Source: an uncultured Candidatus Babeliaceae bacterium (GTDB lineage: Bacteria; Babelota; Babeliae; Babelales; Babelaceae). Taken from it: a stretch of 64,000 bases of DNA. The notes beneath the pieces are model-generated. The model was given only the letters and a program-made list of their open reading frames with translations. It searched no databases and was not told the origin of the DNA. Each line of letters opens with the position of its first letter. Positions within the stretch are counted from its first letter, which is position 1. Made by a program: the position numbers and the translations under genes. The DNA lies in assembly GCA_963704655.1 (NCBI GenBank), contig OY969927.1, forward strand, positions 1,120,001 through 1,184,000. The letters are read 5' to 3'. Below are positions 1-64,000 of this stretch, piece by piece.

Positions 1-8790: not shown

Positions 8791-10152
8791 ATGAACTATG
8801 TTGAATTGGATGAATTAGTAAAGAATATCGGTAGCTTTATCTGGGGTTGGCCGCTTATTATAGCCATTATGGCTGTCAGTCTTATTATGACGGTTGCCTT
8901 TGGCGGTATCCAGTTTAGATACTTTATGCGTTCATGGCAGTATCTTTTAAAACCAGAAGCGGGCGTTTCTCAAGAGGCTCAAGCAAATTATATTACTCCA
9001 TTTCAAGCATTTATTAATGCATTAAGCGCAAGTTTAGGCAATGGTAGTTTAGTGGGTATGGCAACTGCTATGTATAGCGGTGGGCCAGGAGCAGGTTTTT
9101 GGATCTTCTTTCTTGGCTTTTTTCTCATGTCTATCCGGTTTGCCGAAGTATATGCAAGTACTGCATTTACTGAAAAACAGGCAAGTGGGTTAATACGTGG
9201 TGGGCCAATGGTCTATCTTGCGCGTGTGCCAGGTGGTTCATGGTTGCCTTATTTTTATGCGTTCTTTTGCTTGATGTTAACCTTTGTTACCGGTAATGCT
9301 ATGCAATGTAACTCTATCGCACTGGGACTTGTGACCATGACCGCATGGAATTTATATGCCATCGCGTTAGTTATGTTTATCTTTTTGCTCTATGTCATGG
9401 TCGGCGGCGCGCAGCGTATCGTGCGTGTTTCAGATGCAGTAACACCTATTAAAGTAGGTTTGTTTTTTGTCGCTTCGGTAATAGTACTTTTTTATAATGC
9501 CGGGTCATTATGGCAGGCATTAGTTATTATGACACAACACGCCTTTACACAACAGGCAGTGCGCGGTGCTCTTCTTGGATACACTATGCAAACAGCGTTA
9601 CGTTTTGGGATTGCACGTTCTATTAACGCTACTGAGGTTGGTCTAGGTACATCAGGAATTATATTTGGCACCACTGGCACAAAAAATCCCGTTCGTAGCG
9701 GTATTATTTCTCTTGCAACAACCTCGATTAGCAACTTTGGTGTCTGTTTTCTTTTGATGTGGCTCTTTGTTGCAACGGGTGCTTGGAACAGTGGTTTAAA
9801 TGGTGTTGAAATGACTATTTTTGCCTATGAGACGACCTTCGGTAGCTTTGGTGGATGGGTAGTTAATACCCTGACAATGATGTTTGGGATAGGTTGTGTT
9901 ATTGCTTATGCTTATATCGGCCGCGAATGTTGGTCATTTTTAACGGGCGGCAAATATCTTTTTTGGTATAGCTTAATTTTTTGCTGCATGGCGCTATTTG
10001 GCGCACTTGTTGAAATGCGTATATTATGGAACGCTATTGATATCGTTAACGCAGGGCTTATTGTAAGTAACCTTTATGGCCTTATGTGGTTAATGCCGGA
10101 AATTCAAAAAGGGGTACGGGCTTTTTATGTACACGATCGAAAACGTAATTAA
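8791..10152 (+). CDS. Alanine/glycine:cation symporter (AGCS family)
   Basis: ITPFQA, GGPGAGFW, GGPMVYL, NAMQCNS. Confidence 0.9.
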   Translation: MNYVELDELVKNIGSFIWGWPLIIAIMAVSLIMTVAFGGIQFRYFMRSWQYLLKPEAGVSQEAQANYITPFQAFINALSASLGNGSLVGMATAMYSGGPGAGFWIFFLGFFLMSIRFAEVYASTAFTEKQASGLIRGGPMVYLARVPGGSWLPYFYAFFCLMLTFVTGNAMQCNSIALGLVTMTAWNLYAIALVMFIFLLYVMVGGAQRIVRVSDAVTPIKVGLFFVASVIVLFYNAGSLWQALVIMTQHAFTQQAVRGALLGYTMQTALRFGIARSINATEVGLGTSGIIFGTTGTKNPVRSGIISLATTSISNFGVCFLLMWLFVATGAWNSGLNGVEMTIFAYETTFGSFGGWVVNTLTMMFGIGCVIAYAYIGRECWSFLTGGKYLFWYSLIFCCMALFGALVEMRILWNAIDIVNAGLIVSNLYGLMWLMPEIQKGVRAFYVHDRKRN

Positions 10153-12877
10153 TAATATTAGTGATTTTTTATGGGGCTGGCCGTTAGTACTTGGGATACT
10201 AGCGGTGAGCATCATTATGACGGTGGCTTTTAAATGGGTACAGGTACGCTATTTTTGGCAGTCTTGGTATTACGTTTTTCATCCATCAGAAAAAAGTCTT
10301 GTTGGTGCTGAATATATAACGCCGTTTCAGGCATTTTTGAATACGTTAAGCGCGAGCTTAGGTAACGGAAGTGCAGCTGGCATGGCAACAGCTGTAGCCT
10401 CTGGTGGCCCTGGTGCAGCATTTTGGATTTTTATTGTTGGCTTTTTTGGGATAGCATTACGCTTTGCAGAAGTATATGCAAGCAGCTATTTTATGGATGA
10501 AAATAAGCAGGGCACGTTTCGTGGTGGCCCTATGGTCTATTTACAGTTAGTGCCGGGTAAAAAATATCTGCCTGCATTGTATGCTTTTTTTTGTTTATTA
10601 ACCAGTTTTGTCGCTGGCAGCGCTATGCAATGTAACTCTATGACCATTGGTATAGAACGACTTACCGGTTTTAGTAAGCCACTTATTGCTGCGATTTTAT
10701 TTATCACCATGGTCTATGTTTTGTATGGTGGCGCACAGCGCATTATACACTTTTCTGAAAAAATTATTCCTATCAAAGTGGGTTTATTTTTTATATGTAC
10801 ACTCACGCTTTTGGTATACCATGCGTTGGCTATTCCTGCAGCGTTAGCACTTATTTTAAAATATGCGTTCACGTGGCAGGCAGTCGCTGGTGCGGGCATG
10901 GGGTATACGGTGCAAACAGCATTGCGCTATGGTATTTCACGTTCAGTGAGCGCTACCGAACTTGGCCTTGGAACCGCAGGCATTTTATTTGGGACAACGG
11001 GAGGTAAAGAGCCCTTTAAAAATAGTATTATGTCGATGGCGTCACTCATGATTAGTAATCATTTAGTGTGCTGTTTATTGTTACTTATCTTTGTTGCAAG
11101 TGGCGTGTGGGACAGCGGGTTAACAAGCACCGCATTAACAAGCGCTGCATTTGAAACACTCTTTGGAATCTATGGCAAAATTATTGTAACATTCCTGTCT
11201 ATTTCTTTTGGTCTTGGTGTGTTGGTTGCATATGCTTATATTGGTCGCGAATGTTGGCTCTTTTTAATGCCGCGTGCTTCGACTATGTGGTATACAGTGA
11301 TTTATGCTTGCATGTCATTTTTTGGTATATTCAGCACCGTTGCGGTAGTGTGGAGCGCTGTTGATATTGCAAATGCCGGTATGTTGATTATGAACCTTTA
11401 TGGTTTAGTGATGTTACTGCCATTATTAATAAGAGCTTTTAATGCAGATGAAAAAAAACGCAAACCCGTCGCTGAACATGCTGTAACGGGGAAGAAATTG
11501 CCGCTACACTATAAAGTTGCTGCGCATACCGATAATGTTGGGCCCGGGTCGACGTTTGTTGCTATTCCTGGAACACAAAAAGATGGTACAGAGTTTGTGC
11601 AAGATGCATTAATGCGTGGGGCAACAACTATTGTCTTGGACAAGAATGCGCATCTTACAGCAGATTTGCAGCAGGCGCTTGCTGCAGTTTCTAGTTATCG
11701 TGTAGAAAATACTCGTAAAACGCTTGCTGAGTTAAGTGCGTATGCGTATGGTTACCCGGCAAGAAAATTAAAATTTATTGCAGTGACTGGCACAAAGGGT
11801 AAAACTACTACTACGTATTTATTGGAGCATATTTTAAAAACAGCTGGCTTTAAAATGGCTCGTTTAAGCACGGTAAGTAACGCAATTTTATCACAAGAAT
11901 ATGAAACACAATTAACTACGCAGCAACCTGACTATATTCATATGTTTTTAAACGAATGTGTTAAGCAGGGTGTTGAATGGGTCATAATTGAAGTTGCTGC
12001 GCAAGCACTCAGTATGCACCGTGTGTATGGTATTGAATTTGATGCTGTTGTTTTTACTAATTTCAGTCAAGAGCATGCAGAGTTTTATACAACACAGCAA
12101 GATTATTTTGCAGCAAAGGCTGCGATTTTTAAACAGCTTAAAAAGAATGGCACAGTAGTGTTAAACGATGACGACGCGTTGGTAAGTTCGTTACGCTCTC
12201 TATGTCCGCAGGCGCAGTTAAGTAGCCTTAATGACGTTACTATTATCGGCGCATCACGCGAAGGCGTGAGCTGTTATGTTGATCAGCTGGTTTTTGAAAA
12301 CACACATTTATTAGGCACCTTTAATTTGCATAATATTCATATGGCCTATCTTGTTGCACGTGCATTAAACATTTTACCTGAAGTTATACAGCAGGCTGTA
12401 TCTTCGTTTACCGGTGTTCCGGGTAGATTAAATAAATATACCCTTGAGCGTGATATTGTTGCGTACATTGATTATGCACACACGCCGTCTTCTATGAAGG
12501 CTGTGCTTTCAACATTGCGCAGCGAAACTGAGCAACTTATTGTTGTTTTTGGCGCTGGTGGTGAGCGTGACCCGATTAAGCGGCCATTCATGGGCGGACT
12601 TGCTGTTGAATATGCTGACATCGTTATATTAACCACTGATAATCCGCGTTCTGAAGAGCCTGAAAAAATTATGAAGGATATTCTTGCGGGGATTCCTGAA
12701 CATCTTATGCATAAGGTTATTATCGAATATGACCGCGCTGCAGCAATTAGATATGCATATTCTGTTGCGCAACCTGGCGCGATTATTGCATTATTGGGCA
12801 AAGGCCCTGATGAGTATCAACTTATTCAAGGAACAAAACATTATTTTAGTGAACGTGAAATTCTTAAATCGCTTTAG
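10127..12877 (+). CDS. murE: Fusion protein: AGCS symporter (about aa 1-440) plus MurE ligase (about aa 460-916)
   Basis: N-terminal GGPGAAFW/GGPMVYL; C-terminal VTGTKGKTTT, FTNFSQEH, VPGRL, IDYAHTP, FGAGGERD, TDNPRSE; no stop codon between the domains. Confidence 0.9.
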   Translation: MYTIENVINNISDFLWGWPLVLGILAVSIIMTVAFKWVQVRYFWQSWYYVFHPSEKSLVGAEYITPFQAFLNTLSASLGNGSAAGMATAVASGGPGAAFWIFIVGFFGIALRFAEVYASSYFMDENKQGTFRGGPMVYLQLVPGKKYLPALYAFFCLLTSFVAGSAMQCNSMTIGIERLTGFSKPLIAAILFITMVYVLYGGAQRIIHFSEKIIPIKVGLFFICTLTLLVYHALAIPAALALILKYAFTWQAVAGAGMGYTVQTALRYGISRSVSATELGLGTAGILFGTTGGKEPFKNSIMSMASLMISNHLVCCLLLLIFVASGVWDSGLTSTALTSAAFETLFGIYGKIIVTFLSISFGLGVLVAYAYIGRECWLFLMPRASTMWYTVIYACMSFFGIFSTVAVVWSAVDIANAGMLIMNLYGLVMLLPLLIRAFNADEKKRKPVAEHAVTGKKLPLHYKVAAHTDNVGPGSTFVAIPGTQKDGTEFVQDALMRGATTIVLDKNAHLTADLQQALAAVSSYRVENTRKTLAELSAYAYGYPARKLKFIAVTGTKGKTTTTYLLEHILKTAGFKMARLSTVSNAILSQEYETQLTTQQPDYIHMFLNECVKQGVEWVIIEVAAQALSMHRVYGIEFDAVVFTNFSQEHAEFYTTQQDYFAAKAAIFKQLKKNGTVVLNDDDALVSSLRSLCPQAQLSSLNDVTIIGASREGVSCYVDQLVFENTHLLGTFNLHNIHMAYLVARALNILPEVIQQAVSSFTGVPGRLNKYTLERDIVAYIDYAHTPSSMKAVLSTLRSETEQLIVVFGAGGERDPIKRPFMGGLAVEYADIVILTTDNPRSEEPEKIMKDILAGIPEHLMHKVIIEYDRAAAIRYAYSVAQPGAIIALLGKGPDEYQLIQGTKHYFSEREILKSL

Positions 12878-12887
12878 AGATATTATT

Positions 12888-13307
12888 ATGAACAAAATCA
12901 CTTTAATTTTTATCAGTTTTTTTTTGACAGTTTCTATGCATGCTTCAGAAAGTTTAGGTTATAAGTGTGCAATATATTTTAAAAGTTTACAGGAAAAGCA
13001 GACAAAGGGTTCTTTGAATTCTATTGCCAACTATGTCAAAAATCCTGATCCAGAGAATTGTTTTTTGCCAAACTCTGAAAAAGATGACAGTATGCGAAAA
13101 GTTCTTTATGCCCGCTTAGATGCTGTGCGAAAATTTTATTCGTTGGTAAAAAGACAGAAAGTAAATCCTGCTACAACTACATTAAGTGCACTTGCGCATG
13201 ATCTGGCTCAAAAAGATAATAAAAGCGCTCGGTATCTTCTTGAAGACCGTGACGGTTTTGCAGTAGCGGCCGTGCAACTTGCACTTTTAGAAATAGATAA
13301 GCCTTAG
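12888..13307 (+). CDS. Hypothetical secreted protein
   Basis: MNKITLIF..SMHA signal. Confidence 0.7.
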   Translation: MNKITLIFISFFLTVSMHASESLGYKCAIYFKSLQEKQTKGSLNSIANYVKNPDPENCFLPNSEKDDSMRKVLYARLDAVRKFYSLVKRQKVNPATTTLSALAHDLAQKDNKSARYLLEDRDGFAVAAVQLALLEIDKP

Positions 13308-13398
13308 GCGATCTTTACAAGAAGCGTTAAACCTATTAATCTAAAAGATATTTTACAGATATTTCATATATTCAAAGAATAATTATAACGGAGAATTC

Positions 13399-15393
13399 AT
13401 GACGGAACTCATGGCCCCAATGTGGGCACTCATTAGCGGTTTTGCCGGTCTAGGCGCAGTAGGGTTATTATTGCGTTATATCATGGCGCTCAAGGTGGAC
13501 GATAAAAAGGCATACGATATTTCGCGTGCGATTCGTTTAGGTGCAATGACCTTTTTAAGGGAAGAGTATTCAATTATAGGTCTTGTAATAGCTCTTGTAG
13601 CAGCGCTTTTAGTGGCTGTCAGTGGGGTAACGGCTGCTCTTTGCTTTTTAAGCGGTTCTTTATTGTCATTATTGACCGGCCTTATCGGTATGCATGCGGC
13701 TACAGAAGCTAACGTGCGTACAGCAATTGCTGCTAAAAACCATGGTGAACGTTCTGCATTTTTAACAGCGTTCTTTGGTGGCGGCGTCATGGGTATTACC
13801 GTTGCAAGTTTTGGGGTAATTGGTGTTGGTGGCGTATTGCATTTTATGCTCCACATGCCTAATTTCCCAGTATTATTTACTGCATTTGGTGTAGGTGCAT
13901 CACTCGTGGCATTCTTTGCGCGTGTTGGTGGTGGTATTTATACTAAATCTGCAGACGTTGGCGCTGACCTTGTTGGTAAACTCGAAGCTAATATTCCAGA
14001 AGATGATCCACGTAACCCAGCAGTTATTGCTGATAACGTTGGTGACTGTGTGGGCGACACCGCAGGCATGGGCGCTGATATCTTTGAGTCATATGTTACA
14101 GCAATGATTTCATCTATTTTATTAGCGATTTCTTCAGAAAAATATGCTGGGTTAACCCATTATATTACGTTCCCATTAATGGTTTGCGTAATTGGTCTTT
14201 TTAGCTCATTACTTGGACTAATTTCGGTTTTAGTTTTAAGAAGCAGTTCTGCGACTTTATTACGCAACTCAACCTATGTAGCACTTGTTGCGTTTCTTGC
14301 ATCAACTGCCTATTACATGAATGCTATGGGTATCGATTTTGAACTCTATACGTCACTTGTTATCGGTTGCTTTAGCGGCGTGGTAATTGGTCTTATTACT
14401 GAGTACTATACTTCATCGACTCCTATTGCAAAATTGGCAAAAATCTCTGAATCTGGTGCAGCAACAAATATTATCTATGGCCTTTCTATTGGCATGGAAT
14501 CTGTTGTATTACCAATGTTCTTCTTGGCAGGCAGCGTTGTTTGCGCATTCACCTACGGCGGTGGCGTCTTTGGCGTTTCGCTTGCTGCGGTGGCTATGCT
14601 TGCTACAGTTGGTATTACTATGACGGTTGATGCATATGGCCCTATTGCAGATAATGCTGGCGGCATTGCGGAAATGGCGGCATTTGGAAAAAATGTGCGC
14701 ACTATTACCGATAGGCTCGATTCTTTAGGTAACACCACGGCAGCTATCGGCAAAGGTTTTGCTATTGGTTCTGCAGCACTTGCGGCATTGAGCGTCTTTG
14801 CGGTATTCAAGTTTGAAGCGGGTCTTGATGTACTCGATTTACTTAATCCGTTAGTACTTGCTGGTATCTTTATTGGTGCAGCTATGCCGTTCTGGATCTC
14901 TGCCCTTACTATGCGTTCTGTGGGTAATGCTGCTCTTAAAATGGTGGTCGAAGTCCGTCGCCAGTTCAAAGAAATCCCTGGCATTATGGAAGGTACCGCA
15001 CAGCCAGATTACGAACGTTGCATTGCAATTAGTACTAAAGCATCATTAAGAGAAATGATCCTTCCTGGTGTTATTACCGTTTCTGTACCTGTTCTTATCA
15101 GATTTGTATTTGGATTTACTTCAGGTGTTCAGGTTCTTGGTGGCCTTTTAGTTGGTGCAACTGTGTGTGGCATCGCGCTTGCCTTGATGATGGCAAATGG
15201 CGGTGGTGCATGGGATAACGCTAAAAAATATATAGAAGCCGGTCACTTTGGTGGCAAGGGTTCTACTGCACATCATGCTGCTGTTATTGGCGACACGGTG
15301 GGTGACCCATTCAAAGACACATCTGGCCCTGCATTAAACATTCTTATTAAGCTTATGTCCATGGTGGCACTCTTGCTCGTGGCGCTTAAGTAG
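13399..15393 (+). CDS. hppA: Membrane-bound H+/Na+-translocating pyrophosphatase, K+-dependent type
   Basis: [42 protein letters not shown]. Confidence 0.95.
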
Positions 15394-15420
15394 GCTCTTT
15401 ATTATAGTTTTATAAACAAT

Positions 15421-15451
15421 AAAGGGATTTAGAGATATTCTAAGTCCCTTT
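15421..15451 (+). terminator. Hairpin terminator
   Basis: aaagggatttaga..tctaagtcccttt. Confidence 0.6.
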
Positions 15452-15470
15452 ATCTTTAGGGAAACGCATT

Positions 15471-15896
15471 ATGAAAAGAATATATTTATTGGTTTTTTTA
15501 ATGTTATTATCTCTGAATCGATTAGATGCCGCTGAAGATGAAGGCTGGGGTAGTAAGCAGCATGAAAGATTGAGAAAAATTCTGGGAATGGTAGATGATA
15601 ATCAAGAGCCAAAACTTACAGAGATCTGCTTTCTTAAGAAAAATTCACAGTATTATGCTCTTAAAGAGAGTGCAAAATCGGTAGTTAACTTCTATAACGG
15701 CGGTTCACAAGAAGTTTGTAAATTTATGTTAGATGATCAATCTGAACAGCCAGGTATTTTAGAGATAGTCGCTTTTGTTGATAAGCAGATAGGGACATCT
15801 ACATTTAAAGATACGTATTATAAGATAGAGCCTAAAAAACCTAAGAAAAAGATAGGGTCTGTTTTTAATGTTTTTAAAAGAAAAAAAAGTAAATAA
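15471..15896 (+). CDS. Hypothetical secreted protein with polybasic C-terminus
   Basis: Signal ending RLDA; ends PKKPKKKIGSVFNVFKRKKSK. Confidence 0.7.
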   Translation: MKRIYLLVFLMLLSLNRLDAAEDEGWGSKQHERLRKILGMVDDNQEPKLTEICFLKKNSQYYALKESAKSVVNFYNGGSQEVCKFMLDDQSEQPGILEIVAFVDKQIGTSTFKDTYYKIEPKKPKKKIGSVFNVFKRKKSK

Positions 15897-15929
15897 AGAA
15901 GGCCCGAATTATCTCCGGGCCTCTTTTTT
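15897..15929. terminator. Terminator between convergent genes
   Basis: aggcccg..cgggcct followed by T tract. Confidence 0.65.
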
Positions 15930-15948
15930 AAATTATTTATGATACAAG

Positions 15949-16503
15949 TTACTTTTTATTAATAAAGTCTTCTGTGAGCCTTGTTATTTCAGTAATATAC
16001 TCTTTAAGTAGTGCGGCATTTTCTTTGGCGTGTTGTTCAAATTCCAAGGTGCCAGGGAAAGGTGCGATATGAGCTTCTAATTCTTTTGCTGATTTATCAA
16101 TTTGATACGTATTTTCTCGTATTTTTTTAAAAAGTGGGTAATCTTCAGGGTAGTCATAGGCTAGTCGCTGTGCGCTTGAATGTAACCACTTAGTAATATG
16201 GCTCTTTTCGATGCCTAAACATGCTGGACTGCTCATAAGTTTTATAGAATCGCTAAATAGAGCCAAAGCAGCGTTTTTTATTTCCCATGGATTGCTTTTT
16301 TCTGTTTTTTTCAAAGCATCTTGCGCTTTTTCAAAATTCATACGCGATTTTTCAAAGGCTGTAGATAATTTACCACAATTTTGCATTTCAGACATTTTTG
16401 CAGCAATCATGTTTTCAATAGATTTATTCGGGTTTGTTTCTTTGGCTGCCTGTGCTGAATAAACAGCAAAAACTATCATAACTGCTATTAAAAGCTTTTT
16501 CAT
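15949..16503 (-). CDS. Hypothetical secreted helical protein
   Basis: Signal ending SAQA. Confidence 0.7.
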   Translation of the reverse strand: MKKLLIAVMIVFAVYSAQAAKETNPNKSIENMIAAKMSEMQNCGKLSTAFEKSRMNFEKAQDALKKTEKSNPWEIKNAALALFSDSIKLMSSPACLGIEKSHITKWLHSSAQRLAYDYPEDYPLFKKIRENTYQIDKSAKELEAHIAPFPGTLEFEQHAKENAALLKEYITEITRLTEDFINKK

Positions 16504-16615
16504 AGATATTCCTGTTTATATATAATTACTTTACCACATAGTATATTATATCATAACTGAAATAAATGTAAAGCTCGCATCAGATCGGCAGTTTAAGGTA
16601 TGGTAAAGGTTTTTT

Positions 16616-16888
16616 TTAATTTATGTCGCGTGCTGCTTGATTTTGGCTTAAGCTTGAAAGCATCAATGGGATTATTATTTCATAATGGGGTGTGGGTTGG
16701 TTAAATAATCGTGTGCTGGTATTTTCTTTACGTGCCTTTTTTGCAAGATATTCTTCAAGGGTTTTATAATCGCGCTTATTATTATTTTTCGTATTACGGT
16801 TTACTGTTCGTTGGGTACAATTGTATTTATTGTTTGCAAAAGCATTTGTAAGTGAAAAAAGAGTTAAAATAAGTATAAAATTTTTCAT
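16616..16888 (-). CDS. Small hypothetical secreted protein
   Basis: Signal ending NAFA. Confidence 0.6.
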   Translation of the reverse strand: MKNFILILTLFSLTNAFANNKYNCTQRTVNRNTKNNNKRDYKTLEEYLAKKARKENTSTRLFNQPTPHYEIIIPLMLSSLSQNQAARDIN

Positions 16889-16967
16889 AATTTTTCCATA
16901 ATTTTAAAATAAGAAGGTCCTTATTTCAGGACCCTCTTATTTTATTTGTTTTTAATATTCTTGTGAA

Positions 16968-17483
16968 TTAACTTTTTTTAGCAGCCTTTTTTGATGGCGC
17001 TTTTGCAGGTGCCGCAGGGGCTTCTGCTGGCGCTGCAACTGCTGTTGTTTTTGTTCCATATGCTTTACCTGTTGCTTTTGAAACTTCTTTTTCAAGTTCA
17101 GCAGCTGTCATAAAGCCTGTTTTTCTGGTAATAATAAGTGTTGTTGGTAAACCGCTTACTTTAAAAGTACGTGCAATATCTTTTAGTTCTGGGCTGTCAG
17201 TATTTACCGAAATGAAGTTTGCGTCACCTTTTAACATTTCAGCTGCTTTATCAAATTCCGGCTCCATTTTTTTGCAGAAACTGCACCATGGCGCATGGAA
17301 TTTTACAACGGTTGTACCACTTTTTGCTACTTCAGTTGAAAATTCTTCCTCTGAGTGAACCTCTTTGTAAACATGCTTTACTTCTTTTGCGCTAGCGGAT
17401 TTTTTTGGTTTTGCTGCAAAAATAAATGGCGCTGTACCAAGCGTTAAAGCCGCTAACAATGAATAGCGTGATAGATTTTTCAT
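16968..17483 (-). CDS. Exported thioredoxin-family protein with Ala/Pro/Lys tail
   Basis: FHAPWCSFC, GLPT cis-Pro; signal peptide; RBS aaggag. Confidence 0.85.
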   Translation of the reverse strand: MKNLSRYSLLAALTLGTAPFIFAAKPKKSASAKEVKHVYKEVHSEEEFSTEVAKSGTTVVKFHAPWCSFCKKMEPEFDKAAEMLKGDANFISVNTDSPELKDIARTFKVSGLPTTLIITRKTGFMTAAELEKEVSKATGKAYGTKTTAVAAPAEAPAAPAKAPSKKAAKKS

Positions 17484-17765
17484 GGACATCTCCTTGAATA
17501 TAAAAAAAATAATTACTACGCACAGCATACACAAATTATTATATCAAAATATATCCTCTTTTTTTCAAATTACAAATGTGATTAAAGTGATATTGTAAAT
17601 GCAAGAAAAATGAACAATATATTTTGAAAAAAAATTTTATAATTTTTGTTGATTCTCCGGTATCGAACTGCTACATTATCTAAGTGCTTAAATTTCGGGA
17701 TCTATTCTAACTGAATAGATTTTTTTTTCTAATTTTTCCAGTGGATGTCGATTGGTGAGGGATGT

Positions 17766-20267
17766 ATGGATATACAAAAAACAGTTTCGGCGACTGGAGC
17801 GATGACTTTTGTGTCATCAACAACAGTGTCGGTAGTAAAAAAACGTGATGGACGAATCTTTTCGTTTGATCGCCAAAAAATAGATGCTCTGCTTAAGCGT
17901 GCGTCGATTGGTTATGAAGATGTTGTATCTTCTGATCTTGTTATGCACGAAACATTGCGTAATTTATTTGATGGTATAAGTACTAATGATGTGCTAAAAT
18001 CATTGATTCTTGCTGCGGTTACCTTTATTGAGAAAGATCCCGCGTATAGCATTGTTGCAGCGCGTTTATTACAACAAAAGCTTTTTCGTGAGTTGGGTGG
18101 TAAAGTTCGTTCACAGCAAGAATATGAGATGCGTTACCGCCATATTTTTATTGAAAACATTGTGCGTGCATGCCAAGAAAATCTTTTGCATTCAAAGATG
18201 CTGGAATATGATTTAGAACGTTTGAGCCATGCGTTAGTTATTGAGCGTGATAGTTTATTGCAGTTTACTGGAATGCAGACATTGTATGAACGTTACTTGT
18301 TACGCTATCAAGGTCAGCGCTATGAAACAGCACAAGCATTTTGGATGCGTATTGCTATGGGCCTTGCGTTAAATGAACAAGACATGAATACGCGTGCATT
18401 GGAATTTTATGAGGTTCTTTCAACGCTCAACTACGTTCCATCAACGCCTACATTATTCCATTCTGGTTTACCAGTTGCGCAGCTAAGCTCATGTTATTTA
18501 TCAACCGTTAATGATGATTTACATCATATATTTAAATGCATGGGTGACAATGCACAGCTTTCTAAATGGGCCGGTGGCATAGGAACAGATTGGTCTAATA
18601 TTCGTGGCACAGGCGCTTATATTAAAAGTATTAAAGCAACCAGCCAGGGTGTTGTTCCATATCTTAAAATTGCAAATGATATTGTTGTTGCTATTACACG
18701 CAGCGGTATTAGACGTGGTGGTAAATGTGCTTACCTAGAAGTGTGGCACATTGATATTGAAGATTTTCTTGATCTACGTAGAAACACCGGTGATGATCGT
18801 CGTCGTACCCATGATATGAATACTGCAACATGGATCCCAGATCTTTTCATGAAGCGTGTTATTAATGATGAAAATTGGACGCTCTTCTCTCCTCATGAAG
18901 CACCTGATTTGCACCATATTTATGGCAAAGCATTTGAGCAACGTTATGAGCATTATGAAGCATTAGCGCGTGAAGGTAAGATGGAATTGCACCAGACAAT
19001 TCCTGCTAAACAGTTGTGGCGCAAGATGCTTACGCGTCTTTTTGAAACGGGCCATCCATGGATTACTTTTAAAGACCCATGCAATATTCGTTCACCACAA
19101 GACCATGCAGGCGTAGTACATTCATCTAACTTGTGCACAGAGATCACTCTTAATACTTCTGAAACAGAGACAGCAGTATGTAACCTTGGCTCGGTGAATT
19201 TAGAGCGTCTGGTGACAGAAAAAGGTCTTAATGTTCAAGAATTAGAAAAGACTGTTACTTCAGCTATTCGTATGCTTGATAATGTGATCGATCTTAATTT
19301 TTATCCAACAAAAGAGGCTGAGGCTTCAAATAAGAAACATCGTCCTGTTGGGCTTGGCGTTATGGGCTTTCAAGATGCTTTATGTAAAATGAATATCTCA
19401 TTTGCTTCGCCAGAGGCATTAAAATTTGCCGATGAAAGCATGGAGTATATCTCATATTTTGCTATTAAAGCTTCAAATAAATTAGCTGCAGAACGTGGCA
19501 CCTATGCGTCATACAAAGGTTCAAAATGGGATCGTGGCATATTCCCGCTTGATACTGTTGATATGCTTGAAAAAGAACGTGGTGTGCCAGTTCTTGTTTC
19601 GCGTACACAGCGTCTTGATTGGGCAGGCTTAAAAGAGTCTGTTAAGCAACATGGTATACGTAATTCTAATATGATGGCTATTGCGCCAACTGCAACGATA
19701 TCAACTATTGCTGGTTGTTACCCATGCATAGAACCTATGTATAAAAACATGTACGTTAAATCTAATGTAAGTGGTGAATTTACTGTTATTAATAGCTACT
19801 TAGTTGAAGATCTTAAAAAAGTCGGTCTATGGGATCAGGCTATGATCGATGAAATTAAGTTCCGTGATGGTGATTTACAGCAGATAACCAGAATTCCTCA
19901 AGAAATTCGTCAAAAGCATTTAACGGCGTTTGAACTTGATGCAGAATGGCTTATTAAAATTACTGCAGAACGTGGTAAATGGATCGACCAAAGTCAGTCG
20001 CATAATGTCTTTGTAAAAGGGGTTTCTGGTAAAAAGCTTGATGAGATTTATCGTGCAGCGTGGAATCATGGTCTTAAGACTACGTATTACTTGCGGTCAC
20101 TTGGTGCAACGCAGATAGAAAAATCTACTCTTGATGCAAAAACATATGGCTTTACGCAAAAACGTACAAATGAAACCGCAGGGCAAGCTACAGGGCAGGA
20201 AAAAGAAGAGGATACTTTACCAAAAGCATGTTCAATAGAAAATACTGACTGTGAATCATGTCAGTAA
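17766..20267 (+). CDS. nrdA: Ribonucleotide reductase class I alpha subunit with N-terminal ATP cone
   Basis: VVKKRDG, TPTLFHSG, LSSCYL, SNLCTEI, APTATIS, TTYYLRS, C-terminal CESCQ. Confidence 0.95.
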   Translation: MDIQKTVSATGAMTFVSSTTVSVVKKRDGRIFSFDRQKIDALLKRASIGYEDVVSSDLVMHETLRNLFDGISTNDVLKSLILAAVTFIEKDPAYSIVAARLLQQKLFRELGGKVRSQQEYEMRYRHIFIENIVRACQENLLHSKMLEYDLERLSHALVIERDSLLQFTGMQTLYERYLLRYQGQRYETAQAFWMRIAMGLALNEQDMNTRALEFYEVLSTLNYVPSTPTLFHSGLPVAQLSSCYLSTVNDDLHHIFKCMGDNAQLSKWAGGIGTDWSNIRGTGAYIKSIKATSQGVVPYLKIANDIVVAITRSGIRRGGKCAYLEVWHIDIEDFLDLRRNTGDDRRRTHDMNTATWIPDLFMKRVINDENWTLFSPHEAPDLHHIYGKAFEQRYEHYEALAREGKMELHQTIPAKQLWRKMLTRLFETGHPWITFKDPCNIRSPQDHAGVVHSSNLCTEITLNTSETETAVCNLGSVNLERLVTEKGLNVQELEKTVTSAIRMLDNVIDLNFYPTKEAEASNKKHRPVGLGVMGFQDALCKMNISFASPEALKFADESMEYISYFAIKASNKLAAERGTYASYKGSKWDRGIFPLDTVDMLEKERGVPVLVSRTQRLDWAGLKESVKQHGIRNSNMMAIAPTATISTIAGCYPCIEPMYKNMYVKSNVSGEFTVINSYLVEDLKKVGLWDQAMIDEIKFRDGDLQQITRIPQEIRQKHLTAFELDAEWLIKITAERGKWIDQSQSHNVFVKGVSGKKLDEIYRAAWNHGLKTTYYLRSLGATQIEKSTLDAKTYGFTQKRTNETAGQATGQEKEEDTLPKACSIENTDCESCQ

Positions 20268-20277
20268 AGAGGTTATT

Positions 20278-21312
20278 ATGACAAAACTTAATACATTAAA
20301 TAATACTTTGAAAAAAACGGGAATTATTAGTAATTCTAATATGGACCCTAATAAAATTTTGCCGATGCGTTACACATGGGCACGTCAGCATTATAAAGAT
20401 GGCATTGCAAATAACTGGACCCCAGAAGAGATCGGAATGCAGCAGGATGTTGAACAGTGGAAATCAACCACTGTTTTATCAGATTCTGAACGCAGACTTA
20501 TTTTATGGAACCTTGGCTTTTTTGCAACTGCTGAATCATTAACGGCAAATAATATTGTGCTTGCTGTTTATAAGCATGTAACAAATCCTGAATGTCGTCA
20601 GTATATGTTGCGTCAGGCATATGAAGAAGCGGTGCATACCGATACATTTATTTACTGCTGTGATTCGCTAGGGTTGGACCCAGAGGTGATCTACACAATG
20701 TATCAGACCATTCCATCTATTAAAGATAAAGATGATTTTGTGGTTAATTTAACCAAGTCTATCTTTGATGCAAACTTTGAAATTAAAAATAGCGCTGATA
20801 TTCAAAAGTTCTTACATGATCTTGTTGGATACTACGTTATTATGGAAGGTATCTTTTTCTATGCAGGTTTTGCGATGATGCTTGCGTTACGTAGACAAAA
20901 TAAGATGATCGGTATTGGCCAGCAGTTTGAATATATTATGCGTGATGAAAGTATCCATTTAGCATTTGGTTGTGATTTAATTAACACGATTAAAGCAGAA
21001 AACCCAGAGGTATGGACGCCAGAGTTTCAAAATAATATCGTTGGGCTTATTAAACGTGCGGTTGAGCTTGAATGCATTTATGCATTCGATGCTTGTCCAC
21101 AAGGACTTCTTGGTATTAATGCACAGCAATTTTCAGAATATGTTGAACATATTGCAGACAGACGCTTGGCACGTATTGGTTTACCTGAACAGTACCATAG
21201 AGACAATCCGTTTCCATGGCTTTCACAGTCAACCGATTTAAACAAAGAAAAGAACTTCTTTGAAACACGTGTTACTGAATATCAAACTGCCGGTTCTCTT
21301 GAGTGGGAATAA
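20278..21312 (+). CDS. nrdB: Ribonucleotide reductase beta subunit, probably class Ic (R2c)
   Basis: FFATAES, EEAVHTDTF, MEGIFFY, RDESIH, NFFETRVTEY. Confidence 0.92.
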   Translation: MTKLNTLNNTLKKTGIISNSNMDPNKILPMRYTWARQHYKDGIANNWTPEEIGMQQDVEQWKSTTVLSDSERRLILWNLGFFATAESLTANNIVLAVYKHVTNPECRQYMLRQAYEEAVHTDTFIYCCDSLGLDPEVIYTMYQTIPSIKDKDDFVVNLTKSIFDANFEIKNSADIQKFLHDLVGYYVIMEGIFFYAGFAMMLALRRQNKMIGIGQQFEYIMRDESIHLAFGCDLINTIKAENPEVWTPEFQNNIVGLIKRAVELECIYAFDACPQGLLGINAQQFSEYVEHIADRRLARIGLPEQYHRDNPFPWLSQSTDLNKEKNFFETRVTEYQTAGSLEWE

Positions 21313-21327
21313 CAATAGAATTACAAT

Positions 21328-21358
21328 AAAAAAGGGAGCCTTTTGGCTCCCTTTTTTT
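21328..21358. terminator. Bidirectional intrinsic terminator
   Basis: aaaaaagggagcc-tttt-ggctccctttttt. Confidence 0.8.
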
Positions 21359-21364
21359 ATTTAT

Positions 21365-21769
21365 TTAGTGAGGATCACAGCTTGTCAAACTTCTTCTTGC
21401 AATTTCTTTGTAACCATTGCTGTATGAGTTTTTTATTACAATTTTAAAAATTGCAGATGCTTCTTCTGGTTCTTGGCATGATACGTGCGGCACGCCACGC
21501 TTTAATGCAATGGCAACCGTGAGAAAGTTATGCATGTCATCTTCATGAAAAGTTTCAAACTCTGCTTGAGTGTGTACATCTTTTATAAGCGTCCTTAAAT
21601 AATCGTTGAAACGGTCATGTGAAATGTTTTCTGTTTCTCCAAATACCTGTTTCATGCGCTCTTGATATTCATCTTTTATATTTTCTAGAAAATTTTGTTC
21701 ATAGAGTTCCTCGAGTAAAGGACAATGGAGTGGAGTAAAAAATAGTGTTAACAGAAATATACTTTTCAT
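21365..21769 (-). CDS. Secreted protein, paralog family B (Sel1-like segment)
   Basis: DMHNFLTVAIALKRGVP. Confidence 0.7.
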   Translation of the reverse strand: MKSIFLLTLFFTPLHCPLLEELYEQNFLENIKDEYQERMKQVFGETENISHDRFNDYLRTLIKDVHTQAEFETFHEDDMHNFLTVAIALKRGVPHVSCQEPEEASAIFKIVIKNSYSNGYKEIARRSLTSCDPH

Positions 21770-21866
21770 AAATAACCCCCTAAAAGCATATGCATATTAA
21801 TAATAATATAATGTTTTTAGGGAGTTAAAAGATAGAAAAAACTATTTTATCCAATTTTTTTTTAAT

Positions 21867-22226
21867 TTAGCGTGGTTTTTCTGCTATGTTTTGTAAAATG
21901 TTCTTAATGCCATTTTCTGCAGATATGCGTAATGATTCATTAGTTGATGTTTTTTGTACAATATCTAAAAGTTCAAGTGCCAATGGGATATCTTTTTTTG
22001 TTTCATCTGGAATACCATTTTTTAATGCCATGGCTACCATGAGAAAGCTATTCATATCTTCATTTTTATATTTTTTTGATTCTTTTTTCGATTTTACAGT
22101 TTCTATAAGTTTGCTCATGTGCTGAGCAAAGAAGGCTTCATCATCAACATCCTGAGTGCTGGGCGCGCCAAGAGGCGAATAAAAAAATGGTGTGATAGAT
22201 AGTAATACAATACATACACTTTTCAT
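21867..22226 (-). CDS. Secreted protein, paralog family B (Sel1-like segment)
   Basis: DMNSFLMVAMALKNGIP..KDIPLALELL. Confidence 0.7.
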   Translation of the reverse strand: MKSVCIVLLSITPFFYSPLGAPSTQDVDDEAFFAQHMSKLIETVKSKKESKKYKNEDMNSFLMVAMALKNGIPDETKKDIPLALELLDIVQKTSTNESLRISAENGIKNILQNIAEKPR

Positions 22227-22302
22227 AAAAAAACCCCCTAAACAGTATACCCTTTATTGAATATAACGGTTTTAGGGGGTAGAAAAATAGAGTATATTTT
22301 AT

Positions 22303-22860
22303 TTATCTTTTTGTACTAGGATGAGCAGAAGTTGCGCCTCGAGCTGCCAAATAGCCTTTAACGTAACCATTTATACTCGTTTGCTCCATAATTGTATCAA
22401 GTTTTTGTTTGAGCTCTTCAATATCATCTTTTGTTGCAAGTGTTTCAGACTTAGCCTGAAGTTTTCGCACTTCAGATAAAATATTACTTAACTGAGAACT
22501 ATGGCTATCAAGTGTTTGATCAACTTTTTGTTGTGCTTTTTCTTTAGTGGCTCTGCGTGCCTTTTTTGCTGCAATTTCAGACTCAGAGACAACGCTACCA
22601 GTAGTGAATAAATTATATAAAGCTTTGATGTTTCTCACAAATGTTTCGTTACTCAAAATTTTATAACTGCCGTAACATATTGCAACGCCTGCACTTACAT
22701 ATATTACGCGTTCGACGGTAACATCTGGCAATTTGTCCCACAATGAACTTTCAATAGCAGGTTGTGGTGTATTTACTGGTGCTTGAGCTGCAAAAGACTG
22801 GTTAACGATAGTACCAAAAGTAAGGGCGCATAAGGCTAATTTAATTAATTTTATTTTCAT
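22303..22860 (-). CDS. Secreted/membrane coiled-coil protein
   Basis: Signal ending QSFA, hydrophobic segment, heptad-rich tail. Confidence 0.7.
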   Translation of the reverse strand: MKIKLIKLALCALTFGTIVNQSFAAQAPVNTPQPAIESSLWDKLPDVTVERVIYVSAGVAICYGSYKILSNETFVRNIKALYNLFTTGSVVSESEIAAKKARRATKEKAQQKVDQTLDSHSSQLSNILSEVRKLQAKSETLATKDDIEELKQKLDTIMEQTSINGYVKGYLAARGATSAHPSTKR

Positions 22861-23099
22861 ATAAACCTCCATTTATATTCTTAATTATATAGTTAATTAT
22901 AGCAAATATTTAATATTTGTCAATTAATGTCAAAAATAGGGTAAAAAAAGGGGAGTTAGGGGGTAAAAATGGCTTTTAAGGGACTTTTTATAGTTTATCT
23001 TGAAGGTTTATTAAGAATAAGGCAGAAAAATGTCTTCAGGGGCGTTTATAGCCCAAAAAACGCGAAAATTGACCTAAAGATAATAAGCAATAGCACTGT

Positions 23100-23837
23100 T
23101 TATTTATTAATAGCGCTTATTACATTAAAAAGCCCAACTAGGCTTGAAATTAAGGCGTCGTTATCCAAAAGCTTGAAATAACTTGTATTTTGAGAAAATT
23201 TTTGGGAGTTATGAGTAGGTTCTTTGGGGGTATCTAATGCTGTTTTGATACTTTGACTAATACTTGATATTGAATCAAGTTTTGTATTTAGTTCTTTTCT
23301 TGTGTCGTCGACAGTTTGTGAAAGACTTATAATATTATTATCAACAGTCTCTAATCTGGTATTAATTTGAGCTAAAGATGTTTGGTTTTCTAAAAAGCCA
23401 GTTTGCACCTCTTTTCGTAGCAGCCGTGAGTCGTTTCTATCTCTTTCGCCTTTTCTATGCATAAAATATGCAAATCCTATAAAGGCGAAAACTGATGTTG
23501 AAGGTACATATTCTTCGCGAATAAAAGTTGATAAAAATCTATTGGTAAGATATGAGGCCCCTAAGGTAAAGGCGCCAAAATTAAGAGCATTTGCATGGAT
23601 AAACTCTGTTTTGGGGTTGCCAATAGTTTTTTGAGTAAACGGCACATTAAGTGAGGTAACAGGAAATTTAATGTATGCGTTACTTTGTGGTCCACCAAAG
23701 ATACAATCTTGCATATCATTTAGAGAGTTTTCAGTGTCGTGCTTAATTACTAGATAATTATTTTCGTGAGAAAAGACGAGAGTGAACCCTAATAACTGGG
23801 TAATGATCAGTGCTGTCTTTATGCTATTTTTTTTCAT
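23100..23837 (-). CDS. Membrane coiled-coil protein (start uncertain)
   Basis: Signal, two hydrophobic segments, coiled coil. Confidence 0.65.
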   Translation of the reverse strand: MKKNSIKTALIITQLLGFTLVFSHENNYLVIKHDTENSLNDMQDCIFGGPQSNAYIKFPVTSLNVPFTQKTIGNPKTEFIHANALNFGAFTLGASYLTNRFLSTFIREEYVPSTSVFAFIGFAYFMHRKGERDRNDSRLLRKEVQTGFLENQTSLAQINTRLETVDNNIISLSQTVDDTRKELNTKLDSISSISQSIKTALDTPKEPTHNSQKFSQNTSYFKLLDNDALISSLVGLFNVISAINK

Positions 23838-23983
23838 ATACATCATGCAGTAAGTTATTAAAGTTTTACTAAGTATATGGGGGTTAACTATTTTTTTCAA
23901 TAAAAGAAAAAGGGGGCATAAAGCCCCCCATATTTTCTTATAAAAACGTATGGGTATTAGCCCATCAAGCGCATTGATTAAAA

Positions 23984-24193
23984 TTAACGCTTGTTATTGC
24001 GATTTGGCGCACTATTTTCGTTTTTATTAGTATTTTCTTCACGAACATACTTACCCATTGAAGACTCTTGTGAAGAAGTCTCTTTTTGAACAGGGTTTTG
24101 TAATCCGCCAGATGATGGGTTATTTTCTTTTTTATCCCATTTATCTTTATTCCAATTTTGGTTCTTGTTCTTATTGTTAAAAGCGTTTTTCAT
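23984..24193 (-). CDS. Small Asn/Lys-rich hydrophilic protein
   Basis: RBS aaggagag before MKNAF. Confidence 0.6.
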   Translation of the reverse strand: MKNAFNNKNKNQNWNKDKWDKKENNPSSGGLQNPVQKETSSQESSMGKYVREENTNKNENSAPNRNNKR

Positions 24194-24335
24194 AACTCTC
24201 CTTTGGTTGTTGTGGCTCACCTACAACAGGCTCCACAGGTTTTTTACTACATTCTTTATTCATATTGCTCTTGCCATGGCAAGTACAACAACACTTTTGT
24301 TCGTCTTTACGACTCTTATGGTTACAGTTACACAT
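24177..24335 (-). CDS. 52 aa Cys-rich peptide (not in ORF track)
   Basis: MCNCNHKSRKDEQKCCCTCHGK..; RBS aaggagag. Confidence 0.6.
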   Translation of the reverse strand: MCNCNHKSRKDEQKCCCTCHGKSNMNKECSKKPVEPVVGEPQQPKESYEKRF

Positions 24336-24356
24336 ATTAACTCTCCTTGTGTTTTA

Positions 24357-24782
24357 CTACTGTTTTTTATTCTCTTTATTAGTATTTAAATTCTTTAATT
24401 CTTTTTCCAAATGCTCAACTTTAATTTCTAAATCATGAATTTTAGCATTTGTATCATGTGATTTCTTACGCAACTTATCTATTTTACGCTTTAAGTACGT
24501 AACTTGTTCTTCTTGAGACATATCTGCAAGAGATTTTTTTGTCTTTGCTACAGCCGGTTTTTTACCATTTGGCGTAGTTGTTGTTTTAAGATCAACAGCC
24601 TTGATATCAGCAACTTTAATCTCTGCGGGTGGTGTTGGTAAGCTTAATGGCTTACTTTCTCTAATTTCCACTGGTTTGTCTGGTGTAATCTCAACAACTT
24701 CCTGTACCTCTTGTGGTTCAGCATATAGCAATGAAATCGGTAATAAGATTGTCGAAAGCAATACTCTCTTTTTCATATTCAT
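24357..24782 (-). CDS. Secreted coiled-coil protein
   Basis: Signal ending LLYA; C-terminal heptads. Confidence 0.7.
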   Translation of the reverse strand: MNMKKRVLLSTILLPISLLYAEPQEVQEVVEITPDKPVEIRESKPLSLPTPPAEIKVADIKAVDLKTTTTPNGKKPAVAKTKKSLADMSQEEQVTYLKRKIDKLRKKSHDTNAKIHDLEIKVEHLEKELKNLNTNKENKKQ

Positions 24783-24813
24783 ATCCTTCCCCTTTTTTTT
24801 CTAAACTATATAA

Positions 24814-24981
24814 TTAGTCAGTATCTTGTTGTACGGTAACACCCATTACACTTGATTTTTTTGGCGCTGCCATACTTTGCTGACCGCTTGAAGATGTACC
24901 TGCATCTATGGGTTCAAAATCAGTTAATGCTACGATTGCTACAAGTGCAACGCATGCTAAACAAAATGCTATTTTTTTCAT
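24814..24981 (-). CDS. 55 aa secreted peptide (not in ORF track)
   Basis: MKKIAFCLACVALVAIVALTDFEPIDAG..QQDTD; RBS aggag. Confidence 0.65.
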   Translation of the reverse strand: MKKIAFCLACVALVAIVALTDFEPIDAGTSSSGQQSMAAPKKSSVMGVTVQQDTD

Positions 24982-25031
24982 GATATCTCCTTTTTTTATT
25001 TAATTATTATTTATTTTATTTTTAAATCTTC

Positions 25032-25220
25032 TTAATAAATATTTGGTTCATCACCAAAAGTTGAAGGTGTTGTAACCATCATTGCAGTAGCAAATTTTGG
25101 TTGGCCTGGCTGTGGACCTACTGCACGAGTGGTAGGCAAATTTTGAGTTGGTATAGCCGCATTAAGCGAGCTAACTATACAAACGATTAAACATAAACTT
25201 GTTTTTACTATATTTTTCAT
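25032..25220 (-). CDS. 62 aa secreted peptide
   Basis: MKNIVKTSLCLIVCIVSSLNA signal. Confidence 0.65.
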   Translation of the reverse strand: MKNIVKTSLCLIVCIVSSLNAAIPTQNLPTTRAVGPQPGQPKFATAMMVTTPSTFGDEPNIY

Positions 25221-25260
25221 AACTATTTCCCTTTCTTTATTTACATACAAAATACTTAAC

Positions 25261-25554
25261 TTATGTATTACTTTCAGAAGAAGTATCGCTTTCATAAGAA
25301 GAAGGCGCATTAATACCCGCAGTGTAAGTTCCAAACCTTTGCGAGCTCTTCATGGTTATGAAAGGTACCAATATACCTTTGCTAGCGTTTGGTTGTAATT
25401 TGCATTCTTTTTTATAAAAATCAAGGTCACTCTGAGATAAACCAGCAATCTGTACCTGTTGGCCAGCCGCAGGACACGTTAAAGCTTGTAGCTCTATAAG
25501 CACGGTGCTTAAAGCAAGCAGTAATGCGTAACACATTATATTTTTGTAGATCAT
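25261..25554 (-). CDS. Small secreted protein
   Basis: Signal ending ELQA; RBS gagga. Confidence 0.65.
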   Translation of the reverse strand: MIYKNIMCYALLLALSTVLIELQALTCPAAGQQVQIAGLSQSDLDFYKKECKLQPNASKGILVPFITMKSSQRFGTYTAGINAPSSYESDTSSESNT

Positions 25555-25803
25555 ACTATTCCTCTGTTTTTATATTATCTCTCACTGTTTACTTTAAGTA
25601 TAATTACCAAATGGCATTAAAATCAATAGTTTTTTAAATTTCTCACTATTTTCCCTGTAAGGCTTGATTTGCATTGTTTGTTTTAAAAGCTTTGATATGC
25701 ACCATTTTATGTTAAATAACTAAACTATTGCATTATCAAATAATGATATGTTAATGTGAAATTAATAGATAGTGTAATTTTCTATATTTAAAAAAGAGAG
25801 AAA

Positions 25804-26580
25804 ATGATGAAAAAAAATATAAAACTAGTTTTAGTGGCGGCTTTAGTAGCTGCCTGTTCAGTTAACCTATATAGTATGGTTTCAGGGCCGGCAAAAAGAG
25901 CAGCTAGCACAGCGCTTGCGCGTACTGCTGCTGTTGAGGGCTTAGGGACACGTTCTACTGGAGTTCTTCGCCAAGCAATAAAGCCGAGTTATGTACCACA
26001 AGGTATGCCACAGCGTCCGTATACAACATTTCCACGCTTTCAAGTACAACAATATGGTTCAGTATTATCGCCACAAATGCTTGCAGGTTTGGCCGGAACA
26101 GGTCTTGCTGCAGGTTATTATTATAATAAACCTTCTATTTTTAAAACTGCATTAAATGAACCAGCTGAGAATAATTGGGACGACTACCGTGTAGAACAAG
26201 CTGAACTAGAAAGGGCAATTAAGGATTATTCGGATATTTACATGCAGTTTCAAAAACTGTCTGAAAGTAAAACTTATCGTGACTTAATTAATGAGATTCA
26301 AAAGAAAAAAAGTATGTTAAGTCATGGGGAGTTGTTTAGTCGTGATGAGATGGCGCATGTAACTTCTTTAATTGAGGCTTTTAATAAAGAGTTTAATCCT
26401 TTATCTGAAAAGATGAAAGAGTTATTCAATAGGGAAGTTTTTTCTGTCCTAGAAGGGCATCGAATTAAAGGAAATATTTATTGGGAATTAAAAAACGACT
26501 TTAGATTTGATTCTATAAAGGACTTTGAGTCAGAAGTGTCGAATATGCGAAATTCTAATTCAAAGTACTATGCCAAGTAA
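25804..26580 (+). CDS. Secreted protein, paralog family C
   Basis: N-terminal about 63 aa nearly identical to the 26653 ORF. Confidence 0.8.
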   Translation: MMKKNIKLVLVAALVAACSVNLYSMVSGPAKRAASTALARTAAVEGLGTRSTGVLRQAIKPSYVPQGMPQRPYTTFPRFQVQQYGSVLSPQMLAGLAGTGLAAGYYYNKPSIFKTALNEPAENNWDDYRVEQAELERAIKDYSDIYMQFQKLSESKTYRDLINEIQKKKSMLSHGELFSRDEMAHVTSLIEAFNKEFNPLSEKMKELFNREVFSVLEGHRIKGNIYWELKNDFRFDSIKDFESEVSNMRNSNSKYYAK

Positions 26581-26652
26581 AGAATATTTTTTGCTACAAA
26601 TGAGAATGATTGGGGCGCTTTTTTTTATTAAAAAGTAGAAAAAAGGGAGAGG

Positions 26653-27474
26653 TTGATGAAAAAAAATATAAAACTAGTATTGGTGTCGGCTCTTGCAGTT
26701 GCCTGTTCAGCAAAAGTATATGCGATGGTTTCAGGGCCGGCAAAAAGAGCAGCTAGCACAGCTCTTGCGCGTACTGCTGCTGTTGAAGGTTTAGGTGCAC
26801 GTTCTACTGGTGTTCTTCGCCCAGCAATAAAACCAAGCTATGCGCCACGCCCAGGTTTTGGGCAAGCTCAACCTGGTACAACTTTATCGCGCTCAGCATT
26901 ATCACCACAAGTATTTGCAGGTTTTGCTGGGACGGGCCTTGCAGCTGGAGCCTTAGGTAGTGTTGCTTATAGTTTTCCTCAAGGAGACGTTTTTGAAGCA
27001 CAATTTGCTCAAGGAGCTCGCAATAAAATGAAAAAAGAAAAACTTATGGCGGTTAATGATTTTGAGCGTTTAATGAGTAGCATTAAAGATCCAAAAAAAT
27101 CTCAGCAAGAAAGAATAGATCTGATCGTTATGCTCATGAACATTATTGATCGCCCATTATTTTATTATAAAGAGGCGCATAATGCGCCACATTTAACGAG
27201 TAATTGGTTGCGCGCAATTGCATCATTGCAGTTAGGGAATTTGATATTAGACCCTGAAGTTTTAAAACTTATAAAGACATCGATTGAGTCTGAGCCACAA
27301 GGTGAGCTTGCTAAAGTATTTAAGGTGACCGACAAAAATGTGTTATCGGATGTTTATGACATGGTGATGTTTGAAGTTACTCATGCCGGAAGTAGTTCTC
27401 CCGAAGATCGCTGGTTGAATAGAGCCTTAAATGAAGTAGAGATCAAGCTTGAAAACATCAAAAATCAGTTTTAA
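26653..27474 (+). CDS. Secreted protein, paralog family C
   Basis: Shared MVSGPAKRAASTALARTAAVEGLG; unrelated C-terminus. Confidence 0.8.
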   Translation: MMKKNIKLVLVSALAVACSAKVYAMVSGPAKRAASTALARTAAVEGLGARSTGVLRPAIKPSYAPRPGFGQAQPGTTLSRSALSPQVFAGFAGTGLAAGALGSVAYSFPQGDVFEAQFAQGARNKMKKEKLMAVNDFERLMSSIKDPKKSQQERIDLIVMLMNIIDRPLFYYKEAHNAPHLTSNWLRAIASLQLGNLILDPEVLKLIKTSIESEPQGELAKVFKVTDKNVLSDVYDMVMFEVTHAGSSSPEDRWLNRALNEVEIKLENIKNQF

Positions 27475-27484
27475 GCTTTTTAAA

Positions 27485-27874
27485 CTATAGTGAAAAATAG
27501 TTTTTAAGGATGTTTTTAAATTGTGCAGCACCCTTGCCGCCGGTTTCTGTACCTATAATTTTTTGATCTTTAATAAAGATCACGGTTGGGATAGATTGAA
27601 CCCCGTATGATAGTGCGATATCCCGGTACTGTTGAGTATTTACTTCGACAAAAACAATTGAATTAAAGGTACCCTCATCAGAAATTTGGGCATAAATAGG
27701 TGCAAATCCTTTACAGGGTGGGCAAAAATCGGCATAAAATTTAATTACAACATTTCTATTGGAATTAATAACCGATTTAAGCTGACTCATTGAGGTTATA
27801 TGAGTAACTGCAGCTTCTAAAAAGAAGTTCATGGATGAAATGGTTAATAAAAGCAATTTTAATATATATTTCAT
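27485..27874 (-). CDS. Exported thioredoxin
   Basis: FYADFCPPC, SIPT; signal peptide. Confidence 0.85.
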   Translation of the reverse strand: MKYILKLLLLTISSMNFFLEAAVTHITSMSQLKSVINSNRNVVIKFYADFCPPCKGFAPIYAQISDEGTFNSIVFVEVNTQQYRDIALSYGVQSIPTVIFIKDQKIIGTETGGKGAAQFKNILKNYFSL

Positions 27875-27970
27875 TTTGAATTTCTTTCTTGGTATGAGAA
27901 AATTCTTATCTATACGTTAGTTAACAAAAAGATCTTGTTTTGGTCAAGCGATTATTTTATGCTGCTCATT

Positions 27971-29005
27971 ATGGAAGATACAAAGACACAATTTCCGATT
28001 CTTGTTGTAGACATTGGCGGCACCAATGCCAACTTTGGCATTATAACTTCTGCCAATGGACGTTATCAGCTTATAGAGTATTATAAATTACCCAGCCAAA
28101 AGATTGTTAATTTTACACAAACGGTGCAAGATCTTCTTGAAGAAATCGCTGCAGAAAAGCATATCCGTTTTTCTGTTATGGTTATTAGTGTTGCAGGTGT
28201 TATCTGTGGTGAGCAGCATGCCATACATGCCACTAATCTGCCTTTTGAAATTGATAAAGCTGATTTAATGCGCGTAACGGGAGTTTCAGAAATATTCTTT
28301 ATGAATGATTTTATAGCTGTAGCTCTCGGGTGTAATTTTGTTGATAACACTCTTATTATAAATAAATCAGCCATTAAAGAGTATTCCCAGAAAGCCTTTT
28401 TAGGTGCAGGCACGGGCCTTGGCCAATCATATGCCGTGTGGTCAACCGCATTAAAAAATTATATTCCCCTTGCAAGTGAGGGCGGCCATGATAATTTTGC
28501 TCAGGAAAACCCGTTTGATAGTGCATTAAGCCAGTTTATGCATGAAAAAGAGTTACTTACCCTTCCGGTAAGTTGGGAAAATATCTTGAGTGGTAAAGGG
28601 ATAAGTTATATCTATGAATTTCTAGGAACAAAAAATAGTTACCAAGAAACTGATATTTCACGTGAAATTGCACAAGGGCGCTTTCAACCAGATGATATTT
28701 CTCGTTACAATGAACATGACGAACGGTCCAAGCAGACGTTTAGGCTTTATGCGTCTTACTACGCACGCTATGCCCAACAAGTTGCCTTACAAGCAGTTCC
28801 TTGTGGCGGACTTTATATTGCTGGTGGAATTGCAGCAAAAAATAAAAAACTTTTTTTAGATCCAGGTTTTCTGCGCGTGTTTACGAATCATGCAAAGCAC
28901 AGAAAGTTGTTAGAAAAAATTCCGATTTTTCTTATTCAAGATTATCAGGTAAGTTTGTATGGTGGCGCTCACTATTATACCCTGCATAGTCGTGGAATTT
29001 TATGA
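27971..29005 (+). CDS. glk: Glucokinase
   Basis: VDIGGTNA, MNDF, GAGTGLG, SEGGH, YIAGGIA. Confidence 0.92.
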   Translation: MEDTKTQFPILVVDIGGTNANFGIITSANGRYQLIEYYKLPSQKIVNFTQTVQDLLEEIAAEKHIRFSVMVISVAGVICGEQHAIHATNLPFEIDKADLMRVTGVSEIFFMNDFIAVALGCNFVDNTLIINKSAIKEYSQKAFLGAGTGLGQSYAVWSTALKNYIPLASEGGHDNFAQENPFDSALSQFMHEKELLTLPVSWENILSGKGISYIYEFLGTKNSYQETDISREIAQGRFQPDDISRYNEHDERSKQTFRLYASYYARYAQQVALQAVPCGGLYIAGGIAAKNKKLFLDPGFLRVFTNHAKHRKLLEKIPIFLIQDYQVSLYGGAHYYTLHSRGIL

Positions 29006-30204
29006 ACACTGAATTAAACACTCAAAAACTGTTACAAAAAATAGAAGAATTATCTATCGGGGATTATTCTTCGCCTTTGGCGTTTTCAAGAATTATCTAT
29101 GATTCTGCCCTTTTAGATTCGGTCGAAAAGCTTTATAGCGCCGTTGATGGCGCACACGTAACCGATGTTGTTCTTGTGGGAATTGGCGGATCACATTTTG
29201 GCGTTCAAGCAATTTATGATGCTTTATATGCTAACCAATACACACAGCCACGCATACGTTTTCATGCGCTTACCAGTATAGACACATTTACCATTGAATC
29301 GTTTGTTGCATGGTATACAGCTCTACTGCAAAATAGCTCTGCACGTGTTATGACACTTATTGTTTCAAAAACAGGTGCAACATTTGAAACTGCATCACAA
29401 GCGTCATTATGCTTTGATATTTTAAAAAAAATTCAGCCAAGCAACTACCGCAATAATCTGTGTGTTATTACCGATGCAGATTCACCGCTATTTCAGGCAT
29501 GTATACAAGAGAATATAAAAACCGTTACGATTCCCAAAAATATCGGTGGGCGATACTCTGTCTTTTCTGCTGCCGGGCTCGCAGTTTTACGTTTTCTTGA
29601 TATCGATTTGAGCGATTTATTAGCCGGTGCTCAATCTGTTGATATAACTCAACCATTAGTAACAGCAGAGTCGTTATATTTAGCCTTTAATAATGGTTTC
29701 TTAGTGCATGATACGTTTATCTTTATGCCGCATTACGCTGCTTTAGGTGGCTGGACGCGTCAATTGATTGGCGAGAGTCTTGGTAAAGATAGAAAAGGCT
29801 TTTTACCTACTGTGTCACTTGGTTCGCAGGATTTACATTCTGTGGTGCAGCAGTATTTTGGCGGCAAGCAGATGACAGTTACCTCGTTTTTAATTCCTGC
29901 TGAATATGTCGACAGGACCGCTGTTCCAGAAACATTTTTTTCTGAAGTGGGTAAACTGCGTACTGGGCTCTTATTTGCTGATATTCAGCGTTCTATTATT
30001 CAGGGCGTGCAACGGTCGTATCAACAAAATGATAAGCCATTTTTTACTTTTAGCTTTCGTAAAGGTTCAGCATTTGATATTGGCCGTTATATGCAGTATA
30101 AAATGCTTGAAACGGTTTATCTTGGCACTCTCATGGATATTAACCCGTTTGATCAGCCGCAAGTTGAGTTATATAAAATTGAAACACGCAAACTGCTTGC
30201 ATAA
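29002..30204 (+). CDS. pgi: Glucose-6-phosphate isomerase
   Basis: GIGGS, SKTG, IGGRYSV, QLIGESLGK, DLHS, PFDQPQVE. Confidence 0.92.
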   Translation: MNTELNTQKLLQKIEELSIGDYSSPLAFSRIIYDSALLDSVEKLYSAVDGAHVTDVVLVGIGGSHFGVQAIYDALYANQYTQPRIRFHALTSIDTFTIESFVAWYTALLQNSSARVMTLIVSKTGATFETASQASLCFDILKKIQPSNYRNNLCVITDADSPLFQACIQENIKTVTIPKNIGGRYSVFSAAGLAVLRFLDIDLSDLLAGAQSVDITQPLVTAESLYLAFNNGFLVHDTFIFMPHYAALGGWTRQLIGESLGKDRKGFLPTVSLGSQDLHSVVQQYFGGKQMTVTSFLIPAEYVDRTAVPETFFSEVGKLRTGLLFADIQRSIIQGVQRSYQQNDKPFFTFSFRKGSAFDIGRYMQYKMLETVYLGTLMDINPFDQPQVELYKIETRKLLA

Positions 30205-30227
30205 ATTAACTATATAAAAGGGATACC

Positions 30228-30617
30228 GTGCTACTTACTTCTGCTGCCGTGGCTATTTTATATGGCGCTGCATATATTGTCGAAGTTAAAAGATTAGATC
30301 AAAAAATTACGTTGTTTAGTCATAATTATGAGTCGATTTTCCCCTCACGAAAGATAGGTATAGATCAAGCTGAATTAGATTGTGAAGATAATGTTACTGC
30401 TGTATCTAATCAAGATGCTTTTCTTGAAGAGCCCGGTACTTCTTATGAAAAGCTGAGGCGCATAATTCCATTGTATGAAAGCTGCCAAAAGATACTAGAT
30501 GAATTTAGCTTAGTAAAAAAATATGCTTTGGTGATTCCTCAGGATTTAAGGCTTAAAGAAAACTATCTTAAAAATATACTCACCATACTTAGTGCTCAAC
30601 GTCAACAGATATCATAA
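30228..30617 (+). CDS. Hypothetical membrane-anchored protein
   Basis: N-terminal hydrophobic helix. Confidence 0.55.
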   Translation: MLLTSAAVAILYGAAYIVEVKRLDQKITLFSHNYESIFPSRKIGIDQAELDCEDNVTAVSNQDAFLEEPGTSYEKLRRIIPLYESCQKILDEFSLVKKYALVIPQDLRLKENYLKNILTILSAQRQQIS

Positions 30618-30636
30618 AGTAAAATGTAACAACAAT

Positions 30637-30665
30637 AAAAAGGCCCCAGAATAATGGGGCCCTTT
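30637..30665. terminator. Bidirectional terminator
   Basis: aaaaggcccca..tggggccttt. Confidence 0.7.
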
Positions 30666-30678
30666 AGTTTTAAGCTTT

Positions 30679-31302
30679 TTACTTTTTGTCTAAGTAATCG
30701 ACAATAATCTGACTCCATGTCTCCATGCTTGAGTATAAAATTTTACACTCATCAAGCGTCAACAGTGTTCCACTTTTCAACTCTTCTTGCACCTTGATAT
30801 CTGCGCTATCGCCATGTAATAAAAACACAAAACCGATATGAACTCTGCCCACGTCATTGGTGTCATCATTCAAAAGCCCGAGTGGCTCGATAGTATATGA
30901 ACCATTAAAGATAACCTCTTCTTCAAATTCACGGCGCGCCCAGGTTGCTATATCTGCACCTTGAATGTCTTCTTGTCTGATATGTCCGCCGATACCTAAA
31001 CTATATTTACTTTGTAAACGTGTTTCGCTCGCTTTCGGTTGGCGCTGCATGAGAAAATATTTATCCTCGAATGTGTAAATAAGATACGGAATAATCTGTT
31101 TATAGCTTGGGTCGGTCTCCATGTGTGAGCGAGGCAAGAACTCTTTATTGTTTTCAATAAGCGTTGCATAATCATCATTATCTGCTGCGATCAAGCCGTG
31201 CCATGAATCTATGCCAGCAAATGCTGCACGTGGGACAACTAAAATAAGTTCGTCGTGTGTTGAATTGTATACAGGTGGGGTCGGTTGTGTTTGAGTGTTC
31301 AT
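30679..31302 (-). CDS. NUDIX-family phosphoesterase (YmaB-like)
   Basis: ETDPSYKQIIPY, SLGIGGHI, REFEEE, NDDTNDVGRVHIG. Confidence 0.85.
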   Translation of the reverse strand: MNTQTQPTPPVYNSTHDELILVVPRAAFAGIDSWHGLIAADNDDYATLIENNKEFLPRSHMETDPSYKQIIPYLIYTFEDKYFLMQRQPKASETRLQSKYSLGIGGHIRQEDIQGADIATWARREFEEEVIFNGSYTIEPLGLLNDDTNDVGRVHIGFVFLLHGDSADIKVQEELKSGTLLTLDECKILYSSMETWSQIIVDYLDKK

Positions 31303-31412
31303 AGTTTTTTTGGGGTTAAGGTTAAAAATCTTATACTAAGTATAGGCAAACTGCGCCTTAGGGCAAGTAGTACTCATTTTCACGTCAGCTAGATTCAGCC
31401 TGTTGCTCATAA

Positions 31413-31455
31413 CCGTGCACCCTGAGTGCCGCTCTGCGAGCGGTGTATCGAAGGG
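31413..31455. repeat. Palindromic repeat copy
   Basis: ccgtgcaccctgagtg-ccgctc..gagcgg-tgtatcgaaggg. Confidence 0.8.
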
Positions 31456-31492
31456 TCAAGATGTATGAGTTTGCATCGGTTTTCTTATACAT

Positions 31493-31834
31493 TTATTTTT
31501 TGAGAGTTTCAAGCTTTGCAAACAGCGTAGGCAGATTATGTTCTAAGGCAAGTGCCCCAGCTCCTCCAATTATTGCCCCAACTGCCATAAGCCCAAATAT
31601 CTGCTTAAGTGATGTATACTCAGATTTGCAACATTTGGGATTTATTTCTATGCATATATCATGAATATTGCCTGTATTAGCTAGATCATTATTTATTGAA
31701 TTGATATTCATGCTTTCTGGATCGCTTAGGTTATGTATTTTTGTCATCTTCTTTATGACTTCATTAACATCTTGCATTGCTTGAAGATAAACGGCGCTTG
31801 ATGGTAATACGAATATTAAAAAAAACTTTTTCAT
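31493..31834 (-). CDS. Hypothetical secreted protein with C-terminal TM helix
   Basis: Signal YLQA|MQD. Confidence 0.65.
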   Translation of the reverse strand: MKKFFLIFVLPSSAVYLQAMQDVNEVIKKMTKIHNLSDPESMNINSINNDLANTGNIHDICIEINPKCCKSEYTSLKQIFGLMAVGAIIGGAGALALEHNLPTLFAKLETLKK

Positions 31835-31915
31835 AAAGCCCCTAGATTTTTTTGTTAAAAGCTGAGACAATTTATAAAATTGTCCTTGTCTTTAATAAAA
31901 TGGCATAAAAAAGCT

Positions 31916-32284
31916 ATGAAATTCAACTCTTTTTTTTTAATCCTAATACCGTTTTTTAGTTTTTCTCTTTTTTCTATGGATGCTCAAGCCGTAGTTGCCC
32001 GTAAAGCAATAAGTTTACCAAATTCACCGTATTTTAAGCCGCAAAAGTCGTCGACAGAGCCTCGAAACTTTTCGTTAGATGAAGATGTTTTTTCGCAACT
32101 AGCCTGGTGTAATGTATGTGAAAAGAATTATCCAACTTTTTTTTTGCTTGAACATATCAAGGCTTGTAGGGCCGCTGCATTAAAAGAAGCTCAGAGGTTG
32201 GGCAATATCCATGCTAGAAAAAACCTATTAACACCAAAATCAGAACAAATCTCATTAGTACAAATCACAATGGATCTTGATTAA
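31916..32284 (+). CDS. Secreted protein with C2HC zinc finger
   Basis: Signal SLFS|MDA; CNVC-x11-H-x3-C. Confidence 0.7.
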   Translation: MKFNSFFLILIPFFSFSLFSMDAQAVVARKAISLPNSPYFKPQKSSTEPRNFSLDEDVFSQLAWCNVCEKNYPTFFLLEHIKACRAAALKEAQRLGNIHARKNLLTPKSEQISLVQITMDLD

Positions 32285-32399
32285 TTACTTGTAGAATGTC
32301 TTTTTAAAAACCATGTTTTTTTAAATCATGGTTTTTTTTGGTCTTTTAATTATAGTATTTAAAGGAAAATGGGATTCTTAAAGGAAAATGGGTGTAGGT

Positions 32400-32840
32400 A
32401 TGAAGAAGATAGTATGTATTATGGTCTTTATGACATGCGTCTTATACGCAATGGACGATCAAAAAATGGAAAATATACCGCCTAAGATTATTGGCGCCCT
32501 TAAAGAATTGCAACATAAAGAATCTTATTTAAACAATCGCATCGTGGCTGAAAAGAAAAAAAATCAAAATTCAGTACCAGATTTTTTTGGTGTTATGGGA
32601 AAGTGTTCGCTTCCAGAAAGTTTGGAGTGCTGCAAGGACCCGCTTTTAAGATCGCAATTTCTTAAAGCCATAAAAGATCAGCACGTACGAAACGTTATCA
32701 TTGTAAATTGGTTGGGGCATCAATCTCATCAAGGATCTATCAGCTCGCTCAGCGCTGGAATACTTATGTCAGATAATAGGCTGAGCAATTTAGTTTTAGG
32801 AGGGATAGATTTTACAGATCATATTCCTCAAATAAAATAA
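32400..32840 (+). CDS. Hypothetical secreted protein
   Basis: Signal VLYA|MDD. Confidence 0.7.
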   Translation: MKKIVCIMVFMTCVLYAMDDQKMENIPPKIIGALKELQHKESYLNNRIVAEKKKNQNSVPDFFGVMGKCSLPESLECCKDPLLRSQFLKAIKDQHVRNVIIVNWLGHQSHQGSISSLSAGILMSDNRLSNLVLGGIDFTDHIPQIK

Positions 32841-32893
32841 TAAAATGTAAAAAATATTGATTTTTATAGATAAAATGGCACAATTTACATAAA

Positions 32894-33205
32894 TTGTTAT
32901 TGTTTTTAATTACTCATCTTTTCTCTATGGACTCGATGGACATCGATCAAAAGTACAAAATGCCAGAAAAGCCCATTATAAAGGCTCGTAGCAGCGGACG
33001 TCTATTATTTGAATTAGAATTACGTGAAGGTTTTAAATCGCCAAAAGAGCTTGATGAGTTGGAACATGGTAAAAAAAGAAAGCTTTTAGAGGATCGTATC
33101 AACGAAATTTCTCAGGACCCAAGAAAGCGCAGCAAGATAAAGGATCTGCTAGATCTTTTAGAAAAAGAATCAGCGTTATTACAAGATGATCGATTAGAGA
33201 TCTAA
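32894..33205 (+). CDS. Hypothetical protein with basic clusters (start uncertain)
   Basis: HLFS|MDS; KKRK, RKRSK. Confidence 0.55.
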   Translation: MLLFLITHLFSMDSMDIDQKYKMPEKPIIKARSSGRLLFELELREGFKSPKELDELEHGKKRKLLEDRINEISQDPRKRSKIKDLLDLLEKESALLQDDRLEI

Positions 33206-33218
33206 ATCATTATTGAGG

Positions 33219-34091
33219 TTATCGCCAATTGATTTCGCACAGGTCGTCATTAAAGACATCTGCGCGGGCGCTTTGGATATACGGCTCGAAAATGGCAATG
33301 CGTTCTTTGCATGCTGGATGCGTAAAGTCAAATGATTGACATGTAAGTTGGTTATTATCTTCTGTATGCTTACTTTTACATGTTTTTTCATCATAATATT
33401 TATTATAAGTTAGAAGAGCTGCCAATTTTTGCTTGCTGGTGAGTGTATTGGAAGTAACCACTGCATTAAAACCCTGATTGTCACAATCTTTTTCGAAGTT
33501 TCTGTGTATATCAATTAATTTGGTATAAATCTCAAAGCGGCTTGATTTATCAGGATTCTCATTATAATTTTTGATTTTTTGATTAACATCATGTATTGGT
33601 TTCATGAAATCTGGGTCTTTAGATAAATAGGTGGGGGTATCTAAAGTAAGATATTGGTATGTATCATGGTCTTCTCTCACCTGAGCTCGTACTTGATTAG
33701 CATTCCCTAAATTTGCTAATCCTTGAGCAATATGTGCGCCTTCATGACCTAATGCTGAGGCGTTTTTATTAAGTTCTTTTCTAACTTCATAACGATTTTT
33801 CTCTTCTGGGGTGGTTGTTCTTCCCATGGCAAATATATATTGGTCTTGCCCTGTCTGAACACTAATAGGCTCAATGAGTGTTAGTATCATAAAATCTTCG
33901 TCTTTTACAAGACGGTCCTTGTATTCTTTGCTCAATAATGCTGTAAAAGTGCTTTCTGCAAGTTCTTCTTTAAATACTTGTACATATTCTTCTTCTGATT
34001 TAAATGGCTTAAGTTCGTGGTACCAATAGTGTCCAGCATTAAGGGTTAATAAACCAGCAAATAAAGTTGTTAAAGTAGGTAAAATAGGCAT
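33219..34091 (-). CDS. M48-like zinc metallopeptidase
   Basis: LGHEGAH, EKDCD, THPACKERI. Confidence 0.7.
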   Translation of the reverse strand: MPILPTLTTLFAGLLTLNAGHYWYHELKPFKSEEEYVQVFKEELAESTFTALLSKEYKDRLVKDEDFMILTLIEPISVQTGQDQYIFAMGRTTTPEEKNRYEVRKELNKNASALGHEGAHIAQGLANLGNANQVRAQVREDHDTYQYLTLDTPTYLSKDPDFMKPIHDVNQKIKNYNENPDKSSRFEIYTKLIDIHRNFEKDCDNQGFNAVVTSNTLTSKQKLAALLTYNKYYDEKTCKSKHTEDNNQLTCQSFDFTHPACKERIAIFEPYIQSARADVFNDDLCEINWR

Positions 34092-34256
34092 AATTTTCTC
34101 CAGTTTTTAGCGATATTTATCTATTATTACTACTAATAATAGCATTTTTAATAAAAATGTCAATTAGAATTATTTTTATCAAAGAATGTAGAGATAAAAA
34201 TGCGACCATAGACAATATATATACGTAATATGTAAGATGAAATTTGAGGTGGAATT

Positions 34257-34440
34257 ATGAAAAAAAATCAATGTTACGTTTCCCTTATCTGAAGAAACGA
34301 ATAAAAACCTTCATTTTAAAAAGGCTTATATTGAGGCTGAAAACGATCCTGATAGAATGCAAATTTTAGCAGACTGGAAAGATCTAGATATTGAGGGCTG
34401 GGAATGAAAATATCAAATTAAGGCCCAGGAGTAATTAATT
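34257..34440 (+). pseudogene. Decayed antitoxin plus MazF/PemK toxin remnant
   Basis: Removing one A gives MKKINVTFPLSEETNKNLHFKKAYIEAENDPDRMQILADWKDLDIEGWE*; overlapping ATGA follows, then aggcccaggagtaatt (about RPGVI). Confidence 0.55.
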
Positions 34441-34863
34441 TGCATTCTGAAATTATTATGGTAAACTATACAGTGGTAAGCTGTAATAATGCAGTTTATG
34501 TTATTTATTTTTTTTAAGGTCTCTCATGACATATTCTACTCATACCATGTCGCACGACATGTGTCAGAATCGGTTTCGTTTGGCTGCTACAGGCAACGAA
34601 AGCCATCACAATATCTATGTTTATTTTATTCTCTCTCTTTCTCATTCATCTATTACTACTGTTTCTTTTTTAAGAAACTTTCTTCTTTTAGGCGCGTAGC
34701 GCTTATTCACTCATTTTTTTAATTTTTTTATGTATATTTTAGGAGCTTTTGCATGCCTTTTAGGTATTGTTGCTTGCGGTATGCAGGGGGTCTATATATG
34801 GTATAATTGACAAAAATACAGTATATTAACGGTATATTTCCTTAAAAATAAAGAAGATTATTT

Positions 34864-37395
34864 ATGAATTATGATACGCGTGCCATAGAAAAAAAGTGGC
34901 AAACTAAGTGGCAAGAAAACCCGCCAGCAGCAGCAAAACCTACCGGTTCGGGCAAAAAATATTACTGTCTTGATATGTTCCCCTATCCTTCAGGTGCGGG
35001 GCTGCATGTGGGCCATTGGCGCGGGTATGTGCTTTCTGATGTCTATACTCGTATCAAATGGTTACAGGGCTATAATATTTTACACCCAATGGGGTGGGAT
35101 GCTTTTGGTCTGCCAGCAGAAAACGACGCCATTAAAAATGGTATCCATCCAGCAATAAATACTGCTTCAAATGTTGCAACCTTTAAACGTCAATTACAAG
35201 ATGTTGCCGCGTTATATGATTGGACAAAAGAGCTTAATACTACTGATCCAAACTATTACCATTGGACGCAATGGATATTCTTGCAAATGTATAAAGCAGG
35301 GCTTGCCTATGAAGCTAATATGCCTATTAACTGGTGCCCAAAAGATTTAACCGGCTTAGCAAACGAAGAAGTTGTAAACGGCTGCTGTGAACGTTGCGGC
35401 ACACGCGTTGAAGTCAAACAAATTCGCCAATGGGTATTGCGTATCACCAACTATGCAGAAAAATTACTTGATGGTCTTGATAAGCTTGAATGGCCAGACA
35501 AAGTTAAAGCAATGCAGCGCAACTGGATCGGTAAATCGCAGGGCTTATTATTTACGGCAAAGGTTAAAGATACCAACCTTGAGATTCAGACTTATTCAAC
35601 GCATTTTGAAGCATTTTATGCAGATACGTTTGTGGTTATTGCCGCAGATCACCCATTACTGTCTACACTTATTGATGGCGTAAAAAATAAACAAGAGATT
35701 TTAGATTTTTGTGAGCGCATGGTTATTGAACGTAACCGTAACAAAGAAGAGTTTGTAAAAGAACCGCTTGGGATCTTTACTGGCCGATATCTTCAAGACC
35801 CGGTAACGGGTAAAGATTTGCCTATTTGGGTTGCGCAGTTTGTGCTTGCAGATTATGGCACTGGTATGGTTAAATGCTCTGCCCATGATGAACGTGATTT
35901 TGCCTTTGCAAAAAAATATTCTATCCCCTTAAAAGTTGCTATGGTTCCGCAAGATCCAGAATTGCGAAAACAAGTAGAAAACTTTGAGGTTTGCTTTACT
36001 GATACACAGAATGGCATTCTTCTAGAGCCTGCGCCATTTGCTGGCCGCAAAGCGGGCGATGTGCGTCAAGAGATTATGGACTATGCCGTGCAAAAAGGTT
36101 TTGCCGTTACCAAAACACAGTATAAATTGCGTGATTGGCTCTTTTCTCGTCAACGGTATTGGGGCGAACCGATTCCGCTTATCCATTGCGAAACATGTGG
36201 CATTGTACCTGTTCCAGAAGATCAGTTGCCTGTCAGACTTCCTGATGTTAAAAATTATCAACCAACTGGCACGGGTGAATCGCCATTAGCCGCTATTTCT
36301 GAGTGGGTAAATGTTGCATGTCCACAGTGTGGCGCACCTGCAAAACGTGAAACAAACACGATGCCGCAGTGGGCAGGTTCATGCTGGTATTTCTTACGTT
36401 ATCCAGATCCAAACTATGACAAAGGGCCATTCAGAAAAGAAGATATTAATTACTGGTTGCCGGTAGATTTGTATGTTGGTGGCATTGAACATGCCATTTT
36501 ACATTTGCTGTATTCACGTTTTTATGTAAAAGTTCTTTACGATTTGGGCTATTTGCCATTTGATGAACCATTTACCCATTTATTTAACCAGGGCATGGTA
36601 AACAAATATTCAGAAAAATCTGGTCTTGTTGAAAAGATGTCTAAATCTAAAGGTAACGTGGTTAACCCAGATGATATGGTGCAACAGTTTGGCAGTGATG
36701 TCTTGCGCATGTATATTCTCTTTATGGGACCACCTGAACTTGATTGTGAATGGCAAGATAATGGTTTACAGGGCATTAAGCGTTTTGCAAACCGCTTGTG
36801 GAACTATATGACACAATGTGATGTTATTATAAAAGATGCCCCGGTTCGTCCCGAGTGTTCTCAGCAAGAAAAAGTATCGATGGATAGGCAGCCCGCTTAT
36901 CCTGAGCCTATGCAAGGGTTAGCGGATAGTCGTGAGACTCTCGAGCGTCTTAATAGATTTATTAAAGACTTTCAGGAACGCTTAGATGTGTATAAACCAA
37001 ACACCGCTCTTGCTGCTTTTATGGAATTTATTAACGACGCGCAAGACAACAATATGAAATTTAGTACCGCTTCTGCTGAAAAAATAATAACGCTCTTTTC
37101 ATGCATGGCGCCGCACATGGCAAGTGAACTTCTTGAAGTCCTTTTGCATAAAAAACTTGAAGATTGTTCATGGCCAACATTTGACCCAGAATATATTGTT
37201 ACGTTAAATGATACTATCGCTGTTCAAGTGAACGGTAAATTGCGTGGCACTATTGTTGTTTCTACGCATGCGCCACAAGAAGAAATTGAAACGCTTGCAC
37301 GCGAGGCAGTTGCAAAATGGCTTGCTGATTTAACGATAGTAAAAACAATTTATGTGCCGCATAAAACAGTGAATTTTGTTGTTAAACCATCTTAA
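34864..37395 (+). CDS. leuS: Leucine--tRNA ligase
   Basis: [34 protein letters not shown]. Confidence 0.97.
36841..36926. repeat. Palindromic repeat inserted in frame in leuS
   Basis: ccggttcgtcccgagtgttct..gtatcgatgg and cccgcttatcctgagc..aagggttagcg match the intergenic repeats. Confidence 0.75.
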
Positions 37396-37409
37396 GCATA
37401 GGAGATACT

Positions 37410-37814
37410 ATGAAAAAATTGGCATTGTTATTTTTAGGTATATATGCAACATGCATCTACGCCGGAGAAGTTCCCAAATATGATTGCACATTAACTCCAG
37501 AAAAAAAGTTTGAGGTAGGTAGTTGGTTAATGCTTGGGGCATCATATTTCGATCAAGAGACGGTTCATCAACTTGCATTATTAAGAGAGCGATATTTAAA
37601 TGAATCTGCTGATGCTGGAAATCCCCATGCTATTCTATGGCGTGTCACAGATGTCGCTACAAAAGTAACTGCATGTGGTGAAAAAATTGATACTCAAACG
37701 CTAGAATCTCTTGAGAGTCAAGTAAGTGCTCATGTAAAGGATAAATCCGATTTAGAACTCGCGAATTTATATTTGAATCAAATTCGTGCTGGCAAGCAGT
37801 TATCCGGACAATAA
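37410..37814 (+). CDS. Secreted protein with Sel1-like motif
   Basis: Signal CIYA; YLNESADAGNPHA. Confidence 0.7.
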   Translation: MKKLALLFLGIYATCIYAGEVPKYDCTLTPEKKFEVGSWLMLGASYFDQETVHQLALLRERYLNESADAGNPHAILWRVTDVATKVTACGEKIDTQTLESLESQVSAHVKDKSDLELANLYLNQIRAGKQLSGQ

Positions 37815-37892
37815 TAGTTATTACATACATAGTACGGTTTTCTGTCTCAAATGCTATTTATAAATAATTTGTTGTCTATTATTCTTTTAAAG

Positions 37893-37919
37893 AAGGGGCT
37901 CAAAAAAGAGCCCTTTTTT
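37893..37919 (+). terminator. Intrinsic terminator
   Basis: gggctc-aaaaaa-gagccc followed by T6. Confidence 0.65.
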
Positions 37920-38020
37920 GTAACATTCTTGTTTTTAGTGAGTTTAATTTGCTATAAGGTTAAGTACGTGCGGTAGTTTGTATAAACTACAGGTTAATCT
38001 TTATACTAGGGGAGTGTAGT

Positions 38021-38863
38021 ATGAAAAGATTATATTTTTTATTCTTATCGATTTTTGGAACCATCATATACTCATCAGAACACTCTCAAGAACCCAGCAG
38101 CTCAGAACGGCGCGGATCGATTGTTGCCATGCTAGAACGTCGTAGTTCAAGTATAAAAAAATTTCTTTTGGGGAAAGATGGGCAAGAACAGATTAAACAA
38201 GAAAATACAAAACCATTATCCAGGCGCAGGACACGTTCTGCAGGTGATGCGGTAGTCCGTTATCATAATAAAAGTTCATTAATGACTCAATCAAGTTTGC
38301 CAGACCTAAATGACTCAATCAAGGAGCTCAAAGATAATGAAGATAGCTTATTTAAAGAAGCTATAAAATATTTAGATGCCTCTAAGAATGAGCGTGATCC
38401 TCATGTAAGACAAAAGCTCAGAATCCATGCAGAGGTAGATCTTGAAATACTTCGCCGTGAAAAAAAACATCCAAAGGCGATTCAATTACTTTTAGAAGAG
38501 TTTTATACGCAAGACTTTGATATCCGTTCATCTGAGCAATTGAGTTCATTTGAAAAGTCGTTACTTGAAGATTGTGGAGGACAAACCGATCTTCTTGTTT
38601 TATATAATCAATTACGTGTTCGCAAATTAACAACAGCAACTGATGAATTTGTATTTGATCGTTTTAAAAATGCTTTTTTAGCGCTTATTCACTTGCGTGA
38701 GTCAGATGAATTTAATGAAGAAAAAGTACAAAAATTTGCTCAACATGTGCAAGAGCTTGCAACAAGAAAAAAATTTCTTAAGAATGCTGCGCAGCCGCAA
38801 GTTGATAAAGAAAGTCTTGAAGTTGATAAAGAATCTCATGAAGACCAACGACTTGCAGGTTAA
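38021..38863 (+). CDS. Hypothetical secreted protein
   Basis: Signal IIYS; Ser/Arg-rich disordered N-region. Confidence 0.75.
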   Translation: MKRLYFLFLSIFGTIIYSSEHSQEPSSSERRGSIVAMLERRSSSIKKFLLGKDGQEQIKQENTKPLSRRRTRSAGDAVVRYHNKSSLMTQSSLPDLNDSIKELKDNEDSLFKEAIKYLDASKNERDPHVRQKLRIHAEVDLEILRREKKHPKAIQLLLEEFYTQDFDIRSSEQLSSFEKSLLEDCGGQTDLLVLYNQLRVRKLTTATDEFVFDRFKNAFLALIHLRESDEFNEEKVQKFAQHVQELATRKKFLKNAAQPQVDKESLEVDKESHEDQRLAG

Positions 38864-38896
38864 AAGTTATTATGGAAAGAATAAAAAAGGGAAGTT

Positions 38897-39559
38897 ATGA
38901 AGATTTTTTTGGATACCGCTGATTATAAAAAGATTGCCGAATGCGCGCAAACAGGTTTAGTTGATGGCGTTACGATAAACCCAAGTTTGCTTAAAGTTCA
39001 AAATGAGCCACCACTTAAAATTGTGCGTGAAATTTTGCGTGTGCTACCTGAGGCTGAAATAAATTTGCAGGTAACAGAACAAGAGCCTCATAAAGTGTAT
39101 GAACAGGCAAAACATATTGCACATTTGGCAGAAAATATGCTTGTGAAAGTACCGTGCCATAAAATGTACCTTCCCGTTATTGCGCAACTTATCCAAGAAG
39201 ATATCCCAGTGAATGTCACCCTTGTTTTCAGTTTAAGTCAGGCGCTTGAAATGGCAAAACTTGGCGTAAATTATATCTCTGTTTTTATTGGCAGATTATA
39301 TGACAATGGCGTTGATGGCCTTGAAGTTGCAGCAGCGGTACAAGAGATGCTTGATACTTATGGCTTTGAATCTGAGCTTTTAGTTGCCTCTGTGCGCACC
39401 AAAGAACAGGTCGAAGGCGCTATTATGCTTGGCGCAGACGCTATAACTATGCCTGTAGATGTCTTTAATCAGCTTGCAGAACACCCACTTTCTGACGCTG
39501 GCCTTAAAAAATTTGCCGACGATTGGCAAAATGGGCCACACAAGCTACTATTGGAGTAG
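38897..39559 (+). CDS. tal: Transaldolase / fructose-6-phosphate aldolase family
   Basis: IFLDTAD, GVTINPS, VKVP, NVTLVFS, LVASVR. Confidence 0.9.
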   Translation: MKIFLDTADYKKIAECAQTGLVDGVTINPSLLKVQNEPPLKIVREILRVLPEAEINLQVTEQEPHKVYEQAKHIAHLAENMLVKVPCHKMYLPVIAQLIQEDIPVNVTLVFSLSQALEMAKLGVNYISVFIGRLYDNGVDGLEVAAAVQEMLDTYGFESELLVASVRTKEQVEGAIMLGADAITMPVDVFNQLAEHPLSDAGLKKFADDWQNGPHKLLLE

Positions 39560-39634
39560 TCTTTTGACAAAAATTCTCTATTTGGTAATATTATTAGTAG
39601 GTAAGTAATGAAATTAACCTAAATGGAGGTATTT

Positions 39635-40216
39635 ATGTCATTTATTAAACAATTTTTAATGGTAAGCGCTCTGGTAGCGGCTATTTCTATGCCGAACCGT
39701 GCATATGCCCGCCAGATGGACATATCTGTTGGCGATTCTATAATTTATGCTGGTGTTACAGCTGTTTGCGCCTATATAATTTATTCTTGGGCTACGCAGG
39801 AAACAGGATCTGCTCTAACTACTCCTGCTTTAACTACTGATGATGATATGTATGGGGCCGTTCTTGAGACGTTTAAACAGGGCTCTGAAGACCCTTACGA
39901 AGATCATCTTGATCAAGTTTTACGTGAGGACGGGTATCGAATTTACGTTAAGGAAGATCAAGATAAAATGGTTGAATTTTTTGAAGCCATGAGAAACTTT
40001 ATTGATCCGATAAAAGATCTTCCATCTAAAGAACAATTTCATGATCAAATTGATGCTTTAGCGATAGAGCTTGAAGCAGAGTTGTTAATAAGCCGGGATA
40101 ATATCAATATTGATGCAAGAAATTCATTTGGTGCACGTGCTGCGCGAGCATCTTATTATGCGGACCATTTTAATGAAATTATTCGGCAAGCGGCATTACA
40201 GCCAATTGTTAATTAA
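39635..40216 (+). CDS. Secreted/membrane protein, paralog family D
   Basis: VLETFKQG..LREDGYRIYVKED. Confidence 0.7.
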   Translation: MSFIKQFLMVSALVAAISMPNRAYARQMDISVGDSIIYAGVTAVCAYIIYSWATQETGSALTTPALTTDDDMYGAVLETFKQGSEDPYEDHLDQVLREDGYRIYVKEDQDKMVEFFEAMRNFIDPIKDLPSKEQFHDQIDALAIELEAELLISRDNINIDARNSFGARAARASYYADHFNEIIRQAALQPIVN

Positions 40217-40221
40217 AGATT

Positions 40222-40249
40222 AAGGCGGTGGTTTCACCGCCTTTTTTTT
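40222..40249 (+). terminator. Intrinsic terminator
   Basis: aaggcggtg-gttt-caccgcctttttttt. Confidence 0.8.
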
Positions 40250-40340
40250 GTAGTAATTTGCTTGAATGTTTTACTATAGTTTATTTATCTTTATACTATC
40301 TGATAAATAAATTTATATTCAACAAAAAAGGCTACATTTT

Positions 40341-40943
40341 ATGAATAAAAAATATTTTTTATGTGCACTAACTTTATCTGCAACATTAACTCCCATTTTT
40401 GCTCCTTCATCTAATGGTTCTTCTGATGGAAGGGCTCCTACTTTTACAGAAACTGTAAGTGCGTTTGCGGTATTCGGGGCGCTTTATTATGCGCTGTTTG
40501 GTGGTGAAGCGCCAAGAAAAGAGCAGCCAATGCCTCAAGCGCCTAAACCCATTATTACTGATCGTCGTCAGGAAAAATTAACACAAAGAATTTTAGATGT
40601 TTTTTCTAAAGGCGAAAAAAATGCGCTTGAAGGGTATATTTCAGAAAACTTACGCCGCAACAATTATCAAGTTTTCTTAAAAGAAGACAAAAAGGATATT
40701 GAAACATTATTTCGCGATGTGGAAGGTTTTGTAAGAGAGAAAATTCCTTGCTCAAATCAACGTGAGTATGTGGCAAAAAGAGTAAGAGTTTTAAGAGATG
40801 ATTTTAGAAAAGATTATGAGCTAAGCGCTTATAAAGATATCGACAGAGAACTTATCAGATGGGGCGCAGGCGTCATTAGACCAGATTCTTATGTGAGTAT
40901 ATTGTTAGATATCTTAAAGCAAGCTGAAACTATTGTCTGCTAA
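40341..40943 (+). CDS. Secreted/membrane protein, paralog family D
   Basis: ILDVFSKG..LRRNNYQVFLKED. Confidence 0.7.
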   Translation: MNKKYFLCALTLSATLTPIFAPSSNGSSDGRAPTFTETVSAFAVFGALYYALFGGEAPRKEQPMPQAPKPIITDRRQEKLTQRILDVFSKGEKNALEGYISENLRRNNYQVFLKEDKKDIETLFRDVEGFVREKIPCSNQREYVAKRVRVLRDDFRKDYELSAYKDIDRELIRWGAGVIRPDSYVSILLDILKQAETIVC

Positions 40944-40959
40944 AAAAATAGTCGTTGTT

Positions 40960-41760
40960 ATGTATAAAAAAATCTTCTTGAAAATCATATTTTTTATAAT
41001 TATCTTAAGTGGCTTGCAGCCCAAGCCACTTAAAGCAGATGATGGTGCTGTTGTGGTAGTTGCTGGCATTGCCGCTTTTGTAGGTGCAACATGCATAGGC
41101 TATAAGGCATGGCAGCTGTATACATCGTACACACAAGAGCGTACTTTTTTAAAAGCAAAAGAGCTTTTAAAAAAATCTGTTTTTTGGGGAAATTCAGAAA
41201 CTGTTTATTCTGCTAATGGCAAAGAGATTATCAATCATATAAATGAATTAGCACTGCAGGGATATAAACCCGCTTTATATTTCCAAGCAGAGCACCCATG
41301 GCTTTTTGTAGATAGCATTATTTCTGAATTTGCGCCTAATATTTCACAACCTATTTTTTACGCGCGCTATGCACGTTTTAGCATCGAAAAATATAAACAG
41401 CTTGCTGCTCTTGGCGATATTCATTGCTATTTTAATGCGGGTAATTTAGGTATTGCCTGGCTCTATATTAAATATCATCATGGCGTTGATTATGCCCAAA
41501 TTTCAGGCGAAATCGATGAATATTTAGGCTATCTTGATACTGCAGCATGCTTAGGCCATCAAGGTGCCGTAAATGAAATTGTTCGAATTTACCAAGAAGG
41601 GCTTTTGGTAAAATATAATCAGCGTTTGATAGCTGAAATTCCTGGATATTATGAAGCAATTCAAAAGATGAGTGATTCTATCTATCCAATTTCTAACTTG
41701 AGAATATGGCTCTTTAAAAACTATTATAGTTTTTTGCAACTTTCACCGGTGGCGTCTTAA
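40960..41760 (+). CDS. Sel1-like repeat protein with signal and TM segment
   Basis: LALQGYKPA, LAALGDIHC, AACLGHQGA. Confidence 0.65.
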   Translation: MYKKIFLKIIFFIIILSGLQPKPLKADDGAVVVVAGIAAFVGATCIGYKAWQLYTSYTQERTFLKAKELLKKSVFWGNSETVYSANGKEIINHINELALQGYKPALYFQAEHPWLFVDSIISEFAPNISQPIFYARYARFSIEKYKQLAALGDIHCYFNAGNLGIAWLYIKYHHGVDYAQISGEIDEYLGYLDTAACLGHQGAVNEIVRIYQEGLLVKYNQRLIAEIPGYYEAIQKMSDSIYPISNLRIWLFKNYYSFLQLSPVAS

Positions 41761-41771
41761 TTCTTTTAAGC

Positions 41772-41800
41772 TTGATTGATTAAGTAATATCGCTTACAAT
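41772..41800 (+). promoter_or_regulatory. Sigma70 promoter
   Basis: TTGATT-N17-TACAAT. Confidence 0.6.
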
Positions 41801-41833
41801 TGCATATAAAATTATTAACATTAAAGGCTTTTT

Positions 41834-42163
41834 ATGAAAAAAATAGTATTAATTATTTCTGCTTTATCGTTTTTTTCACAGCAGCTATGTGCAATTGGTG
41901 AAGATTTACATCAAGTCTTATATGCGTTTTTTCAGGACAATAAGCTGGACGAGTCTTCGTTTATAGATCCTGTGAAGTTCGAACTAGATGTTGAATCAGA
42001 TAATGATTTAGAGAGCCATATGACTCAAAATGAACGGATGCACGATGTTCTTGATGCGTTGCTTAATGGTTCTCAATCAGATGAACTAGAGGATGAAGAT
42101 GATATAGGCGGGATGCAAATGGTAGCTCCTTGGCCATTGCTATATCTTTTGGGTTATTATTGA
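41834..42163 (+). CDS. Acidic secreted protein
   Basis: MKKIVLII signal. Confidence 0.65.
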   Translation: MKKIVLIISALSFFSQQLCAIGEDLHQVLYAFFQDNKLDESSFIDPVKFELDVESDNDLESHMTQNERMHDVLDALLNGSQSDELEDEDDIGGMQMVAPWPLLYLLGYY

Positions 42164-42207
42164 GAATTTTCGTTATTGGATCACAGGGCGAATTTAAAGA
42201 TAAAAGC

Positions 42208-42236
42208 TTGATTAATTCGATGATATCGCCTATAAT
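42208..42236 (+). promoter_or_regulatory. Sigma70 promoter
   Basis: TTGATT-N17-TATAAT. Confidence 0.65.
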
Positions 42237-42267
42237 CACATAAAAACTATTACAAAAAAGGCATTTT

Positions 42268-42696
42268 ATGAAAAAAATAGCACTCATTATTTTCGCTTTA
42301 TTAGCATTTTCTAATTATTCATTATCAGCAATGGATGCAAAAAAAGAAAGTGCTTCTATGGAAAGTGTGGGGACTTTTTCAGGGGCTTTAAAAGTTTTGA
42401 CCGCATTTGATCAATTTATGGATAACCAAATGAGCAAAGAACTTGGGGCAATATCTAATGCGTCTACTGTTGTTGCACGTGGCATCAATGCTGCCCAAAA
42501 AGAGGTTATTATTGTTCCTTTTGGTCAGGATTTTATTAAAGAATTAACTGAAACATGCGATCAACCTTATACCCGTGAACAAATACAAAAAATTATGAAA
42601 TCAGAAACTTCAGCAGTTTATGCACTTGGTTTTGCGCAAGCGATAAGGCTTATAGCAAAAGTTCAAGAACAGCGTGAAGCTTCAGATGATAAATAA
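42268..42696 (+). CDS. Hypothetical secreted protein
   Basis: MKKIALII..SLSA|MDA. Confidence 0.7.
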   Translation: MKKIALIIFALLAFSNYSLSAMDAKKESASMESVGTFSGALKVLTAFDQFMDNQMSKELGAISNASTVVARGINAAQKEVIIVPFGQDFIKELTETCDQPYTREQIQKIMKSETSAVYALGFAQAIRLIAKVQEQREASDDK

Positions 42697-42764
42697 AATT
42701 AATATATTCTAGCAAAAAAACGGCGGCTATGGCGGACAGGCTTAATCTGTGATATAGTCTAAAT

Positions 42765-44744
42765 ATGACTATTTTTAAGCTACATTCCCCGTTTCCTGTT
42801 TCGGGCGATCAACCCAAGGCTATCGAAAAACTTGTTGAATCTAGGCCCGGTAAATCCACTCTTTTGGGGGTAACCGGCTCAGGTAAGACCTTTACTATGG
42901 CGCATGTCATAGCTCAGCAGAGTAAGCCGGTTTTGATTTTATCGCCTAATAAAACGTTAGCAGCGCAACTGTATGAAGAGTTTTCGCTCTTTTTCCCAGA
43001 AAATAAAGTCTGTTATTTTGTCAGTTATTATGACTATTACCAGCCAGAGTCGTACCTGCCAGCGCAGGATATTTACATCCCAAAAGAGACAAAAATTAAC
43101 TCAGAAATTGAGCGCTTACGCATAGAGGCCGCTGCCAGCATGATTAATAGGCAAGATACGATAGTTATTGCCTCTGTTTCATGTATATATTCTTTGGGTA
43201 ATCCTGCAGATTATAAAAATTTAGCTTTTTCGCTTTCATTAAATCAAGAGATAACGCGTGGTGAGCTTATAAAAAGGCTTATCTTTATACAATATGCTAG
43301 AAACGATATGGAAAAAAGCTCTGGAACTTTTCAAGTGCAGGGTGATGTTATAGAGGTTAATTTACCCTATCAAAAAGAAAAATTACGCATCGAAATGTAC
43401 GGCAGCTTTATTCAACGCCTTTCGTGGGTTACAAAACATGAAAATAGGGTGGTAAGCGAGCTTGATAACACCTTAATTTTTCCTGCAAAATATTTTGTTA
43501 CTACTCAAGAAAAAAAGGACGCTGCGCTTGCAAGTATAAAAGCTGAGCTTGAAGAGTATGCACCAACATTAAAAAACCCAATCTATAAAGAACGAATAAA
43601 AGCACGCGTAACGCATGATATGGAGCTTTTAAAAGAGCGTGGATTCTGTCCGGGCATTGAAAATTATTCGGTGCATTTTGATGGCAGATATTCTGGGCAG
43701 GCACCGTTTTGTTTATTCGATTTCTTTCCTGAATTTCTATTAATGATCGATGAATCACACGTTGCCATTCCGCAATTGCGTGGTATGTATGCTGGTGACC
43801 GTGCACGTAAATCGTCACTTATTGAATATGGTTTTAGGTTACCAAGCGCGTTTGATAACAGGCCGTTACAATTTTCTGAAATCGAAAAATATTTTAACGA
43901 TGTAATATTCGTTTCTGCGACTCCTGGCGATTATGAGATGCAAAAAAGTGATAACATAGTCGAGCAGATTATTCGTCCAACGGGCCTTATTGATCCTGTT
44001 GTTGAAGTGCACAAGCGCGAGGGCCAAATTTCTGATCTTATTAAAGAAGTTAAAGACACGCGTGAACGCGGGCTCCGTACATTAATTACGGTACTTACTA
44101 AAAAATTAGCCGAAGAGTTTGCGCATTATCTTGAAGAGCAGCAGATTAAAGTATGTTACTTACATTCAGATATTAAAACCCCAGAACGAACTGAGATTTT
44201 ACATAAATTACGCCAAGGCGTTTTTGATTGTTTGGTTGGGGTTAACTTGCTTCGTGAAGGGCTCGATCTTCCTGAAGTTGCACTTGTTGCCATTATGGAC
44301 GCTGATGTTGAAAGTTTTTTACGCGATAAACGTTCGTTAATTCAGACTATTGGCCGTGCTGCACGAAACAGTGAATCAAAAGTTATTTTATATGCAGACA
44401 AGATCACCAATTCTATGCAAAATGCTATGGATGAAACGGCCCGTCGCCGCATCTTGCAACAAGCATATAATAAAAAACATGGCATTACTCCGACTACGGT
44501 GCAACGAGAAGTTACCAAGAGTATTTCGCCTATTCAAAAGGCTATTATCGAAGCGCGTAAGGGCAAAAAGAAAACCTCCACTGCGCAAGAGGCTGGGAAA
44601 TATACTTCAGCTGATGTTCAAAAACAGATTCTTGATCTTGAAGCACAAATGCAACATGCTGCTGAAAACTTCAACTTTGAAGAAGCTATTGCACTTCGAG
44701 AGCAATGGATGCAATTAAAAGCACTTCTAAAAGACAGCTTCTAA
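42765..44744 (+). CDS. uvrB: Excinuclease ABC subunit B
   Basis: GVTGSGKT, YYDYYQPE, DESH, NLLREGLD, QTIGRAAR, UVR domain. Confidence 0.97.
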   Translation: MTIFKLHSPFPVSGDQPKAIEKLVESRPGKSTLLGVTGSGKTFTMAHVIAQQSKPVLILSPNKTLAAQLYEEFSLFFPENKVCYFVSYYDYYQPESYLPAQDIYIPKETKINSEIERLRIEAAASMINRQDTIVIASVSCIYSLGNPADYKNLAFSLSLNQEITRGELIKRLIFIQYARNDMEKSSGTFQVQGDVIEVNLPYQKEKLRIEMYGSFIQRLSWVTKHENRVVSELDNTLIFPAKYFVTTQEKKDAALASIKAELEEYAPTLKNPIYKERIKARVTHDMELLKERGFCPGIENYSVHFDGRYSGQAPFCLFDFFPEFLLMIDESHVAIPQLRGMYAGDRARKSSLIEYGFRLPSAFDNRPLQFSEIEKYFNDVIFVSATPGDYEMQKSDNIVEQIIRPTGLIDPVVEVHKREGQISDLIKEVKDTRERGLRTLITVLTKKLAEEFAHYLEEQQIKVCYLHSDIKTPERTEILHKLRQGVFDCLVGVNLLREGLDLPEVALVAIMDADVESFLRDKRSLIQTIGRAARNSESKVILYADKITNSMQNAMDETARRRILQQAYNKKHGITPTTVQREVTKSISPIQKAIIEARKGKKKTSTAQEAGKYTSADVQKQILDLEAQMQHAAENFNFEEAIALREQWMQLKALLKDSF

Positions 44745-45040
44745 CTGATACTTCGATAAAACTCAGTACTAAAGACTCGCTCATCCTGACACTTCGTCAA
44801 GCTCAGCGCTAAAGGCCCTGCCTGCCCGCCGTAGCCTTGGCGTAGGCTGGGTCGAAGGGTTAGCGAGATTCAGGATCCATCTCATAATAATTCATAATTT
44901 GCGGCTTGCTGCCGAACCGCCTTGGGGATTTTGTGATAAAACCCCCAAGACCCCCGATCATCCTGCCGGAGGCCGGTCGCTTCAATTCACTCGGCATGGC
45001 ACAAAAGTGCCGGGCCTCGGTCAGAGAAGCTCCTCGACTT
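44745..45040. repeat. Nested palindromic repeat cluster plus a GC-rich structured segment
   Basis: ctcgctcatcctga..gtcgaagggttagcgag enclosing cttcgtcaagctcag and cctgcccgccgtagcc; then ttcaggatccatctcataataattcataatt. Confidence 0.8.
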
Positions 45041-45706
45041 TTATTTTATAGATAAATTCAGTTCACTATTTATAAATTGATCAATGGGCCAATAACCCAT
45101 AGCTCTACTATTATTAGCGAGTATCTCGCGGGTTTTAACCGGCAGGCAATGCGTAACCGTTGAAAAATATTGTGGCACGCTGACAAGCGGGGCATTGTAT
45201 AATGCATTGAGAACTTCAAAATTAACTGGGGCTGCACTTTTATCATACATTCCAAGTAATCTTACATGGCTTTCAAACCCACATGTGGTCAAATAAGGGG
45301 ATGAATTTTGAGTAAGCGTAAAGCTCTCATTTTTGGCAATGGTATGAGAGACGTAGCCAACAATTCTATTATTAATAGTCGCTTTGAGTTGTAGTCTGTT
45401 ATTTTTTTCTTTGAATTCTTCTTGGAACATTCTCCCTATAATTTTTTTTGCTGTAGATTCATCTGGTTTATCCGGAAATATTTTGAACAGGTTTATAAAA
45501 ATTTCTTGTGCGGCGGTTATATCGTTTTCTGAGTTAACGTAATCTATGGTATAAGTTCCATATCCAGTTTTTATAGTAGTAGGTAATGGTTTTTTATCTC
45601 TAAAAAAGGGATTCTTGCCCCAATCAGCACTCATGCTCTGCATGCCATGCAAATAGACGTTGCAAGTAGATAGTATAATTAATAATAGTATTTTAATGTT
45701 AGTCAT
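45041..45706 (-). CDS. Secreted protein, paralog family E (possible GNAT-like fold)
   Basis: MTNIKILLLI, YTID, LQLKA, IVGYVSH, GYWP. Confidence 0.75.
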   Translation of the reverse strand: MTNIKILLLIILSTCNVYLHGMQSMSADWGKNPFFRDKKPLPTTIKTGYGTYTIDYVNSENDITAAQEIFINLFKIFPDKPDESTAKKIIGRMFQEEFKEKNNRLQLKATINNRIVGYVSHTIAKNESFTLTQNSSPYLTTCGFESHVRLLGMYDKSAAPVNFEVLNALYNAPLVSVPQYFSTVTHCLPVKTREILANNSRAMGYWPIDQFINSELNLSIK

Positions 45707-45789
45707 AAATGTGTCCCTAATTTTGCCACTTTTTAATTTTTATGGTTATCGTAATAATTACTTAATGATAACATATTTTGGGAGTGGTT

Positions 45790-46018
45790 ATGAAAAATTT
45801 TAAAATAATTGTCTTTATTACGGGTTTATTGCCCGCTATATGCTACGTATATCAGATCCAAAGAGTCTTATAAACTCACTTTTGCTGATGTGCAAAAACA
45901 GATTCTTGACCTTGGAGCACAGATGCAACTCGCTGCTGAAAGCTTTAACTTTGAAGAGGCTATTGCACTTCGAGAGCAGTGGATGCAATTAAAGGCGTTA
46001 CTAAAGGATAGTTTTTAG
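45790..46018 (+). pseudogene. Duplication junction: M3 peptidase 5' fragment joined to a uvrB 3' fragment
   Basis: 45790-45862 resembles 47479-47550; 45872-46018 resembles 44598-44744. Confidence 0.85.
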
Positions 46019-46116
46019 TTATTGTTTTTTTAATATTAATTTTTTTCATTTATTGCTATATTATAATATAGTACTATATAAAATAGTGGCGTTTCTTAAT
46101 TTTGATAAGGTATTTT

Positions 46117-46485
46117 GTGAAAAAATGGCAAATCGAATATTGAGATGAGGGAAAGAATAAAAATTCTATCGAGAAGTGGCTTGATAAGCTAACCAAGGAG
46201 CAGCTCAAATCAGTCGCCAAAGAATTGCGAATGCTAGAGGAGATTGGAAACGAGCTAAGGCTACCTCATAGCAAGGCTTTGGGTGATGGTTTGTTTGAAT
46301 TGCCAGAGCGGCGACATGGATATCGTATTTATTATGGATTTAATGGTAAGAGTCTAATTATTTTGCTTGCTGCTGGGGATAAAACAAGTCAAGAAAGAGA
46401 TATAAAAATAGCTCGTGAAAGATTAACAAAAAATATAAGGATTGGGGACCATTATGAAAACAAAAAGCTTCCAGAAATACCTTGA
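46117..46485 (+). pseudogene. RelE/HigB (Gp49-like) toxin with a premature stop
   Basis: GTG..KWQIEY then TGA (46141), reading on in frame as DEGK..IEKWLDKL..LPHSKALGDGLFEL..YRIYY. Confidence 0.8.
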
Positions 46486-46765
46486 ACAGCGTCTTAATAA
46501 AGATGAAATCGCTGAAATTGAAGAGCAAGCAAAACTTGAAGTTAAAATTTTAACTTCAATACAACAATTAATTTCGAGCGCTATGGAAGAATATATGGAA
46601 AAAAATAACATTGGTTTTAATGAGCTTGTTAGGCGCCTTGACTCAAGTCCAGCTCATGTTGCAAAAATTAGACGTGGTGAAGCAAATTTGACTCTGTCGA
46701 GCTTGGCACATCTTTTTGCTGCGCTTGGAAAAGAGCCACAAGAAGTCTTTAAAGGCAGAAAATAA
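46454..46765 (+). CDS. XRE-family HTH antitoxin (HigA-like)
   Basis: ELVRRLDSSPAHVAKIRRGEANLTLSSL. Confidence 0.85.
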   Translation: MKTKSFQKYLEQRLNKDEIAEIEEQAKLEVKILTSIQQLISSAMEEYMEKNNIGFNELVRRLDSSPAHVAKIRRGEANLTLSSLAHLFAALGKEPQEVFKGRK

Positions 46766-46803
46766 ACTGATTCAGTTTGCTTTGGTTAGTGTGCGAGGGT
46801 AAG

Positions 46804-47400
46804 TTAATTCGCGAGTTCTTCAAATTCACTAAGCGGCCAATAACCAATAGTATCTTCACCAGCTTCGATTGGAGCAATGTTATCCGCCAGTCGGCTCTCG
46901 GTAATGGAGTTATTTTTTATAAAGTTTTTTGGGGCAAGTTTCAGATATTGAAAAATTTGCTCATAATCATAAGCATTTTTATCGCATACCATTAATTTTA
47001 AAAGACTTTTGTGTTTTATTCTAGCGTTGTGTTTAGAGGTTAAATCATCTTTTACGATTACATGGGAAGCATAGCCAACAATAGTACCATTTAAGCTAGC
47101 TTTTAATTGCAGAGTTATTTGGGTTTCCAGTGAGCTGCTTGCAAGTGTTTCTAATTCATTTTTAAACATTAAATAAATGGGTATGTCCAGCTCACCGGTT
47201 TTTATTTGGGCTTCTAAGATTTCTTGTGCTTTAACTATATCGCCACTTTCAGCGCGATCTATAGTATATATTCGGTCTTCAACTCCAAAATGCCAGGGGA
47301 ATGGCGTAATTTTCGTTAAAAAACTGTTCTGATTCATCCCATAAACGCACATATTGCAAGCAGATATGATAATTAATAATAGTATTTTAATATTAGTCAT
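46804..47400 (-). CDS. Secreted protein, paralog family E
   Basis: MTNIKILLLI, YTID, LQLKA, IVGYASH, GYWP. Confidence 0.75.
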   Translation of the reverse strand: MTNIKILLLIIISACNMCVYGMNQNSFLTKITPFPWHFGVEDRIYTIDRAESGDIVKAQEILEAQIKTGELDIPIYLMFKNELETLASSSLETQITLQLKASLNGTIVGYASHVIVKDDLTSKHNARIKHKSLLKLMVCDKNAYDYEQIFQYLKLAPKNFIKNNSITESRLADNIAPIEAGEDTIGYWPLSEFEELAN

Positions 47401-47478
47401 AAATATGTCCCTAATTTTGCCACTTTTTAATTTTTATGGTTATCTTACTATGTTAAGAATAACATATTTGGAGTGGGT

Positions 47479-64000: not shown

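Follow-up and report, generated by a model that had tools for sequence, protein, structure and literature searches.

The window analysed here is a 64,000-nt stretch of the genome of an uncultured Candidatus Babeliaceae bacterium (contig OY969927.1). It contains an operon in which a carrier gene of the AGCS family is followed by a second carrier joined in frame to the peptidoglycan ligase MurE. The features of the locus, in window coordinates, are as follows.

8240..8692, minus strand: ruvX/yqgF, the conserved divergent neighbour of the operon
8683..8711, plus strand: sigma-70-like promoter candidate (11/12 consensus matches), upstream of the carrier-carrier-MurE operon
8791..10152, plus strand: free AGCS-family carrier, 453 aa (ORF, profile matches)
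10127..12877, plus strand: AGCS-MurE fusion gene, 916 aa (ORF, profile matches, open frame in relatives)
10127..11440, plus strand: carrier domain, residues 1-438 (AgcS fold; 6cse, TM 0.90, rmsd 2.3)
11441..11497, plus strand: linker, residues 439-457, differing among relatives in both length and sequence, with an A8 run at 11451-11458
11498..11500, plus strand: TTG codon 458, start of the MurE N-terminal motif and possibly a retained internal start
11498..12877, plus strand: MurE domain, residues 458-916 (P-loop 11789-11812; DNPR 12638-12649)
13399..15393, plus strand: membrane pyrophosphatase (H+ or Na+ pump), a conserved downstream neighbour

Profile matches divide the 916-aa protein into Na_Ala_symp at residues 61-446 (E 2e-72) and, at residues 470-893, Mur_ligase followed by Mur_ligase_M and Mur_ligase_C. 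The protein scores above the cut-offs of the MurE models NF001126 (401 vs 373 bits) and TIGR01085 (401 vs 257) and above that of the agcS model TIGR00835 (276.5 vs 272.7), and the motifs GTKGKTTT and DNPR lie at residues 555-562 and 838-841. The domain matches and both motifs confirm what the earlier note had described, a single ORF with an AGCS carrier, a linker and a complete MurE. The second AGCS paralog, which it had seen overlapping the fusion start, does so by 26 nt, with the fusion starting inside the upstream stop region. The two carriers share 52% identity (233/447), and both belong to AGCS (TC 2.A.25) by the PF01235/TIGR00835 match and the AgcS fold, the free paralog lying slightly below the TIGR00835 cut-off (261.5).

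We compared the genome under study (G000, 96% complete) with five congeners (G001 to G005). The AGCS-MurE frame is intact in five of the six genomes of this genus of Babeliaceae (Dependentiae/Babeliota), being stop-free and full-length in G001, G002, G003 and G005 at 79%, 76%, 83% and 73% identity, respectively. The identical protein is recorded on three contigs in NCBI, ENA and Logan, and the fusion also occurs in further metagenome proteins down to ~61% identity, including P0270 (~61%, on 32 contigs). Among GTDB genomes it is confined to one genus of 145; long open-frame values in G016, G052 and G236 proved to be separate genes sharing a frame. The fusion might be an assembly error at a homopolymer, or a stop loss of recent date and no significance. 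The A8 run sits at the junction, and one A fewer there puts the junction out of frame in the sixth genome, G004 (66% complete, with several further frameshifts within the same locus), and in Logan protein P0273. The frame was read from assemblies. Eight public DNA runs were listed, each with a small share, and of the four compared none spanned 11313-11514. However, the earlier note had named a broken frame or separate genes in all relatives as grounds for doubt, and we found the frame open in four congeneric species and P0270 fused with unrelated linker sequences. The open frames and varied in-frame linkers effectively refute an error or recent stop loss, which we consider extremely improbable, and the fusion is almost certainly real. 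It is conserved in frame across species, as in natural Mur chimeras, and sequence comparison supports its maintenance by selection. No description of an AGCS-MurE fusion was found in the literature searched, and the earlier note likewise knew of none.

The linker differs in character from the two domains. Among 12 fused-clade sequences it has seven lengths, every one in frame, and over five genomes pN/pS was 0.13/0.75 for the carrier, 0.17/0.72 for MurE and 0.51/0.80 for the linker, which appears near neutral. The model of the fused protein has a pTM of 0.66 and a disordered linker, with pLDDT <50 at 447-454, and thus gives no fixed domain arrangement; the predicted tether between carrier and MurE is loose. 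Two complex predictions for the separate carrier and MurE domains, both scoring 0.00 (mark 0.32) and without folded controls, carry no weight here. Programmed slippage was rejected, since G001, G002 and G005 have no such A-run. Codon 458 is TTG or ATG in all five intact genomes and TTA in G004, and in the four genes with Leu there, two of 70 Leu columns have TTG throughout, which gives a hint of a retained internal start. A conserved Shine-Dalgarno sequence before this codon was not seen in the compared congeners.

The promoter candidate stands back to back with ruvX and is a consensus match only, in a region with 23 such sites against 19.2 expected. An agcS-murE operon is present through most of the phylum, and outside the fused clade its genes are separate. 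Of 38 unfused genomes whose retrieved locus includes the pair, 31 have the two genes overlapping or <=72 nt apart, and in metagenome loci with the pair the genes are separate yet neighbouring in 28 of 29 cases. In the FastTree carrier tree, the fused carriers form a clade (support 0.996), and the murE-proximal copies of G016 and G018, which are unfused, are its sisters (0.966 and 0.991). The fusion was derived from this old Babeliota operon after carrier duplication, the order being duplication, acquisition of the pocket residues by the murE-proximal copy and fusion of that copy. Another metagenome protein, P0013, is a fusion at 46% identity on one contig, with a short linker and an N-type pocket. 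It is a candidate for a second, independent fusion, since no tree places it within the fused clade, but monophyly is not rejected (22 taxa; AU p 0.07 for the carrier, 0.30 for MurE and 0.08 joined), and the metagenome scan found no relatives of it.

Substrate-site residues of the carriers were numbered after AgcS (bioRxiv 10.1101/293811) by alignment onto the clade sequences. The fused carrier retains Q168 and E278, corresponding to the alpha-amino/carboxyl ligands Q170 and E276 of AgcS, which are conserved in 60/60 clade sequences. At the Na+ ligand positions it has S82, A276 and S310 instead of N80, S274 and D308, and its pocket is formed by A163, S275, V365 and Y369, as opposed to I165, F273, T366 and W370. 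In the free paralog, T, N and C occupy the positions of I165, F273 and T366, and the canonical Na+ ligands are also absent. The fused and free carriers differ at three pocket positions, in line with the different substrates that the earlier note had thought possible. Within the clade (n=60), N80 is found in 1, S274 in 3, D308 in 0, F273 in 2, I165 in 1 and W370 in 0 sequences. Among outside AGCS representatives (n=107), the corresponding counts are 91 for N80, 86 for S274, 90 for D308, 88 for F273 and 83 for W370, and 68 have all three Na+ ligands together. By this alignment, the clade is without the AgcS Na+ site and small hydrophobic pocket. The AgcS mutants I165A and F273A have wider specificity, and AgcS also transports D-Ala (bioRxiv 10.1101/293811). 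The import of Ala and Gly that the earlier note ascribed to AGCS carriers misfits this clade because the Na+ and pocket residues are replaced; its residues indicate that the carrier is very probably not Ala/Gly:Na+ specific. The subfamily occurs in 164 of 261 Babeliota genomes. The AgcS C-terminus is cytoplasmic (bioRxiv 10.1101/293811), so the fused ligase should face the cytoplasm, and the membrane-tethered ligase of the earlier note can be placed on that side by prediction.

The fusion carries the only murE of G000; the second copy that the earlier note considered worth looking for was not found there. Curated models, the three-domain fold, the P-loop and the conserved Lys identify the domain as MurE, distinct from MurC, MurD and MurF of the same genome. 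We take this Lys to be the carbamylated lysine. The best-scoring MurE models are DAP ligases. Among meso-DAP-MurE features, DNPR and GGxRD (region 808-815) are present, and the canonical EVSSH, DHLD and GKGHE are absent, being changed to EVAAQ, EHAE (within QEHAEFY in the fusion) and GKGPD across the MurE of the present branch. The D, N and R of DNPR are retained in 64/64 MurE, and the upstream Arg is conserved. The changes in EVSSH and DHLD are invariant in the branch (57/57), and the residues of these motifs presumably contact the D-Glu end of the substrate. These changes would suit a carrier bringing in a D-amino acid that is out of reach of this branch's known enzymes, D-Glu (or D-Cys) being the likeliest, with a purely positional link to MurE. 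Neither MurI, a D-amino-acid transaminase nor DapF was found in G000, MurI-like proteins occur in only 12 of 61 relatives, MurD of G000 is canonical in appearance, and D-Ala is a known AgcS substrate. However, the carrier is tied to murE and not to murD, carrier-less lineages also lack MurI, and the two Alr-type racemases present could be broad. We therefore regard supply of a D-amino acid as very improbable.

The search for DAP synthesis genes, which the earlier note had also thought informative, covered DapA, DapF and DAP dehydrogenase, and none of the three was found in G000; DapA is present in 1 of 61 genomes. A CBS-like gene, by comparison, was found in 239/261 genomes and 182/189 near-complete genomes; in G000 it lies at C1:712660-713571. 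The closest solved relatives of its product are cystathionine beta-synthases (best 60 of 105 matches), although the protein is above no curated cut-off, and no cystathionine lyase to use its product was found in G000. This gene is at most one gene from dapF in 20/20 top DapF loci and in G038, adjoining the DapF-like epimerase gene in the branch without the present carrier; in the carrier-bearing branch, the carrier never adjoins it in the loci seen. Four of the seven near-complete genomes without a CBS-like gene have 0-1 Mur ligases. The other three have four Mur ligases and the carrier, and they are too few to carry much weight because the carrier is present in 135/189 near-complete genomes anyway. 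No DAP pathway was thus found among the genes searched, and a PLP beta-replacement enzyme is linked to the wall through gene order and shared loss only. Carrier and DapF almost exclude each other, with both in 4 of 63 DapF genomes. We rejected this exclusivity as independent proof because the MurE tree has one deep split in the phylum, which Alr also follows. DapF of G199 comes from a contig of 1.2 kb, while in G012 and G016 the protein is divergent and its gene has no linkage to the CBS-like gene; these three were counted and are probably separate acquisitions.

CBS is described as producing lanthionine (PMC9232105), Fusobacterium as building lanthionine walls via a PLP synthase (PMC11602996), and DAP-type MurE as accepting lanthionine and cystathionine (PMC12681378). 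A published genome paper reads such CBS-like enzymes as serving ser/cys conversion (PMC6561590). DNPR, which the earlier note took as the mark of meso-DAP addition, is no proof of it here, because DAP-type MurE takes lanthionine and cystathionine and a CBS-like enzyme is near-core. An ordinary meso-DAP wall would have the carrier scavenge meso-DAP for MurE, from host-digested bacteria or DAP-making hosts, and the CBS-like enzyme make cysteine only. The conserved DNPR and upstream Arg, the DAP-ligase models, the DAP synthesis genes not found, the enlarged, polar pocket and the DapF above cut-off in the other branch all agree with such a wall. It nevertheless leaves unexplained a CBS-like gene that is near-core, adjoins dapF and disappears along with Mur ligases, and genus g11, G210, G211 and G175 have neither carrier nor DapF yet keep MurE and the CBS-like gene. 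We consider it improbable.

Our best reading, with a probability of about 0.5, is that lanthionine or cystathionine occupies stem position 3 and that the tethered carrier supplies this residue or its precursors. The phylum would be unable to make DAP and would use a thioether diamino-diacid made by the near-core CBS-like PLP enzyme. The protein is a two-domain membrane protein, an AgcS-fold carrier with the sole MurE of the cell attached to its predicted cytoplasmic C-terminus through a flexible linker. Its carrier would move a polar amino acid of larger size, with transport probably uncoupled or coupled to protons, and the carriers may bring in from the protist host either the finished diamino acid or its precursors Cys, Ser or Hcy. 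The fusion would set 1:1 expression and hold MurE at the membrane near the import site. The congeners are Ca. Babeliaceae/Dependentiae, an auxotrophic lineage of protist parasites, which bears out the auxotrophic parasite assumed in the earlier note. Taken separately, a thioether diamino acid at position 3 is somewhat favoured, as is a role of the carrier in the MurE step. The direct hand-over envisaged in the earlier note is unproven, because the linker is unconserved and modelled with low confidence and most relatives manage with separate genes; transfer between the active sites seems unlikely. A broader claim, that the AGCS subfamily is a Na+-independent thioether importer and the fusion an import-to-ligation unit that catches a host sulfur metabolite at the membrane and commits it to a phylum-wide thioether wall, is tentative and rather improbable.

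The carrier could instead be a general nutritional importer, placed in the murE operon by history, with the fusion a stop loss that became locked in, providing co-expression and a membrane anchor for MurE without any substrate link. G008 (95% complete) keeps the carrier, has a single Mur ligase, lacks both Alr and a CBS-like gene and retains no remnant of murE, indicating that the single-copy carrier is used outside the wall there. Conversely, the carrier is lost and MurE kept in three lineages, namely g11 (carrier 0/10), G210/G211 and G175. A change in the MurE diamino-acid motifs coupled to this loss was considered and rejected: it is present in all g11 genomes read and absent from G210/G211. 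Unrelated genes, thrS and the pyrophosphatase among them, also belong to the operon, the linker evolves close to neutrality, the free upstream paralog makes fusing one copy cheap, and the steps combined in known Mur chimeras are often not consecutive (PMC10214165). Against this, carrier and murE abut in those 31 of 38 genomes whereas insertions often split other neighbours, the fixed pocket changes of the fused copy predate the fusion and occur in murE-proximal copies, and the fused carrier is still under purifying selection. A purely nutritional role is thus possible but doubtful.

The fusion hints at what a large uncharacterised AGCS subfamily may transport, and it raises a testable answer to where a protist-parasite phylum with a full mur pathway and no DAP synthesis obtains its cross-linking residue. 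If the thioether reading is true, an entire phylum has Fusobacterium-like wall chemistry. Cultured Babeliota members exist (PMC6561590), and E. coli can serve to assay both carriers as well as the CBS-like enzyme and the MurE domain.

Compared with AgcS of Methanococcus maripaludis (6CSE/6CSF), the carrier shares the fold, Pfam family and Q170/E276. However, identity is ~28%, three Na+ ligands and four side-chain pocket residues are replaced, and the carrier is fused to an enzyme. Meso-DAP-type MurE of E. coli (1E8C) and M. tuberculosis (2WTZ) has the same three-domain fold, P-loop, Lys, GGxRD and DNPR, whereas the present MurE is membrane-tethered, has altered EVSSH, DHLD and GKGHE motifs and comes from a genome in which no DAP pathway was found. 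The Fusobacterium nucleatum lanthionine wall (PMC11602996) is similar in that the DAP pathway is missing and that a PLP beta-replacement enzyme is present together with a DapF-like racemase, the last in one Babeliota branch. F. nucleatum has the lanthionine synthase FN1220, while the Babeliota enzyme is nearest to cystathionine beta-synthases among the best 60 of 105 matches, its gene is operonic with dapF in one branch, and the thioether wall is a proposal from gene content. The DapF-like FN1732 of F. nucleatum is a histidine racemase and not a good lanthionine epimerase (same source), which calls for caution over the Babeliota DapF-like protein. Natural Mur chimeras include MurE-MurF, MurC-Ddl, MurC-MurB, MurG-MurC and MurD-FtsW (PMC10214165); the words 'symporter' and 'transporter' are absent from the main text of that paper. 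Compared with the linker-less MurE-MurF interface, the linker and domain arrangement here are modelled with low confidence. As in these chimeras, a Mur ligase is fused in frame to an operon neighbour, and MurD-FtsW likewise ties a ligase to a membrane protein. The partner here, however, is a solute carrier and not a wall enzyme, which adds the carrier-ligase type to the known Mur chimeras.

Two overlapping frames were called at the locus, matching the arrangement described in the earlier note:

8791-10152: free AGCS carrier, 453 aa (ORF call)
10127-12877: AGCS-MurE fusion frame, 916 aa (ORF call)

The two ORFs overlap by 26 nt, and the longer one encodes a whole MurE besides an AGCS domain, each above the curated cut-off of its profile model. 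The genome (G000) is one contig of 1.298 Mb, 96% complete, and a search for a second murE left the fusion as the only copy. MurC, MurD, MurF, a double Ddl, two Alr, FtsW and MurJ are encoded elsewhere in it. Directly 3' of the fusion lies a 139-aa ORF (12888-13307) with no Pfam match and with homologs in the same place in three congeners (G001, G003 and G004). On the minus strand at 4984-6302, three small tandem ORFs have signal-like N-termini, and two of them share nearly identical last 14 residues; judging from these features, they are probably a secreted paralog family.

Because a run of eight adenines (A8) lies within the carrier-MurE junction of G000, we tested the reality of the fusion by comparison among relatives. 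All but one of the other five genomes in the genus had the same open fused frame, at 73-83% identity. The exception, G004, is 66% complete, its locus is broken at several places, and it has one A fewer at the run; the Logan protein P0273 shows the same frame shift. Among the best 120 of 463 matches in a protein search, 11 carried both sets of domains; three of these 11 seem to be the proteins of G001, G002 and G005. One full-length fused member at ~61% identity was present on 32 contigs, the exact G000 fusion protein was recorded in three sources, and one homolog already bears an automatic JGI label naming both domains. The linkers of 12 fused-clade sequences had seven lengths, every one in frame, and pN/pS over five genomes was 0.13/0.75 (carrier), 0.17/0.72 (MurE) and 0.51/0.80 (linker), indicating that the frame is maintained while the linker drifts. 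These sequence comparisons indicate that the transporter-ligase fusion is real and under selection at the genus level, and of the two objections foreseen in the earlier note, separate genes in all close relatives was not borne out, and a junction frameshift was seen in G004 and P0273.

We surveyed 261 Babeliota genomes, all of one order, and found the clade carrier (the AGCS subfamily holding the fused and free copies) in 164. The usual gene order was tsaB, ruvX, carrier, murE and pyrophosphatase, and of 38 genomes in which carrier and murE are unfused and both lie on the retrieved locus, 31 have them overlapping or at most 72 nt apart. Stop-free junction-spanning matches occurred in this genus only, with two queries that matched 108 and 39 of the 261 genomes; among metagenome loci holding both genes, 28 of 29 were unfused. 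The earlier note had asked how the architecture is distributed: the fusion is conserved within the genus, and carrier and murE are separate in the other Babeliota genomes matched. The fused clade (support 0.996) of the carrier tree had as its sister the unfused copies next to murE in G016 and G018, and the free paralog fell elsewhere, so duplication and divergence preceded fusion. Independent tandem carrier duplications were found in G106, G231 and G241. The metagenome protein P0013 (913 aa, one contig, 46% identity) is also an AGCS-MurE protein with a much shorter linker and may be a second, independent fusion; its monophyly with the fused clade, tested with this single sequence, was unrejected (AU p 0.07-0.30).

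The AlphaFold2 model of the fusion (148 sequences) had a mean pLDDT of 94 and a pTM of 0.66, and its halves matched AgcS (TM 0.90) and MurE (TM 0.82). Residues 447-454 of the linker had low confidence, and on the simplest reading the linker would be a flexible tether. The AgcS C-terminus is cytoplasmic (bioRxiv 10.1101/293811), so the fused MurE would face its substrates. Codon 458, at the start of the MurE N-terminal motif, was TTG or ATG in each of the five intact genes and TTA in G004, against a background of 2/70 all-TTG leucine columns, a weak hint that a soluble MurE might be made from an internal start.

We mapped the Methanococcus maripaludis AgcS site onto 60 clade carrier sequences, which include close relatives. 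All 60 had Q170 and E276. Of the Na+ ligands, N80, S274 and D308 were found in 1, 3 and 0 of the 60, and the pocket residues I165, F273, T366 and W370 in 1, 2, 2 and 0; the same residues were mostly retained in 107 full-length AGCS representatives outside the clade. In AgcS, loss of these three Na+ ligands lowers uptake, and I165A or F273A lets larger amino acids in (bioRxiv 10.1101/293811); glutamine is a substrate of other AGCS members (PMC12795558). Considering these mutants, the replaced residues suggest that the substrate of the clade carrier is probably an amino acid that exceeds alanine in size and polarity, bound without the AgcS Na+ site, and the alanine/glycine import given in the earlier note for AGCS carriers probably does not apply to it. 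Fused and free copies (12 vs 5 sequences) showed 38 fixed differences, three at pocket positions.

The earlier note read DNPR as the mark of a meso-DAP MurE. The D, N and R were conserved in 64 of 64 Babeliota MurE sequences, which points to a diamino-diacid substrate; the G193 MurE has DDPR instead. The search for the DAP pathway, whose presence had been questioned, covered DapA, DapF and DAP dehydrogenase; it yielded neither DapF nor DAP dehydrogenase in the 96% complete G000, and DapA in only 1 of 61 relatives. The motif stood, with a thioether rather than meso-DAP as the favored residue. A canonical MurE type (7 sequences) occurred in families with DapF and without the clade carrier, and a variant type (57 sequences; EVAAQ, EHxE, mostly GKGPD) in families with carrier and Alr; this contrast is one deep split and counts as a single observation. 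In the MurE of the carrier-less genus g11 (L070, L079-L082, L285-L288), DNAH replaces DYAH and GKGP[VI]E replaces GKGPDE, changes that presumably sit near the diamino-acid site. A role has been described for Arg416 of MurE (PMC3060825); the roles of the other single residues are taken as background.

A PLP enzyme gene, whose product resembles cystathionine beta-synthases (CBS), was present in 239 of 261 genomes, G000 included:

G000:C1:712660-713571 (L152:6661-7572): CBS-like PLP enzyme

In the DapF branch, all of the 20 best dapF loci (of 63 genomes) had dapF at most one gene away from it, as did G038. The two genes form an operon there, in many cases divergent from gltX (L115-L134). Its next downstream genes encode two unusual AGCS carriers in G038 (L096) or an NhaC-type transporter at three loci (L120, L123, L131), another tie of the pathway to amino-acid import. 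No cystathionine lyase able to consume the enzyme's product was found in G000. Seven near-complete genomes lacked the gene: G008, G051, G053 and G126, of three families, have 0-1 Mur ligases left, indicating that the phylum has lost peptidoglycan synthesis at least three times, and G048, G050 and G107 retain four Mur ligases and the carrier. Lanthionine is a product of CBS (PMC9232105), Fusobacterium lanthionine walls are built by a PLP synthase, with the DapF-like protein a histidine racemase (PMC11602996), and DAP-type MurE accepts lanthionine and, weakly, cystathionine (PMC12681378). We put the probability that stem-peptide position 3 is a thioether at about 0.6, with the CBS-like enzyme as a candidate lanthionine/cystathionine synthase for the wall. 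The fusion points to a wall chemistry throughout Babeliota that is probably not of the DAP type.

The clade carrier could instead be a general nutrient carrier, which fits its retention in G008, where the wall pathway is gone, and its loss with MurE kept in g11 (0/10 with carrier), G210/G211 and G175; these cases weigh against a tight carrier-MurE link. Nearly all of these carrier-less genomes keep the CBS-like gene, which fits a wall residue that is either made or imported, in numbers too small for a test. In that wall-linked role, the fused carrier would supply the MurE step and might hand its substrate over to MurE.

A search of G000 for a known D-Glu source found neither MurI nor a transaminase nor DapF, although its MurD looks canonical. 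An EamA-family transporter adjoins murD in this genome (L155:6453-8620). An alanine-racemase-like gene, an ABC ATPase and murJ lie in a row at 54217-57602 of the window; the first scores best, below cut-off, with the NCBIfam VanT serine racemase domain. The second alr is at G000:C1:419089. Of the two Alr-type genes, one may encode a racemase for Cys, Ser or Glu. The D-Ala-D-Ala ligase (L157:7246-9447) is a tandem double domain of 734 aa, and two Ddl domains in one long frame also occur in G003, G054, G058 and G129.

In the literature searched, with most subscription journals outside it, we found no report of an AGCS-MurE fusion or of Babeliota stem-peptide chemistry; the fusion is apparently undescribed, and the earlier note knew of no description either. 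The cited portions of two Babeliota genome papers refer to a mur pathway that is complete or has been lost, and not to the third residue (PMC6561590, PMC4776705). Of the five main types of Mur chimera listed in the main text of a survey, none has a carrier as partner (PMC10214165). By its motifs, the fusion would work like MurE, and its carrier half is predicted to share the AgcS fold, whereas the clade carrier departs from the Ala/Gly symporter AgcS in both Na+ ligands and pocket.
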